A stretch of DNA of 63,836 bases, the filler included, from Acidimicrobiia bacterium (GTDB lineage: Bacteria; Actinomycetota; Acidimicrobiia; Spongiisociales; JAENVV01), in the NCBI GenBank assembly GCA_041577335.1. It is 4 parts of 4 records of this genome, joined end to end, with 100 filler letters (N's around TTAATTAATTAA, not from the genome) between each part and the next. Parts side by side here need not be neighbours in the genome. Positions count along the whole stretch, not along the records: positions 18,280 to 36,428 come from JBFGJH010000070.1; 3 more parts are not named here. One strand, 5' to 3'. Both the position numbers and the translations under genes were made by a program. Of this stretch, positions 1 to 63,836 are shown piece by piece; the first letter of the stretch is position 1, and the number at the start of each line of letters is the position of its first letter. Below the pieces are notes generated by a model. It ran no database searches, was not told the origin of the DNA, and saw nothing but the letters and a program-made list of their open reading frames with translations.

Positions 1-97
1 CCTGTAGGGGTCTCACCCGCTTCTGATTGTCGGAAGAGAGAAGGCCGTTCCTGCGTTGCCGGTAGAGTTGGCCCACGAAACGTCACCAGGAGCATCC

Positions 98-1204
98 ATG
101 ACATCAACCGAAACTCTCACCGCGATGCAGCGGCTCGCGGCTGCCGGCCAATCGGTGTGGCTCGATTACATTCGCCGGGACCTCTTGGAGTCGGGCGAGA
201 TGGCCAACATGGTCCGGCTCGGCCTGCGGGGGATGACGTCCAACCCGTCGATTTTCGAAAAGGCCATTGCTGGATCCGATCAGTATGACGACGACATCGC
301 CGAGATCGTGAAGGACGATCCCGGCGCAGACGCCGAGGCGATCTTCTGGCGGCTGGCGATTGCCGACATCCAGGCGGCGGCGGACCTGCTTCGTCCTGTG
401 TACGACGCCCAGCCTGGAGAGGACGGCTTCGTCTCGTTGGAGGTGTCGCCGACGCTCGCCCACGACACCGACGCCACGGTTGCCGAAGCACACCGCCTGT
501 GGGATGCCGTCCAGCGTCCGAATCTGATGATCAAGGTGCCCGCGACACCCGCGGGTATTCCCGCCATCGAGCAGCTCATCGCCGCCGGAATCAACGTCAA
601 CGTGACGCTGATGTTCTCGATGGACCACTATGAGGCCGTAGCTCATGCTTATCTGCGCGGCCTCGAGGCGGCCGACGACCCGTCGACGATTGCTTCGGTG
701 GCGAGCTTCTTCGTGAGCCGGGTCGACACCAAGGTCGACGCGCATCTGGAGCGGATCAACACGCCTGAGGCGCTGGCGCTGCGGGGCACGATCGCCGTCG
801 CCAACTCAAAAGCCACCTACCGCCGCTACCAAGAGCTGTTCGGCGACGAGTTCAGCGCCTTGTGGGGCAAGGGCGCTTTGCCTCAACGCCTCCTGTGGGC
901 GTCGACGTCAACGAAGAACCCCGAGTACTCCGATGTGCTGTACATCGAGGAGCTCATCGGCACCAACACCGTGAACACGGTTCCGCCCGCCACACTCGAG
1001 GCCTTCGAGGACCACGGTGTCGTGAAGGCCGACTCATTGGTTGCCGACGTCGAGGTTGCTTTGGCGCAGCTGGCCGCGCTGGATGCCGTCGGCGTCGACC
1101 TCGATGAGGCCACCGAGGAGCTCCAGTCCGAGGGCGTCGACAGCTTCGCAGCAGCCTTCGCCGACTTGCTGCAGGCGATCGAGGCCAAACGCGCCGAGCT
1201 GTGA
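98..1204 (+). CDS. tal: Transaldolase (type 2, actinobacterial)
   Basis: Motifs [49 protein letters not shown] and [15 protein letters not shown] at 98 follows a CCAGGAG RBS. Confidence 0.95.
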
Positions 1205-1259
1205 CGCCAGGCAGCGCCGAGCAACTCAAACTCAACCTCAGCCACCAGGGGGTAACGCG

Positions 1260-2693
1260 GTGAGGCAGCATCTGTTTGTGATCTTTGGTGCGACCGGCGA
1301 CCTCACGCGGCGCAAGCTCCTACCTGCGTTCTACCGGATGCAGCATTCCGCCCCTGACAAGGACCAATGTCTGGTTCTCGGGGTGGCACGAGAACGAATG
1401 TCGGACGAAGAATTCCGCCTCAGGGCGAGAGAAGCGCTCAGCGAGGCTTTCCCGAATGAAACCGAATTTTTGGACTGGTGTTCTGACTGTCTGGCCTATC
1501 AAAGCCTCGAGGATGGCTACGACGCCCTGGCCGACCGGATCTCCGAACTGGAAGCAGCCCACGATCTCAGCGGGAATCGCATGTTTTATCTGGCACTGCC
1601 GCCCCGCGTGTTCCCATCCGCCATGGACGGGATTCGAGACAGCGGGATGGCCGAAGGGCCGGGCTGGACCCGCGTGATCATCGAGAAGCCATTCGGACGC
1701 GATCTCGAATCGGCCCGTGAGCTCAACGGGCTGATTCACAGTGTGTTCGACGAGTCACAGGTCTATCGCATCGACCACTACCTCGGCAAGGAGACAGTGC
1801 AGAATCTGTTCGTCTTCCGGTTTGCCAACGCTCTCTTCGAGGGAGCGTGGAATCGAGATCGTATCGAGGACGTCCAAATCACCGTTGCCGAAAGCCTCGG
1901 GGTGGAGAAGCGAGCGGGGTACTACAACCAGGCTGGGGCCGTGCGGGACATGCTGCAAAGTCACCTCACCCAATTGGTTGCGTTGGTCGGAATGGAACCG
2001 CCGGTGAAGTTCGACGCCGATGCGATCCGCAACGAGAAAGTGAAGGTTCTCAGCGCCATTCGAGAGATCCAACCTGACGACTTCGTGCTGGGCCAATACT
2101 CAGCCGGCGACGGGATGGCGGGATATCGCGACGAAGCCGGCGTACCGGCCGATTCGAATACCGAGACGGCAGCGGCCGTGCGTCTCTCGGTGGACAACTG
2201 GAGATGGCAGGGCGTTCCGTTCATTCTCAGGACTGGAAAACGCTTTCCCGAGCGGCTGACTCAGATCGTCGTCACCTTCAAAGAACCGCCGGTGAGTTTC
2301 TTTGGGGAGGGGCCCCATGTCAGCCCCAACCAGCTGGTGATCACACTTCAACCCGATGAGGGGTTCCAGCTGCTGTTCGATATCAAGGCGCCGGGAGATG
2401 GGCTCGTCGTCGAGACCCTGCCGTTCGCATTCTCCTATGCAGAGGCGTTCGGTGAGATCCCCGACGCGTATGAGACGTTGATACACGATGTGATCATCGG
2501 GGACCAGACGCTGTTCGTCAGGGCCGATGAGGTGGAGGAGGCATGGCGGATCTACGCGCCCCTACTCGACTCTGGTTTTCCCGTCTATCACTACGAGGCT
2601 GGTTCCTGGGGGCCGGTGCAAGCCGTTGGCATGGCCGGACACCATGGTTGGTTCCAGGAGTCACACCGACGGCATTCCGACACTCCTGCGTGA
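1260..2693 (+). CDS. zwf: Glucose-6-phosphate 1-dehydrogenase
   Basis: IFGATGDL NADP-binding motif, EKPFG, RIDHYLGKE active-site signature and RWQGVPF. GTG start at 1260 is in frame with ORF 1041..2693. Confidence 0.95.
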   Translation: MRQHLFVIFGATGDLTRRKLLPAFYRMQHSAPDKDQCLVLGVARERMSDEEFRLRAREALSEAFPNETEFLDWCSDCLAYQSLEDGYDALADRISELEAAHDLSGNRMFYLALPPRVFPSAMDGIRDSGMAEGPGWTRVIIEKPFGRDLESARELNGLIHSVFDESQVYRIDHYLGKETVQNLFVFRFANALFEGAWNRDRIEDVQITVAESLGVEKRAGYYNQAGAVRDMLQSHLTQLVALVGMEPPVKFDADAIRNEKVKVLSAIREIQPDDFVLGQYSAGDGMAGYRDEAGVPADSNTETAAAVRLSVDNWRWQGVPFILRTGKRFPERLTQIVVTFKEPPVSFFGEGPHVSPNQLVITLQPDEGFQLLFDIKAPGDGLVVETLPFAFSYAEAFGEIPDAYETLIHDVIIGDQTLFVRADEVEEAWRIYAPLLDSGFPVYHYEAGSWGPVQAVGMAGHHGWFQESHRRHSDTPA

Positions 2694-2721
2694 ACTCGGG
2701 CTCGCCCGGGTTGTAACGGTC

Positions 2722-3273
2722 ATGCGCAGATGGCTGGCTGGTTTAGTGCTGCTGCTCGCGGCATGCGGTGGGGGAAACGCGGCGTCGGTGATCGTCGGCG
2801 ACGGCTCGCCTGACTCGACGCTGGCCACGGCCAATCAGGTTGTCCGCCAGGGCGACGACTTCTTCGTACCCGACTGGTCGTTCGGCCTGGCCGACGGCAC
2901 CACTTTTGCGACAGCCGCCATCAGCACCCCCGTGTACGTGATGTTCTGGGCCGAGTGGTGACCGCACTGCCGCCAGGAGTTGCCTGTGCTCGAAGAAATC
3001 TCCACCGACTACGAGGGTGACATAGCGTTTGTGGCGATCGGCGGTTCGAGCGACCGCGGGAAGATCGCCGCTCGCGCTGAGGACTGGATTCCCTCGGGTC
3101 GGATCCAGTGGGGGCTGGACGAAGACCAGGACGTTTGGGCGCTGTTTGGAGCTCGGGGCACGCCCACCACGGTCGTCCTCGGTTCGGATGGGAGGGTGGT
3201 GGCTGCCTGGTCGGGGGCGGCAGGCGCCGAAGGCATGCGGGAAGCGATCGAACTGGGAATCGCCGCGGGGTAG
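2722..3273 (+). CDS. TlpA/thioredoxin-like lipoprotein, probable selenoprotein (UxxC; in-frame TGA at 2959-2961)
   Basis: ORFs 2527..2961 and 2980..3273 are in the same frame. Read-through gives FWAEW-U-PHCRQELPVL and later GTPTTVVLGSDGRV (Trx cis-Pro motif). N-terminal lipobox LLLAAC. Confidence 0.85.
2962..2989 (+). promoter_or_regulatory. Candidate bacterial SECIS element
   Basis: GC-CAGG (2972-2977) / loop AGTTG / CCTG-T-GC (2983-2989). The loop begins 16 nt after the UGA and has G at loop position 2. Confidence 0.55.
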
Positions 3274-3306
3274 GCGCATTCGCCCTCGACCTGGAACAAT
3301 GGTGGG

Positions 3307-4278
3307 GTGATCATTGACTGCGCCGAATACGTCGACGGAGCCCGCACTTCTCAGCCGGAGAGCATCGAGGAGGCCGCCGCTGCGGCGCGCAAAGATGGCT
3401 CCTTTGTGTGGCTCGGGCTGTTCCAACCGTCGGAGACCGAGTTCGAGCAGGTACGGAAACAGTTCGATTTGCACGAATTGGCTGCTGAGGACGCAGTTTC
3501 TGCGCATCAGCGTCCCAAGCTCGAGATCTATGACGACACCCTGCTCATGGTCCTCAAGACGGCCCGATACATCGATGCACGCGAAGAGGTTGAGTTCGGA
3601 GAGATCATCGTCGTGGCCGGACCCGGATTCGTGGTGGTGGTGCGTCACGGAGAGGCCAGCAGTCTGGCGGCCGTCCGCAAGCACCTCGAGCAGCGGGCCG
3701 ACATGCTCCGGCTTGGGCCTTCCGCCGTCCTCCACGCGATCGTCGACCGCGTCGTTGACGACTATGCGCCGGTCCTGACCGGGCTCAGCAAAGATGTGGA
3801 CGAGGTGGAGTCGGAGGTTTTTTCCACGGGCGCCACCAATCCAGCTGAGCGCATCTATTTCCTGAAACGAGAGATCCTCGAGTTCCAGACGGCTACCCGG
3901 TCATTGATGGAACCGCTGGAGCGCCTGATGCGTGGTCGCATTCCGGTCGTCGAGGATGACTTGCGGGAGTACTTCCGTGATGTGCACGATCACACGGTGC
4001 GGCTCAACTCCCAGATCGAACAGCACCGCGACATGCTCACCAGTGTCTTGGAAGCAAATCTCACCCAGGTGGCTGTGCGGCAAAACGAGGACATGCGTCG
4101 GATTTCGGCCTGGGTCGCAATTGCCGTGGTCCCGACTCTGATTGCCGGCATCTTCGGAATGAACTTCTCGCGCATGCCGGGGGCGGCGGAATCCTGGGGT
4201 TTCCCGGTTGCCCTGGCGTTCATGGCGGTCATTGCCCTGGTGCTGTACCGATCGTTCCGCAGCAGCGGGTGGCTCTGA
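3307..4278 (+). CDS. corA: CorA-family magnesium/cobalt transporter
   Basis: HQRPKLE, YFRDVHDH and the GMNF signature between two C-terminal TM helices. Confidence 0.93.
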   Translation: MIIDCAEYVDGARTSQPESIEEAAAAARKDGSFVWLGLFQPSETEFEQVRKQFDLHELAAEDAVSAHQRPKLEIYDDTLLMVLKTARYIDAREEVEFGEIIVVAGPGFVVVVRHGEASSLAAVRKHLEQRADMLRLGPSAVLHAIVDRVVDDYAPVLTGLSKDVDEVESEVFSTGATNPAERIYFLKREILEFQTATRSLMEPLERLMRGRIPVVEDDLREYFRDVHDHTVRLNSQIEQHRDMLTSVLEANLTQVAVRQNEDMRRISAWVAIAVVPTLIAGIFGMNFSRMPGAAESWGFPVALAFMAVIALVLYRSFRSSGWL

Positions 4279-4295
4279 GGCTGGCGCGGGTCGCC

Positions 4296-4335
4296 TTTTA
4301 ATGCCTTGACGGCCGCGATCGCGTTCCGATATGGT
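4296..4335 (+). promoter_or_regulatory. WhiB7-type promoter
   Basis: AT tract TTTTAAT (4296-4302) lies 3 bp upstream of -35 TTGACG (4306-4311); 18-bp spacer; -10 TATGGT (4330-4335). Confidence 0.65.
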
Positions 4336-4383
4336 GAGCAACCGGTCGATCAGCGACCGGAATATGAAAGGCACGTTCGCAAC

Positions 4384-4482
4384 ATGTTGATGAAGAGCCA
4401 CATCCTCACGAGCGCATTCCTCGGTTCGACGCCGACGGTCAATGCTGTGCGCACATGGCGGGCTCTTCACATGGTTACCTGA
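4384..4482 (+). CDS. Putative whiB7 leader peptide (uORF), MLMKSHILTSAFLGSTPTVNAVRTWRALHMVT
   Basis: 32-codon ORF between the promoter and a terminator. Its 3' part (TGGCGG, 4456-4461) is complementary to the terminator 5' arm. Confidence 0.5.
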   Translation: MLMKSHILTSAFLGSTPTVNAVRTWRALHMVT

Positions 4483-4512
4483 CACTCCAGTCTCAACCCA
4501 TCCAGCAGAGAA

Positions 4513-4544
4513 ACCGCCGAAACCCGGCGGTGTTTGGTTTTTCT
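4513..4544 (+). terminator. Intrinsic terminator (attenuator) in the whiB7 leader
   Basis: Hairpin ACCGCCG-AAACC-CGGCGGT followed by GTTTGGTTTTTCT, upstream of the WhiB RBS. Confidence 0.65.
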
Positions 4545-4574
4545 GGCTGCTGGGATACGAGAAAGGAGCAACAA

Positions 4575-4877
4575 ATGGAGATCATGTATGAACAAGGAGC
4601 GTGTGTCGACCTCGGCCTGGCCGATTTGTTCTTCTCCGAGGACGTGAACGACCTGGCAGAAGCTCAACAGATCTGCGGCGGATGCGCCGTTCGCATCGCT
4701 TGCCTCGAATCGGCGCTCGAAGAAGACGCCGAGTGGGGTGTGTGGGGTGGCGTCATCTTCTGGGACGGTGTGCCTTTCTACCGGAGGCGGGGCAGGGGGC
4801 GTCCTCGCAAGGATGAGGCCGCACTGCCTCTGCAAGCCGAGCGCAGCGATCTGTGGCAACTGGTCAAGTCGGCGTGA
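4575..4877 (+). CDS. whiB7: WhiB7/WblC-like Fe-S transcriptional regulator
   Basis: Four Cys (C...CxxC-x5-C), GVWGG turn and C-terminal AT-hook RGRGRPRK. GAAAGGAG RBS. Confidence 0.8.
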   Translation: MEIMYEQGACVDLGLADLFFSEDVNDLAEAQQICGGCAVRIACLESALEEDAEWGVWGGVIFWDGVPFYRRRGRGRPRKDEAALPLQAERSDLWQLVKSA

Positions 4878-4956
4878 TGGCCTATCACACTGCCTCGCCA
4901 CCCGATCCCTGACTGTGCCAGGGTGCCGACCCGGGTTGGCTAGTGGTGACCCACCA

Positions 4957-5892
4957 CTAGAGCGCCATCATTTGGCGCAGGCCGCCCGGGTTGGCGGGAT
5001 GGCGGAGTTTGGCGAGAGCCTTCGCTTCGATCTGGCGGATTCGCTCGCGGGTGAGCTCGAAGTGTTGTCCGACCTCGTCGAGGGTCCGGGGAATGCCGTT
5101 GTCGAGGCCGTAGCGCATCGTCAACACCGTGCGCTCGCGTTCGTTGAGGCGGTCCAGGAACTGCTGGAGATCGGCCTTGCGCATGCCGAGGGCGACCATC
5201 TCGAACGGGGCCACAGCCTCGGTGTCTTCGATGAAATCACCGAGCACCGCGTCATCCTCACCGACCGGTTGGTAGATCGAAACCGGCTCGGGGGCGACCT
5301 TGAGGGCGTCGTTGACTTGCTTGAGCTCGAGGCCGGCGTCGGCGGCGATTTCTTCGGGTGTGGGCTTGCGGTTCAAGGTCTTGTGAAGGCGGTTCTCAGC
5401 GGCCCGGACCTGGGTGAGAGTGTCCATGAGGTGAACTGGTACCCGGATGGTCCGGCTCTTGTCGGCGATGGCCCGGGTGATTGCCTGGCGGATCCACCAG
5501 GTGGCGTATGTGGAGAACTTGAATCCTTTGCGGTACTCGAACTTCTCGACGGCACGGATCAGGCCGAGGTTGCCTTCTTGGATGAGGTCGAGGAGTGGAA
5601 GGCCCGTGCTGTTGTAGCGTTTGGCGATGGAGACGACGAGGCGCAGGTTCGAGTTGATGAACTCCTGGCGAGCCTGTTCGCCACGCCGTTGCACAGCTTC
5701 CAGCTTCTTCTTCTGAGCCGGCGTGACGCCTTGTTCGATGTGGGCTTCTGCTTCCCGGCCCTTTTCGAAGGCCTTGGCCAACCGGACCTCGTCGTCGGCG
5801 GTGAGCAGGTCGAACGTTCCAATACCGTCCAGGTATTGGCGCAGCGCATGGTCGCGGCTGTCTGAATCTTTTGTCGTGCGACGCGACGCCAT
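4957..5892 (-). CDS. RNA polymerase sigma-70 factor, RpoD/SigB-like (regions 1.2-4, no region 1.1)
   Basis: [57 protein letters not shown] and KLRHP. Confidence 0.93.
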
Positions 5893-6013
5893 ATCCCAAG
5901 AGCTCCTTGCGGGGGGCGATGGTACCTCCGAGAACGCGAAAATCCGGGTAATGCTCCACGGAGCGTGGCCGGATGGTGGCTAGGAGCGAGACGGGTACAC
6001 TGTCGCCGTTCCC

Positions 6014-6086
6014 GGGCGTTTAGCTCAGTTGGGAGAGCGCTTCCCTTACAAGGAAGAGGTCGGCGGTTCGAGCCCGTCAACGCCCA
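6014..6086 (+). tRNA. tRNA-Val (anticodon TAC)
   Basis: Acceptor stem GGGCGTT/AACGCCC, D arm TAGCTCAGTTGGGAGAGC, anticodon arm CTTCC-CTTACAA-GGAAG, T loop GTTCGAG. CCA is not fully encoded. Confidence 0.95.
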
Positions 6087-6349
6087 CCGGTGAATGCGCT
6101 GCTAAGGCAGGGGATTTCTCGTGTTGCGCCATGCGGTGTTGCCCCGTTGTGTGGCTCTACCCGGCGGGAGCCCCACAGCAGATCGGGCGATGGCCTTATC
6201 CAAGGAGTCTGCCGCAGCTTCGTCCAGTCCTTCGAAAGCAGGCTTTGATCGCGAACGCGTGACGAGGGCCGGCGATTGAGGCGGGTCGCCTCGACCTTTG
6301 CGGGCCATTTCGGTGAACACACCATCTGCCCGAGCGCGGCCCAGGCCAC

Positions 6350-6497
6350 CGCGGGCCTTGTCCCGCTCCTTTTCGATGAGCCAGCGCTCGGCGTCAAGCT
6401 TGCGTCGGAAGGGTCGGGTGGGTTCCCGCCCATCGGGAGCGCGGTAGCGGGCTTGGTACGGCTTGGACCGGCCACCGGCAACCGTTGGGAACCACAC
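6350..6497 (-). pseudogene. Remnant of a tyrosine integrase N-terminal arm-binding region
   Basis: YQARYRAPDGREPTRPFRRKLDAERWLIEKERDKARG resembles actinobacterial phage-integrase N-termini. No catalytic domain follows, and it points toward the tRNA 3' end. Confidence 0.55.
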
Positions 6498-6588
6498 GCC
6501 CAGATCATTTGATCAGACGCCACGACCCGCATCCCCAGTCGAGGCGAACGGCATGTCGACGCTCGGCAGGAGATGTACGATCGACGAT

Positions 6589-7470
6589 ATGAACCTAGAG
6601 TCCGTCGGAGGTGCGCTCGGAGCTCTCGGCATCGACGCGGCGGGTCTCCGCCCCGTGCCCGTCGAAGGGTCACCCGATCTCGTGCTGGCATTCCACGTCG
6701 AATCAGCGTCATGGTTTGCCACGTGGCAGTCGCTACGTGAAGCGGTCGACGAACTCGAACTCTGGCCCCTCGCCACGTGCACCTGGGGCGAGCCGCTAGA
6801 TGAGATAGCTCGTTGGGACATGCAAGGACCCGACGGTCTCGATGTGACGCCATCGGCCATAATCGCCCGGGCGCCTGAGGTCGATGTCGATCGCCTCCTC
6901 GATGCCGAGCGGGCGCGTCAGCGCGAGCAGTGGCTGCCCGGCGACGCCGACCTCGTCGCGATGCTCGATGACGCAGCGATCGACGGCTTTGACCTCGCCC
7001 GACTCCATAGCGAGCTCGGACCCGCTCCGGATCTACTGGGCGTAGAACGGTGGCTGCTCGACATCGAGCTCGCCCGCGGCATACCTCACAACCCCGATCA
7101 CAACGACTGGTACCTGAATTGGTTCGTGCCCGACGACGTGGTGATGCTGTTGCTTCCGACCACCGTCCCGTGGGAGGCCGGTGCCTTTGTCGGTGGGTAC
7201 GAATGGGGCCACCCACACACCGACTTGCGGACGGCGCTCCTGCGCCGCTGGCACGAACGCCACGGTGCCGAGCCTGCCGCCAACTGGGGCACAATGCTCC
7301 AGCTGGTCGTGCGGCATCCGCCCGCGAGGATCGAAGAAGCGTGGACGGTGGCCTACGAGATCAGCCTTATGTGGCCCGACACCGCTGGTGGCGGCAACGG
7401 CGTTGCCACGCGCCGCCACGCCCATGATCTCGTCGCCCGCCGCGACTGGTTCCTCCACTATCGGCCGTGA
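6589..7470 (+). CDS. DUF4253-domain protein
   Basis: C-terminal LRRWHERHGAEPAANWGTMLQLVVRHPP...AYE...W pattern. The start is preceded by a TACGAT -10 (leaderless). Confidence 0.65.
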   Translation: MNLESVGGALGALGIDAAGLRPVPVEGSPDLVLAFHVESASWFATWQSLREAVDELELWPLATCTWGEPLDEIARWDMQGPDGLDVTPSAIIARAPEVDVDRLLDAERARQREQWLPGDADLVAMLDDAAIDGFDLARLHSELGPAPDLLGVERWLLDIELARGIPHNPDHNDWYLNWFVPDDVVMLLLPTTVPWEAGAFVGGYEWGHPHTDLRTALLRRWHERHGAEPAANWGTMLQLVVRHPPARIEEAWTVAYEISLMWPDTAGGGNGVATRRHAHDLVARRDWFLHYRP

Positions 7471-7564
7471 ATTCACCGGAGCAGCCGGAGCACCGACGGG
7501 CTCGCCCGCGTTGATGCGTCGAGGTACCGATGCCCGCCGGCCGAAACGGCCGTAGCCTTGGCGT

Positions 7565-8674
7565 GTGTCGAACGTAACCACTCTCTTTCTGTGCGGCGAT
7601 GTCATGACCGGCCGCGGCATCGACCAGGTGCTGCCTCATCCCGGCGACGGAACCCTGCACGAGCGCCACATGCCATCAGCCGAAGGCTATGTCGAGCTGG
7701 CGGAGATGGTCAATGGGCCGATCCACCGTCCGGTGGCCTTTGAGTACGTGTGGGGTGATGCCCTGGACGAGCTCGGCCGGGTGGGGCCCGACGCCCGGAT
7801 CATCAACCTGGAGACCGCGGTGACCGCCAGCGATGCATGGCTGCCCAAGGGCATCAATTACCGGATGAACCCGGCCAACGTGCCGGTGATCACGGCGGCC
7901 GAGATTGATTGCTGTTTGCTGGGGAACAACCACGTCCTCGACTGGGGCGAGGAGGGCCTGACCGAGACCCTGGACTCACTGACCGCGGCCGGCTTGGCGA
8001 CAGCAGGGGCGGGGCGCACCCTCGTAGAGGCGGAGGCGCCGGCGGTGGTCGAGGCGGGGGAGTGGGGACGCGTGATCGTGTTCTCGGCGGGTACTGCCAG
8101 CAGCGGGATCCCGCCCGAGTGGGCGGCGGCCGAGCAACGCCCGGGCGTCTCGTTTCTGTCGGAGTTGTCGGAGCGGTCGATCCAGGGTGTTGGCGAGGCA
8201 GTGGCCAGGATCAAACGGCCCGGTGACGTCGTGGTGTTCTCCGTCCACTGGGGCGGGAATTGGGGATATGAGATCCCTCGGGAACATCGCGACTTCGCCC
8301 ATGGGTTGATCGACGAGGCCGGCGTCGACCTCGTTCACGGCCATTCATCGCATCACGTGAAGGGGATCGAGGTGTATCGGGGCAAGCTGGTCCTGGATGG
8401 CTGCGGCGATTTCCTCAACGACTACGAGGGGATCATCGGCTATGAGCGGTACCGCGACGATCTCGCGCTGATGTACTTCCCCAGCCTTGACGCATCCAAG
8501 GGTCGGCTGGCTCAACTCGAAATGGTCCCACTCCAGATCAAGCGCTTCCGGCTCCACCACGCCACGACCGAGGACGCTCGGTGGCTGGCGGATGTGCTCA
8601 ACCGCGAAGGCCAGCCGTTCGGCACGGGCGTCGACATGGGAGAAAACGGCAGGCTGCTGCTCCGCTGGGGATGA
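7565..8674 (+). CDS. CapA-family (PGA_cap) metallophosphoesterase
   Basis: GDVMTGR, INLET, GNNHVLDWG, VHWG and HGHSSH motifs. Confidence 0.88.
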   Translation: MSNVTTLFLCGDVMTGRGIDQVLPHPGDGTLHERHMPSAEGYVELAEMVNGPIHRPVAFEYVWGDALDELGRVGPDARIINLETAVTASDAWLPKGINYRMNPANVPVITAAEIDCCLLGNNHVLDWGEEGLTETLDSLTAAGLATAGAGRTLVEAEAPAVVEAGEWGRVIVFSAGTASSGIPPEWAAAEQRPGVSFLSELSERSIQGVGEAVARIKRPGDVVVFSVHWGGNWGYEIPREHRDFAHGLIDEAGVDLVHGHSSHHVKGIEVYRGKLVLDGCGDFLNDYEGIIGYERYRDDLALMYFPSLDASKGRLAQLEMVPLQIKRFRLHHATTEDARWLADVLNREGQPFGTGVDMGENGRLLLRWG

Positions 8675-9265
8675 CCGCCACGGACCAGGTATGCCGAACT
8701 CGGACCGTTCGTATCCGACGTCGGGCATTCGAATATGTTGTCCAGTGTCGCTGCTCGAAACGCCCGGCACCTGGCCGTGCATCGATTCCGAGCCGCGGTA
8801 TGTATCGCCGGAATGGGATAACCGTTCTCGATTTCGATCAACGATCCACCCGGGTTGGCCACCCTCAGGGAGCCGGTGACTCGGCGCCCCTATGCCGGCC
8901 CACCCGCGCTCGCCACCCAGGCGAGCGCCACTGGTCGTCCGGCACGTCCCCCGAAGCAGCGGACGCGGCAATCGAAGTCGCGGGACGCGGCCTTCGAGGC
9001 CGGTGCCGGAAACTAGAGGGGTTGGCTGGGCGGATCCGGCGGCGGCTCGTGTCGATGCTGCCGGGTCCGCCGACCTGACGAGAAGGCGAGATCGCGCCAG
9101 ATCCGAGACTCACCATGAAACACATTCGGCTGAGGGGCCGCTGAAAGCAAGCGAAGCGTGACGCGGACCAGGCTGCCGGATCCTCCCAGAGCTCGGCCCC
9201 GCGATGATCAGCAGCCCGGTCCGGCTTGCGATTCGACCCTTCCACCCGACTCGATCTGGCCGGGG

Positions 9266-9616
9266 CTATAGGAAGGCCAATTCGCCGCCAACGCGGGCCC
9301 AGCGGGCCATGTAATCCTGGACACCTTGGCCGAACGCGCTGAGCTCGTAGCCGAGGTCAGGCACTGCAAATACCGCTTTCGTGTAGAGCTCGCGGAATTC
9401 GTCTGTGCGGACCAAGTCCGAGAGCTTCTCATACTCGCCCGGAATGATCATGAAGCTGTGCCCAGTCGTCCCCATGACGGTGATCGGCTCGCTGCACTTG
9501 CCATCATGAGCTGCCGACCCGAAGAATGCCATGCTCTCGGTGAAAGCTTCGAGAGCGCGCTCCTCTCGGCCCAGTGCGGCTCGTGTATAGGTGAACACAA
9601 TTGCTGAATCCAACAT
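9266..9616 (-). CDS. Hypothetical protein
   Basis: 116-aa ORF with a GGGGGAGG RBS and protein-like composition. Confidence 0.65.
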   Translation of the reverse strand: MLDSAIVFTYTRAALGREERALEAFTESMAFFGSAAHDGKCSEPITVMGTTGHSFMIIPGEYEKLSDLVRTDEFRELYTKAVFAVPDLGYELSAFGQGVQDYMARWARVGGELAFL

Positions 9617-9692
9617 CGATTTGTCACCTCCCCCCGAGTTCGCTGAATCTGCGGTGTGGCCGCAAGAACTCTCGCTCCATTTACATCAATTC

Positions 9693-9720
9693 GGGCCGTT
9701 CGGCCAGAGGCTTAAGTCCC
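9693..9720. promoter_or_regulatory. Tandem DosR/NarL-like boxes
   Basis: GGGCCGTTCGGCCA plus GAGGCTTAAGTCCC (reverse complement GGGACTTAAGCCTC) upstream of the 9616 gene. Confidence 0.35.
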
Positions 9721-9800
9721 GCGCAAGCGCCGAGGCTTCCGTCTCCAAATACCTACGCGCAGCCGCCTCATGTTCGCCGGCAAGCCCGGTCGGCTGCCCG

Positions 9801-10736
9801 CTATCCCATCGTGCCCACCGCCTGACTGGCGGCGCCTTGGAAGTCGGGGGTGATGAACTGGTATCCCTCAGCCAGGAGCCGGGTTGGGACGGCACGGCGT
9901 CCGGTAAGTGCCAGGGCCGGGTCGGAGCCGAGCAGCCGGGCGCCGATCTTGGTCACCAAGCCTGGGGAGGGGAGCCCGAACCAGCGACCGACGAGTCGGC
10001 GGTAGGTCGCCATCATCTCTTCGTTACGGATGGGGTTCGGCGACGTGACGTGATACACGCCTCGCATGGAATCGTCGTCGATGGCGCGGACCATGATCGC
10101 AATGAAATCATCGAGGGAGACCCATGAAACCCATTGTTGGCCCGAGCCGACCTTGCCTCCCAGTCCCATACGACACAGCCAGACGAGCCGGTCCGTGGCT
10201 GGGTCGCCGCTTCCGCCTATCCCGATGCCGGCTCGCAATACCACTGTGCGGGGCACCGGCCGGCTTACCGACGCGAACGCCGTCTCCCACTCGGTAGCCA
10301 CCTGCACCATTTGCGGAGGGCCTTCGGAGGAGGGGACTGTGCCTTCGTCGATGAGCGTCTCGCCGGCATCGCCATACAGGGCCAATGTCGAAAGCTGGAC
10401 CCAAACCGGAGGAGGGCTGGAGACTTCGGCCCAGGCCCGGCCCACCGCCCGCACCGGATCCACCCGTGACGAGATCAGCTCAGCCAGATTCCGTTTCGTC
10501 GGCGGGCAATCGACCCGCTTGCCGGACAAATGCACGATGGCGTCGGCGCCTTCGAGGACTCTGGCCCAATCGCCGTTCGTGGCGCCGTCCCAGTGCACCG
10601 ACTCCCATCCTGCGCTCGAACGAGAAGCGCCCCGGGTGAGCACCACCACCGAATCTCCGCGTGCTACGAGGTGCTCTCTCAGGTTGGTCCCCAAGAAACC
10701 CGAGCCCCCTGGCATGACGATCCGCTTGGCGCCCAT
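9801..10736 (-). CDS. TIGR01777-family NAD-dependent epimerase/oxidoreductase
   Basis: GGSGFLG, GLGGKVGSGQQWVSWV and C-terminal ALTGRRAVPTRLLAEGYQF. Confidence 0.88.
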   Translation of the reverse strand: MGAKRIVMPGGSGFLGTNLREHLVARGDSVVVLTRGASRSSAGWESVHWDGATNGDWARVLEGADAIVHLSGKRVDCPPTKRNLAELISSRVDPVRAVGRAWAEVSSPPPVWVQLSTLALYGDAGETLIDEGTVPSSEGPPQMVQVATEWETAFASVSRPVPRTVVLRAGIGIGGSGDPATDRLVWLCRMGLGGKVGSGQQWVSWVSLDDFIAIMVRAIDDDSMRGVYHVTSPNPIRNEEMMATYRRLVGRWFGLPSPGLVTKIGARLLGSDPALALTGRRAVPTRLLAEGYQFITPDFQGAASQAVGTMG

Positions 10737-10788
10737 GGCGACAACCTAGCCGCCAGCGAGTGGACGGCTCAGTGACCTGCGCAGCCGC

Positions 10789-11112
10789 TCAGCGCGCCAG
10801 CTTGCGAGCGGCAAAAGATCGGATCCGTTCCGCATAGAAGGAGGGCCAATCGCCCGTACCCTCCCCGGATGCCATTGCCAGGTCAGCGGCAACCAGGACA
10901 TGAACGAGCTCACTCCGCGTCAGGAGCACTCCCAGCCTGTCCCAGAGACGGGTCTGGACGTAGGCGGCGTAGAACAGCGGCCACTCGGGATCGACCCCAT
11001 CGGATTCGATGAATGCGGCGTGATGGTGCTTCCCCGCTTCGACGAACAGCGCGGCGAGCTCGCTGTCTGTGATGGCACTCTCCACCGCTTGCCTCTTCCT
11101 GCTCGACATCAT
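10789..11112 (-). CDS. Hypothetical protein
   Basis: Protein-like C-terminal part of ORF 10789..11817 (HHHAAFIESDGVDPEWPLFYA...WPSFYA). The start is uncertain. Confidence 0.55.
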   Translation of the reverse strand: MMSSRKRQAVESAITDSELAALFVEAGKHHHAAFIESDGVDPEWPLFYAAYVQTRLWDRLGVLLTRSELVHVLVAADLAMASGEGTGDWPSFYAERIRSFAARKLAR

Positions 11113-11304
11113 CGGCAGTTTCCGATCGTAGCTCGGGGCAGGGCCCTGACGGCACCGTCCTCCGTGCGGCAACCGGTGTATCGGATCTCCATGAGCATCC
11201 GCCGATCGCGCCGCGGCAGTGACCTTGTCCTCTTGATCGATGTAGCGCTCAGGTAGATGATGACAGGTGGCGATCAGGAGATGAATCTGCCAAAAGGGGG
11301 AACA

Positions 11305-11838
11305 ATGACTGTTCGCACCGAACCCACCGCGCAGGTCGAAGCTGGCCAGGTCGAGCCAGCAAAGACCCCAAACCGTCTTCCGACCATCACAACGATGATC
11401 TTGGCGGTGGCTTTCATCGCGTTGGGTGCTTGGGTCGTCTATGACATGAACACCGTGCCTGACACTGCGGTCACCGCAGAGATCGAGACCTTGCTCGACG
11501 ACTATCTGGCAGCGTGGAACACCTCCGACGGGGAGGCGTTCGTGGAGCTCGTCACGGCTGGCTACACCCTCGACATGGTGGGAGGCGTCGCCTCGGCCAC
11601 CGAAAGGGTCGAAGGAGCCTCCGAGTTGATCAACAGCCTCGAACCAATGGAGTGGAGTGTCGCAGTCGTCGGCGAGCGGATGATGACCGGAGACGGGCCG
11701 TGGTATGTGACAGAAGTCGAACACTTCACCGCCCCCGGCTACGGCGCAGAGGGCGCTGACGGCGTGTCCACGTTCACCGTTGTCGATGACGGAGGCACAC
11801 TGAAGATCGCTCGCCACGCTTTCGTAGGAAACAACTAG
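11305..11838 (+). CDS. Membrane-anchored SnoaL/NTF2-like protein
   Basis: N-terminal TM helix, then LLDDYLAAWNTSDGEAFVEL...GTLKIARH pattern. AAGGGGG RBS. Confidence 0.65.
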   Translation: MTVRTEPTAQVEAGQVEPAKTPNRLPTITTMILAVAFIALGAWVVYDMNTVPDTAVTAEIETLLDDYLAAWNTSDGEAFVELVTAGYTLDMVGGVASATERVEGASELINSLEPMEWSVAVVGERMMTGDGPWYVTEVEHFTAPGYGAEGADGVSTFTVVDDGGTLKIARHAFVGNN

Positions 11839-11914
11839 TCACTTCAGGCCAGCGCCAGGTCGAGCGCGCTCGAAGGGATCAGTCGAGAGCAGCTCACCTA
11901 CCTAGGCTCGCAGG

Positions 11915-12883
11915 ATGCAACACCGTGTCCTCGGGGGCTCTGGCATCGCTGTTTCGGCAATTGGCCTGGGTCTCGCCGCGCTCGGACGACCGGGATACAT
12001 CACCCTTGGTCACGATGCCGATATATCCGGCGCTACCGACCCTTCGGCCCTCCAACTTCGTGCGCATGAGGTTCTCGACACCGCCTACGCGGCCGGTGTG
12101 ACATACGTCGACGCCGCCCGTTCGTACGGGAGGGCCGAGGAGTTTCTGTCGACATGGCTCGATTCCCGCGACATGCCGACCGAGAACCTGATCGTCGGCT
12201 CGAAGTGGGGGTACGTGTATGAGGCCGGGTGGAAGGTCGATGCCGAGGTCCACGAGCGAAAGATCCATACGATCGAGAATCTCGATCGCCAATATCTCGA
12301 AAGCGTCGAATTGATCGGCGGCCACCTCCGCTTGTATCAAATCCACTCGGCGACCGAGGCGAGCGGCGTGCTGGAGAACCCTGAGGTGCTGGGCAGGCTC
12401 GCCGAGCTGAGAGAACTTGGGTTGGTGATCGGCCTTACCACGAGCGGACCTGACCAAGCAAGCATCATCCGACGGGCTCTCGAGATCGAGGCAGATGGGC
12501 GCCGCCTTTTCACCACCGTGCAGGCGACTTGGAATTTGCTGGAAACCTCGGCAGGTGTAGCGCTGGCCGAGGCTGCGGACGCCGGGCTGGGGGTCATTGT
12601 GAAAGAGGCAGTGGCCAATGGTCGGCTGACGTCGCGTAATCGACGAATGGCCGACCGGCTCACGGGCTCGGCCCCAGAGTGGTCGCCCGACGCTATCGCA
12701 ATGGCGGCCGGCCTTCACCAGCCATGGTCGAGCGTCGTCTTGAGCGGCGCAGCCACGAGCGAGCAGCTGACAAGCAACTTGCAGGCACTTGACGTTCCGC
12801 GTGCAGTGACCGATGAACTACCGCCACTGGCTGAGTCACCGGACGAGTACTGGGCCACACGCGGAGACCTTCCCTGGCACTGA
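11915..12883 (+). CDS. Aldo/keto reductase
   Basis: DAARSYG (Asp/Tyr), GSKWG (Lys), YQIHS (His), QATWNLL and LSGA motifs. Confidence 0.9.
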   Translation: MQHRVLGGSGIAVSAIGLGLAALGRPGYITLGHDADISGATDPSALQLRAHEVLDTAYAAGVTYVDAARSYGRAEEFLSTWLDSRDMPTENLIVGSKWGYVYEAGWKVDAEVHERKIHTIENLDRQYLESVELIGGHLRLYQIHSATEASGVLENPEVLGRLAELRELGLVIGLTTSGPDQASIIRRALEIEADGRRLFTTVQATWNLLETSAGVALAEAADAGLGVIVKEAVANGRLTSRNRRMADRLTGSAPEWSPDAIAMAAGLHQPWSSVVLSGAATSEQLTSNLQALDVPRAVTDELPPLAESPDEYWATRGDLPWH

Positions 12884-12971
12884 CGGGCGGTGTCTCGGTC
12901 ATGCTGGGAGAAGAGTCGGGTGGCCCGTGCGGGACAGGTCCCGCTTCCCGGGGGAGAGAGCGCAAGTTGGG

Positions 12972-13559
12972 TCAGCCGGCAATCGCTGAGGTGCCGGCCT
13001 CGGCGCAGAGTGCTGCCGTGTGAACGATCGATCCGAGAACCGCCGTAAGTTGGTCGCGGATGTCATCAGAGACGATGGCGCCGCCTTCGATCGCATCGGA
13101 GGCTCGAGCGAGCATGAGTTCCGGTTCGTCGATGACAACGGCCCCCGTGCGACCGAGGACCTGCCTGAGATGCTCCTGGGCGTACTTCGTACCGCTCCTT
13201 CCGGGTGTTGCCCCAATAACGGCCACCAATTTGTTGGCAAGCGGTGCGTTGGGATACATGCGGGACGACCAGTCGATCCCGTTCTTGAGGACGCCGGGCA
13301 TTCCGCTGTTGTACTCCGGAGTAACCACCAAGAGAGCGTCGGCACTTCTCACCGAGTCTTTCAGGGCCCGGACCGGTTCGGGATCTCCGGCGGCTTCGAG
13401 GTCTCCGTCGTAATGAGGGACGGTACGCAGATCGAAGTCGGTGATGTCAACGCCGGCGGGTGCCAGTTCACGGGCTGTCGCGATGAGAGTCTGGTTGTAG
13501 GACCCGGACCGATAGCTGCCGGCCAGCGCAAGAATCCGGAAGGTGTCGTTTGTGTTCAT
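12972..13559 (-). CDS. NADPH-dependent FMN reductase (ChrR-like)
   Basis: GSYRSGSYN, TPEYNSGMPGVLKNGIDW and GATPGRSG. CAGGAG RBS. Confidence 0.9.
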   Translation of the reverse strand: MNTNDTFRILALAGSYRSGSYNQTLIATARELAPAGVDITDFDLRTVPHYDGDLEAAGDPEPVRALKDSVRSADALLVVTPEYNSGMPGVLKNGIDWSSRMYPNAPLANKLVAVIGATPGRSGTKYAQEHLRQVLGRTGAVVIDEPELMLARASDAIEGGAIVSDDIRDQLTAVLGSIVHTAALCAEAGTSAIAG

Positions 13560-13714
13560 GGCTTTCTCCTGTTTGCTCGATCGCTGTCGCCGGCCGCGGC
13601 GGGTTCCGACTGGGCGAGGGCCGGTCTTGATGGCCTGAGTTCGCTCCGCACGTCTGTCGGCCGAGGGTAAGCCTTCTCGTCGGATGTGGCCATTCCAGAC
13701 AAGCTTGCTCGCAC

Positions 13715-15505
13715 CTAAAGGCTCGGGGTCTGACCGGTTGCCGCCAGTGCCATCGCCACCTGCACGATCGCAACGAGAATCGCAAAACTCGCCAACATCA
13801 GTCCGAGCGACTGTAAGCGGGACAGGCGGCGCGTCTGCGACTCGACGTCTCCGGTTGCTGGGCCCCACCGAATGAGCCCGCGGCTCACCATCCATCGGTG
13901 AGCGGGATAGCCGGTCAGCACGGCAGCGGCACTTCCCAGCACGAGAACTGCCCATATCGCTCTGATGGGCTCACCGAACGGGTACCACAGGTCGAATCGA
14001 TCGAGTGCTGAAGGGAGCAGAACGTAGGCGCCGATCAGGATCGTATTGGTTGAGACGATCTGGACTGTCAACGGCTGCGCATGCGTCGTCCACCGGCTGC
14101 CTTCCCTCCTGGGAAACCGCGACAACCAGTAGACCAGTAGCCCCGTTCCGAGCGGCAACAGAACGACCAGCGCAGGTTCGTAAGAGTTGGACAATGCGAT
14201 CACGAAGACCCCGACGAGGTTTCCCGCCGCGCTCCACATGGTGGAACCGAGGGCGCGTTTGGAAGCCGACATGGCCGCCTCTGCCCCGTCAGCGGCTCGT
14301 GTTGGTCGGCGATACAGATTCACATAAGCGAGCAGCCCGAGTGGTCCGAAGAAGACGACCACCAGCAGCCAAACCCCAATGCTCCCCCATTGAGTCGTCT
14401 GGTCCTCCCACAAGGCCCAACTCAGGTAACCGAGCGATCCAATGGTGAGAACCAGCCAGATCAGCAGCGCCCGATCGATGCTCAGTGCGGGAGTGGTCGC
14501 CTGGAGCTGGTTGAGTCCACCGACGTCTTGCAGCCACGCCAAGGCGTCGTTGACGGCTGCCGGTGATATGCCGTGGCCCTCGTCGTACCACAGGGTTGTT
14601 TTGGGCTCGCTGCCGGCAGCTTGGTAGCGCAAGGCGTCGGCAGGAGGAACGAGCTCGTCCGTTGCCCCGTTCTGAAACAGGAGAGCGGCAGGTGCCGCAT
14701 GGCTCACATAGTGGATGGGCTCGATGGGCCACATCGCCTCCAGCCAGGCCTGCCGTGCTTCTTCCGAAAGGCCCGTGTAGAGATAGTCGCCCTGGTCTTC
14801 GGGCCCGGTGAGGTGGGTGACCAGGCCGCCGTCACCGAGTTGCAGCGCATATGCCGCCAGTCGGTCTTCGACACCGGCCAGCAAGCCTCCCATCGCGCCG
14901 CCGTAGCTGACACCGACGTACGCCAACCGGTCCGGGTCTACGTCAGTTCGAGAGATGAGCACGTCTACGGCGCGACGCAGGTCCACGATCAGTTGTATCT
15001 GCTCGTCGCGGTCGTTCTCAGTCAAGAGGAGTGCCTCGCGACCGGCATTGTGCGGACGGGCAAAGGGTGCGTCGATCGTGATCACTACCGCTCCTAGCCG
15101 CGCAAAGGCTGTTGCCGGCTGCGACATGGCGCTTCGATCAGACGGCAAACCGTGCATCAACACGAGACCGGCAAAGGCCCCGCTGCCGTCGGGAACAAAC
15201 AGGGTGGCCGGAACCCGACCGCCCTTCGGGCTCGCATAAGACAGGTCAACCACGGTGACGCCGTCAATACGGCGGATGCCGGCCTGCTCGAGATCCAGCG
15301 GCGCCTCGGCGTCGTAGTCGAAGAGGTGGCGATTCTCTTGGTAGATCGTGTCAGGGTCGGCGTCGAGGCCCACCGGGAGGAGCCACTCATCGACCACCGC
15401 GGGCGGACCCCGCGCGGCGCCTGTTCCACCACAGCTCGCCAGCGCGATCACCACCGCCGAAAGAGCTACTCTCAGCTTCACGCTGCTCCTTCCGAGCACG
15501 TTCAA
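13715..15505 (-). CDS. Alpha/beta-hydrolase lipoprotein fused to a multi-TM C-terminal domain
   Basis: Lipobox LASC, LMHG, nucleophile GVSYGG, DELVP and EGHG, followed by about six hydrophobic helices. Confidence 0.75.
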   Translation of the reverse strand: MNVLGRSSVKLRVALSAVVIALASCGGTGAARGPPAVVDEWLLPVGLDADPDTIYQENRHLFDYDAEAPLDLEQAGIRRIDGVTVVDLSYASPKGGRVPATLFVPDGSGAFAGLVLMHGLPSDRSAMSQPATAFARLGAVVITIDAPFARPHNAGREALLLTENDRDEQIQLIVDLRRAVDVLISRTDVDPDRLAYVGVSYGGAMGGLLAGVEDRLAAYALQLGDGGLVTHLTGPEDQGDYLYTGLSEEARQAWLEAMWPIEPIHYVSHAAPAALLFQNGATDELVPPADALRYQAAGSEPKTTLWYDEGHGISPAAVNDALAWLQDVGGLNQLQATTPALSIDRALLIWLVLTIGSLGYLSWALWEDQTTQWGSIGVWLLVVVFFGPLGLLAYVNLYRRPTRAADGAEAAMSASKRALGSTMWSAAGNLVGVFVIALSNSYEPALVVLLPLGTGLLVYWLSRFPRREGSRWTTHAQPLTVQIVSTNTILIGAYVLLPSALDRFDLWYPFGEPIRAIWAVLVLGSAAAVLTGYPAHRWMVSRGLIRWGPATGDVESQTRRLSRLQSLGLMLASFAILVAIVQVAMALAATGQTPSL

Positions 15506-15535
15506 ACGATATCCGCAGAGACAGGTGCCGGTCTA

Positions 15536-15549
15536 GGGCCGAACGGCCC
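15536..15549. promoter_or_regulatory. DosR/NarL-like palindrome
   Basis: GGGCCG-AA-CGGCCC about 30 bp upstream of the 15505 start. Confidence 0.35.
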
Positions 15550-15603
15550 GAGCGGCCGCGGACGAGTTGGCAATCGCCAACAAACCTGCGCTGTTGGCTC
15601 GCG

Positions 15604-16428
15604 CTACCGCTCCGTAACCTCGCCGATGAATGCCACCACCTCGTCGACAACGTCGGGGCCGGAGACGAGGTTGGCATCGTTGTGGTCGGCTCCGGGAATC
15701 ACCACCAGCCGCTTGAGCCCCGGCGCAGCTTCATAGATGGCACGGCTTTGGCTGAACGGAACGATGGCATCCCCATCTCCCGCTACGACCAGCGTTGGGA
15801 CAACGACGTCCCCGATCAATTCGTCAGAGGGGTATCGGTCTTTGAGCATGGCGGCGACGGGCAGCCAGGGGTAGTGCACCCGTCCGATCGCCGAAAGTGA
15901 CGTGAAGGGCGACCGCAGGATCAGCGCGGTCGGAGGGTCGGCGCTCGCCAGTTTGACGGCTACCGCGGCTCCTAGCGACTCGCCGAAGTAGGCCAGCCGG
16001 TGGTCGGGTTCCCGCTCCCGCAAGAAGGCGACGGCCCCGCGAGCATCGGCAGCCAGACCCGCCTCCGTCGGATGACCAGGATTGCCTCCATAGCCCCGGT
16101 AGTCGGTGAGCAGCACTCCCAGCCCCGCAGAGGCGAGACCACGGCCGAGCGACGCTCTTCCTGCTCTGTTTCCTGCATTGCCGTTGAAAACCACCACCAC
16201 CGGTTGGCCGGGGGACGGTGCCCGGTACCAAGCCCCCAGCATGAGGCCATCGGCAGTCTCGTAGGTGACCTCCTCCCATCCCGCACCCATGACGCCAATC
16301 GAAGGCGCGCTCTCGTCTGGGAAGTAGATGAGTCGGCGTTGCCCGGCCCACATGCCCAAGCCGGCAACGAGAACCACGGCGAGTGCGATGAATGCGCTCA
16401 TTACCGACCCCCTCAACCTCTTGGTCAT
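15604..16428 (-). CDS. Alpha/beta hydrolase (ABHD13/YhfR-like)
   Basis: QRRLIYFP, FNGNAG, DYRGYG, GESLG, DAIVP and ADHND. Confidence 0.88.
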   Translation of the reverse strand: MTKRLRGSVMSAFIALAVVLVAGLGMWAGQRRLIYFPDESAPSIGVMGAGWEEVTYETADGLMLGAWYRAPSPGQPVVVVFNGNAGNRAGRASLGRGLASAGLGVLLTDYRGYGGNPGHPTEAGLAADARGAVAFLREREPDHRLAYFGESLGAAVAVKLASADPPTALILRSPFTSLSAIGRVHYPWLPVAAMLKDRYPSDELIGDVVVPTLVVAGDGDAIVPFSQSRAIYEAAPGLKRLVVIPGADHNDANLVSGPDVVDEVVAFIGEVTER

Positions 16429-16496
16429 TTATCTGCTCCGTCAGATCGACGATACCTGGCCGGCGCAGCCAGGCGCCCAGCTGCCAGGATGGGGCT

Positions 16497-17657
16497 GTGA
16501 CCGCTCTTCTGACACCGTTTCGCGGCTATGTGCCTGCCGTCGAGTTTGCTCATCGGGTGGTCGGCCCGCCGGTCTCGATGCTCTCTCCCGACCAGCGCGA
16601 GGCCGCCCGCACCGATCCTCTGAGCTTTCGACACGTGGTGGGGCGTGGCGCAGGAAGCTCGCAGAAAGAGGCCAGGGAGTGGCTCGAGACCTGCCGGCGC
16701 GAAGGAGTTCTCCGCGAGGTGGGACCTGCCGTATTCGTATACCGGCTCGCGAAAGACGACCTGGTTGCCACGGGCCTCGTCGCCGACGTGTCAGTCGGCG
16801 CGTACGACTCCGGCCTTGTCAAGCGGCACGAAACCACCATTGCCAGGACCGAACAGAAGATGGCTCGCTATATGCGGACGACCCGTATCTACGGCAATCC
16901 GGTAGCGCTGGCACACCGCGAGAACGAGCGAATGAGCGCCACCATCGCAGCACACACGCGACGAGACGCCGACTACAGCTTCGTCGCAGGAGATGGCTTC
17001 TCCCACGCACTGTGGGAGGTAGCGGGGGACGAGGCAAATGAGCTGTGTGCGGCGTTTGAGGACACCCTCTACATCACCGATGGGCATCACCGAATGGCGG
17101 CTGCGTCAGTCCTGGCCGCCGCCGAGGGTCGCATGGATCCGCACCTCCCTGCCGGTTTGTTCTCAGCAGACGAGCTGAGGCTGCGCGCTTTCGCCCGCTG
17201 CGTCGTCGATCCGGACATCGACGCCGACACGGTTGTCAAGCGCCTTCGCTCCGAGTACGAACTCGACGACGTGAGCGAGGTCGAGGCCCGGCCGCGTGGC
17301 CGGTTTGAATTCGGCGTCAGAATCGGCGGCCATTGTTTTCGTTTGCGGATCGATCGTGCCGCCGTGCCCGATGATTTCTACCGTTCGCTCGATGTCAATC
17401 TCCTCCAGGACCGGATCCTCGAGCCGGTGTTCGGCATCGCCAACCCCCGCCAGGATCGTCGTCTGCATTTCACCGCCGACCATCCTGCGCTGAGAAGCCC
17501 TAAACCCGCCTGCGATGCGTGGTTCTTGCCGTTTCCGGCGTCCGTTGACGACGTGATGGCTGTTGCCGACTCGGGCCGTGCCATGCCACCAAAGAGCACC
17601 TGGTTTGGTCCCAAGCTCCCCAGTGGTCTCGTTATCCGGCTACTCGACAAGACCTAG
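16497..17657 (+). CDS. DUF1015-family protein
   Basis: PFRG, VKRHETT, YITDGHHR and MPPKSTWFGPKLPSGL. Confidence 0.85.
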   Translation: MTALLTPFRGYVPAVEFAHRVVGPPVSMLSPDQREAARTDPLSFRHVVGRGAGSSQKEAREWLETCRREGVLREVGPAVFVYRLAKDDLVATGLVADVSVGAYDSGLVKRHETTIARTEQKMARYMRTTRIYGNPVALAHRENERMSATIAAHTRRDADYSFVAGDGFSHALWEVAGDEANELCAAFEDTLYITDGHHRMAAASVLAAAEGRMDPHLPAGLFSADELRLRAFARCVVDPDIDADTVVKRLRSEYELDDVSEVEARPRGRFEFGVRIGGHCFRLRIDRAAVPDDFYRSLDVNLLQDRILEPVFGIANPRQDRRLHFTADHPALRSPKPACDAWFLPFPASVDDVMAVADSGRAMPPKSTWFGPKLPSGLVIRLLDKT

Positions 17658-17739
17658 CTACGACGCGCCCGGCGCGTTTGTGGGATCCTGCAGCCATGGC
17701 TGAACCATTGAGGCCCGGTGGGTTTGCGTCGGTGAAACC

Positions 17740-18179
17740 GTGAGCACCGAGGAGCACTGGGACAAGATCTATTCGCGGCGGCCGACGGCCGACTTGGGCT
17801 GGTACGAGCCGGAGCCCTCGACGCTGGGTCTGGTGACCGCCCATGCAAGTCTCGGGGACTCGGTGATCGATGTCGGTGGCGGCGACAGCCGGCTCGTCGA
17901 CCGGCTGCTCGATCTCGGCTTCGGCGACCTGACCGTTCTTGACCTGAGCGCGGTGGCGATCGAGCGTGCTCGGGGCCGGATTGGCTCGCGAGGCTCAGCG
18001 GTTGCCTGGATCCATGCCGACGTCACCGAGTTTGTGCCGAGTCGGACATGGGACCTCTGGCACGATCGGGCGGTATTCCATTTCCTCGTGACGAAGGCTC
18101 AGCGCGACGCCTACCGGGCGGCCGCCGTGCGTGCGGTCGCGCCCGAAGGGCTGTTGGTGGTGGCGACGTTCAGCAGTGA
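17740..18179 (+). CDS. Class I SAM-dependent methyltransferase (3' truncated at contig end)
   Basis: EHWDKIY, VIDVGGGDS, LDLSAVA and WHDRAVFHFL. Confidence 0.85.
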
Positions 18180-18279
18180 NNNNNNNNNNNNNNNNNNNNN
18201 NNNNNNNNNNNNNNNNNNNNNNNTTAATTAATTAANNNNNNNNNNNNNNNNNNNNNNNNNNNNNNNNNNNNNNNNNNNN
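18180..18279. other. Artificial contig join
   Basis: 100-nt N spacer with central TTAATTAATTAA (stop codons in all frames). Confidence 0.97.
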
Positions 18280-18993
18280 CTGCCTGCCACGATTCGACTC
18301 GGCTCGGCCGTGGAAGGGATCGTGGCGAAGGGAGAGGTGACAACGCTGATCACCAGCACGGGTTCGGTTGCGGCCCGGCTGGTCGTCAATTGTGCCGGTT
18401 TGCACGCGGATCGTGTGGCGGCGATGGCCGGTGTCGACCCCCCGGCGAGGATCGTCCCGTTTCGCGGGGAGTACTTTGTTCTCTCGGAGTCGGCGCATCA
18501 GCTCGTGAGGGCGCTCGTCTATCCAGTGCCAGACCCTCGGTTTCCCTTTTTAGGAGTGCATTTCACGCGGGGAATCGACGGTTTCGTGGAAGTCGGGCCC
18601 AACGCCGTGCCGGCGTTCGGCCGCGAGCACTATCGCGGCGCTGCAGCGAGTTGGTCGGATACGGCGGATACGGTCAGGTATGCGGGAGCGCGCCGGCTGG
18701 CCCGGCGATACTGGCGAACCGGGGCGTTGGAGCTCTGGCGGTCAACCCATAGAGCGGCATATGCCCGCGAAGCCCGCCGCCTCGTTCCCGCGTTGAAGGC
18801 CGCCGATCTGGCGCCGGGAGGTGCCGGGGTTCGGGCGCAGGCGGTGGCCAGGGATGGCTCTCTCGTGGACGATTTTCTCGTCGTCGATGGCCCAGGGTCG
18901 GTGCACGTTCTCAATGCCCCCTCACCGGCCGCCACAGCCTCCCTCACCATCGGCCATCACATTGCCGAACGGGTCGTGGGGATGCTGCGGTAG
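18280..18993 (+). CDS. lhgO: L-2-hydroxyglutarate oxidase-like FAD oxidoreductase (5' truncated)
   Basis: NCAGLHADRVA, PFRGEY, YPVPDPRFPFLGVHFT, GVRAQA and NAPSPAATASL. Confidence 0.82.
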   Translation: MPATIRLGSAVEGIVAKGEVTTLITSTGSVAARLVVNCAGLHADRVAAMAGVDPPARIVPFRGEYFVLSESAHQLVRALVYPVPDPRFPFLGVHFTRGIDGFVEVGPNAVPAFGREHYRGAAASWSDTADTVRYAGARRLARRYWRTGALELWRSTHRAAYAREARRLVPALKAADLAPGGAGVRAQAVARDGSLVDDFLVVDGPGSVHVLNAPSPAATASLTIGHHIAERVVGMLR

Positions 18994-19031
18994 ACGTATC
19001 GCTCGGCGGCCATCTCCTACACTCGCAACCT

Positions 19032-20057
19032 ATGAGCAGCACAACGCTCAAGGACGTGGCGAAGGCTGCCGGAGTGCACCCTTCGACTGCGTCGCGTGCG
19101 TTGAACCCGGCGACCCGATCCGTTGTCAGCGACACGACGGTTTCCAAGGTCCGGGCCGCAGCCGACAAGCTCAACTACCAACCTCACCTCCTGGCCCGCA
19201 GTCTGCGAACCAATCGGACGATGACCGTGGGCATCGTGATACCAGACATCGAGAATCCCCTTTTTGGGCCGATCATCGCCGGCGTCGAGGAGCGCCTCGC
19301 GGCTGATGGGTACTCGCTGCTCATCACCAATACCCAACAACCATCGGAAGCCGATGTCGACACCGTCGTGCGAACGCTCATCGAGCGGCGGGTCGACGGC
19401 CTGATCATGGCGACGGCCCGCCGCCACGATCGCACCGTCGAGGAGCTCGTCAGTCGCGAGACTCCGACGGTGTTGGTCAATAGGACGGCCGAGGGGGTGG
19501 CGATCCCCGCCGTCCTGGGTGACGATCACGCCGGCATCGGGAGCGCCATCGAGCACCTGGTTGGGCTCGGTCACAGACAGATCGGGCACGTATCCGGTCC
19601 CAGTACCTTGTCGACTGGCTTGGCGCGGCGGCATGCGTTCGACACGTGGATCGGGAGTTCGGGCCTCGATCCAGGAGCCGTCGAGGAAGCCGACTGGTAT
19701 CAGGTGGAGCCGGGGTATCGAGCAGCAGGAGCACTGCTCGATCGCCATCCCGGGCTCACCGCCGTCGTGGCCGCCAACGATCTAATCGCATTGGGCTGCT
19801 ACCGGGCGGCCCGCCAGCGCGGGCACCGAATAGGAGAAACGATGTCGGTCACCGGATACAACGATGTTCCGTTCATGGAGTTCGTCGAGCCGGCACTCAC
19901 GTCGGTCCGCATACCGTATCGACGCCTGGGGGTGGAAGCAGCGTCCTTGTTGATGGTGGTGATGGGCGGCGATTCATCCAGCAGCTTGGGGGCACAACCG
20001 GTTCGGCTCACGCCGACATTGTCGATCCGCGCCTCGACCGGACCACCAAACCGCTGA
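19032..20057 (+). CDS. LacI-family transcriptional regulator
   Basis: TLKDVAKAAGVHPSTASRALN HTH, ARSL hinge and a sugar-binding domain. Confidence 0.93.
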   Translation: MSSTTLKDVAKAAGVHPSTASRALNPATRSVVSDTTVSKVRAAADKLNYQPHLLARSLRTNRTMTVGIVIPDIENPLFGPIIAGVEERLAADGYSLLITNTQQPSEADVDTVVRTLIERRVDGLIMATARRHDRTVEELVSRETPTVLVNRTAEGVAIPAVLGDDHAGIGSAIEHLVGLGHRQIGHVSGPSTLSTGLARRHAFDTWIGSSGLDPGAVEEADWYQVEPGYRAAGALLDRHPGLTAVVAANDLIALGCYRAARQRGHRIGETMSVTGYNDVPFMEFVEPALTSVRIPYRRLGVEAASLLMVVMGGDSSSSLGAQPVRLTPTLSIRASTGPPNR

Positions 20058-20191
20058 GATCCTGCCATCGGTAGCCGCGCCTGACGGCCATGGATACGCT
20101 CATTCGAAGCGGAGCTCGATAGCCGTGCCCGGATTCTCGACGCCGGGTCAATTCCGGGATGCACCGGGGTCGGCGCAGCACGGGACGCAGC

Positions 20192-21118
20192 TCAGCTGAG
20201 CCCGTCCGACACGTCGATTCCCTCTGGCTCGATCTTGCGGCCTGCCGCTTCGGCCTCCTTGGTGAGGAGGGCAGCGAAGTCCTGGTCGCCGTAACCCAAC
20301 CCGATTCCCTCCTGCACGATCTGGTGAACGAGTGAAGTGGTGGGCAGGGGAACGTCGAGGTCTCGTCCGGCGCCGAGCCCCAACTCGAGGTCTTTGCGGA
20401 GCAGGTGCCACGTAAAGGTCGGCTTGTAGTCGAGGTTGACGAACGCAGGCGTCTTGTAGCGGGTGAAGGTCGATCCCATGACGCTCTCGTTGAGGAACTC
20501 CAAGAAGTCGGATCGCCGGACCCCGCCCGCTTCGGCCAGCATCGTGATCTCCGCGAGATTCTGCGTGACCACCCCCAAAAGCAGGTTGTGACAGATCTTG
20601 ACCAACCGAGCCTCGTCCCCGGACCCGACGTAGGTGACCTTTCGGCCAAAGTTCTCGAGGTAGGGAAGCACCACGTCGTGTGCGGCGCGAGGCCCTGAAG
20701 TAACCACAGTGAGTTCTCCAGACTTCACGACCTTCGGATTTCCGCTGACCGGAGCCGCCAGCACATCGACGCCGACCGCGGCCGCTTCATCCCGCAAGCG
20801 CGCCGACGTAGAAGGATCGATCGTGGTGGAGTCGACCAAGAACTTGGGCCGGACCTCTCCCGAGAGAACGCCGCTCGGCCCCATCGTCACGTCGAGGACG
20901 TCCTGCGGCCCGGCCACCATCGTGAAGACGATGTCTCGATCTGCCAAATCGCGTGGGCTGTCCACGACCACCGCGCCATGCTCGGCGAGCGCTTCGGCCT
21001 TCGAGCGGGTTCGGTTGTAGACGGCGACGTCCACGCCGGCCTCGAGGAGGCGGGTGGCAAGGGCGGAGCCCATACGACCAACGCCGATCCACCCGATGCG
21101 ATGGGGGTATTGCGACAT
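20192..21118 (-). CDS. Beta-hydroxyacid dehydrogenase (3-hydroxyisobutyrate/tartronate semialdehyde reductase family)
   Basis: GWIGVGRMG, YNRT, DSTTI, APVSG, catalytic KICHN and KDL. Confidence 0.88.
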   Translation of the reverse strand: MSQYPHRIGWIGVGRMGSALATRLLEAGVDVAVYNRTRSKAEALAEHGAVVVDSPRDLADRDIVFTMVAGPQDVLDVTMGPSGVLSGEVRPKFLVDSTTIDPSTSARLRDEAAAVGVDVLAAPVSGNPKVVKSGELTVVTSGPRAAHDVVLPYLENFGRKVTYVGSGDEARLVKICHNLLLGVVTQNLAEITMLAEAGGVRRSDFLEFLNESVMGSTFTRYKTPAFVNLDYKPTFTWHLLRKDLELGLGAGRDLDVPLPTTSLVHQIVQEGIGLGYGDQDFAALLTKEAEAAGRKIEPEGIDVSDGLS

Positions 21119-21142
21119 GTGAGGTCCTTTCCCGACTATTCG

Positions 21143-21162
21143 GCCTGCAATCGATTGTAGGC
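21143..21162. promoter_or_regulatory. LacI-type operator 1
   Basis: Near-perfect palindrome GCCTGCAATCGATTGTAGGC with a central CG. Confidence 0.65.
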
Positions 21163-21221
21163 GCGATTGTCGGCCGCCACGGTGTGGCTGTCAACTTCGA
21201 CCGTGTCACGGCGAATCGGTC

Positions 21222-21238
21222 CCTACAATCGATTGCCA
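21222..21238. promoter_or_regulatory. LacI-type operator 2
   Basis: CCTACAATCGATTGCCA has the same CAATCGATTG core, 78 bp from operator 1. Confidence 0.6.
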
Positions 21239-21287
21239 TGATCGACGTTTCCCCCCGCCGCCTCGCCGGCGCCCACTGAGCGCGGCA

Positions 21288-22028
21288 GTGGACGCCGGAC
21301 AGTTGGCGGCAGTCCTGCTCGCCGTCGGTGTGGGCTTCTTCACGAAGGGAGTGACCGGCATCGGTGGTCCACTGTTGGCCATTCCGGTCGCGGCGGCGTT
21401 CGTGGGAGTCGAGCATGCGGTAGCGGTCGTGGCAGTGCCCGGGCTGATGGGGAACCTGTGGCTCATGTGGGAGCATCGCTCGGAAGGGGCTTCGCTGGCG
21501 AGGTTGCTCGGGGTCTTCCTAGCCGTCGGCGCAGTCGGGGCGGTGGCGGGATCGTGGCTGCTGGTGTCGATCGACGAACGGGCGTTGACTTTGGCCCTGG
21601 CAGGGTCCGTGATCCTCTACATCGTTGCGTTCTTGGTCCAGCCGGAGCTGCACTTGACCGACCGCGGCGCCCAACTGATGGCCCCACCCATGGGCCTGGC
21701 TTCCGGGCTCCTACAGGGTGCGACCGGAATCTCAGCGCCTCCAGTGGTGATGTACATGCACTCCATCCGCCTGCCGAAGGGAGGTTTCGTCTTTGCGGTC
21801 TCGGCGCCATTCATGCTGTTCGGGGCGGTTCAAATCGTGTCGTTGGCGAGTTTGGGTGTCTACGACCGGGAACGATGGATCCAAGCGGTGATTGCGTGCC
21901 TCCCCCTGTTGATCGCTCTCCCGCTTGGCATCCGGCTTGGTCGCCGACTGTCGCAGGTGACCTTTGAGCGTATGGTGCTGGCTCTCCTGGCGGTCGTGGC
22001 AGCGAAGATGATCTGGGACAACATCTGA
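21288..22028 (+). CDS. TauE/SafE (TSUP) family exporter
   Basis: GFFTKGVTGIGG and a repeated GLLQGATGISAPP, with about eight TM helices. Confidence 0.85.
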   Translation: MDAGQLAAVLLAVGVGFFTKGVTGIGGPLLAIPVAAAFVGVEHAVAVVAVPGLMGNLWLMWEHRSEGASLARLLGVFLAVGAVGAVAGSWLLVSIDERALTLALAGSVILYIVAFLVQPELHLTDRGAQLMAPPMGLASGLLQGATGISAPPVVMYMHSIRLPKGGFVFAVSAPFMLFGAVQIVSLASLGVYDRERWIQAVIACLPLLIALPLGIRLGRRLSQVTFERMVLALLAVVAAKMIWDNI

Positions 22029-22068
22029 CTCGGTCGGCCTGGTCACCCGCTCACTCGAGGCGTCGGTG

Positions 22069-24606
22069 TCAGCTTCTCGGTTCGAGCAGGGCTTCGAGTG
22101 CTGTTTGCGCATTCGAGCGCGCCACCTCAGCCTTGAGACTGCGGCGCTTTATGGAGCGGAGATCGTTTTGAGCTTCGGTCAGCAACCGCTCGGTCAACTC
22201 GCTCGGCATGGCAGCGTGAGCCGCGCGCGCTTCCTCGACGTCGTAACGCACCGTCTGGAGCTGGTTGGTGAGCTTTCGGAGTCGCCGCTCGGCGGCCTCG
22301 AGGCGCTCCTCCGCCTCGGTGACTGCGGTGAATTTCTCGCTCTCTGGCCCCGCATCGAGGCTGATGGGTGCGCCGGCGGCAACGGCCGCGACAACGGGCT
22401 GGGCGGGGAACGATATGGCGACATCGCCGCCGGCCGGGTCGAGCATCTCGTTTGATCGGATTCTTATCGGTAGGAAGACGAGAGCTGCATCGGCGTAGAT
22501 TTGGGCGATCGAATGGGCGTCTCGCTCGGGCACGACCACCACCTCGGCTGCGATCCGCACTTCGTCGAGGAGGTCGACGAGTTCATCGCGTGTCGCCCCC
22601 TCCATATCGAGGCCGGCGAGTGCGATCAAGCGGATTGGAGCTCCTCGCCATTCGGTGGTTCGCGTGAACAGGTACGCGCTGAGCAGCGCCAGCCGGCCGG
22701 CGTCGTCGTCACTCCACCAAACGTCGATGCGCCGCTCAGCCGGGGGGATGGTCGCCAACCGATCCCACCGGCGGGCATCGGTGGACACGGCAACGACATG
22801 GACGCCAAGCCGGCGGATCTCCATGAGGGTGTTCCGGTAGTCGTCCGAATGCAGCGCATCTGGTTCCTCCGGCCAGCCAAACATCACCGTATTGGCTCGG
22901 AGAGGGCCGAGGCCAAAAGATTGCACGATGACTGGGAGCGCTTCCATGGCATCAGGCGCCAATACCGCCATGCAGTGAACATCATCGAGGCCTTCGGCCT
23001 CGATCTGGGCCTCCATGATTTCGAGCTCCTCTTCCTTCTCCCTCCGCTTCAAGGCTCCCGAGCCGACGACCACCTGCACGACGGCCGAGAGCCCGCTCGC
23101 TCCTTCCAGCCAAGAAGCGAAGCGCACGAGCCGGATCCGACGATCGGTGTTGGCCGAGAAGGCCAGCACCTGCGGTCGCCAGTTCCGGGCGGAGTCCGGC
23201 TCCCGGCTCATCATCAAGATGCTCTCCTTGGCACGCTGGAAATAGTGGGCCTGGCTGGCGTCAGCCCAGCGGTCCACCTGCGGACGTCGCCCGAGATATC
23301 GCTGGATCGCCAGCAGGACGATGATGGCGACCACTCCGGAGACCCAGTTGATGAGCAACATGGCTGCCAGGCACAAGACGGCTCCGGCCAGGCTGGCGTT
23401 CTGGTGGTAGAGCTTGAACCGCGGGCGGAATGATGGGCTCGAGGCGCGTGCCTCGTAATACGTCGCGTAGTTGAGCAGGCCATATGAAATGAGGAAGAAC
23501 ATCGACACGATCGGCGCAATGACGTTGAGGCTGCCGAGCGAGATGGTGATGAGCGCGATCGCCAGCGACAAAAGCACGCCATTGCGGGGGTTGTTGGTAT
23601 CGCCGTGTCCCTTGGCGAACACTTTCAGCACCGGGAAGATCCGATCGGCCGCAAGTGACTGAAGAATGCGCGGAGCACCGAGAAACGAAGCCATCGCCGA
23701 CGAGAGGGTGGCTGCAATCACTCCGAGCGAGACCAGGACTGGCATCGCCGCGACGTTTTCCATGGCGCCGGTATCCGATTCGAGGAGCGCCAGTGGCAAC
23801 GCCGCGGCGAGGAGCACCGCCGCAGCTACATAGACCACCGTCGAAATGCCGACCGCGGAGAATGTCCCGAGCGGCAGGCTCCGCCCCGGGTTCTTCAAGT
23901 CTCCGGACATGCTCACACCCTGCGTGAAGCCGGTGACGGCCGGGAAGAAGATGGCGAACACGACCCAAAACCCCAGGGTCCCGGTGGGCGCCGCCCACGC
24001 GGCAGCCAAGACGTCTGAGTCGTAGCGATCGAATGCGCCGACGAAGAAGGAGATGAGTGCTGCGACCAGGATCGTCATCACTCCGAATTGAAAACGGCTC
24101 GCCGCGTCGGCTCCCAGCCAGGCAAGGACGAACAGACCGATGACGGCGACAGCGGCTATGAGTTGGGAAGCCAGGGGCGACGTCCAGCCGAAGACGCTGG
24201 TCATCGCTTCGCCGAAGCCAATGGCATAGAACGCGATGGATACCGACTGCGCCAGGAATAGCACCACACCGAGCGCTCCGCCGAATTCGAGCCCCAACGT
24301 GCGGGAGATCAGGTAGTAGTCGCCGCCGCCTTTCACTTCGATGTTGGTGGCGATGGCCGCAAGGGATATGGATGTGAGCGTGGATAGGAGGGTGGCAATG
24401 CCGATGATGATCAGCGCATTGACGAGACCGGCGTTCCCAACGACGAACCCCAGCCGCAGGAACAGGATGATTCCCAGGATGGTGAGTATGGATGGTGTGA
24501 AGACACCGACGAAGGTTCCAAGGGTGCCGTTGCGTTCAGGCTGCGCCAAACGTGTCTCCTGTGTTGGCGCAGAACTGTACCGAGATCCGGAGTCGTTCTT
24601 CGTCAT
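22069..24606 (-). CDS. Cation-chloride cotransporter (SLC12/CCC-like) APC-family permease
   Basis: GTFVGVFTPSILTILGIILFLRLG, GGGDYYLISRTLG, FFPAVTG, SGDLKNP, PSFRPRF and NWRPQVL, plus a large cytoplasmic C-terminal domain. Confidence 0.85.
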   Translation of the reverse strand: MTKNDSGSRYSSAPTQETRLAQPERNGTLGTFVGVFTPSILTILGIILFLRLGFVVGNAGLVNALIIIGIATLLSTLTSISLAAIATNIEVKGGGDYYLISRTLGLEFGGALGVVLFLAQSVSIAFYAIGFGEAMTSVFGWTSPLASQLIAAVAVIGLFVLAWLGADAASRFQFGVMTILVAALISFFVGAFDRYDSDVLAAAWAAPTGTLGFWVVFAIFFPAVTGFTQGVSMSGDLKNPGRSLPLGTFSAVGISTVVYVAAAVLLAAALPLALLESDTGAMENVAAMPVLVSLGVIAATLSSAMASFLGAPRILQSLAADRIFPVLKVFAKGHGDTNNPRNGVLLSLAIALITISLGSLNVIAPIVSMFFLISYGLLNYATYYEARASSPSFRPRFKLYHQNASLAGAVLCLAAMLLINWVSGVVAIIVLLAIQRYLGRRPQVDRWADASQAHYFQRAKESILMMSREPDSARNWRPQVLAFSANTDRRIRLVRFASWLEGASGLSAVVQVVVGSGALKRREKEEELEIMEAQIEAEGLDDVHCMAVLAPDAMEALPVIVQSFGLGPLRANTVMFGWPEEPDALHSDDYRNTLMEIRRLGVHVVAVSTDARRWDRLATIPPAERRIDVWWSDDDAGRLALLSAYLFTRTTEWRGAPIRLIALAGLDMEGATRDELVDLLDEVRIAAEVVVVPERDAHSIAQIYADAALVFLPIRIRSNEMLDPAGGDVAISFPAQPVVAAVAAGAPISLDAGPESEKFTAVTEAEERLEAAERRLRKLTNQLQTVRYDVEEARAAHAAMPSELTERLLTEAQNDLRSIKRRSLKAEVARSNAQTALEALLEPRS

Positions 24607-24757
24607 TCGTGGCAGCGTTTTTCGCCGACCCGGCGTGGATGGAGATACGACCGGCACGAACCCGCCGATGCTCGCAGGGGTGGTCTCATGCACCATCGGT
24701 TGCTGCCACGCATCGCCACCACTAACACTCCGGCGAACCGTTCTCTATGGTGGCTGG

Positions 24758-25579
24758 ATGGAGATAGCGAAGGAGGTGGCTCCTCAGGTAGACCGGCTGG
24801 TTTGGAGCGTCAATTCCGCTCTTGGCCCGACCTACGGCGCCGAGCTGGACAAGCTTGCCGCCCGCCAGGGCCTCGACTCTCCCGACATGCTGGTGGCCCT
24901 CGCTGACTTCTTGTTGGAGGGTTCGCTGACGAGCACGCTGGTAGTGCTTCGGATGCGATACACGCCCCCGATCACGGTGTTGCAGCGGCTCGAAGAACTG
25001 GTGGCACGTGATTTTGTCGAGCTGTCGCGCAACGGGTTGGTCGCCACTCCCTCTCTGCGGCCGGTGCTCGAGGCAGTGGTCGACGGAAGAGCGGCAATCG
25101 CACGGAGCCTGTGGGAGGAGCACGGCTCGGACGTTGGCGTGGTGAGCGAGACGGCCCGCCGGGTGTCATTGGTCGCCTCCGGCGACCACGTCGTTGCCGT
25201 CGCGCACGGCCTGCTCACCGAGCCCACCGACGGCTATCTCCGGTTGTACCAGCGACTTCTGACGCTCCGCTACATCCGCCAGCATGATCACGCCGCCGCC
25301 TGGCAATCACGCGAGATATCGGCCGAGGAGATCGCGCTGCTGACGGCGCTGTGGAATGGCAGTGCCAGTGACGGAACCAGCCCGGCAGCATCGAAGCTGG
25401 TGGATCGTGGTTTGGCCGTCGGGAATCCACCCGGACTCACGCCGGCGGGGAGACAGCTGCGGGACGAGATCGAAACGGACACGAATCTCCGGAATCAGCG
25501 CAGCTTCGACGTCCTCTCTGACGAGGAGGCGATGCGTTTCTCCGAGGCGCTCCGCAGGCTTCCCGGGTCTCCCGGCTGA
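24758..25579 (+). CDS. Hypothetical protein (SCO6745-like, winged-helix repeats)
   Basis: LRYIRQHDHAAAW and LTPAGRQLRDEIETDTN pattern. Leaderless TATGGT-6nt-ATG. Confidence 0.6.
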   Translation: MEIAKEVAPQVDRLVWSVNSALGPTYGAELDKLAARQGLDSPDMLVALADFLLEGSLTSTLVVLRMRYTPPITVLQRLEELVARDFVELSRNGLVATPSLRPVLEAVVDGRAAIARSLWEEHGSDVGVVSETARRVSLVASGDHVVAVAHGLLTEPTDGYLRLYQRLLTLRYIRQHDHAAAWQSREISAEEIALLTALWNGSASDGTSPAASKLVDRGLAVGNPPGLTPAGRQLRDEIETDTNLRNQRSFDVLSDEEAMRFSEALRRLPGSPG

Positions 25580-25728
25580 CGACCGGTAACCGAGCCGCGA
25601 TGCGCTCTTGACTGGCCTCTCTTGACACGCCGCACTGAGGAGGTAGAGCCCCTCGGCCCGCACAGACTCGGGTCGAGAGGCTCCCTTGGTTGTTGAGACG
25701 CCACCGTCCGGATGATCGTTCTCTGCCT

Positions 25729-26472
25729 TCACCCACCGTCTGCGGCAACGCCATGCAACCGTTCGGCCACGAGTGGCGGCTGCCCCGCCAGCGCCTCGAA
25801 CGCGGCGGCGAGATCACCCGAGTCAGCGTCATGGATGCGTGCGAGGCGAACGGGTCGGTCCATGAGTCCCCACGCCAGTATTTCGGCTGCCTGCTCTTGG
25901 CCCCACCGCCCGGTCGGAACGGAAGAGTCGCGCCAGGTATCCAAGCTGCGGACCGCGAGGAAACGGTCACGGGCCGCTTGATCTGCAGTCAACTCGGCCC
26001 ACGCATGGCCGAGCTCGTGCAGCACGATCATGCGAGCACCTGACCCGGAAGGGGTCTCAACCGCGCAAAGTTCCACCCTGGGCGGTGGCCCCCAATAGAA
26101 CAACCCAGCGCTGCCAGCGCACGCTGAGCGGGTTTCGTGGATCGAGATGGTGAGCGCCGGAAGCGCCAAGCCGGCCTGCTCGAAGCGGTCGACCGCCCAG
26201 TCGACCAGCGCTCGTTGGTCCGGATCCGAGGCGGTGATCAGCAAACGCTCGTCCGGGTCAGCGACCCACGCGGCTTCGGCGAGGCCAGACAGGAGCACCG
26301 CTGACAAGACGAGTAGCGACGCCAGGGCAACCCAGCGCAAGCCAACGCGGCGCCGCCTCGGGGACACTGGAGCTGGTCCACCTTCGCCGACGGGTGAACC
26401 ACAGGGGAGAGCCACCCGTGCATCCACGAGTGACCCTCCGCCGTTGTTGCGTGGTGGAGCCAACACGGTCAT
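25729..26472 (-). CDS. Membrane-anchored or secreted HExxH zinc metallopeptidase-like protein
   Basis: Basic stretch plus hydrophobic helix, then VLHELGHAW and a downstream EQAAE. Confidence 0.6.
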   Translation of the reverse strand: MTVLAPPRNNGGGSLVDARVALPCGSPVGEGGPAPVSPRRRRVGLRWVALASLLVLSAVLLSGLAEAAWVADPDERLLITASDPDQRALVDWAVDRFEQAGLALPALTISIHETRSACAGSAGLFYWGPPPRVELCAVETPSGSGARMIVLHELGHAWAELTADQAARDRFLAVRSLDTWRDSSVPTGRWGQEQAAEILAWGLMDRPVRLARIHDADSGDLAAAFEALAGQPPLVAERLHGVAADGG

Positions 26473-26660
26473 GCCGGGTTCCTGGCGAAACGGCGGCCCT
26501 TGCCGTCATTGCGGCGCTGTTGGCGGCGTTCAAAGCGCAGTTCGGCGGCTGCGTTGCGGCGCTGCCTCAGCAGCGCCACGCTCAACCGTTCCCTGGCGGC
26601 GAACCGCCGATCTTCGGCCTGTTGCTGCTGGATCGCTTCGAGCAGGATGTCGCTGAACAT
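26469..26660 (-). CDS. Small Arg/Gln-rich hypothetical protein
   Basis: 63 aa with an AGGGGAAG RBS. Its stop overlaps the next gene's start (ATGA). Confidence 0.6.
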   Translation of the reverse strand: MFSDILLEAIQQQQAEDRRFAARERLSVALLRQRRNAAAELRFERRQQRRNDGKGRRFARNPA

Positions 26661-26720
26661 TTCTTCCCCTTTCCTGGGTGAGAGCCGGAAATTCCGGCCA
26701 CGTGTCCAAGGTCGGGGCGG

Positions 26721-26751
26721 GCGGTGAGGCGCCAGTTAGCGGCCGCTTAGG
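26721..26751. promoter_or_regulatory. Putative SARP-binding direct repeats (11-bp period)
   Basis: GCGGTGAGG (26721), CCAGTTAGC (26732) and CCGCTTAGG (26743). Confidence 0.45.
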
Positions 26752-26875
26752 CGCTCCGAATGGGCGACTGAGAGGCGTTGCGAGAGAAGGGGAAGGGCGC
26801 CGGTGGACCACGAATGAGGCCCGCTCTGTGGAGCGGGCCTCAGGTTCGGCGATTGCCGAGATGTTGTTCGGGCGT

Positions 26876-27514
26876 TCAGTCGGGTCCGTCGCCTTCGACC
26901 AGGTTCTCGGCGATGGCGTTGTAGCGGTCGCCGTATGTGTCCCATGCCGGGCCAAGTTTGCTCGTGGGCTCTGCGGGTGTGTTCCAGTAGGAGTTCTGAA
27001 ACACCCGGTCGGCTCCTTCGAGTTCGTCGAAGGTGGCAGCCGACGGCTTCTCGACGTAGCCCAGCATCACCTTGTCAGCCGTCTCCGACATGCTCGGAAC
27101 AGGTGGCTGCCCGTTGGCGAGATTCTCGAGTACACGTTCGTGGTAGTACACCGAAGGCGCCTGTGGTTCGAGTGCTGCATCGGCGATGCTGCGCTCGGCG
27201 GAGAGTTCCGCCTGTGCTTGGCGCTGTGCAGCTTGAATCGCCTGCACCTGGGCGACATGGTCGTTGATCTGGGCCAACCCAGTGGGCTCTTGGCCCGCGA
27301 TGAACTCGGCCAAGCCATTGAGCCGAGCCGCTTCGGCTTCGATTGCGGCCTGGCTACGCCCTGCTGGTTCTGTCGACCGAACGGTCACGGCAGCCACAGC
27401 CGTGACCACGATCACGAAGATCGCGACTCCCCCGAGAACCGCCTTCCACAGGCTCGTCCGGGGCTCTTGGGTCTGCTGCTCCTGGGAGCTTTTCCTTACT
27501 TGAAGATCGGTCAC
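26876..27514 (-). CDS. Single-TM hypothetical protein
   Basis: GTG start with an AGGGAGG RBS, one TM helix and a helical C-terminal region. Confidence 0.65.
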   Translation of the reverse strand: MTDLQVRKSSQEQQTQEPRTSLWKAVLGGVAIFVIVVTAVAAVTVRSTEPAGRSQAAIEAEAARLNGLAEFIAGQEPTGLAQINDHVAQVQAIQAAQRQAQAELSAERSIADAALEPQAPSVYYHERVLENLANGQPPVPSMSETADKVMLGYVEKPSAATFDELEGADRVFQNSYWNTPAEPTSKLGPAWDTYGDRYNAIAENLVEGDGPD

Positions 27515-27574
27515 GCCGTTCCTCCCTTTCCTTCTGCCATGTCTTTCATGGCTATGAGAGGAAGATGCCGCCTG

Positions 27575-27605
27575 CCGCTTAGGAGTCGATAAGCACCCGC
27601 TTAGG
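27575..27605. promoter_or_regulatory. Putative SARP-binding direct repeats (11/22-bp period)
   Basis: CCGCTTAGG at 27575 and 27597 (22 bp apart), with degenerate TCGATAAGC at 27586. Confidence 0.5.
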
Positions 27606-27699
27606 GCACCGGCCGAGGCTGGTTGGATATTCGACAGGGCATGGAACGCCCGCTCAGTAGGGTTGACGTACGCTGCCGGCCCGAGGAGGGAAGGACCAG

Positions 27700-30600
27700 A
27701 TGCATTTCTCAGTGCTTGGCCCTCTTCGCATCGAGGAAGAGGGCGCAGCCGTTGCGCTGTCTGCACCCCGCCAACGGAGCCTTCTTGGATTGCTCCTCGT
27801 CCACGCCAACGAGGTTGTCTCGACTGACCGGATACTGGAGGAGATCTGGGGGGACGAGCCGCCCGCCAGCGGGATCAAGACACTCCACTATCACGTGTCG
27901 AAGCTGCGAGATGCGCTTGGGTCTGGTGCCCGGCTCTTGACCCACCCACCCGGTTACCTGCTCGAAGCGGATCGCGACGAGTTCGATGTATTCGAGTTCG
28001 AGGACCTGGCATTTGCGGGCAAGAAGCAGCTCGCTGACGACCCCGAGCAGGCGGCCGAAGTGCTCGGCCGAGCACTTGAGCTGTGGCGCGGCGCGCCCTA
28101 TGCCGACTTCGCATACGAAGCGTTCGCCATTCCGGAGATCAACCGGCTGACGGTACTCCACCGCACCACCGTTGCGGATCGGGTCGAAGGCGATCTCGCA
28201 TGCGGCCGTCACCGCGAGCTGATCGCCGAGCTCGAAGGCCTGGTCGACGCGCACCCCTACGACGAGCGTTTTCGGGCGCAGCTCATGACCGCTCTCTATC
28301 GGTCCGGACGACAGGCCGACGCTCTCCAGGCGTACCAGGACGCTCGTGCGTTGCTCGGTGACGAGCTCGGGATTGATCCATCGGCGGAGCTCCAAGCATT
28401 GGAGGAACAGATACTCCTTCAGGCGCCTGAGTTGGCCTCGCCCTCTGCGTCCACCTCCGCATTCAATCTGCCGAGTTATCTCTCACGGTTCATTGGTCGA
28501 GTCGACGAGCTTGCGGCAATCGAGGCGCTTCTGGCATCGAACCGTCTTCTCACTCTCGTGGGGCTTGGCGGGATTGGGAAGACGCGGATGGTCATCGAGG
28601 CGGCCTCCGGTCGGACGGGTGCCCACCGACATGGAGTGACGATGGTCGATCTTTCCTCGACTCTCGACCCCGCGGCCGTGCCGCAGGCATTCGCCGACGC
28701 CTTCGGCCTCAGGGTGGAAGCGAGCACGTCTCTTGAGGACTCGATCGTTGCGTACCTTGGTCGCAGAGACATGCTCGTGGTGGTCGATAACTGCGAGCAG
28801 GTCCTCGCGGCGAGCGCACAGCTCATGCACCGGGTGCTGGTAGCCGCGCCCTCGGTAACTGTTCTCGCCACGAGCCGCGAGCCTCTCGGCATTCCCGGCG
28901 AAGTCACGTACCGGGTGCCCCCACTCGGGGTCGTCCCGGGCGACGCCGATCAGCTTCCCGACGCCCTTGGGTTGTTCGTCGACCGGGCTGAGCGACGGCG
29001 CAGTGATCTCGATCCCGATGACCGATTCAAAGCGATCGCTCTGCGGATTTGCGAGCGCCTGGATGGGATTCCTTTGGCAATCGAACTCGCTGCCGCCCGA
29101 TTGCGCGTGATGTCGATTGCCGAGCTGGAGCAAGGCCTGAACGACCGGTTCGTCATTCTCACGGGCGGCGACCGGACCGAGCCTCTTCGCCATCAAACCC
29201 TTCAGGCCACCCTCGACTGGAGCTATGAGTTACTCGATGTTGAGGAGCAGATGCTTCTACGGAGGCTGGCAGTGTTTCGAGGCGGCTTCGACTATCGAGC
29301 TTTCGCGTCGTGCGTCGGTGACCTGGTGAGTCGGCCTCCGCTCGACGTGCTCACACGGCTGTGCGATACCTCGATGGTCATGCCTGGTAGAGGAGAGCCG
29401 GCCCGCTACCGCCTTTTGGAGACAATTCGTGAGTACGCCGCCGAAAAGCTCGACGAGGCCGGCGAAGCCGATGACGCCCACGAACGGCATGCCCAGTATT
29501 ACGGGGAGATGGCAGTTCGGACGGATGAAGAGGCCTTGAGCGGCGATCGGGTGGCGGCCTTCGAGCGTCTCAGAGCGGACGAGGCCAACGTGAGGACGGC
29601 GATCGCTTGGGCTGTCACTCACGGGGCGGCCGCGCTTGCCCTGGATATCGCAGCTGCGACGGGGGAGTTCTGGTTCCACAGCGACCATATCCAGGCTCGG
29701 CGGCTCTTTGCTTTGGCGGTTGACGCTGCTGATGATCCCGATCCGACAACGCTGTTCACGGTGCTGGCCCATATGTCTCGGTTTGCCAACTGGGAGGGCA
29801 AGACCGACGAGGCCGACGCTCTGATTGCCCGCCAGCGAAGGTTGGCTCAGTCCACCGGCGATAGTCGGGCGCTGGCGCGATCGCTTGCCTCCCAGGGAGC
29901 AGTTGCGTGGACGCGAGGCAGCTTCACGCGGGCGCGAGAGTATCTGTCGGACGCTCTCAAAGAGATCGACGTTGCCGCCACCCCGGAGGCGGCCAAATGG
30001 CTCGCCCAAGTGTCGTGGTTGGCGACGTGGATGGGAGATCTGACCGAAGCCGAGCGTTGTATCGCGGAGCTGGAACGGCTCGCCTCTGGCCAAGAAGATC
30101 CCACGATCGAGGCTCGCATCGCCGATTGCCGCGGCACCATCCTGCTTCAGGTGGGCGAACTGGAGCGAGCTGCCGCCGAGCTCCGCCATGCCAGGCAGCT
30201 GTTCGCCAAGGTCGGCATGACGTTCAATGTGCTGGACATGCTCCAAAGCGAAGCGACGATCCTCATCGACCTCGAGCGCTATGACGAAGCCCAAGCCACG
30301 GTCGATCAGCTCTTGGCGCAAGCGCGCGAGGTTCATGACGCCCGCTCCGCGGCCAGAGGCGTGCTTCTGCAAGGCAGGCTGGAAGCCGAGCTAGGCGACC
30401 CGCAAGCGGCGGAGCGACGCTTGCGATCCTCGTTGCGGATGAGCGATGAAGCCGGCAACCGTGCCGGCGTACTTCTGGCTGTGCTGGCCTTGGCGTCGGC
30501 GGCGGACCGCCAGGACCGGCCAGATGAGGTACTGCGTCTGCATGGGATCGCCGAATCGATTCGGACAGAGCTGGCGATCGAGCTTCCGGCCGTGACCCAA

Positions 30601-30795
30601 CGGAGAGTCAGAGAGGAGGTAGCCCGAGCCCGTTCTCAGGTGGAGGAGTCGGTTGCCGATGAGGTGTGGGAGCAGGCGGTCACTGGTGGCTATCCGGCAG
30701 CGCTGACGCTGATGGAGTCGTCTCCGGGCTCGGACAGTCCCAGCCGTGTGGCTATCTCCGGATCGACGGTCGGGTCGCCGGCCGGGGGCACATAG
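27700..30795 (+). CDS. AfsR/SARP-family regulator (OmpR-type wHTH + BTAD + NB-ARC ATPase + TPR)
   Basis: FSVLGPL, LMTALYRSGRQADAL, LGIDPS, P-loop GLGGIGKT, VVDNCE, LDGIPLAIELAAAR, LDWSY and C-terminal TPR-like helices. Confidence 0.92.
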   Translation: MHFSVLGPLRIEEEGAAVALSAPRQRSLLGLLLVHANEVVSTDRILEEIWGDEPPASGIKTLHYHVSKLRDALGSGARLLTHPPGYLLEADRDEFDVFEFEDLAFAGKKQLADDPEQAAEVLGRALELWRGAPYADFAYEAFAIPEINRLTVLHRTTVADRVEGDLACGRHRELIAELEGLVDAHPYDERFRAQLMTALYRSGRQADALQAYQDARALLGDELGIDPSAELQALEEQILLQAPELASPSASTSAFNLPSYLSRFIGRVDELAAIEALLASNRLLTLVGLGGIGKTRMVIEAASGRTGAHRHGVTMVDLSSTLDPAAVPQAFADAFGLRVEASTSLEDSIVAYLGRRDMLVVVDNCEQVLAASAQLMHRVLVAAPSVTVLATSREPLGIPGEVTYRVPPLGVVPGDADQLPDALGLFVDRAERRRSDLDPDDRFKAIALRICERLDGIPLAIELAAARLRVMSIAELEQGLNDRFVILTGGDRTEPLRHQTLQATLDWSYELLDVEEQMLLRRLAVFRGGFDYRAFASCVGDLVSRPPLDVLTRLCDTSMVMPGRGEPARYRLLETIREYAAEKLDEAGEADDAHERHAQYYGEMAVRTDEEALSGDRVAAFERLRADEANVRTAIAWAVTHGAAALALDIAAATGEFWFHSDHIQARRLFALAVDAADDPDPTTLFTVLAHMSRFANWEGKTDEADALIARQRRLAQSTGDSRALARSLASQGAVAWTRGSFTRAREYLSDALKEIDVAATPEAAKWLAQVSWLATWMGDLTEAERCIAELERLASGQEDPTIEARIADCRGTILLQVGELERAAAELRHARQLFAKVGMTFNVLDMLQSEATILIDLERYDEAQATVDQLLAQAREVHDARSAARGVLLQGRLEAELGDPQAAERRLRSSLRMSDEAGNRAGVLLAVLALASAADRQDRPDEVLRLHGIAESIRTELAIELPAVTQRRVREEVARARSQVEESVADEVWEQAVTGGYPAALTLMESSPGSDSPSRVAISGSTVGSPAGGT

Positions 30796-31523
30796 AGCGT
30801 TGCTCTCATGGAGATGTCTGCAGATGCCAACTCGCCGATCGTCACGTACTCGATGGTCGGTTCACCCACCGGGTAGATCGCTGCGACGTAGAGGACCACC
30901 TCATGCTCCGGTCCGTAGAGGTCGGCCAGTAGTTCGGAGAGGACTTTGATCCCGCGATAGTTGGGCTTGGAAACTGCCTTTGTTTCGCCAACGACGACGG
31001 GCTGCCAGAGGACGAGGGGAGTGTGGATGTCGATGGTCCGGGGCCGGACCAGAAAGTCGTTGGCTTTGTAGGTTTGCAGGCCCTGGTCTCCCGGATTGAC
31101 GCCCAGATCGGCGAACAGGCAATCCTCGGCAGAGACGCCGGGGAGCATGACTGCCTCGTAGCCCTCTGCCCGAGCCCGTCGAACCGCCTGGTGGCCAGGC
31201 GCAACGACGACCCCGGGGTGCCCGTAGAATGCGGCGCACACTCGTTTGCCGGCTCGGACCGAGTCGAGGATCAGCTCGACCATCTCGTGGTAGGTGTCGG
31301 CTCGTCGCTTGGTGGTTCCGTAGAGCGTTTCGAGTGACGTCGCATGGGGGTTCAGGTCTTCGATGACGGCAGCGGCGATTGGTTCGCCGACCTGATAGAA
31401 CACCTCGTCGGCGGCAGTGATTTGCTGGCGCGCCTCCGGCGTGAGCTGGAGGCCGGCCCGCATACCTGTGCCCACGACGAATAGGCGTCCAGATTCGAGA
31501 TGCCCGGTCTTGCTAGTTGTCAA
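30690..31523 (-). CDS. Borosin peptide alpha-N-methyltransferase (SonM/OphMA-like)
   Basis: GRLFVVGTG, LY-x6-R-x3-Y-x2-M active-site region, FYGHPGV, MLPGVSAEDCLFADLGVNPG, LVLWQ and TLYVPP. The TTG start overlaps the precursor's 3' end. Confidence 0.9.
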   Translation of the reverse strand: MTTSKTGHLESGRLFVVGTGMRAGLQLTPEARQQITAADEVFYQVGEPIAAAVIEDLNPHATSLETLYGTTKRRADTYHEMVELILDSVRAGKRVCAAFYGHPGVVVAPGHQAVRRARAEGYEAVMLPGVSAEDCLFADLGVNPGDQGLQTYKANDFLVRPRTIDIHTPLVLWQPVVVGETKAVSKPNYRGIKVLSELLADLYGPEHEVVLYVAAIYPVGEPTIEYVTIGELASADISMRATLYVPPAGDPTVDPEIATRLGLSEPGDDSISVSAAG

Positions 31524-31728
31524 TGATGACTAGGGGAATCGCAATCCCGGTTTCGCCCTGCCGTTTTAGTGCTCCCTGGATCTCTCTGACGTTACCTCTG
31601 ATGGCGATCTCGATGACCTCGTCAGCGATCCCAGGGAATCTCTCTCTCGCAGCGCTCCATGGGTCGGCCTCCCACAGTGCCCGAAAGTCCTCGTCGTCGG
31701 CGATTGCCACGAGCAGTTGCTTCAGCAT
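31513..31728 (-). CDS. Split-borosin precursor peptide (BBD leader + hydrophobic core)
   Basis: 71 aa. LKQLLVAIADDEDFRALWEADP...AIRGNVREIQGAL helical leader and C-terminal GIAIPLVIIDN. Strong CAGGAG RBS. Directly upstream of the methyltransferase. Confidence 0.8.
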   Translation of the reverse strand: MLKQLLVAIADDEDFRALWEADPWSAARERFPGIADEVIEIAIRGNVREIQGALKRQGETGIAIPLVIIDN

Positions 31729-31836
31729 CGTCTCCTGCCCTCCTGTCGTCGGAAACGCCCCAGTCCGACCCTACTCGGTGTGGCTTCGATTGTGCGGCGG
31801 CTGGAGGGGACTGTTGCTGGGCCACCAGGGCGACAT

Positions 31837-32337
31837 TCACGGCAGTGCATCAGGAGAAACATCACGCGGTGACTGAGCTTCGGCTCTCTCTGGCCTAGTG
31901 GCGCGGGGCACGTTGCGGAAGCCGACCCGACGGTGCGATAGATCACAGAACGGCTGGTTCTCGCTACTGCCGCACCGGCATAGGGTCATGCGGGGTCCGG
32001 CTTCGAAGAGGTTGCCTTTGGCGTCCCTCACTTGAAGGTTGCCGCGAACCATCAGCGGGCCGTTGGGCCAGGGGATGATTGTCGTCTCTGCCGGAACCGG
32101 CTCGTCAGGTCCGCCGTCGAGCCGTTCGTATGTCAGTGCCCCCGTCGGGCACCGCTCGACAGCAGCGGCGACCTCGTCGGCGTTTGCCGCATCGATGCGG
32201 ACCCACGGGGAGCGGTTGACATCGAACACCTGTGGCAGTGCCTTGAGGCAGATGGCGGTGTGAATGCACAGCGCCGAGTTCCAGTGCACCCGAATCGAGT
32301 CTGTCTCGTAAGTACGTTCAACCATTGGTGCCTCCAT
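31837..32337 (-). CDS. Divergent 4Fe-4S (YjdI-like) + CDGSH-type Fe-S protein
   Basis: CIHTAIC...CPTGAL and GPL...LCRCGSSENQPFCDLSH. Confidence 0.88.
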   Translation of the reverse strand: MEAPMVERTYETDSIRVHWNSALCIHTAICLKALPQVFDVNRSPWVRIDAANADEVAAAVERCPTGALTYERLDGGPDEPVPAETTIIPWPNGPLMVRGNLQVRDAKGNLFEAGPRMTLCRCGSSENQPFCDLSHRRVGFRNVPRATRPERAEAQSPRDVSPDALP

Positions 32338-32705
32338 GAGTGCCGGCCTCTCCGCACGGTAGTGGCCCGTTCCCAGTCAATGGGGGTTCGCGCACGGGAG
32401 CGACTCCGGATTTCGGAGCGGCCGGCCAGTGTTCGCGTCCGACAGGCCTGGGATTGTTTCCCACTCAACGTTTGTTAAGGGGCTTGCCTTAGGTTCCCTT
32501 TCATTCGGGAGGGACAGTCCCTCCCGGCAGGGGAAGAGAACATCGCGGTGGGCGCAAGAGCGCCGCCGAACGGTCTCGCAATCGCACATCCAAGGATCCT
32601 GTTGGGCTGGCGCGCACCCGACGGCAGGCATTGGCGGCGTACGCGACGGACCCAGGTGTCTTCACCGGCGACGAGCCGGGCCCCTGCAATAGCAAAGGGG
32701 AAGAC

Positions 32706-33245
32706 ATGAGTAAGGAACTCATCACCAAGGGGCCGAACGTCCCGACTGAGAAACGAGCGTTGGCACGGCTCGAGCGGGCGATCGAGCTCGGCGAGCTCGA
32801 GGATCTGGGCGGCCTTCCGGCCATTCCAGGAACGCCTCGCTATCTCGTCACCTACATGAACTCGCAGACCAGAAACGAGGCGATGCGCTCGGCGACGGTG
32901 GTGTCCATCACCAACCAGAGCCGCCTGATCAATCGAGTGTGGGTCTCGTTCTTCAAGGGGTTCACAGACGACTCGTCGTCGGTGGCCACGGTCGGGTTTG
33001 CGATCCCGCCGCAGTACACCGTGGACTTCGCATCACGCTCGCTGCCGGGGGAGCTGACCGTCACGAACGCAGTCGCCAATCCGGAGCTGACGTTCGATGA
33101 GGGACGCGCCGTCGTCTCATCCATGTGGCCCGAGATCGGTGTCAGTGCCCGTGTGATCTACACGGCAGGAGACAACGACGAGCGGCTCCACGCGATCACC
33201 GACTCCAAGGTGGTTCGCTACGGCAACCGCAACCGAGGCGACTAG
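32706..33245 (+). CDS. Hypothetical protein
   Basis: 179-aa ORF with an AAGGGGAAG RBS and beta-rich composition. Confidence 0.65.
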   Translation: MSKELITKGPNVPTEKRALARLERAIELGELEDLGGLPAIPGTPRYLVTYMNSQTRNEAMRSATVVSITNQSRLINRVWVSFFKGFTDDSSSVATVGFAIPPQYTVDFASRSLPGELTVTNAVANPELTFDEGRAVVSSMWPEIGVSARVIYTAGDNDERLHAITDSKVVRYGNRNRGD

Positions 33246-33306
33246 TCGCCTGACATCCGGCGCGGCAGGTGCATACCTGCTGCGCCGGGTGTCTCAGATC
33301 AGATCG

Positions 33307-34437
33307 TTACCCGTCGGAGCTGCGGATGACGACGAGTTGGTCGGCAGCTGATTCGGCTCCCCATACCTCACCGGGCCGTCCGAGGATCTGGCGTACGTTG
33401 CTCGGGTCGGACGGAAGGTCGAACGTGTCAAACGTCTCGCTGGCAGGATCGAATCGATGGATGGCGTTGCCACCGAAATCAGACACCCACACAAGGTCGC
33501 GGTCGTCGACGTACACGGCGTACGCCTGCGGCTGTGCCCCGGGCAAAGGCCAGGTGGTCCATCTCTCCGTCTCCGGCACATAGCGACTCAGCTGACCTGA
33601 GTTCCATTCGCTCACCCATATCGAGCCTTGCGAGTCCGACCACACCCTGCGTGCTCCCTGGCTTGGCGTCGGCGGTTCGAGCACCGTGACCGATTTGTCG
33701 GGTGAGATGAGCCCAACGTAGCTTCCTGCCAGCGAGGCGAAGAACACACTTCCGAGCGGTGTGGCGGCAATGCCGTACGGGCCACGACCTCGAGGTGCGT
33801 CGAAGACCTCCATGTCGCCACTGGCCGGATCGAGCACTCCATAGACTCCGTTCTGCCCCGTGAACCACAACTGGCCAGCTCCGTCGAAGGCGGCCGTGTT
33901 CAGGTTGGCGTCGGGCCGATCGGCAGGCAGCCCGAAGGTGGTGACCTCGCCGTTGGAAGGGTCCACTCGGACGATGGCATTCAGGCCCCCGTCGGTCACC
34001 CACGCCAACCCGTCGGCTCCAACGATCACGCCGTGCGGTCGGGATCCGGCCCCCAGGGGGATGTGACGAGTCTCGCCAGTATCGGGGTCCAGCCAGCCCA
34101 GCTCTCCGGAGCCCTGCGCCGTATACCAGACGCCGCCGTCGGCAGCCGGTGCCACGTCGTGAGGTCGCGAGCCGGCCGGAACCGGATAAGCCACCACTTC
34201 GAGCTCGGAGGCGGAGGTTACTGGTCGATTCGTCGTCGACGCTGTCGTGGAACTCGGCTCGGCCGAGCCGCCCGCCCGCCCTGGTGCCGTCTCGGTTGGC
34301 GGCGTGCTGGTCGACGCTGAGCTCGCTTGCTCGCCCGTGGCCGGCGCCAGCGTGCTGTTGTCGGTCGAGCTAGCGGTGCAAGCGGCGGCTACCAGCAAAA
34401 GGGCCGCCAGGACCCCAGGCCGACTACGGTTCAACAC
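33307..34437 (-). CDS. Vgb (virginiamycin B lyase)-like beta-propeller lipoprotein
   Basis: Lipobox VAAAC, Ser/Thr linker, then PHDVAP..VWYTAQ, PHGVIVG, GPYGI and WVSEW propeller blades. Confidence 0.8.
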   Translation of the reverse strand: MLNRSRPGVLAALLLVAAACTASSTDNSTLAPATGEQASSASTSTPPTETAPGRAGGSAEPSSTTASTTNRPVTSASELEVVAYPVPAGSRPHDVAPAADGGVWYTAQGSGELGWLDPDTGETRHIPLGAGSRPHGVIVGADGLAWVTDGGLNAIVRVDPSNGEVTTFGLPADRPDANLNTAAFDGAGQLWFTGQNGVYGVLDPASGDMEVFDAPRGRGPYGIAATPLGSVFFASLAGSYVGLISPDKSVTVLEPPTPSQGARRVWSDSQGSIWVSEWNSGQLSRYVPETERWTTWPLPGAQPQAYAVYVDDRDLVWVSDFGGNAIHRFDPASETFDTFDLPSDPSNVRQILGRPGEVWGAESAADQLVVIRSSDG

Positions 34438-34504
34438 CGGAGTAACAGTACCCGGGCGGCCTCCGGCACCGCCTTTCGCCGCGACTTTCTCTGATGAGTC
34501 CTGC

Positions 34505-35884
34505 TCAGCCGATCGGCTCGAACCGTGCCTGGAAGAACCGCAGCGTTTCCGGCTCGTACGTGAACCGCAGGCCGCGCACTTCCTCAGCGTGCTCGTGCAC
34601 AGACAAAACCGACTCGGCGACGACATCCATGTGCGCCTGGGTATATACCCGTCGGGGAATCGCCAGTCGCACCAGCTCGAGCTTGGGAAAGTGGTGGTCT
34701 CCGGTCACCGGATCGCGGCCCGCCGACACCACGCCGCGTTCCATCCCTCGCACGCCCGCATCGAGAAACAGCTGGGCGGTGAGTGACTGAGCGGGGAACT
34801 CGTCTTGGGGGATGTGGGGGAGGATCTGGCGGGCGTCGAGGAAGACACCGTGGCCGCCAATCGGCAGCACGAGCGGGATCCCGGCCTTGAAGAGGCGGTT
34901 GCCGAGGTACTCGACCTGGCCGATCCGAGCGCGGATGTGGTCATCGGTGGCGACCATTTCTTCGATGCCTCTCGCCAGCGCCTCCATGTCTCGTCCCGAC
35001 ATTCCGCCATAGGTGTGCAGCCCCTCGAACGCGACGAGAAGCGAGCGCGCCTTACGGGCCAGCTCCGGATCGCGCAGGGCCAGAAAGCCGCCGATGTTGA
35101 CGAGATTGTCCTTTTTCGACGACACCGTGGCTCCGTCGGAATACGAGCAGATTTCGAGAAGGATCTCGCCGACCGACTTGTTTTCGTAGCCGCTTTCGCG
35201 CTGCTGAATGAAGTAAGCGTTCTCGAGTGCTCGGGTGGCGTCGAGCATCACCAGAATCCCGTGGCGTCGGCACAGCTCGTAGGTCGCCCGCAGGTTGGCC
35301 ATCGACACGGGCTGGCCGCCCGCCATGTTGACGTTGGTCTCGAGCGAGAGGTAGGGGATTCGGTTGGCTCCTACCCGGTCGATCAAAGCTTGGAGTTTCC
35401 CGAGGTCGATGTTCCCCTTGAAGGGGTGTTGTGCGGCGGGGTCGTGGGCCTCGTCGATGATGACGTCGGCGAAGATTCCGCCGGCCAGCTCCTGGTGAAA
35501 ACGTGTGGTTGTGAAATACATGTTTCCAGGGATCGTGTCGCCGGGCGTGATGAGAATCTGGCTGAGGATGTGCTCGGCTCCTCGCCCTTGATGAGTTGGG
35601 ATCAGCTCTTGGTATCCATAGACGTCGCGCACCGCCTGTTCGAGGTGGTAGTAGCTCTTGCTGCCGGCATACGCCTCGTCGCCCAGCATGAGGCCCGCCC
35701 ACTGGTAGTCCGACATGGCTGATGTTCCTGAGTCGGTGAGCAGGTCGATGTAGACGTCCTCCGACCGCAGCAAGAACGTGTTGTAGCCGGCGTCCTCGAT
35801 GGCCTTTTGCCGGTGTTCACGGGTGGTCATGCGGATCGGCTCGACCATCTTGATCTTGTACGGCTCGGCCCAGCTCTTCGTCAT
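34505..35884 (-). CDS. tpl: Tyrosine phenol-lyase (tryptophanase family, PLP)
   Basis: DLLTDSGT, GDEAYAGS, HQGRGAE and PLP lysine SSKKD. TPL-type YFTTTR, ERGVVSAGR and LRFFQARF. Confidence 0.78.
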   Translation of the reverse strand: MTKSWAEPYKIKMVEPIRMTTREHRQKAIEDAGYNTFLLRSEDVYIDLLTDSGTSAMSDYQWAGLMLGDEAYAGSKSYYHLEQAVRDVYGYQELIPTHQGRGAEHILSQILITPGDTIPGNMYFTTTRFHQELAGGIFADVIIDEAHDPAAQHPFKGNIDLGKLQALIDRVGANRIPYLSLETNVNMAGGQPVSMANLRATYELCRRHGILVMLDATRALENAYFIQQRESGYENKSVGEILLEICSYSDGATVSSKKDNLVNIGGFLALRDPELARKARSLLVAFEGLHTYGGMSGRDMEALARGIEEMVATDDHIRARIGQVEYLGNRLFKAGIPLVLPIGGHGVFLDARQILPHIPQDEFPAQSLTAQLFLDAGVRGMERGVVSAGRDPVTGDHHFPKLELVRLAIPRRVYTQAHMDVVAESVLSVHEHAEEVRGLRFTYEPETLRFFQARFEPIG

Positions 35885-36428
35885 GAGATTGGCTCCTTCG
35901 GTGTGAACTCTGGATACGTTGTTGTGGCCCTATCGTCGGTCGCATGCTGTGCCGGCTGCCAGGGCACGTTGGCACCATCGTGGAGGCCACTCGGCCTAGG
36001 GGCATGGCGGTGCGATTGCGGCAACGAGGGTCCGACGGTTTCCCGTTCCTTTCGCAGGTTGGCTCCATGCGTGCCGCATGCCGAGCTAGAACCTCGCGTC
36101 TCTTTGGAGCCCTGGTCGTCTTTGCCGGTAATCCCAACACGAAAACCCCTCGCCCTCTCGTATGTGGTAGTTCCGCAACTGCACGCTCGCTCCGTTCGCT
36201 GGTGGGAGAAATGCGTACGTCTCTGCAAGGGGTGAGAACCTTTCTTGTTCTCGAGTGCAATTGCATCGCAGCTGCATGGAGGTTGATTGCGCGGGTACGC
36301 GGTAGCAGGGGTGCGGCAGCTTTGGCGCCGGTTGTGAGTTGCCGGTTTCCTCCTCCAGCGAGGCCTTGGGCGAGCGTTGGGGAAGTGGTTCCGCCGGTGG
36401 GCGGAAGCGGAGGGGGCAGAGGCGTCAC

Positions 36429-36528
36429 NNNNNNNNNNNNNNNNNNNNNNNNNNNNNNNNNNNNNNNNNNNNTTAATTAATTAANNNNNNNNNNNNNNNN
36501 NNNNNNNNNNNNNNNNNNNNNNNNNNNN
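36429..36528. other. Artificial contig join
   Basis: 100-nt N spacer with TTAATTAATTAA. Confidence 0.97.
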
Positions 36529-36529
36529 C

Positions 36530-36730
36530 ACCATCGCCTACTGCGTCAACGGCTCATGCGCCTTCCAGATTGGCGATCAACTCGACGAACGGTTCGAGAT
36601 CGGGCCCGGAGACTACGCCTACATACCAGCAGGCACCGTCCACACCGAGGAAACCGGACCCAACGGCGTCGAGCTGATATTCGCCCGCGATCGACAAGGC
36701 GGCGAAACAACCCCACACGACGACCGATGA
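36530..36730 (+). CDS. Cupin-domain protein, 3' fragment (absent from the ORF track)
   Basis: Open frame from the contig edge: TIAYCVNGS...EIGPGDYAYIPAGTVHTEE (cupin motif 2, G-x5-P-x-G-x2-H). Confidence 0.7.
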   Translation, partial: TIAYCVNGSCAFQIGDQLDERFEIGPGDYAYIPAGTVHTEETGPNGVELIFARDRQGGETTPHDDR

Positions 36731-36949
36731 CACCAACTCGCTTGATCGCGACCAGAGACCATGGGCGGACGGGGGCAAGCCCAGCCGATGCCGATGCATC
36801 CCGGCACGGATGCCCGCGCCGGGACTGATTGCGCCCCTGATCACCAAATCCCGGACAATTAGGCGCAACTCATCGAGTGCGCAGACCGGCACCTCGTGCG
36901 CTGGTTGCGCACTCAGAGATGATCACGATGCGTGGTCGCCGGCACTTGG

Positions 36950-37489
36950 TCATGCATCCGATTTGCCGGGTCCGGTTGCCTGCTGGGTGTCTCCCCGTTC
37001 GTAGATGAAGTCCCCTTCGTTTGCCCGCTGGTTCAGGTACCGCTCGACGGCCTCGGCGGTTGCCTCCGGGGCAGAGATTGCGAGATAGCCGGAGCTGAGA
37101 ACGTCGAACCAGCAATCCCAGGGCTCCATGTCGATGAGGATCTGTCGCCACCGATCATCGTTATCCCCGGGTTTCAGGTCCGGGAAGACAACCCGAAACG
37201 TCCGGCTGGAGCTTCGATCAACCACTCGGACCGCTACGGGGGCACCTTCGCCGGATTCGATGAGCTCCACGACGTCGTCAAGGTTCACACCGTACGTCCA
37301 GAGGGGGACACCAACCAGACGGGCTCGATCCTCCGCCTCGCGGATGGCCAGTACACCCTCCCACAGCTCCCTGTCGGCATCGAACGCGAACCAGACCGTC
37401 GTGTCCTCCTCGAGTGCGCCCGGGTAGACGATGAAAGTGCCGCTGGCGTAGCGGCTTGCTTTGCTTGGATGCTCCATGAAGGAGGCCAA
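36950..37489 (-). CDS. DUF4265-like protein
   Basis: WEGVLA..., VPLWTYGVNLDDVV, RSSSRTFRV and YLAIS pattern. Confidence 0.6.
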   Translation of the reverse strand: MASFMEHPSKASRYASGTFIVYPGALEEDTTVWFAFDADRELWEGVLAIREAEDRARLVGVPLWTYGVNLDDVVELIESGEGAPVAVRVVDRSSSRTFRVVFPDLKPGDNDDRWRQILIDMEPWDCWFDVLSSGYLAISAPEATAEAVERYLNQRANEGDFIYERGDTQQATGPGKSDA

Positions 37490-37638
37490 TGTTCAGCCTC
37501 CGATCTGAGGTTGTCGGCCACCGAACACTACGCCTATGAGCATAGGAATCGAGTGCCGCAGATCACTCAATCCGGGACCAGAACGCACATTCCGGAGAGT
37601 GCGCGAGATCGGCACCCCTGTGCGCCTCAGGATGACGA

Positions 37639-38286
37639 TCAGGCAACGAGTTCGACGAAGGTCTCCATTGCGAGCAGGTCGGCAAAGATGTGTGAGATGG
37701 CGGGCCAACGCACACTGCCAGTGTGGCGGGCAACCAGACCGTAGAGCAGTCCCAGGAACACCGCAGCGACTGCGAACGGGAGGGATCCACCTTCCCCTGG
37801 ATCAATGATCTGGGGTGCCAGATGCCACAGACCGAACGCAATCGACGGGTAGATCAGACCCCACCACCATTGGTCCGGGAACGACGTGATAAAGACGCCC
37901 CGCCACAGCAGTTCCTCGGCTGTGCCATTGACAACGGCGAACGTGATGGCGACAGCAACCGCAGCGACGCTGAGCTCGGCCAGTGGCACCCACCCAAGGG
38001 CGAGACTCCCTGCTGGAGGGCCAAGCAGCAGCAAGCCCCACAGCGGACCTGGCCGCCTTGGCGTCGTCCACAGCAACTCCCGTACCCGACGGCCGCCGAG
38101 AAGCCAAACGGGGAAACCGAATCCCCATATGGCCCAGTAGACCAAGAAGCCCAACAGCCAACCGGCACGGTCACCGAAGACTTCTGCAAGGACCACGAAA
38201 ACGATCGGCATGGTCACGATCACCAAGATCGAGCCCACGATCGCGCGTCTGCGAACCCGCTCTGTGACCGCACTCAATGCAGCCAT
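37639..38286 (-). CDS. CPBP/Abi-family intramembrane metalloprotease
   Basis: EELLWRG, FGLWH and H-x3-D motifs; multi-TM. Confidence 0.85.
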   Translation of the reverse strand: MAALSAVTERVRRRAIVGSILVIVTMPIVFVVLAEVFGDRAGWLLGFLVYWAIWGFGFPVWLLGGRRVRELLWTTPRRPGPLWGLLLLGPPAGSLALGWVPLAELSVAAVAVAITFAVVNGTAEELLWRGVFITSFPDQWWWGLIYPSIAFGLWHLAPQIIDPGEGGSLPFAVAAVFLGLLYGLVARHTGSVRWPAISHIFADLLAMETFVELVA

Positions 38287-38692
38287 AACGCCAATGCTAC
38301 CGACCCGCGTTTGCAGCCCGACCACTGCGCTGCGCCCAGGACTGTCCGAACAACCCGGAGCGGTCCGTCACAGTCGAGATGCCCGAACCGCTCGGTGACC
38401 GGGAGATCATCGACGGACTAGCGACCGGGCTGGACCCATCCGACTTCCTCGAGCAGCGATGCTCCCGGCTTGGGCCGAGCCCGGCCAATCACCCTCGAAC
38501 CAGGCTTGACCTGTGAGCTGGCGTCACACCGACGCTCGCTGCAAGCGCCGATCACCAAATACAGAGCACGAACGCTCATTCCGCCAGGTGGGGAATATCG
38601 GCACATATTGAGTCTTCAACGAGTGGGTAGAGTCGGTGCCGCAGGCGCTTGGTGTCAACGATGTGCACCCATGTGCGGAGAGGGAGAGGGCT

Positions 38693-39106
38693 TTGAGGAA
38701 GACCGTACTCCAGATGTGGGCTGAGGCGAACGAACGGGTCGACACCGTCACACCTGCCGCCCTCGCTGAGGAACTGGACTCAGGCGACGTTGTGCTGTTG
38801 GACGTTCGACTACCGACGGAGATCGAGCGGAGAGGACGGGTTGAGGGAGCGGTCCCCGTCCCTCGCCAAGTCGTGGAGTGGTGGGCGGACCCCGAGAGCC
38901 CCTACTTCCGTGCTGATGGTGTCTTTGGGGACTTCGAGCAACGCATTGTCACGATGTGCGACGGCGGTGGCAATGGGACGTTCACGGCGGTCACGCTTCA
39001 GGAACTCGGCTACCGCAATGTGGCGACTCTCGAAGGTGGCTTCTACGGCTGGATCGGTGCAGGGCTACCAGTCACGCAGGCGGACAACCAGTCAGTCCGC
39101 CCATAA
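38693..39106 (+). CDS. Rhodanese-like domain protein
   Basis: LLDVR, active-site loop CDGGGNG and LGYRNVATLEGGFYGW. Confidence 0.85.
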   Translation: MRKTVLQMWAEANERVDTVTPAALAEELDSGDVVLLDVRLPTEIERRGRVEGAVPVPRQVVEWWADPESPYFRADGVFGDFEQRIVTMCDGGGNGTFTAVTLQELGYRNVATLEGGFYGWIGAGLPVTQADNQSVRP

Positions 39107-39367
39107 CGGCACCTACGAGTGCGGCACAGGGCTGCCGCGTGGGGCTGGGGTGGGCACTCGAAGATGAGAGAAGTGGCGAGCGATTTGGGGTGGCCTTCGG
39201 CCCCAGCGGTCGTGGCGCCATTCTTCCGGGATGTGCTGGAGGCTGGAAATGGATTTCGATCAGCCGCACGCCAAGTAGGCAGCGCCGACCAGGCGCCGCC
39301 ACGGGCTGATCTCGAGTACGGTCGAGCCTTTGTTGGTCGCGGTAGGCTGGCTTGCGGGAGGCTCAAC

Positions 39368-40105
39368 ATGCATCTGGAAGAAGTAGCGGGTGGCGTGTTC
39401 TGGGTGGAGGCGTCGCACACCAACTTCGTGCTGATCGTCGACGGGACCGACGTGACCATGGTCGACAGTGGCTATCCAAAGGATGGGGACCTGGTCGATG
39501 CATCCGTGGCCAATATCGGGCGGTCGCTCGCTGACGTCCAGGCGATGGTGCTCACCCATGGTCACGTGGATCACAAGGGTTCGGCTGAACGTCTGCGGCT
39601 TGATCATGAGCTTGCCGTCTACTGCCACCGTAGCGAGGCTCGACTTGCCCGCGGGGAGATCAAGCAGCAGATCTCGACTTGGGAGCTGCGCCGTGCGTGG
39701 CGGCCGAAGATCTTCAGATTTGCCGTCAATGCGATCCGCCACGGCGGTTTGCAACCGGAACATGTCACCGATGTTTCCACATTCGGCGACGCTGAGGCCA
39801 TCGATGTTCCCGGAAGCCCGATCGCAATCTTCACCCCCGGCCATACCGAAGGCCACTGCGGTCTTCATCTTCCCGAGAAGGGTGTGCTGATTACCGGTGA
39901 TGCGCTGATCACAGTTGATCTCTGGGATCCGGGTCGTCGCGGTCCCCAGATGATCCGGCGCCAATTCAACTACGACCATGATCAGGCGATCGAGTCGTTG
40001 GATCGCTTCACCGATCTGGCGGCTGATGTGATTGTTCCCGGTCACGGCGAACCGTGGCGCGGTCATCCACGGGAGGCCGTGGCGCAGGCCCGGGAGGTTG
40101 GTTAG
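39368..40105 (+). CDS. MBL-fold metallo-hydrolase
   Basis: THGHVDHKG, TPGHTEGH, TGDAL and PGHG. Confidence 0.9.
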   Translation: MHLEEVAGGVFWVEASHTNFVLIVDGTDVTMVDSGYPKDGDLVDASVANIGRSLADVQAMVLTHGHVDHKGSAERLRLDHELAVYCHRSEARLARGEIKQQISTWELRRAWRPKIFRFAVNAIRHGGLQPEHVTDVSTFGDAEAIDVPGSPIAIFTPGHTEGHCGLHLPEKGVLITGDALITVDLWDPGRRGPQMIRRQFNYDHDQAIESLDRFTDLAADVIVPGHGEPWRGHPREAVAQAREVG

Positions 40106-40427
40106 CGGCGCAAGCTTCCAGCCAATGTGCGCCAGGCGGGTCTTCTGTTTGGCGTCGAAGGCTGAACCTGGCGCACCTCCAGCTTCGGACAGGCTTGAGA
40201 TGCTTCAGCACACCGAAATCATCCGCCCCGATCAACAAATCCAGCTCGATGACACGCACCTCGCCGCGTGCTCGAGATCGGCACTTCGGCGTGCGCTATC
40301 GGAGCCCGCGTTCGGTCACCGATCCGGAGGCGCCTTTATGCCGAAAGCTCTTGCCGGAGGCCACGGATCGCAGCAAGCGGAGTCGGGTCATTGCGTCATG
40401 CTCGGCACGGGGACCGCCCAACAGCCG

Positions 40428-40769
40428 TCACCCTGACAGCCGGTGCGGCGACGCAGCGGCGTCGTCGTCGATGAATGTTGCTATTAGCTCCCCGTCTTCG
40501 TCCACCCACTCCACCAAGATCGGCGTCCCGGCGACGAGATGCTCGCGGAGATGGCCGAGCGGGAACGCAAAGTCGCCCTCTACAGAAGGGACGAAAGTGA
40601 GGTCCTCGCCGTCGGTGGTGCGCACCGTGAACCGAGTCACCTCGTTGAACGCGCCTTCAACATCGACGACAACGCCTGTCGCGGCCGATCGCACGCTGCA
40701 GGAGGACAGCGTCAGGATGACGGCGAGGAAGCCGACCCCGAGCGCAATTCTGCCTCGAGCGAATCCCAT
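40428..40769 (-). CDS. Small lipoprotein at the end of the cta operon
   Basis: Lipobox LSSC, beta-rich body and HLREH motif. Its start overlaps the ctaG 3' end. Confidence 0.6.
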   Translation of the reverse strand: MGFARGRIALGVGFLAVILTLSSCSVRSAATGVVVDVEGAFNEVTRFTVRTTDGEDLTFVPSVEGDFAFPLGHLREHLVAGTPILVEWVDEDGELIATFIDDDAAASPHRLSG

Positions 40770-41560
40770 TCGCGTTGCTCCCGGTACCAGCGAAACCAAA
40801 TGACCGTGATCGTGCCCCACAGGATTGCACCGCCTCCGAGCTTCATGAGGATGCCGGCGAGACCTTGATCCAACATGGGGCTCCATCCAAACACGCGAGG
40901 CGCTTCGGCATAGATCTGATAGAGCGGGGTATTGCCGAATACGAGGAAGCTGGCGGGCACCGTGGGCATCAGGGAGTTGACGAAGAGGTACAGCATCTGG
41001 CCGGGCCGGCCGAGTTTGGGGACTTCCGGGAGGGGCGAGAGCACCGGCATCCAGGCGAGCAGGGCGGACGAGAACAGGACGGCATGGACTACGAAGTGAC
41101 TGACCGGGTTGGTGATCATGCTTTCGATGATGACCGGCCAGTGCAGTCCCACCAGCGCCACGTTGAAGATGACCAAAGCCGGCACCGGCCGTGCCAGAGG
41201 CTTCAGGACGGAGAGGATCGCCGGCCGGCCGAGCAGGTAGCGCGCCATCCATGTGGGCGTTCCGATGAGGAGCAGCGGCGCCGCCACCAACGCCATGACC
41301 AGGTGTTCGAGCATGTGAAACGAAAAGAGCGCGCCTTCGCCGATATCGTGAATCGGCCAGTCGGTGACCAGCCACAGTAAGGCGAGACCGCCATAGAACT
41401 GGAGGACTTTGCGGCGAGGCATCGGATTGGTTCCTGCGGGAGCCACCAGCGGACCGATGCGAGCTCCGAGATACCAGTAGGCAACTCCAAGAAAGATGAG
41501 CACCGCCCAAATATCCCAATGAGGGTGCCAGGCAAGGACCTCTTCGACGGTGTCAGGCAT
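40712..41560 (-). CDS. ctaG: Cytochrome c oxidase assembly factor CtaG (caa3 type)
   Basis: FSFHMLEH, APLLLIG, LHWP and DQGLAGILMK. Confidence 0.87.
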   Translation of the reverse strand: MPDTVEEVLAWHPHWDIWAVLIFLGVAYWYLGARIGPLVAPAGTNPMPRRKVLQFYGGLALLWLVTDWPIHDIGEGALFSFHMLEHLVMALVAAPLLLIGTPTWMARYLLGRPAILSVLKPLARPVPALVIFNVALVGLHWPVIIESMITNPVSHFVVHAVLFSSALLAWMPVLSPLPEVPKLGRPGQMLYLFVNSLMPTVPASFLVFGNTPLYQIYAEAPRVFGWSPMLDQGLAGILMKLGGGAILWGTITVIWFRWYREQREWDSLEAELRSGSASSPSS

Positions 41561-41581
41561 GGCCGGACCGTGCCGACGTCA

Positions 41582-41899
41582 CTACAAGATATCCGCTGTG
41601 AACAGCAGAGCCACGATCACTGCCCCGTACAGTGCCAGAGCCGCAAACATGCCCACCATGAAGAACCTCGTCAGGAGCCGGTGCTCGTATCGGAGGTGCA
41701 TGTACCAGCCCACGACGATGACGAACTTGATGATCGCCAGGATGATGAGCGCCGGCACGGTGAGAGAGGGGCCGATTTCGCCGACGTAGCGCTCCAGGTA
41801 GAACAGGCCCACCTCGATGGCGGTGAGCACCGCCAGCAAGATCGCGATCTGGACATAGAGCCTGGGCGTCGGATGGGGTGCGTGTGTCTGATCAGCCAT
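41582..41899 (-). CDS. ctaF: Cytochrome c oxidase subunit IV
   Basis: LTAIEV and KFVIVVGWYMHLRYE, three TM helices, operon context. Confidence 0.85.
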   Translation of the reverse strand: MADQTHAPHPTPRLYVQIAILLAVLTAIEVGLFYLERYVGEIGPSLTVPALIILAIIKFVIVVGWYMHLRYEHRLLTRFFMVGMFAALALYGAVIVALLFTADIL

Positions 41900-41900
41900 A

Positions 41901-42512
41901 TCAGGGAATCAAGTAGACGATGGTGAAGATGACGATCCAGATGATATCGACGAAGTGCCAGTACAGGCCGACCAACTCCAAGTTGAGGCCCTGTTTCTCC
42001 GTCAGCCCCTCACTGCGCCGTGAGATACCGTACAGCGACAGCAGCATCACGATGCCGAGGAATACGTGGGCACCGTGGAAGCCGGTGAGGAAGAAGAAAG
42101 CGGAGGCAGCCGGGTTGGATGTGAGCGTCATACCTTCGAGTACGAATTCCGTGAACTCGAAGACTTGTCCACCGATGAAGACCATCCCGAGCATGGCGGT
42201 GGCGAGAAGCCACGTTCGTGTGCGGTTCTGGTCGCCTGTCGACCAGGCGTCGTGCGCCAGGACCATGGTGAGCGATGACATCAGCAGCACAAACGACGAA
42301 ATCGAGGTGAACGGTATGTCGTACAACTCGATCGGGAAGATGGTGGTATAGCCAAAATCACGGCCCTTGAACAGCAAGTAGTTCGAGATGAGCGCGCCGA
42401 AGAACAGGAACTCCGACGATAGGAACACCCACATCCCAAGCTTGCGGTTGTCGATTCCTGTCGACTCGTGCTCGTCGTGGTGGCCGATATCGGCTTGGGC
42501 GAGATCAGCCAT
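41901..42512 (-). CDS. ctaE: Cytochrome c oxidase subunit III
   Basis: GMWVFLSSE, TGFHGAHV and YWHFVDIIW. Confidence 0.93.
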   Translation of the reverse strand: MADLAQADIGHHDEHESTGIDNRKLGMWVFLSSEFLFFGALISNYLLFKGRDFGYTTIFPIELYDIPFTSISSFVLLMSSLTMVLAHDAWSTGDQNRTRTWLLATAMLGMVFIGGQVFEFTEFVLEGMTLTSNPAASAFFFLTGFHGAHVFLGIVMLLSLYGISRRSEGLTEKQGLNLELVGLYWHFVDIIWIVIFTIVYLIP

Positions 42513-44532
42513 CAGCCGCCTTCTTCGTCGGGTCCGCCGCCGGCTCGCCGTCGTTGTTGCCGTCGTGGTCGGGTTCGTGATGCTCTTCGTGGATTTCTTC
42601 GAGCGGTTCGACACCCCAGCCGACGAACGAGCCGATGACGATGAGTGCCCCGGCGAGGAGGAGCGGGATTCCCCAAGGGCGTGTGTTGTAGACGATGCCG
42701 TACGCCAGGACGAAGACGCCGACGCCGACTATGAACGGGTAGTAGCTCGGGGCGGGCAGATGAATCGGGGCAGGCGGGTTGAGGCCGGTTTCCTCGAGTT
42801 CGGCAATGATGAGATCGGCGTTCTCGCGACGCACCGGCCGACCGTCATCATCGGTCGTGTATTTCTTCTCCCAGAAGTCGTCGAGTGCCGTGACGACCGG
42901 CGAAACTCCGAAGTTGTATTCCGGCGTGGGCGATGGCAGCGTCCACTCGAGGGTGCGGGCGTCCCAGGGGTCCATACCGGACTCGGGCCCGTTGCGCCGC
43001 GACCACCACCAGTTGAACATGAATATCAGGATGCTGACGGCGATGGTGAACGCTCCCACCGTGACGGCCATGTTCCACGGCCCCAAGCCGGCCTCTTCGG
43101 CGTATACCCATGTGCGGCGCACCATGCCATTCAGGCCCAACCAGTGCATGGGGGCAAAGGCGAGGTTGAATCCGATGAACATCACCCAGAAATGAATCTT
43201 GCCGAGCGCCTCGCTGTACATCTTGCCGGTGAGCTTCGGGAACCAGTAGTAGAGGCCGCTGAAGAGGCCGAAGATCGCCCCACCGAACAGCACATAGTGG
43301 AAGTGGGCGACGATGTAGTACGTGTCGGTCTGTTGCCAGTCGGCAGGCACGATGGCGTGGGTCACGCCCGACAAGCCACCAATGACGAACATGGCCACGA
43401 ATCCGAGCGAGAACAGCATGGGCGTGTTGAGCCGCACGCGTCCTCCCCAGATTGTCCCTATCCAGTTGAAGATCTTGATCCCCGTCGGGATGGCGATCGC
43501 CATCGTGGCGAGACCAAAGGCAGCCTGGGTGATGGGTGTGACACCCGATGAGAACATGTGGTGAGCCCACACGCCGAAACCCATGAAACCGATGGCGGCC
43601 CCGGCAAACACCACCGCTGCGTAGCCGAAGAGAGGTTTGCGGCTGAACGTTGGCAGCACCTCGGAGACGATGCCCATCGCCGGCAAGATGAGGATGTACA
43701 CCTCGGGATGGCCGAACAGCCAGAACAGATGCTGCCACAGAATGGGGTCTCCGCCGGCGGAAGCGTCGAAGAAGAGAGTGCCGAGCTGTCGATCGGCCGT
43801 GATCATGAACAGGGCCACGGCGATGATGGGAAGCGAGAAGAGCAGCAAGAACGCCACCACGGTGGTCATCCACACGAAGACGGGCATGCGCAGGAACGTC
43901 ATGCCTTTGGCGCGCATGTTGAAGACCGTGACGATGAAGTTGATCGAAGAGATCAGTGAAGCCAGGCCCAGCACCTGCAAACCCAACGCCCAATAATCCA
44001 TGACCGTGCCTGTGGAGAACTGCGCTCCCGAGTTGGGTGCGTAACCGAACCATCCGCCGTTGGCGCTCGAGCCGAGCCTGCTGACCTCTTCTGCCAGGTA
44101 GCCACCTTCGGGAGGGCCGGTCGTGCCGAACAGGAACGAGCTGTAGAGGAAGATTCCTCCAAACAAGAAAATCCAGAAGGACACGGCGTTCATTCGTGGG
44201 AAGGCGACGTCACGCGCGCCGATCATGAGCGGGAGCAGGTAGTTGAAGAAGGCGGCGGAGGCCGGCATCACGAACAGGAACACCATGGTCGTACCGTGCA
44301 TCGTGAACATGGCGTTGTACTCGGCGGCGGTCAAGAAGGTGTTCTCAGGCACCGACAGCTGAATTCGTAGGACGAGCGCTTCGATCCCGCCCATGATGAA
44401 GAAGAAGAAGGCGACGTAGCCGTACATGATGCCGATCTTTTTGTGATCGGCGGTCGTGATCCAACTCCAGAATCCTGTTGATGACTCGGGGCGCCGGAAT
44501 ATCGTTTTGATGGGGGCGGCTGTCGTCGCCAT
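42505..44532 (-). CDS. ctaD: Cytochrome c oxidase subunit I (A1 type)
   Basis: DHKKIG, TMHGT, GHPEVY, WAHH and AHFHY. Confidence 0.97.
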   Translation of the reverse strand: MATTAAPIKTIFRRPESSTGFWSWITTADHKKIGIMYGYVAFFFFIMGGIEALVLRIQLSVPENTFLTAAEYNAMFTMHGTTMVFLFVMPASAAFFNYLLPLMIGARDVAFPRMNAVSFWIFLFGGIFLYSSFLFGTTGPPEGGYLAEEVSRLGSSANGGWFGYAPNSGAQFSTGTVMDYWALGLQVLGLASLISSINFIVTVFNMRAKGMTFLRMPVFVWMTTVVAFLLLFSLPIIAVALFMITADRQLGTLFFDASAGGDPILWQHLFWLFGHPEVYILILPAMGIVSEVLPTFSRKPLFGYAAVVFAGAAIGFMGFGVWAHHMFSSGVTPITQAAFGLATMAIAIPTGIKIFNWIGTIWGGRVRLNTPMLFSLGFVAMFVIGGLSGVTHAIVPADWQQTDTYYIVAHFHYVLFGGAIFGLFSGLYYWFPKLTGKMYSEALGKIHFWVMFIGFNLAFAPMHWLGLNGMVRRTWVYAEEAGLGPWNMAVTVGAFTIAVSILIFMFNWWWSRRNGPESGMDPWDARTLEWTLPSPTPEYNFGVSPVVTALDDFWEKKYTTDDDGRPVRRENADLIIAELEETGLNPPAPIHLPAPSYYPFIVGVGVFVLAYGIVYNTRPWGIPLLLAGALIVIGSFVGWGVEPLEEIHEEHHEPDHDGNNDGEPAADPTKKAADG

Positions 44533-45551
44533 TACTCGAGACTCCTCAGGTAGGCCGAAAGCGCATCGATTTCGTCTTGAGAGAGGTTGAGGTTGGGCAT
44601 GTAGCTACCGGGCTTGATCTCGGGCGGGTTGGCCAGCCATGCCTCCAGCTCGCCTGGGACGGCGAGCTCGAGCACAGCCCCGGCAAACACCGATCGAGTG
44701 GCGAAATGGGTGAGATCGGGCCCGATTGCGTTCTCGAGAGGGTTGACGTCATCGATGTTGTGGCAGGCCGCGCATTGATTCCCCAGGAATATCTCCAAGC
44801 CCTGCTCTTCGAGCGACCCGGCGGCCGGCATCACCGGCGCCGCCACCTGCTCAGCCACCCATGCGTCGAAATCGGGCTGGTCGTAGGCGATCACTCTGGC
44901 CCGCATCAGCGCATGAGAGAGCCCACAGAACTCGGCGCAATGGCCCCAGTACTCGGCCGGTTGGTCGGCCTCCAGCTGCAGAACTGTCTCCTGGCCGGGG
45001 ATCAGGTACCGCTTCCCGTTCAACTTCGGTATCCAATAGTTGTGCACCACGTCGTCCGACGTCATGCGAAGGCACACCTCGGTATCGGTCGGCATGGCGA
45101 GAACGTTGGCGGTGGTGATGTCGTAGTCCTCGTATTGGTACTCGAACCACCATTGATGCCCGATCACGTCGATGTTCATCGAGTCGTCAGCGCAATCCGT
45201 GTATTTGAAAATGGTCTGCACGGTGGGAACGGCGATGGCAGCGAGGATCACGACGGGGATGATGGTCCAGACGACTTCCAGTTTGGCATTGCCGTGGGTT
45301 TGTTTGGGCTCCTTGCGCCCTTTGCGGTCCCGAAACACGAAGATGGCGATCAGCAGAGCACCTTGAACCAGCACGAAGATCGCCGTGGCGATATAGAGGG
45401 TCATTTTGAAGAGCCCATCGATGTCTTCGGCGATCGGCCCTTGCGGATCGAGCGAGTCGAGAGGACCACCGGTTGCGCACGCCGATAGGACAATGGCGAG
45501 ACCAAGCGTGATGGCGAGCCGGAATCGCGGTCGACGTCGTTTCGTCGCCAT
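44532..45551 (-). CDS. ctaC: Cytochrome c oxidase subunit II with fused cytochrome c (caa3 type), lipoprotein
   Basis: Lipobox LSAC, QWWF, DVVH, CuA motif CAEFCGLSHALM, and C-terminal CAACH...MP heme c site. Confidence 0.93.
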   Translation of the reverse strand: MATKRRRPRFRLAITLGLAIVLSACATGGPLDSLDPQGPIAEDIDGLFKMTLYIATAIFVLVQGALLIAIFVFRDRKGRKEPKQTHGNAKLEVVWTIIPVVILAAIAVPTVQTIFKYTDCADDSMNIDVIGHQWWFEYQYEDYDITTANVLAMPTDTEVCLRMTSDDVVHNYWIPKLNGKRYLIPGQETVLQLEADQPAEYWGHCAEFCGLSHALMRARVIAYDQPDFDAWVAEQVAAPVMPAAGSLEEQGLEIFLGNQCAACHNIDDVNPLENAIGPDLTHFATRSVFAGAVLELAVPGELEAWLANPPEIKPGSYMPNLNLSQDEIDALSAYLRSLE

Positions 45552-45776
45552 AGATTGAGCCCTGTGCATAGTTCGGCGTCGACCTCTCCTAGAACAACCT
45601 ACGTCGGGCATTCTACGTTCGCGGATGCGGCGCTCCAATTCTGGCCGGAAATCCGGCGGTTCGCCGGGGAAACGCCCGATATCTGCTGAGATCTATGATC
45701 TCGGGAACCATTGATCCGCTTCGGGAGTACCTCATCGTCGCCGGCTTCTCAGTCGTGGCGGCAGCCGCGACGTGTC

Positions 45777-47462
45777 CTACGCAGGCGAGATCCGATAGAT
45801 CGATCCGCTGAAGGTCACCACGTACACAACACCATCGGCATCTCGCCCAAAGGCAGCAACCGCCCCGACGCTGCCGAACTCGCTGGTCCAATCCTGGTGA
45901 TTGGTCACCGATCCGCCGTCGTATTCGAAGCTCTTGATCCAGCCGCTGATGAAGTCGGCATAGAAGTACTGGCCTTTGAGCTGAATGAGCTCGTCACTCT
46001 GGTAGACCCACCCGCCGGTCACCGAACTGCCAACCGAATGGCTGTAGTCGTATGCCGGGAATGTCAATCCCGCTGTCGAGCAGGACCCGCTGAAGCACAG
46101 GTCGCCTTCGAACAGCTTCCAGCCGTAGTTGAGGCCACCATCTGCGGCCGGCTCGATGTCGATCTCTTCTCGCGAGCCCTGACCGACATCGCCGATGTAC
46201 ATCATGTCGCCGTCGAATGACCACCGCCACGGATTCCGGAGGCCGATTGCCCAGATCTCGTCGGCGCCGGAGGCACCCACGAACGGGTTGTCCGCCGGGA
46301 CTTCATAAGGCGACGCGCCGTCGACGTCGAGGCGAATCATGCTGCCGAGCAGCGTGTTCTTGTTTTGGCCATGGCCGAGCGGGTCGCCCCCGCTGCCGCC
46401 ATCACCGAAGCCGACATACAGGTAGCCGTCGGGACCGAAGTGCATGTCGCCGCCGTTGTGATTCGAATACGGCTGATCCACGGTCATGATGGTCACGCCG
46501 GTGCCTTGATTGAGCTGGTCGGGGTCGCTCGAGACTTCGAATGACCGGATGTAGCTGGAATGATCACCACTTCCCACCGTCGCTCCGGAGTAGTAGACGA
46601 AGACGCGTGGGTCGGCGGGATAGTCGGGGTGGAATTCCATCGAGAGGAGACCCATCTCGCCTCCGCTGATCACGGGCCCGTCGATGTCGAGGAAAACGCT
46701 CTCCTGCCCGTCCTCGACGATGTAGATGACGCCGGAGACGGTGGTGATGAAGACACGGTCGTCGTTCGGGAGGAAATCGACGTCGACTGCGCCCGGGTAG
46801 CCGGAGGCGACGAGGTCGAGTGTGGGCTCGAAGAGCGGAGGGACGAACAGCGCTGTGAGCCCGAGGGCTCGGCCCAGAAACGAGGCCATCTGGTCGCGTC
46901 GGACCGGCGTGCTCGGGCAATAGGTGGTGGCCGTGCACCCGGCGGTGATCCCCGAGAAGGCGAGCCGGTTGATGTCGGTCTCGAACACCGACTGGTCGTC
47001 GTCAGAGAAGGCGTCGATGTCCGCGCCCTCGGTGAGGTCGAACGCCCGGCCCAAGAAGGCGGCCATCTGGCCCCGGGAGACAGCGTTCTGGGGGCAGTAT
47101 TCCGTTCCCCCGCACCCCGTGGTGATGCCCGCATGGGCCAGCTTGTTGATATCCGTTTCGAACACCGACTCGTCATCGTCGGTGAAATAGTCGATACCGC
47201 CGCCCTCGGTGAGCTCTAGAGCACGAACCAAGAATGCCGCCATTTGTGCGCGTGTGATGTCGTCGGCCGGGCAGTATTCGTCGTTGTCGGGCGGATTGCA
47301 GCCGCTGGTGATTGCCTCGGCGGCGATTGCCTCGATGTAGCCCTCGTGCGTGTTGCCGTTGTCATCGGTGAACGTCCCGCCCGGGGGCAGCTCTTGAGCG
47401 CCCGCCGCCAAGGGCAACAGCAAGGACAGCACACAAACGATGATCACACTGGGAACTCGCAC
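45777..47462 (-). CDS. Secreted SLH-like repeat protein with a PQQ-dependent sugar dehydrogenase (GSDH) domain
   Basis: Signal peptide, three SLH-like repeats, then GEMGLL, NHNGG, FGPDGYLY and GLRNPWR. Confidence 0.85.
   Translation of the reverse strand: MRVPSVIIVCVLSLLLPLAAGAQELPPGGTFTDDNGNTHEGYIEAIAAEAITSGCNPPDNDEYCPADDITRAQMAAFLVRALELTEGGGIDYFTDDDESVFETDINKLAHAGITTGCGGTEYCPQNAVSRGQMAAFLGRAFDLTEGADIDAFSDDDQSVFETDINRLAFSGITAGCTATTYCPSTPVRRDQMASFLGRALGLTALFVPPLFEPTLDLVASGYPGAVDVDFLPNDDRVFITTVSGVIYIVEDGQESVFLDIDGPVISGGEMGLLSMEFHPDYPADPRVFVYYSGATVGSGDHSSYIRSFEVSSDPDQLNQGTGVTIMTVDQPYSNHNGGDMHFGPDGYLYVGFGDGGSGGDPLGHGQNKNTLLGSMIRLDVDGASPYEVPADNPFVGASGADEIWAIGLRNPWRWSFDGDMMYIGDVGQGSREEIDIEPAADGGLNYGWKLFEGDLCFSGSCSTAGLTFPAYDYSHSVGSSVTGGWVYQSDELIQLKGQYFYADFISGWIKSFEYDGGSVTNHQDWTSEFGSVGAVAAFGRDADGVVYVVTFSGSIYRISPA
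46855..47385 (-). repeat. Three tandem intragenic SLH-like repeats
   Basis: F(T/S)DD...I..LA..GIT.GC..x..YCP....R.QMA.FL.RA occurs three times. Confidence 0.85.
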
Positions 47463-47534
47463 GAGTGAGGAGGGTAGGCAAGGGTTGCCGTACCAGGCAA
47501 GCGCCGACGGAGTCACGCCCGTCTCGAAGCACCG

Positions 47535-48305
47535 TCACTCGGCCGAACGAGCAACCCGGAGATCGGTGGTGAGCAGGCCCCGCAGCGCAAACAGGCTGAC
47601 GATGGCGACGGAGACCGCCACCGACCCAAGGATCAGATACATGATGGCGAGCTGCGCCACGACGGCGGTAGCCGGGTCGGCGCCCGCCAGGAGCAAACCG
47701 GTCATCGCCCCCGGTAGCGCGATGAGGCCAACGACCTTGGTTCGCTCCACCTGCGGGAGCACGGCAGTGCGGGCGACATCCTGGCCGGCGAAACGGGCGA
47801 TGCCACTCCTGCCCATGCCCAAGGCCAACAGTGCCTCCAACTCTCCGGAGCGGAGGGTTCGCCAATCAGCCACTCGGTTTATCGAGAGAACGGTGGCGGG
47901 GAGTGTGTTGCCGATGGTGATGCCGGCTGTCACCACGATGGCGATCGGATCGAGGGGGAGGAGGCGAAGCCCGAAGACGATCACCATGGCCAATGCGGTC
48001 GAACCACCGATGGCACCGATCGCCGCGGGCACCACCGCCGGGCCGGCCCTCGCTCTTCGCCCGGTTGTCCATCCGGCAACAATCACCATGATCACGACCC
48101 AGATCCATGCGAGTGGCTCCGAGTCGCTGACCCAGCCCAGGACGACGCCGGCCAGCATGAGCTGAACGGCGGCACGCAATGCTGCCCAGACGATGGTGCG
48201 TTCGATACTGAGCCGCCACCAGATCGACAGGCCGACGCCGAGAGCCACGAGCACCAGTGAGGCGGCGAGTACAACAGCTGGTGAGGCTACCGAGGTGAGA
48301 TCCAC
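47535..48305 (-). CDS. UPF0014/FetB-like ABC transporter permease
   Basis: RAAVQL, GITIGN, GLIALPGAMTGLLLAGADP and QLAIMY. Confidence 0.85.
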   Translation of the reverse strand: MDLTSVASPAVVLAASLVLVALGVGLSIWWRLSIERTIVWAALRAAVQLMLAGVVLGWVSDSEPLAWIWVVIMVIVAGWTTGRRARAGPAVVPAAIGAIGGSTALAMVIVFGLRLLPLDPIAIVVTAGITIGNTLPATVLSINRVADWRTLRSGELEALLALGMGRSGIARFAGQDVARTAVLPQVERTKVVGLIALPGAMTGLLLAGADPATAVVAQLAIMYLILGSVAVSVAIVSLFALRGLLTTDLRVARSAE

Positions 48306-48417
48306 GAGATCAGCCTACGGCGTGGGCGGGTGGGCCCAGCGGCGCAATCCCCGGGGTGGGTGCTGCCCACGGGCAGCTCGAGTGACACTCAGCCCGAGCC
48401 GGCTCGGGTTGACCAGC

Positions 48418-49245
48418 TCAGGGGAGTGCCGCCGCCAGTTCGGCAGGATCGATAGCGCCCTCGAATGTCGCGGCAATGGTCCCATCACCGTTCACCACGA
48501 ACACCCACGGCTCGGAGGGAAGACCCCATTCCGTGACGGCCGGGGCGACGATGAGATCTTCGAACCGTTCGGCGTCCAGGTTCTCGTAGACCTCGACATG
48601 GACGAAGTTCACGTCGCTCTGCGTTGCGGCGACCTCCTTGACGAATTCCAACGTCGGGCCACAGCTGGCCGTTTGGCACCACGCCGGGGTGGAGAACACG
48701 ATCACAGAGGGCTTGCCGCTGGCTACCGCATCCGCCACCGACAGCTCGTAGAAGCGAGGCTCTGGATTGGGATCTGAGCTGATTTCCACAAGAGGACGGT
48801 CGGCCGCCGTCGGCGTGTCCGATGGCGGTGCCAGGTCGCCTACGTCGGGAACGATTCCTTCTTCGGCGACGGAGAAGGGCACAGGGCCCGAGGCCGGTAG
48901 CCCCTCGGCTCTGACGATGAGGCCGTAGTTGCCGGGATCGAGGAACGTGACATTGAAGCGGTAGATTCCCCGCACTCCGGGGATGGTGTCGAGGTAGGTC
49001 GCATCGACACTGCCCAGGACGTTGTCAGGCTCACCCACGAAAACGTCGATCTGGGCGGGACGATCGGCGGCTGCGAGCGACTCGGCATCTTCGGATATCA
49101 AGCCGACGAGCATCCGTTGCGGGCCGTTGATCGTGAGGGTGCCGGGGGCGTTGGCCACCACTGCCAACGGCGGTTCGGCACCGCTGCCACAGCCGGCGAC
49201 GATCAGCAGCAGGATTGCAATAGCGAGGGCTGGCCAGGGCTTCAT
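48418..49245 (-). CDS. Thioredoxin-fold lipoprotein (CxxxxC)
   Basis: Lipobox VAGC, FSTPAWCQTASCGP and WGLPSEPWVFVV. Confidence 0.75.
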   Translation of the reverse strand: MKPWPALAIAILLLIVAGCGSGAEPPLAVVANAPGTLTINGPQRMLVGLISEDAESLAAADRPAQIDVFVGEPDNVLGSVDATYLDTIPGVRGIYRFNVTFLDPGNYGLIVRAEGLPASGPVPFSVAEEGIVPDVGDLAPPSDTPTAADRPLVEISSDPNPEPRFYELSVADAVASGKPSVIVFSTPAWCQTASCGPTLEFVKEVAATQSDVNFVHVEVYENLDAERFEDLIVAPAVTEWGLPSEPWVFVVNGDGTIAATFEGAIDPAELAAALP

Positions 49246-49324
49246 GATGTCGTAAGGCTACCTCTGTCCGAATGTATGCTCTCACGGCGGCGGTAACCTT
49301 GCTGACAGTCTCTGAGGGTATTCG

Positions 49325-50239
49325 TTGTCTGCTTCGTCACCTCCAACGGTCGTGATTACTGACCCGCTCCAGCCGCTGGCCACTCGGCGGCAAGTGGTGG
49401 GCGCCTACGTTGCCCTGACCAAGCCGCGCATCATCGAGCTTCTCCTGATAACCACGGTCCCGCCGATGGTGCTGGCCGCGGGCGGTTGGCCGGGCTATTG
49501 GCTCGTCGCTGCCACGCTGATCGGCGGCACGTTGTCGGCAGCCGGTGCCAATGTGCTCAACAACTTCGTCGACCGCGACATCGACAAGCTGATGGCTCGC
49601 ACGTCGCGCCGACCGCTGCCGCGCCACCAAGTGCCGCCGCTGAACGCCTTGCGCTATGGCATCGCTCTCGGCGCCGCCGGCTTCTTCTGGCTGTGGGCAT
49701 TCACCAACATCCTCGCGGCCGTCCTGTCCACGGCGGCGCTTCTGTTCTACGTCTTTGTGTACACCATCCTCCTCAAGCGCAGTACTCGCCAGAACATCGT
49801 CATAGGCGGCGCCGCAGGAGCAGCGCCTGTTCTCGTGGGCTGGGCTGCAGTTGCCGGCAGTCTCAGCCTGTCGGCGTGGATCCTCTTCGCCGTGGTGTTC
49901 TACTGGACGCCCCCCCACTTCTGGGCACTGGCCATCCGGTACAAGGATGATTACGCCAAGGCGGAGATTCCCATGTTGCCCGTGGTGGCATCGGAGCGGA
50001 CGACCAAGCTCCAGGTGTTGTGGTACTCGGCGGTGATGGTGCTGGTATCGCTGGTGCTGGCCCCGGTAGCCGAAATGGGTTGGCTGTACCTGGGTGCGGC
50101 CATCGGCCTCGGCGTGTGGTTCATGGTCGATGCGTTCGCCGTGTTCCGCGACCATGATCTGGCAATGCGCCTCTTCCGCACCTCGACCATCTACCTCGCC
50201 GTCCTCTTCGCGGCGGTCTGGATCGACGTGATGGTGTAG
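49325..50239 (+). CDS. ctaB: Protoheme IX farnesyltransferase (heme o synthase)
   Basis: LTKPRI, DRDIDKLMARTSRRPL, YTILLKR, WTPPHFWALA and DY...IPMLP. Confidence 0.95.
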   Translation: MSASSPPTVVITDPLQPLATRRQVVGAYVALTKPRIIELLLITTVPPMVLAAGGWPGYWLVAATLIGGTLSAAGANVLNNFVDRDIDKLMARTSRRPLPRHQVPPLNALRYGIALGAAGFFWLWAFTNILAAVLSTAALLFYVFVYTILLKRSTRQNIVIGGAAGAAPVLVGWAAVAGSLSLSAWILFAVVFYWTPPHFWALAIRYKDDYAKAEIPMLPVVASERTTKLQVLWYSAVMVLVSLVLAPVAEMGWLYLGAAIGLGVWFMVDAFAVFRDHDLAMRLFRTSTIYLAVLFAAVWIDVMV

Positions 50240-50438
50240 CCGACCGGATCAGGATCCGGTCGGGCTGCGCCTCGCCTTTGGCTCGGCTCCGACCTGGTCG
50301 TCCGGCCATTCGGCCGGGCTCACTCTGTCGTCACGGCGCGCAGGTCGCCGTGACTCCAAACTGAGGGGGATGGCGGAGCCTCCCCCTCAAACACCCCCGG
50401 AGTAGGTGTAGGGGTTTCCCTTGGGTAACCTCTGGTCG

Positions 50439-51449
50439 GTGCAATTCCTGCTCGAGATCTCTTACCCGCCGATTCCCATCTGGGAGGTAGGGCCGGTCAG
50501 GCTGTCGCTTCATGGGGTCATGGCGGCGTTGGGGTTTCTTCTCGGCGCTCAGTATGCGGTGAAGCGAGCCAATCGGCGTGGTTTTGACGGCGAGGCGTTC
50601 CAGTCGATCCTCACGTGGGCGCTCGTCGGAGCCATCATTGGAGCCCGGTACTTCACGGCTCCCGCTGCCATCGTGGGCGGGACTCCATTCTTCGATGCCC
50701 TCAACCCGATCAACGGAAACTTCTCGATCCTCGGCGGTATGGCGGGCGGAATCATCGCCGCGGCGATCCGATCACGGATGCTCCGCCAGCCTGTGTGGGC
50801 CTTGTTCGACGCCGCCTCGTTCGGCCTTGCCATCGGCACGATCGTTGGGCGCGTGGGTGATCTCCTCATCGTCGAACATCTCGGCTCGGCAACCACGTTT
50901 GCTCTCGGATATGGGATCAAACCCGGATACGACGTAGCGCCTCAGCACGATCCGCTCGAGTGTTCGGTAGCCGAGGCCGTCGACGGTCTGTGTGGGGTCT
51001 ACCACCACAGTGCTGCCTATGACCTGTTGGGGGCGGCGCTTCTACTCGGAGTGCTCTTCTGGCTCTACAAGCATTGGAAGCCTCGTCACTACGGTCAGAT
51101 GTTTGCGTTCTGGGTGGCTTGGTATGGCTTCCAGCGATTCCTCATCGACTTCTCTCGACTGGTGCCCGGCGACCAGTCGGTCGTCGCCCAGGCAGCGGCG
51201 GACGCAACTCTGGGACCATTCACGTGGAGTCAGTGGTCGGGACTTGGAGCTGGTTTCTTTGGCATTTTCCTCATCTGGCGATTCCGCAAGACCCAACCGG
51301 TTGTGTCCGAGATGAAAGACCACGCCATCGCTGCGGCAGCCGGCCGACCCCAACCTGCGTCAGGCGACCACGAAGTGGACACCGACCCGGAGCCGCCTGA
51401 TGATTCAGGTGACGAAGCGGCGGTGGCCTCCGATCTCGACGTCGAGTAG
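50439..51449 (+). CDS. lgt: Prolipoprotein diacylglyceryl transferase (divergent)
   Basis: IIGAR, SILGG, GRVGD....EHLG, H-x3-YD and RFLIDFSR. Leaderless TAACCT-7nt-GTG. Confidence 0.78.
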   Translation: MQFLLEISYPPIPIWEVGPVRLSLHGVMAALGFLLGAQYAVKRANRRGFDGEAFQSILTWALVGAIIGARYFTAPAAIVGGTPFFDALNPINGNFSILGGMAGGIIAAAIRSRMLRQPVWALFDAASFGLAIGTIVGRVGDLLIVEHLGSATTFALGYGIKPGYDVAPQHDPLECSVAEAVDGLCGVYHHSAAYDLLGAALLLGVLFWLYKHWKPRHYGQMFAFWVAWYGFQRFLIDFSRLVPGDQSVVAQAAADATLGPFTWSQWSGLGAGFFGIFLIWRFRKTQPVVSEMKDHAIAAAAGRPQPASGDHEVDTDPEPPDDSGDEAAVASDLDVE

Positions 51450-51497
51450 GCCGCGCTCTTGCGCCCGGTCGACGGGGCGTTTAGTTTGACCCCGCAC

Positions 51498-51551
51498 ATG
51501 AACACCTTTTCGTTCCCCTATTTCAGCTTTACCGGAGTCGATCCGGGCTGA
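51498..51551 (+). CDS. Phe/Tyr-rich attenuator leader peptide MNTFSFPYFSFTGVDPG
   Basis: 4 Phe + 1 Tyr within codons 4-11. Promoter-like TTGCGC (51459)-17bp-TAGTTT (51482) upstream. Precedes an aromatic biosynthesis gene. Confidence 0.75.
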   Translation: MNTFSFPYFSFTGVDPG

Positions 51552-51586
51552 GGGAACTCGTCGCTGACACCAAACGACAAGCACTC

Positions 51587-51619
51587 GAGCCCGGAGCAGT
51601 AGCTCCGGGCTTTGCAGTT
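51587..51619 (+). terminator. Attenuator terminator hairpin
   Basis: GAGCCCGGAGC-AGTA-GCTCCGGGCTT then TGCAGTT. The 5' arm can alternatively pair with TCCGGGCT (51542-51549). Confidence 0.75.
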
Positions 51620-51634
51620 GAGAGAGAGCAAGCC

Positions 51635-52690
51635 ATGAACCGCAAAGCCGAGAAGACCGAAGTCGAACACACCACCGTGGTCGAAGTAGGCGACGTCGCC
51701 TTCGGCCGCGATCGGTTTCCGGTAATTGCCGGCCCATGTGCGATCGAGTCTGGCGACCAGATCATGGAGCTCGCCAAAGTCGTTCGCGATGCCGGCGCCA
51801 ACGTCTTGCGCGGCGGCGTCTCGATACCTCAGCACTCACCGTACGGCTTCCCTGGTCTCGGCGCGGATGCGGTTTCGCTGCTGGCCGAGGCAGGTAGGTC
51901 GGTGGGCCTCCCGGTCGTGACCCAGGTGCATGAGCCGAAAGACGTCGAGGCTCTGGCGGGCCAGGTGGACATGCTCGAGATTGCATCGGGCAACATGCAG
52001 AACTTCGAGCTTCTGCGAGTCGTCGGCGCTGCTCATCAGCCGGTGCTCCTCAAGCGGGCACCGTCGGCGACGATCGACGAGTGGTTGTGGGCGGCAGAAT
52101 ATGTGCTCGCCGAAGGCAACGACAAGGTCGTGCTGTGCGAACGAGGAATTCGGACCTTCGCGGCGGAGCCGACGCTGGATCTGAGTTCCGTGCCGATGAT
52201 GAAGGAGCAGACCCATCTTCCGGTCATCGTTCTGCCATCGCACGCCGCCGGGACCCGACGTCGAGTCGCCCCTCTGGCTTTGGCGGCCCAGGGAGTCGGA
52301 GCCGACGGCCTCGCCATCGAGGTGCACGCCGACCCTGAGAAGGCATTGGTGAACTCGGAGCAGCTCCTGAACATCGAGGCGTTCGGAGATCTGATGATCT
52401 CCTTGGGTGTGAACCTGATGAGAGGCGATGTCGACGAGATCGATTATTCGATCGTCGAGCTACTCGGCCAGCGGCAACGCCTTGCCGTGGAGATCGGCCG
52501 GATCAAATTGGAGAAGGGTCTTCCGTTGCGGGCGCCCGATCGCGAGGCAGAGCTGCTCGATGATGTGCGCACGGCCGCCCAAGAGCACAACCTCGACAGC
52601 GGGCTCGTCGCCAAGATATTCGAGCTGGTCTTGGAAGGGTCACGAGCCGCCCAGCGGGCCGACCTGGAAGGCACTCAGAGCGCCGAATAG
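51635..52690 (+). CDS. DAHP synthase type I-beta-like domain (degenerate active site) fused to C-terminal AroQ chorismate mutase
   Basis: IAGPCAIES, NMQNFELL, PVLLKR, LCERGIRTF, PSH and IEVH. C-terminal R..VDEID..IVELLGQR...IGRIK...REAE...Q. Confidence 0.85.
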   Translation: MNRKAEKTEVEHTTVVEVGDVAFGRDRFPVIAGPCAIESGDQIMELAKVVRDAGANVLRGGVSIPQHSPYGFPGLGADAVSLLAEAGRSVGLPVVTQVHEPKDVEALAGQVDMLEIASGNMQNFELLRVVGAAHQPVLLKRAPSATIDEWLWAAEYVLAEGNDKVVLCERGIRTFAAEPTLDLSSVPMMKEQTHLPVIVLPSHAAGTRRRVAPLALAAQGVGADGLAIEVHADPEKALVNSEQLLNIEAFGDLMISLGVNLMRGDVDEIDYSIVELLGQRQRLAVEIGRIKLEKGLPLRAPDREAELLDDVRTAAQEHNLDSGLVAKIFELVLEGSRAAQRADLEGTQSAE

Positions 52691-53604
52691 GCCAGGTACC
52701 CGCCATAGGCGACCAAGAGCAGGACACCCTCTCTGGTGTCGAGCCGATCTCGGGTGAGTGACAATGCACCGGCCAGGAGCGCTATTCCGACCATCACCGC
52801 CAGCGACACTGCGAAGCTCGATGTGGTCTGGCCGGGCCTGAGGAGTGCCACACCGGCTGCGACTGCCAGCGAGTTGAACAGGTTCGACCCGAGGAGATTG
52901 CCGACGACCAATTCCATCTCGGCTCGTCGGGCGGACGCCACGACCGTCGCCAGCTCGGGGAGGCTCGTGCCGATGGCGACGACGGTGAGGCCGATGAATC
53001 CCTCCGACACTCCCAGTTCGGCGGCCATCCGCAGCGCCCCATCGGCCAGCCAGTTCGCGCCCAGCAGCATTGCTGAGAGAGTGAGGAGCGCTATGGCAAT
53101 CTCGCGACCCACGCGAATCGGGCCTCCCTCGAACTCGTCGAGCTCGAGGTCATTGGGAGAAGCGGCAGACCACCGGACCAACAGGTAGGCGGCGCCGACC
53201 ATCCCGGCGGCCAGCACCAGGCCATCGAGGCGCGTCAGGCCGCCATCGGCCAGGGCGCCGGTGAACATGAGGAGGCCGCCGACCATGAGGAAACCTTCCC
53301 TGCGCAGGAGCCGGCGGGGGTTGGCGACGACGGCGATGAGTGTGCCCACACCCAGAACGAGGCTCAGGTTGGCGATGTTGGAGCCGACGATGTTGCCGAT
53401 GGCGAGGTCCATCGACCGGCCGCCAGAGACGACCGAGACGATGAACTCCGGCGCCGAGGTCCCCATGCCGACGACGAGCGCACCGATCAGGATCTTGGAG
53501 ACGCCCCAAGCTTCGGCGAGGCGAACCGCCGACACCACGAATCGATCGGCCGAGACCGTGAGCAGACCGAGCCCAAGACCGATCAAGACGGTGGCGACAA
53601 GCAT
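52675..53604 (-). CDS. Calcium/sodium antiporter (YrbG-like)
   Basis: Two alpha repeats, GTSAPE...GNIVGSNIAN and GTSLPE...GNLLGSNLFN. Confidence 0.92.
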   Translation of the reverse strand: MLVATVLIGLGLGLLTVSADRFVVSAVRLAEAWGVSKILIGALVVGMGTSAPEFIVSVVSGGRSMDLAIGNIVGSNIANLSLVLGVGTLIAVVANPRRLLRREGFLMVGGLLMFTGALADGGLTRLDGLVLAAGMVGAAYLLVRWSAASPNDLELDEFEGGPIRVGREIAIALLTLSAMLLGANWLADGALRMAAELGVSEGFIGLTVVAIGTSLPELATVVASARRAEMELVVGNLLGSNLFNSLAVAAGVALLRPGQTTSSFAVSLAVMVGIALLAGALSLTRDRLDTREGVLLLVAYGGYLAYSAL

Positions 53605-53668
53605 CAGTCGAGGGTAGCCCGTGCCCGCGGGGGGGCCGTGACGAGTTGCGGGGCCGCGAACGCGGCCC

Positions 53669-53768
53669 NNNNNNNNNNNNNNNNNNNNNNNNNNNNNNNN
53701 NNNNNNNNNNNNTTAATTAATTAANNNNNNNNNNNNNNNNNNNNNNNNNNNNNNNNNNNNNNNNNNNN
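53669..53768. other. Artificial contig join
   Basis: 100-nt N spacer with TTAATTAATTAA. Confidence 0.97.
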
Positions 53769-54815
53769 GTCGCCACCGCCGACGAGGGCGAGGACTTCTT
53801 CGGGGAACTGGTCGGCGAAGCTGAGCAGTGTCTGGTCCAGCAGGGCGTACATCGGGCCGATCATGATGCCCATCAGGAAGAACATGATGGCGGCGGTCAC
53901 GATGAGGAGTCCTTGATGCTCGGAGGCCGTTTTCGTCCAGATATGGGAGACCCGTGTTGATCCCGCCAGCCGGTCGACCACCTTCTCCGTCAATTGATTG
54001 CTGCGCAGCCGATCGACGAGTGATGCTCCGGTTGATTGGCTGCGCAAATCGCGGCGATTGACGCCGATGATCGACGCCACGGCCAAGACGGCGATGCCGA
54101 TTCCGAGCACGGCGATGTCGGGCCAGTCGACGCCGTTGGTGACGGGTTGGCTCGACTGGTAGTAGTGCCACGGGAACAGGCGGGTGAGATCCGCCAGATT
54201 CTCGAACAGGGGAAGCAGGCCGACGGCAAAGAACGACACGACCAACAATGCCGCGCTTGCACCAGAGGCGATGGAGTTTCTTCCCGTCCAGGCTCCCAAG
54301 GCGAGTGCCACGAATCCATAGAACAACGCGACGAATGCCATATGGATGATCAACGCACCGATGTGGATGCCAGTGATGTCAACGTCGAGCATGACGGGTG
54401 CCAGGACCCCAAACCCCCATAGCAACACTGCTGCGGCACTGGTGAGAACGACCATCGAGAGCGCCTTCGAGACGATGACGGTCGTGCGGCTCTTGGGGTT
54501 GCCGAGGAGCAAACCCATCGTCCCAGTCCGCTCTTCGCCGGCGATGGAGGCTGATCCGAGCGAGATGGCCAGGCCTGCCAGGGTCAGGGCGCCATAGGAC
54601 GCGTAGATGGCGCCGTAGGCGAGGCTGCCGACGTCGGCATCGGCCGGGATGTTCATGAGCGCCCGAAGCGCCTCCGGAAGCGTCGTGTACACGGCCAGAT
54701 CGATGTCGCGGTAGACGGACATCCCGAACAGCAGGAGGAGACCCATCGTGCCTGCCCCGATCAGGGTTGCTTTCCACCGATCGAGAATGGTCTTGGTCCA
54801 GATGGTGGCCAGCAT
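53769..54815 (-). CDS. ABC-2 type permease (duplicated domain, 3' truncated)
   Basis: IAGEERTGTMGLLLGNP.SR and ...RRDL. A second repeat begins before the gap. Confidence 0.82.
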
Positions 54816-55723
54816 CAGGCCGTGACCTCCTCGTCCCGGTAGTACGTGAGGAAGATCTCCTCCAGGTCGGCCTCCTGGGTGCTGATGTCGACCACGTCGT
54901 AGCGGTCGGCGACGACCTTCAGCAGCCCGGCCATTTTGCCCTCGTATGAGAAGACGGCACGGTGGTTGTCGACGATGACATCACTCACGCCGGGCACAGC
55001 CTCGAAGTAGGCGGCGTCCACGTCGGTGCCGAACTCGAGTTCGACTCGACGCATGGCTTTCGACCGCAACTCCGATACGGACTCGACGGCGATGAGGCGC
55101 CCATGCCGGATGATGCCGACTCGATCGGCCACCCGTTGCACCTCGGAAAGCGTATGGCTGGAGAGAAAAACGGTGCGGCCGGCGTGGGCCGCATCGCGCA
55201 TCATCGACTGGAATGCCCGCTGCATGAGCGGATCGAGGCCGGAGCTGGGCTCATCCATGATCAGGACCTCGGGGCGGTTCATGAAAGCCTGGATCAAACC
55301 GACCTTCTGGCGGTTTCCCGACGACAGGTCTCCGACCTTCTTCGCAAGGTCGGCTTCGAGCGTCTCGGCCAGTTGATCGACGTACGACCAGTCGACGCCA
55401 CCTCGCAGATTGGCGAAGTAGGTGAGTGTGTCTCGGCCGGTGAGATTGGGGTACATTGCCAGGTCGCCCGGCACGTAGCCGATCTTGCGGCGAATCGCGA
55501 CCGAGTCCTGATGTGAGTCCATGCCCAGGATGGACGCCCGGCCGGCGGTGGGACGGATCTCATCGAGAATCGTGCGGATCATGGTGGTCTTTCCCGCTCC
55601 ATTTGGCCCGAGAAAACCAAAGACCTCCCCGGCATGGATGTCGAGGGTCAGATCTATCAACGCCTCCACGTCCCCATAATGCTTCGTGAGATTCTCCGTC
55701 TGAATCGTGATCTGCGCCGTCAT
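54815..55723 (-). CDS. ABC transporter ATP-binding protein
   Basis: GPNGAGKT, LSSGNRQK, LIMDEP and SSH. Confidence 0.93.
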   Translation of the reverse strand: MTAQITIQTENLTKHYGDVEALIDLTLDIHAGEVFGFLGPNGAGKTTMIRTILDEIRPTAGRASILGMDSHQDSVAIRRKIGYVPGDLAMYPNLTGRDTLTYFANLRGGVDWSYVDQLAETLEADLAKKVGDLSSGNRQKVGLIQAFMNRPEVLIMDEPSSGLDPLMQRAFQSMMRDAAHAGRTVFLSSHTLSEVQRVADRVGIIRHGRLIAVESVSELRSKAMRRVELEFGTDVDAAYFEAVPGVSDVIVDNHRAVFSYEGKMAGLLKVVADRYDVVDISTQEADLEEIFLTYYRDEEVTA

Positions 55724-55773
55724 AGAACCTTCCTGTCTCTCCCAGTGTTAGCGAGCGCGAGGCGGCCTTACGA

Positions 55774-55787
55774 GGGCCAAACGTCCC
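55774..55787. promoter_or_regulatory. DosR/NarL-like box
   Basis: GGGCCAAACGTCCC (reverse complement GGGACGTTTGGCCC) upstream of the ABC operon. Confidence 0.35.
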
Positions 55788-55804
55788 CTGTCGGCGGGCC
55801 TAGT

Positions 55805-56578
55805 TCAGTCCGGTGTTACGTAGGCAGCGGTGATTCCTCCGTCGACCATGAACTCGGTCCCGGTGACAAATGAGGAGTCATCAGAGGCCAACCACAGCAC
55901 GGCTCGCGCCATTTCTTCGGCCTCACCGAAGCGGCCCATCGGGATGTGCACGAGGCGGCGTTGTTTCTTCTCGTCGGTGTCCAGGTACTTCATCAAGAGC
56001 TCGGTGTTGAGAGGGCCGGGACACAGTGCATTGACCCGAATGTTCTCGCGGGCGTGGATCACGGCCAGTTCTCGGGTCATGGCGACGACAGCGCCCTTCG
56101 ATGCGGTGTAAGCCAGTTGCGGAGTGGCCGCACCGAGCCTGGCCACAAACGAGGCCGTGTTGATGATGGAGCCTCCGCCCGCCTTGCGCAGCGCGGGAAT
56201 GCCGTACTTGCAGCCCAGGAACACGCCCTTGGCGTTGATGGCGAAAGTGAGGTCCCAGACATCTTCGGAGGTAGCGACGGAATCGCTGTCGTCGGCATGG
56301 CTGATGCCGGCATTGTTGAAGAGGATGTCCAGTTTTCCGTACGTGGCCTCGGCCGTCGCGACCATTGATCGACATGCCTCATCTGATGCGACATCGGCCT
56401 GGACCGCCACGGCCGCGCCGCCGAGAGCCTCGATGTCGCCTGCGGTCGTTGCGGCCGTGTCGATGTTGACATCGACGGCCACGACCGCCGCCCCCTCGTC
56501 TGCGAGCAACAGGCTGGTTTGGCGACCGATGCCCGATCCTGCCCCGGTGACCAGTGCCACCTTGCCTGCCATTTTCAT
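55805..56578 (-). CDS. Short-chain dehydrogenase/reductase
   Basis: TGAGSGIG, NNAG, YTASK and IRVNALCPG. Confidence 0.92.
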   Translation of the reverse strand: MKMAGKVALVTGAGSGIGRQTSLLLADEGAAVVAVDVNIDTAATTAGDIEALGGAAVAVQADVASDEACRSMVATAEATYGKLDILFNNAGISHADDSDSVATSEDVWDLTFAINAKGVFLGCKYGIPALRKAGGGSIINTASFVARLGAATPQLAYTASKGAVVAMTRELAVIHARENIRVNALCPGPLNTELLMKYLDTDEKKQRRLVHIPMGRFGEAEEMARAVLWLASDDSSFVTGTEFMVDGGITAAYVTPD

Positions 56579-56591
56579 AACCGCTCCCTCG

Positions 56592-57971
56592 TCAGATGCG
56601 CTCGAAGTAGCGCCATTTCTCCCAGTCGGTGACTGCTTTGTCATAGGCTTCTTGCTCGGTTCGGAAGAAGTGGACGTAGTGTTCATGCACGTCCGCTCCG
56701 AATGCTTCGACAGCAAATACGCTCTTTTCGAACCGGTCAATCGCTTCACCCAGCGTTGCCGGGACCTTGGGCAGGCTTTCTGCCTGATACACGTCGCCTT
56801 CGAATATGTTTGGCGGCTCGATCTGACGGCGGATCCCGTCCATTCCTGCCGCCAGTGCGGCGGCATACATGAGATAGGGATGGGCGTCCGCTCCCGGCAT
56901 GCGACACTCGATGCGAAGTGCGTCGCCTGCCCCAACGATTCGGAAGCCGGCTGTGCGATTGTCATAGCTCCAGGCGATCCGAGTCGGCGCCCACGATCCA
57001 TCCTGGTAACGCTTGTACGAATTCACCGTGGGCGCAAAGAAGACCATCAGCTCGGACACGTGCTCCATCCACCCGCCGAGAAACCATCGGAAGGTGTCGG
57101 ATGCCTGAACAGGCCCGACGGGCTGGTCTCCGGGGAATGCAGCATCGTCGCCGCGCCACAACGAGAGGTGGACGTGGCAACTCGACCCGGCCTCGGCTGC
57201 GTCGGGCTTGGCCATGAAGGTGACGCTGACGCCGAGTTGCTCGGCAATCTCCTTCATGGCGAGTTTCATGATGCTGTGCCGATCAGCCATGTCGAGGACG
57301 TCGGCATATCTGATGTTGAGCTCGTGCTGCCCGCGGCCCCACTCGCCCTTCGAGTTCTCAACCGGAATACCGGACCGGGACAAGTGTCGACGGGCCTGCT
57401 GGGTGTAGAACTCCTCCCGGGTACCTTGCAGCAAGTGGTAATCCTCGATGTACCAGCCTGCCGGCCGCAGGTCGTGATAGCGGGTGGTGGCTGCTTGGCG
57501 ATATGAGTCCTCATAGAGGTAGTACTCCAGCTCCGACGCCCCTTTGGCGACGAGGCCGATCTCTGCCAGATCTTCGATCTGGCGCCGCAGGATCGTCCGA
57601 GGCGCCACCGCCACGAGATCATGGTCATGGGGATCGTGCAGGTCGCACAAGACCAGGGCGGTGGAGTCGAGCCACGAGGCGATGCGAAGCGTCGCCAAAT
57701 CGGGCATCATGTGAAAATCGCCGTACCCGAGCTCCCAGTTGGCGTAGCGATAGCCCGGCACGGGCTCCATTTCCATGTCCACGGTCAGCAGATAGTCGCA
57801 GCAGTGGGTGCCTGTCTTGTAGGCCGACTCCAAGAAGAACTCGGCGTCGAACCGCTTTCCGTGCAGGCGCCCGTAATGATCGGTGAATGCAGTGATGACA
57901 GTGTCGATCTCGCCTCCGGCGACCATGCTCTCGAGGGTGTCGATCGAGAGCAAGCCTCGTTGCTGCGCCAC
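56592..57971 (-). CDS. Glutamine synthetase-family gamma-glutamyl-amine ligase (PuuA/GlnA4-like)
   Basis: GRLHGKR, ELEYY, EWGRGQHE, TFMAKP, GSSCHVHLSL, NSYKRY, DNRT and IECR. AGGAGG RBS before the GTG. Confidence 0.88.
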   Translation of the reverse strand: MAQQRGLLSIDTLESMVAGGEIDTVITAFTDHYGRLHGKRFDAEFFLESAYKTGTHCCDYLLTVDMEMEPVPGYRYANWELGYGDFHMMPDLATLRIASWLDSTALVLCDLHDPHDHDLVAVAPRTILRRQIEDLAEIGLVAKGASELEYYLYEDSYRQAATTRYHDLRPAGWYIEDYHLLQGTREEFYTQQARRHLSRSGIPVENSKGEWGRGQHELNIRYADVLDMADRHSIMKLAMKEIAEQLGVSVTFMAKPDAAEAGSSCHVHLSLWRGDDAAFPGDQPVGPVQASDTFRWFLGGWMEHVSELMVFFAPTVNSYKRYQDGSWAPTRIAWSYDNRTAGFRIVGAGDALRIECRMPGADAHPYLMYAAALAAGMDGIRRQIEPPNIFEGDVYQAESLPKVPATLGEAIDRFEKSVFAVEAFGADVHEHYVHFFRTEQEAYDKAVTDWEKWRYFERI

Positions 57972-58081
57972 ACAGACCTCCTTGGCACTCCCGGTGGTGA
58001 GTGAACTGCTGTCGACGGACCCTACCTCGCCGTTGCGGCTGGGTGGCGTCGGGAGGCGATCCGCCAGTCCGTCAAACTCTC

Positions 58082-58786
58082 TCAGCTGTTGCCGTACACC
58101 GGGACGGTGGCACCGGACACGACAGCAGAGTCGGGCGAGATCAGGAATTCGATGACTGCGGCGATCTGATCGGGTGTCGGCCAGGTGACGTAGTCGGAGT
58201 AGGGGAGCGTGGCTCGCGTCGCAGGAGTGTCGATCACAGACGGCATCACGACATTGGCGGTGACCGCCGTGTCGCCCAACTCCTGCGCGGCAGAGGCGCC
58301 CAGTGCAACGACGCCCGCCTTGGCGATATTGAAGGCGGCTTGCCCGGAAGGAGTGTCGGCGGCCGCCCGACTGCCTACCAGCACAATCCGTCCCCATTCG
58401 GCGGCCTGGAGGTGAGGAATCGCTGCCCGAGTGGCAATGAATGCGGAGCGAAGATTCAGGTCGAGCATGCGGTCGAGCCGCACATCATCCGTTTCCACGA
58501 TGTCGCGGCCTCCGGCCCAACCGCCGACGAGTGAGCACATCGCGTTCATATGCCCGAATTGGTCGACAACCTTCTGGAAGAAGCTCTTCACACCTTCGGA
58601 ATCGCCCGCGTCGACACGGCTGAGTAGGAGGCGGTCCTCGTCGATGTTCACGACTGACTCGAATCGTTCGGCCTCGTCGGGGATGAGATAGGTCACTGCC
58701 AGGCGCGCTCCCGACGCTGCCAGACGCTGGGAGAGAGCCGTTCCGAGGCCGCCAGTGCCTCCTGTGATAACAACCACCGGTTCCAA
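58082..58786 (-). CDS. Short-chain dehydrogenase/reductase (atypical FxxxK)
   Basis: TGGTGGLG, VGSR, AFNIAK and PSVIDT. Confidence 0.82.
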   Translation of the reverse strand: MEPVVVITGGTGGLGTALSQRLAASGARLAVTYLIPDEAERFESVVNIDEDRLLLSRVDAGDSEGVKSFFQKVVDQFGHMNAMCSLVGGWAGGRDIVETDDVRLDRMLDLNLRSAFIATRAAIPHLQAAEWGRIVLVGSRAAADTPSGQAAFNIAKAGVVALGASAAQELGDTAVTANVVMPSVIDTPATRATLPYSDYVTWPTPDQIAAVIEFLISPDSAVVSGATVPVYGNS

Positions 58787-58863
58787 ACCTTGCTCCCAAT
58801 ATCAATCGACGTTCCGTCATGGTAGTTTGAGCGTTCGTCGACGGTGGTAATAGGAGGACGAGC

Positions 58864-60051
58864 GTGGCCGGCATCACAATGACGGATGTAGGAAAGGTGT
58901 ACCCAGGTGGTACCCGTGCCATTGAAGGTGTGGATCTCGAGATCAATGACGGCGAATTTGTCGTCTTGGTGGGACCGTCTGGCTGTGGAAAATCGACGCT
59001 GCTTCGCATGATCGCCGGCCTCGAAGACATCACCGAGGGACAGATCGTCATTGGCGACACCGTCGTCAACGATATCCCGCCCAAGGATCGGAACATCGCC
59101 ATGGTGTTCCAGAATTACGCCTTGTACCCGCACATGACCGTGTTCGACAACATGGCGTTCGGCCTCAAGCTCCGCAAGATGCCCAAAGAAGAGATCAGCC
59201 GTCGCGTCGAAGAAGCAGCCAAAGTGCTCGAGATCACCGAGTATCTGCAGCGCAAGCCCAAGGCATTGTCCGGTGGCCAGCGGCAGCGTGTCGCCATGGG
59301 TCGAGCCATTGTGCGCGAGCCGGCAGCGTTCCTCATGGACGAGCCACTCTCCAACCTCGACGCCAAGCTCCGTGTGCAGATGCGCTCCGAGCTGGGAACC
59401 CTCCATTCCCGATTGAAGACGACCACCGTATATGTCACCCACGACCAGGTCGAAGCAATGACCATGGGCGACCGGGTTGCCGTGATGCGCAAGGGCCTGC
59501 TCCAGCAAGCCGCCACACCACGCAGGCTGTACGACCATCCCGTGAACCTCTTCGTGGCAGGCTTCATCGGCAGCCCGTCCATGAACTTCGTCTACGGCAA
59601 GATCGAAGGCGAAGGAGACAACTTGTCAGTCGCGTTCGGCGACGATCGCCTGGCGATTTCTCGTTCGTTGCTCGAGGCAAAACCATCCCTCAACGACCAT
59701 CTCGGTGAGGAGCTGGTGGTGGGTCTTCGTCCCGAGACCTTCGAAATCAAAGAAGCCATCCAGGGTCATGTCGATGAGAGCAGGGGAATCAACATCGACG
59801 TGGATCTCGTCGAACAACTCGGCTCGGAGGCCTTCCTGCACTTCACAAAGCCGATGCCGCCCGTCGTGACGCCTGACATTCAAGAGCTCCTGGAGGATGA
59901 AGGATCGGACGCTTCCAGCCTCGGGAACGAGTCCAAGTTGGTCGCTCGTGTCAATCCGGACTTTGCGCCGCGGGGGCCGCAGAACGTGCGATTGATCGTG
60001 GACACGTCCAAGCTGCACTTCTTCACCAAAGACGGCGCGGCGCTGTACTGA
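58864..60051 (+). CDS. msiK: Sugar ABC transporter ATP-binding protein (MsiK/UgpC)
   Basis: [39 protein letters not shown] and FIGSP. Confidence 0.88.
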
Positions 60052-60087
60052 TCAGGTCGACAACCTGACCGTTTCGCCTTCTCTTCG

Positions 60088-60645
60088 GTGGTGGCTGATG
60101 GCACGGCAACCAGGTTCGTCGTGCCGATCCGAAGCTTCGCGACCGGCTTCGAGCGACTCCGCCCATCGATCAGTGACAGCGACCGCCGATCGATTGCCCG
60201 AGAGCTGGCTCGTCGAGTGATTGCTGCCGCCCAGTCCGCTGGTGACGTCCTGGTCGTGTCAGATTCCCGGGAAGTTGCTGAGTTCGCGGCAGGGGCGGGA
60301 GCCGAGGCGCTCGCTGAGCCGGCGTCCGGCGGGCTCAACGCGGCGGCGTCTGCCGGAATCGCCGCCGCCGGCAAGTGGGCTGTCATCCACGCCGACCTAC
60401 CCCTCGTCACGGCCCGCGACCTCCACGAAGTGGTGGACATCCTGGACGGCGGCGTTTCGCTGCTCGCCCCCACACACGATGGAGGCACGAGCCTCATCGG
60501 GAGCCATCGACCGATCGATTTTGCTTATGGCCCCGGCAGCTTCCGTCGCCATCTGGCCCGTTTGCCGGAATCGAAGGTGCTGATCCGGCGGGCATTCCTG
60601 CTGGACGTGGACACCGCAGATGATGTTCGCCGTCTTCTCGCCTAG
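60088..60645 (+). CDS. cofC: CofC/FbiD-like guanylyltransferase (F420 biosynthesis)
   Basis: VVPIRSF...RL, GLN, HADLP, DGGT, FAYGPGSFRRH and DVDT.DD. Confidence 0.78.
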   Translation: MVADGTATRFVVPIRSFATGFERLRPSISDSDRRSIARELARRVIAAAQSAGDVLVVSDSREVAEFAAGAGAEALAEPASGGLNAAASAGIAAAGKWAVIHADLPLVTARDLHEVVDILDGGVSLLAPTHDGGTSLIGSHRPIDFAYGPGSFRRHLARLPESKVLIRRAFLLDVDTADDVRRLLA

Positions 60646-60657
60646 GCTCCGCCGTTC

Positions 60658-61422
60658 ATGACCGCCCGCAATCTCTATTCAGACGCTCGCGCCGAGGACG
60701 TCACGCCGATCGAGCCTCCTGCGAGAGCCATGACCATCGGTGCCCACCCGGACGACGCGGAATTTGGAGCCGGAGGAACCCTGGCCGGGTGGGCGGCCGC
60801 CGGAACCCACGTGACGGTGCTCGTCGTCTCCGATGGATCGAAAGGCACGTGGGACCCAGATCTCTCGCAAGAAGAACTCGTCACGTCGCGCATGCGCGAG
60901 CAGCGTCGAGCCGCTGAGCGGCTCGGAGCGTCGGACGTGATCATGTTGGATCATGTCGACGGAGAGCTCGAGAACACCCCGGCCCTCCGCGAAGAACTGT
61001 GCTTCTGGATCCGGTCGGCTCGGCCGGCCGTGCTCTTCACCCACGACCCTTGGAAGCGCTACATGATGCATCCCGATCACCGCGCAACGGGCATGGCGGC
61101 CATCGACGCGGTGGTCGCAGCTCGGGATCATCTGTTCTTCGCCGACCAGCTCGGCGACGGCCTCGAGAAGCACCGGCCGGACGCTGTGCTGTTGTGGAGC
61201 GCCGATGAGGTCGATCATTGGGAAGACATTTCGTCCACCTTCGACACAAAGGTCGCGGCACTGCTCGAGCACTCCACGCAGGGCCAGACCACCATGGGGA
61301 ACGCCCAGGACCACGAGGATCAGCTGACAGCGTTTCGTGCCCGGCTTCGTGAATGGGCCGAGACCCAGGGCGCTCCGGCCGGTTACGCACTCGGTGAGGC
61401 ATTCAAGCGGCTATCACCGTAG
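60658..61422 (+). CDS. PIG-L family deacetylase
   Basis: AHPDD, R..E and HPDH motifs. Confidence 0.9.
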   Translation: MTARNLYSDARAEDVTPIEPPARAMTIGAHPDDAEFGAGGTLAGWAAAGTHVTVLVVSDGSKGTWDPDLSQEELVTSRMREQRRAAERLGASDVIMLDHVDGELENTPALREELCFWIRSARPAVLFTHDPWKRYMMHPDHRATGMAAIDAVVAARDHLFFADQLGDGLEKHRPDAVLLWSADEVDHWEDISSTFDTKVAALLEHSTQGQTTMGNAQDHEDQLTAFRARLREWAETQGAPAGYALGEAFKRLSP

Positions 61423-61506
61423 GTGTGCCGACCAGCGTTGAATGTCGCGCGGAATACTGGCGCTCGCCATACCGTTCTAACGCTCGACCCACAAGGAGAC
61501 AACCAC

Positions 61507-61791
61507 ATGGCAACTGCAACACTGAATGGGGTACTGCTCGCAGAAAGCGACGACACCGTGATCGTCGAAGGGAACCATTACTTCCCACCAGAGAGCGTCA
61601 GGCTGGAGTACTTCTCAGAGAACCCAAAGACGTCGGTGTGCCCGTGGAAGGGGACTGCCAGCTATTACGACGTGACCGTCGACGGCAAGACCAGCCCGGC
61701 TGCTGCTTGGTATTACCCGGCCCCCAAGGATGCTGCGGCCGAGATCGCCAACCACGTGGCGTTCTGGGGCGAGATCAAAGTCACCGGCTGA
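61507..61791 (+). CDS. DUF427-domain protein
   Basis: EGNHYFP, CPWKGTASYY, AWYYP and VAFW. Confidence 0.9.
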   Translation: MATATLNGVLLAESDDTVIVEGNHYFPPESVRLEYFSENPKTSVCPWKGTASYYDVTVDGKTSPAAAWYYPAPKDAAAEIANHVAFWGEIKVTG

Positions 61792-61856
61792 TCCTTCATA
61801 GGGGCGCGGCCGCCCATTGGTGACGGCAGCGCTGCCTTTGGGGGTAACGTGCTGGG

Positions 61857-63284
61857 ATGCGCCGCACCAAGATCATCGCCACGCTCGGGCCGGCCGTGGC
61901 CAGTGCCGAGGCCATCAGCGATCTGGTTGGGGCGGGCATGGATGTGGCGCGACTCAACTTCTCGCACGGGAACCACGAGACGAAGACGATCTTGGCGGGA
62001 TGGGTGCGCGACGCCGCTGCGAAGCACGGGCGGAACGTAGCCATCCTGCAAGACATCCAGGGCCCCAAGCTGCGGGTCGGTTCATTTCCCGGCGGGAGTG
62101 TGTCACTCGAGAAAAACTCGATCATCCGGCTCGTGCCAGGAGATGGCGCCGGCTCTTCGGAGGTTTTGTCACTGGCCTATGAACACCTGTTGGACGACGT
62201 CGTCCCAGGGGAGGTGATTCTGCTCGCCGACGGCCTCATCCGGCTCCAAGTCGAGGAGCGGCTGTCCGACTCATTGAGCGCTCGCGTTGTCGTTGGCGGT
62301 GTCTTGTCGGACAACAAGGGCGTCGCCTTTCCCGAAACGGTCCTGAGAGTCCCTTCGATCACGGAGAAGGATCGAGAGGATCTCGAGTTCGGCAAGGATC
62401 TCGGCGTCGACTACGTGGCCGCCTCGTTTGTGCGATCCGCATCCGACGTCGAACAGGTATCTGCGCTGGCGGGCGGCACACCGGTGATCGCCAAGATCGA
62501 GTTGGCGATCGCATATGAAAACCTGCACGAGATCCTCGGCACGGCCTACGGCGCCATGGTTGCCCGGGGAGACCTCGGCGTGCAGATGGAGCTGCAGAAG
62601 CTCCCGCTCGTGCAGCGAGACATCCTCAGCCGAACCAACGCTGCCGGACGCATCTCGATAACGGCGACCGAGATGCTCGAGAGCATGACATCGTCACCGC
62701 GCCCTACCCGAGCCGAGGTGACGGATGTCGCCAACGCGGTGCTGAGCGGGACCGATGCGGTCATGCTGTCTGGCGAAACTGCTGTAGGGGACTATCCGAT
62801 CGCGGCTGTGGACTACATGGACCGGATCTGTCGGGAAGCCGAGTCGGGCCTCGACGTAGATGATGCCGTTGACTTCCTCACGAGTCACCGTACGTTCGCG
62901 TCGGCAATTGCCAAGGCCAGCGTGGAAGTTGCCGACAACCTCAACCTGAGAACCGTGGTGGCATTCACGGAGACCGGCTCGACGGCTCTGCTGCTATCGA
63001 AATACCGTCCCAAATCCCGCATCATTGCCTTCACCCCTGAACCCGCAACGCAGCGGCGCATGGCGCTCTTCTGGGGTGTGGACGCTATCCCATTCGAGCG
63101 TCGCGACGTCACCGACTTGATGATCGCCTCCGCCGAGAAATACCTGGAGAAGAGCGGTTTGTGCGAGCCAGGCGAAGGAGTCGTGATGGTCGCCGGCATA
63201 CCTCCCAATGAGGAAGCATCCACCAACCTCATGAAGATCCATACGATTGGCGAAAGGGCACGGGGCGTCCGTCCGCCGCGTTGA
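61857..63284 (+). CDS. pyk: Pyruvate kinase
   Basis: RRTKIIATLGP, RLNFSHG, DIQGPKLR, IAKIE, MVARGDLG, PTRAEVTDVANA and MLSGETA. Confidence 0.97.
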   Translation: MRRTKIIATLGPAVASAEAISDLVGAGMDVARLNFSHGNHETKTILAGWVRDAAAKHGRNVAILQDIQGPKLRVGSFPGGSVSLEKNSIIRLVPGDGAGSSEVLSLAYEHLLDDVVPGEVILLADGLIRLQVEERLSDSLSARVVVGGVLSDNKGVAFPETVLRVPSITEKDREDLEFGKDLGVDYVAASFVRSASDVEQVSALAGGTPVIAKIELAIAYENLHEILGTAYGAMVARGDLGVQMELQKLPLVQRDILSRTNAAGRISITATEMLESMTSSPRPTRAEVTDVANAVLSGTDAVMLSGETAVGDYPIAAVDYMDRICREAESGLDVDDAVDFLTSHRTFASAIAKASVEVADNLNLRTVVAFTETGSTALLLSKYRPKSRIIAFTPEPATQRRMALFWGVDAIPFERRDVTDLMIASAEKYLEKSGLCEPGEGVVMVAGIPPNEEASTNLMKIHTIGERARGVRPPR

Positions 63285-63361
63285 GCTCCTGGTGCCCGAG
63301 CTGTGCCTCCCGCACACTATCCTGGCGCCAGCCACCCCGACCACGACGACAGTGAGGGACC

Positions 63362-63670
63362 GTGGGACAACGAATCGAAGTATTGGGCACCAGCGTCATC
63401 GGTGAGGTGGCGATCTTCGACACCGATCGGAGTCTCGGCGGAATGGAAGGCGAGACCTACGCCACCATCGAAGACGCGAGTAGTGGAAGCACCTATCCGG
63501 CCGGTTTGGCTGAGCGCCTGATGCGCCAGGACGAGTCAATCCGCCTCGTCTACGTCTATTCGAACGCCTTGTCGGTGTCTCGGGCAGGTGGATGGACCGA
63601 CGGTGCCATCGCCCAAGTCGCTGCCGAGATCACGAACTTCTTCATCGTCTACGCAGACAACAAGGCCTAG
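63362..63670 (+). CDS. Hypothetical protein (possibly NifU/Nfu N-terminal-like)
   Basis: 102-aa ORF with a GAGGGA RBS; LAERL...VYVYSNALSVSR...W pattern. Confidence 0.6.
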   Translation: MGQRIEVLGTSVIGEVAIFDTDRSLGGMEGETYATIEDASSGSTYPAGLAERLMRQDESIRLVYVYSNALSVSRAGGWTDGAIAQVAAEITNFFIVYADNKA

Positions 63671-63836
63671 CTCGATCAGAGAGAGCCCTATCTCAGCTGC
63701 CGGCGCTGTGAGCAATGGGGGAGGCCTGGCGCTCTGTATTGCCAGCCGAGTTTCTCCCGAAAGGCGAGGGACATAGCCGCGTCCGATGGGCTCCGGTGGG
63801 GGCTGTCTGAGTGCCGCCGCGGCCGCGCCATCGCTA

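Follow-up and report, generated by a model that had tools for sequence, protein, structure and literature searches.

The window, by which we mean the whole 63,836-nucleotide stretch analysed here, carries on its minus strand two overlapping genes for a 71-aa protein and a 277-aa methyltransferase and, running towards them on the plus strand, the gene of a large AfsR-like regulator (Table 1). Both minus-strand reading frames lie where an earlier note on this DNA had placed them, and the translational coupling and ribosome-binding site that it described are equally apparent: the two genes overlap by 11 nt, with the TTG start of the enzyme falling inside the Ile69-Asp70 codons of the precursor (an overlap also present at a related locus, G004), and AGGAGG precedes the ATG of the precursor at a distance of 11-16 nt. 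A public gene call for the enzyme (P0004) begins at Met21 and gives 257 aa; this start drops the strand containing GRLFVVGTG, and the TTG start agrees better with the PDB alignments, which cover residues 9-266.

Upstream of the precursor, a TANNNT hexamer followed by CG is found 32-54 nt before the start codon at all six loci of the enzyme's clade (a raw count, made without a shuffle control). In the window it reads TAGGGT, which we take to be an actinobacterial -10 element; a scan for the sigma-70 consensus found no promoter, with 0.7 expected. The precursor is uncovered in the contigs of some runs, and one contig joins position 31531 to 31736. This join has no more than 26 letters to one flank and is too weak for an allele swap at the precursor to be called.

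Table 1. Coordinates of the genes and sequence elements at the locus, numbered along the window
Feature	Position	Strand	Basis
Borosin precursor, 71 aa, predicted BBD, linker and C-terminal core	31513..31728	-	AF2, Foldseek, profile matches
Predicted BBD leader, residues 2-56 (approx.)	31561..31725	-	AF2 helices and SonA superposition
Likely core, L66-V-I-I-D-N71	31516..31533	-	Conserved C-terminal motif, position
Ribosome-binding site of precursor, AGGAGG	31739..31744	-	Read from sequence
Probable -10 hexamer of precursor-enzyme operon, TAGGGT	31768..31773	-	TANNNT then CG, 6/6 clade loci
Borosin alpha-N-methyltransferase, 277 aa, TTG start, no fused BBD/core	30690..31523	-	PDB matches, active-site residues
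AfsR-like regulator, 1031 aa, SARP (Trans_reg_C + BTAD), STAND ATPase of the NB-ARC type plus TPR	27700..30795	+	Pfam/NCBIfam, Walker motifs
Uncertain member, 247-aa protein, hydrophobic N-terminal stretch and HExxH	25729..26472	-	34% homologue in G004

Identity of the enzyme and its predicted substrate

A PDB search with the enzyme returned 25 matches at E<=0.001, every one of them a borosin enzyme and none a non-borosin structure. The fungal fused proteins OphMA, dbOphMA and MroMA are the top-scoring PDB relatives of the enzyme domain (E 3.9e-57 for dbOphMA), with SonM of Shewanella oneidensis MR-1 at 8e-51. All four enzyme motifs quoted in the earlier note are present; FYGHPG (residues 99-104) and EDCLFADL (133-140) contain the YGHP and DCLFAD motifs on which Imani et al. 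(10.1101/2021.12.24.474128) base their BorosinMT rule. By alignment offsets, Y68, R74, Y78 and Y100 are the equivalents of SonM Y58, R67, Y71 and Y93, the first three bearing out the Tyr/Arg/Tyr active-site set that had been claimed and the last corresponding to the cofactor Tyr, and the Tyr-x5-Arg-x3-Tyr spacing is identical to that of OphMA. The SonM mutant chains Y58F, Y93F and R67A all score below wild type against our query. Judged by its sequence, the protein is a borosin methyltransferase in which the catalytic residues are kept.

A Pfam TP_methylase match (2e-19) and the automatic naming of many homologues as 'YabN' or 'precorrin methylase' would fit a methylase acting on tetrapyrroles or rRNA, or else a YabN-like protein, lying beside an unrelated small ORF. 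This reading is already largely refuted and retains next to no probability, as the NCBIfam models for CobI, CobJ, CysG and YabN give the enzyme only 17-40 bits against cut-offs of 163-525 (best 40 vs 525), the PDB matches are uniformly borosin, and BBD-like ORFs adjoin 111 of 162 related enzymes. The earlier note had suggested a profile comparison with tetrapyrrole methylases, and in the PDB and NCBIfam searches the enzyme sides with OphMA and SonM; our enzyme tree is midpoint-rooted, since no non-borosin methylase of the host could serve as an outgroup. The four best-scoring named relatives are all Acidimicrobiia, in agreement with the Acidimicrobiia-like host proposed earlier, and at least 6,328 homologues at E<=1e-40 were found among the 8,000 scored.

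The AF2 model of the precursor (pLDDT 85.5) is a five-helix bundle, with helices at residues 2-11, 13-21, 23-30, 36-44 and 47-56 and a low-confidence tail from residue 61. Residues 1-54 superpose on SonA 3-54 (rmsd 1.9, Z 5.8), and the fold also resembles DesB (Z 6.7) and LigA (Z 5.3), all three Z values being modest for a helical domain of this small size. Ranks 1-12, those shown, of a Foldseek search with the model are SonA chains (probability <=0.95, rmsd 2.0, E >=0.36). The helical BBD leader with a LigA-like fold that the earlier note had expected is thus present in the model. Sequence-only searches with the precursor matched only the precursor itself, and a profile grown from ORFs adjoining related enzymes gives it 26 bits. 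Profile matches for the precursor take in LigA-matching proteins and a BBD-methyltransferase fusion. An NCBIfam NHLP-related match (15 bits vs a cut-off of 34) and ESM Atlas matches (0.82-0.84) were also recorded, as leads only.

The earlier note had proposed GIAIPLVIIDN as the core, and this stands in part: the last five residues belong to a terminal motif, [V/A]-I-[I/V]-D-[N/R]-stop, common to six precursors of differing linker length (window, G004 and P0135-P0138), and the rest of the stretch is not conserved. From its position, the C-terminal tail is likely to be the core. Since only its last five residues are conserved, the backbone N-methylation sites are predicted as likely to lie within L66-I69; Pro65, a further residue of the stretch proposed earlier, lacks an amide NH that could take a methyl group.

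The arrangement closely resembles that of SonM/SonA (PDB 7LTC; PMC8429565, PMC10549244, PMC11751858), in which the enzyme is likewise stand-alone and of similar length and the precursor is likewise separate and of 71 aa, with a five-helix BBD and a hydrophobic tail. This agrees with the split architecture described in the earlier note and differs from OphMA, dbOphMA and MroMA, in which BBD and core are fused to the enzyme and of which OphMA uses the macrocyclase OphP. The precursor is about 15-17% identical to SonA, and its hydrophobic stretch lies 2-5 residues from the C-terminus, whereas the methylated L63 and I65 of SonA are followed by eight and six residues. On the combined evidence of sequence and modelled structure, the enzyme and the 71-aa protein are a type IV split borosin pair, with methylation predicted; type IV is the commonest borosin type (10.1101/2021.12.24.474128). 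By analogy with SonM/SonA, it is very probable that the BBD would dock on the methyltransferase and the tail thread into the active site, where one or two amide nitrogens within L66-I69 would receive a methyl group from SAM.

An altered active-site lock

F99, W166, E146, Q167 and E173 of SonM form a lock network that is conserved, yet provides no published class criterion; E146 and F99 belong to the closing network of SonM, and E146 contacts the core non-specifically. The window enzyme keeps equivalents of three of these residues (W173, Q174 and E180) and, unlike SonM, has V106 in place of F99 and K153 in place of E146. Position 153 is Glu or Asp in 152 of 153 rows outside the enzyme's clade and K, K, L, I, L and L inside it, and positions 155 and 213 are likewise shifted in the clade. 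In a second set of sequences the acid is absent from 17 of 113 rows, all of them close to the clade. Neither these two changed lock residues, nor Pro65, nor the regulator gene that overlaps the 3' end of the enzyme gene appear in the earlier note.

With E146 lost throughout the clade and F99 lost in the window enzyme, catalysis may differ, and the substrate range of these enzymes may differ as well. Taken further, such changes could mark an enzyme that is slow or repurposed, mainly sequestering the BBD protein or methylating some other target, for example the regulator. We regard this as very improbable, given that Y68, R74, Y78, Y100, YGHP, S131 and Q174 are retained in six of six clade members and the C-terminal motif of the precursor is conserved. 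Because E146 touches the core non-specifically, its substitution may merely alter substrate fit.

A convergent SARP-STAND-TPR regulator

The enzyme-precursor pair is by itself ordinary. Thousands of such pairs exist, and it is therefore the conserved partner of the pair, more than any new natural product, that makes the locus interesting. The regulator gene is convergent with that of the enzyme, the two sharing 106 nt at their 3' ends. Its product has intact Walker A and B motifs, with an NB-ARC match just below the Pfam cut-off (20.7 vs 23.5 bits), and it combines a SARP, an NB-ARC-type ATPase and a TPR region, an architecture that the available sources also give for large SARPs such as Streptomyces coelicolor AfsR (10.64898/2026.09.02.748808; PMC10936776). 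AfsR orthology itself was rejected (214.5 bits vs a cut-off of 1,430). About six STAND genes are present in the 3.38-Mb host genome, and of the 8,000 candidates scored against the TPR region only three are homologous to it at E<=1e-15.

A convergent SARP-STAND-TPR orthologue is found at five of the six loci of the enzyme's clade (98% support), the sixth, L014, having no such neighbour. Among 22 genomes of the family the enzyme occurs in three, and an orthologue of the TPR region (45-56% identity) in the same three only; a fourth gives only a 26% match, and nothing above 26% was found in the 19 genomes outside these three. In the surrounding 51-row clade (99%), 36 rows have a partner gene, convergent in 31 cases and overlapping the end of the enzyme gene in 26. 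The partner is labelled cyclase-AAA_16-TPR at 31 rows, and of the 32 loci so labelled 8 are fragments at contig ends that show AAA_16 and/or TPR alone. In the sister clades, nucleotide cyclase or kinase effectors take the place of the SARP. More widely, a STAND and/or TPR signalling gene adjoins the enzyme at 79 of 162 related loci, a set chosen by top score in which close kin are numerous, compared with 2-3 of 80 control loci, most of them from other phyla. Where at least 3 kb is available on both flanks, the partner is present at 50 of 82 loci (none at the remaining 32) vs 2-3 of 50 controls.

This adjacency could simply have been inherited, or could reflect a shared accessory region, leaving the pair and the regulator functionally untied. 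Close kin share their neighbours, the control is taxonomically mismatched, L014 lacks the partner, and partner type closely tracks the tree, with eight types and at least 11 changes over 78 labelled rows. The partner TPRs, moreover, are not one family: those of the cyclase type are no nearer to the window TPR than are unlinked host paralogues, and a dedicated, borosin-specific receptor family was rejected for this reason. We nevertheless consider mere inheritance improbable, since partners that share this architecture without being orthologous turn up repeatedly in Actinomycetota, Chloroflexota, Acidobacteriota, Pseudomonadota, Cyanobacteriota and Thermoplasmatota and in three orientations, the host has few STAND genes, and within the family the orthologue was found only in genomes that carry the enzyme. 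Loci linked to a SARP occur in both Actinomycetota and Chloroflexota. Gene context indicates that the pair and the regulator probably form one functional unit. No link between a borosin and a SARP or a cyclase-STAND protein was found in the literature searched, supplementary data sets aside, and no report found there ties an AfsR-like protein to a borosin.

A possible role in intracellular signalling

On balance, we favour a reading in which the split borosin pair and the STAND-TPR regulator make up an intracellular signalling module, that is, an enzyme and its substrate functionally coupled to the regulator in either direction. The retention of the regulator pairing in relatives suggests that the peptide acts in signalling inside the cell. 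How it might do so can be proposed only tentatively: the precursor or its tail could bind the TPR sensor in a methylation-dependent manner, which would switch the STAND ATPase and in turn SARP-driven transcription on or off, with the same input driving a nucleotide cyclase or kinase in the sister clades. A complex prediction for the TPR region (residues 560-1008) and the precursor scored 0.00 in two runs with controls not folded and so speaks neither for nor against such binding, and a single-sequence AF2 model of the whole regulator reached a pLDDT of 43.8, too low to be of use.

A borosin enzyme combined with TPRs and a signalling output has a counterpart in the type X borosins (TPR-TM-GGDEF-methyltransferase; Imani et al., 10.1101/2021.12.24.474128), although the TPR there lies in the periplasm and forms one chain with the enzyme, whereas here it belongs to a STAND ATPase of its own gene, whose output is DNA binding. 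GGDEF proteins occur in 56% of split-borosin clusters (10.1101/2021.12.24.474128). As at the SonM/SonA locus, a signalling gene adjoins the pair and no clearly dedicated protease is present; unlike at that locus, the partner is a convergent, cytoplasmic SARP-STAND-TPR regulator in place of a GGDEF protein, and an efflux pump is absent. It is conceivable, if doubtful, that many bacterial split borosins are methylation-switched intracellular ligands of NLR-like STAND-TPR sensors and not secreted products, with interchangeable outputs (SARP-driven transcription here, cyclic nucleotides or phosphorylation in the sister clades).

The bacterial borosin papers state the biological role of these peptides as unknown, shewanellamide A having no antibiotic activity and likewise no known role, and the available text on AfsR treats its TPR as a sensor whose natural signal is described as unknown. 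As the partner here is a transcription factor, both questions become testable by reporter. If the proposal is true, the locus would supply a natural ligand for an AfsR-like regulator, the first to be known, and would let borosin function be read out directly as transcription. What the locus adds is a conserved regulator, a clade-wide exchange between cyclase and SARP as the output placed tail to tail with the enzyme, and an enzyme clade whose active-site lock has changed.

The same genes could instead constitute an ordinary biosynthetic cluster, in which the SARP activates the operon and a host protease frees a methylated peptide that acts outside the cell, with no feedback on the regulator. 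In the available text on SARPs, it is usually they that activate biosynthetic clusters, and the son cluster also has no protease of its own, yet makes a linear peptide. Three loci have an HExxH or calpain-like protein nearby. The cassette may also vary faster than the sensor: one SARP protein is 95% identical to the window regulator and an enzyme only 77% identical to ours, which would imply faster change in the cassette if the two are neighbours. We nonetheless find an ordinary cluster rather unlikely, as the cyclases and kinases that occupy the same position in the sister clades cannot be pathway activators, no direct repeat of SARP type was seen to be shared by the six upstream regions of the precursor operon (operon side only), and no exporter was found among the nearby genes scanned. 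Nor was a shewasin-type protease found in the host genome, and no peptidase or exporter is clearly conserved at the related loci.

Other genes lie upstream. A CDGSH/Fer4_19 gene was rejected as a cluster member, having no homologue at five related loci, and genes for a Vgb-like propeller and a tyrosine phenol-lyase are present and were not counted as members. The 247-aa HExxH protein, possibly a peptidase or a SARP target, belongs to a family found in 6 of 22 genomes, some of them without a borosin, and its 34% homologue in G004 lies 1.1 kb upstream of the precursor.

Enzyme and precursor of a split borosin pair

The earlier note proposed that a short precursor peptide is translationally coupled to a borosin methyltransferase. 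Both minus-strand open reading frames and their motifs were borne out when the window sequence was re-read, as were the 11-nt overlap of the two genes and the ribosome-binding site of the precursor. The window itself is a join of contigs; the borosin locus sits within a single 18-kb contig (G000:C70 of the host genome), its G+C content is unremarkable, and the host genome holds one copy each of the enzyme and of the borosin-binding domain (BBD) protein.

All 25 PDB sequences matched by the enzyme (E ≤ 0.001) are borosin methyltransferases, among them dbOphMA (3.9e-57), OphMA (2.9e-53), SonM (8e-51) and MroMA (6e-45). Pfam recovers the shared TP_methylase fold and nothing else, and the NCBIfam models for cobalamin, sirohaem and YabN enzymes score far under cut-off. 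By sequence the enzyme is a borosin methyltransferase, a CysG/YabN-type methylase being very improbable. Residues 54–140 align with SonM 44–133, the offset shifting by three residues, and this alignment maps Y68, R74, Y78 and Y100 onto SonM Y58, R67, Y71 and Y93, confirming the Tyr/Arg/Tyr set; these are the SonM residues that Miller et al. examined (PMC8429565). The query scores lower against the SonM mutant chains Y58F, Y93F and R67A than against wild type, as expected if the mapped residues correspond.

Position 153, which corresponds to SonM E146 if the stretch 140–174 is gap-free, is K, K, L, I, L and L in the six-row clade containing the window enzyme and Glu or Asp in 152/153 rows outside it; SonM F99 is replaced by V106 in the window enzyme. 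In SonM, E146 and F99 form part of a network that closes the active site, the contact of E146 with the core being non-specific. Since the catalytic residues are all retained in 6/6 clade members, we read these substitutions, from sequence, as a probable change in substrate fit rather than a loss of activity. Five of the compared loci (L004, L090, L108, L113 and L142) carry two borosin methyltransferases each.

Searches with the precursor sequence alone returned only the precursor itself. An AF2 model built from an alignment with two relatives shows five helices across residues 2–56 (mean pLDDT 85.5); the tail is modelled with low confidence. Foldseek places SonA chains in its top rows (probability up to 0.95, rmsd 2.0, E 0.36 or worse), and a wide VIA structure search is led by DesB (Z 6.7), SonA (5.8), LigA (5.3) and the BBD region of MroMA (4.2). 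These scores are modest, yet other lines of evidence agree: BBD-like ORFs adjoin 111/162 related enzymes, and a three-sequence profile, run against 1.84 billion proteins, matched 66, among them Pfam-LigA proteins and a BBD fused straight to a borosin enzyme. Model, structural matches and profile together uphold the predicted helical BBD leader. By sequence and modelled fold, the window pair is a real type IV split borosin. One database protein, P0183 (319 aa), has the BBD directly before the enzyme with a very short linker, a type 0-like arrangement with scant room for a core.

The C-terminus [V/A]-I-[I/V]-D-[N/R] is common to the precursors of the window and of the related genome G004 and to database proteins P0135–P0138, each of a separate 50%-identity cluster; the linkers ahead of it differ in length. 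Other clade precursors have different ends (e.g., YWGLVR in G020). The TTG overlap partly constrains the I/V-D junction of the motif, leaving the preceding residues unconstrained. SonM methylates first at a position that follows a bulky residue, and it favours hydrophobic cores (PMC11751858); by analogy, methylation would be predicted within L66–I69, Pro65 not being methylatable.

Precursors vary elsewhere. At L134:3927-6718 five similar BBD precursors lie on the opposite strand, spread over both sides of one borosin enzyme. Trp-rich cores ending R-W-x-x-x-W-x-x mark a subclade (L026, L032, L045, L055, L102, L105, L113, L123, L126, L142 and L147) with nine loci labelled as having a cyclase-AAA_16 and/or TPR partner, and highly basic tails mark another clade (L017, L042, L131, L168, L082, L138 and L172), which includes Thermoplasmata records and has a cyclase-TPR gene upstream at four loci. 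A contig of run X6 bridges the precursor gene (window 31531-31736) with other sequence inside, one side resting on only 26 letters; this may be a different precursor allele.

The convergent regulator and its counterparts

Coordinates of features at and around the borosin locus (window positions)
Feature	Position	Strand	Remarks
BBD precursor, 71 aa	31728-31513	-	
Borosin methyltransferase, 277 aa	31523-30690	-	TTG start
SARP + STAND ATPase + TPR regulator, 1031 aa	27700-30795	+	convergent on enzyme; 106-nt overlap
296-aa and 63-aa ORFs	26469-27766	-	divergent from SARP gene
247-aa protein, hydrophobic N-terminal stretch + HExxH	25729-26472	-	no Pfam match; also at L011:10098-10838
Fer4_19 + CDGSH iron-sulfur protein	31837-32337	-	just upstream of precursor
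204-aa ORF	32631-33245	+	no Pfam or NCBIfam match, no paralogue in genome
Vgb-lyase-like beta-propeller, long low-complexity N-terminal part (next to a tyrosine phenol-lyase)	33307-35884	-	

The regulator's Walker motifs are intact. The enzyme occurs in 3/22 family genomes (nine of the 22 being <90% complete or >5% contaminated) and 3/401 sampled class genomes, the host counted in both. Related genomes G004 and G020 hold precursor, enzyme and convergent regulator, that of G020 being cut by a contig end. In the family and class searches, 45–56% matches to the regulator's TPR region are confined to the enzyme-bearing genomes; further matches (26–27% identity) bring the totals to 4/22 and 6/401 at the thresholds used, one weak match being G405, an unpublished genome on which we base no claim. 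Compared end to end, the regulator of G004 shares 62% identity with the window's, against partial matches of 33–42% for host paralogues.

In a midpoint-rooted phylogeny of 159 enzymes from a quick IQ-TREE run, which omitted L098, L120, L125 and one short row, the six-row clade (SH-aLRT 98) has the convergent regulator in 5/6 rows, L014 being the exception. Genome and locus counts are not additive because the searches overlap; two more possible enzyme/regulator pairs are suggested by longest contigs of equal length.

Partners were tallied at 162 loci, the best 80 of at least 558 genome and best 80 of at least 555 metagenome loci plus five extra, after dropping three duplicates. The large ORFs nearby were searched against Pfam (64/64 convergent, 59/81 upstream and, of the others with 450 aa or more, 72/73). 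By our own tally, a neighbouring gene encodes a STAND and/or TPR protein at 79/162 loci: SARP 7 (two of them fragments recognised by phmmer), cyclase-AAA_16 24, contig-end fragments with AAA_16 and/or TPR 8, cyclase-(NB-ARC)-TPR 11, kinase/NB-ARC-TPR-LuxR 5, kinase-TPR or nSTAND1-WD40 11, cyanobacterial AAA_35 or TPR 9, GGDEF with TPR 2 and other 2. Where at least 3 kb flanks each side, the figure is 50/82. Eighty control loci around CDGSH-domain genes, queried with the window's own Fer4_19 + CDGSH protein, gave two partners, or three with a TPR-sulfotransferase included (76/84 ORFs scanned, the eight omitted belonging to five loci that duplicate close relatives), a contrast overstated because the controls are mostly from other phyla. 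The host genome has about six STAND genes.

The six-row clade is nested in a 51-row clade (99) with a partner at 36 rows, usually a cyclase-AAA_16-TPR protein that again lies tail to tail with the enzyme; the partner gene is convergent in 31/36 and overlaps the enzyme in 26. The 78 labelled rows comprise eight partner types, with at least 11 switches between types on the tree; related loci therefore share partners, although unrelated sensors have been recruited repeatedly. At L022 and L049 (Caldilineaceae) a SARP-STAND-TPR gene lies upstream of the enzyme and a LodA-like oxidase downstream.

Proposed action and relation to known borosins

For SonM/SonA it is established that the precursor binds the enzyme through its BBD and that the core is inserted into the active site, where Tyr/Arg/Tyr stabilise the deprotonated amide and the methyl group comes from SAM. 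By homology, it is highly probable that the window pair works alike. It also seems likely that pair and regulator form one unit. That the peptide is the regulator's ligand is possible but less likely than not. The TPR regions of the cyclase-type partners resemble that of the window regulator no more than those of unlinked paralogues do, which counts against a specific receptor, as does a regulator 95% identical to the window's that may lie beside an enzyme only 77% identical. The AfsR TPR is regarded as a sensor whose natural signal is unknown (10.64898/2026.09.02.748808).

A search of the host genome revealed no shewasin-like protease, and the scan of nearby genes no exporter, in keeping with a product retained inside the cell, although the son cluster likewise lacks a protease (PMC10549244). 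Shewanellamide A showed no antibiotic activity, its role being open (PMC10549244).

Type IV is the commonest of the split types, 56% of clusters contain GGDEF proteins, and in type X the enzyme is fused to TPR-GGDEF (Imani et al., 10.1101/2021.12.24.474128); Lee et al. list 2,699 enzymes. In the literature searched, which included few subscription journals, we found no paper that ties borosins to partners of the STAND, SARP or class III cyclase kinds; published Pfam tables may list such domains. What is distinctive here is a conserved SARP-STAND-TPR partner together with a changed active-site lock in a type IV split borosin.

Neighbouring genes

The 296-aa ORF has a membrane-anchor-like stretch and the 63-aa ORF is basic; neither matches Pfam, and both are possible SARP targets. 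A 34% homologue of the HExxH protein lies 1.1 kb upstream of the G004 precursor; in G020 the gene divergent from the precursor is instead calpain-like (Peptidase_C2). The Fer4_19 + CDGSH gene was not found in five related loci. The tyrosine phenol-lyase scores over the TIGR02618 cut-off. In Wenzhouxiangella-type loci (L019, L020, L041 and L061) a flavin amine oxidase gene and one for an S8 peptidase flank the pair, a setting more like a biosynthetic cluster.
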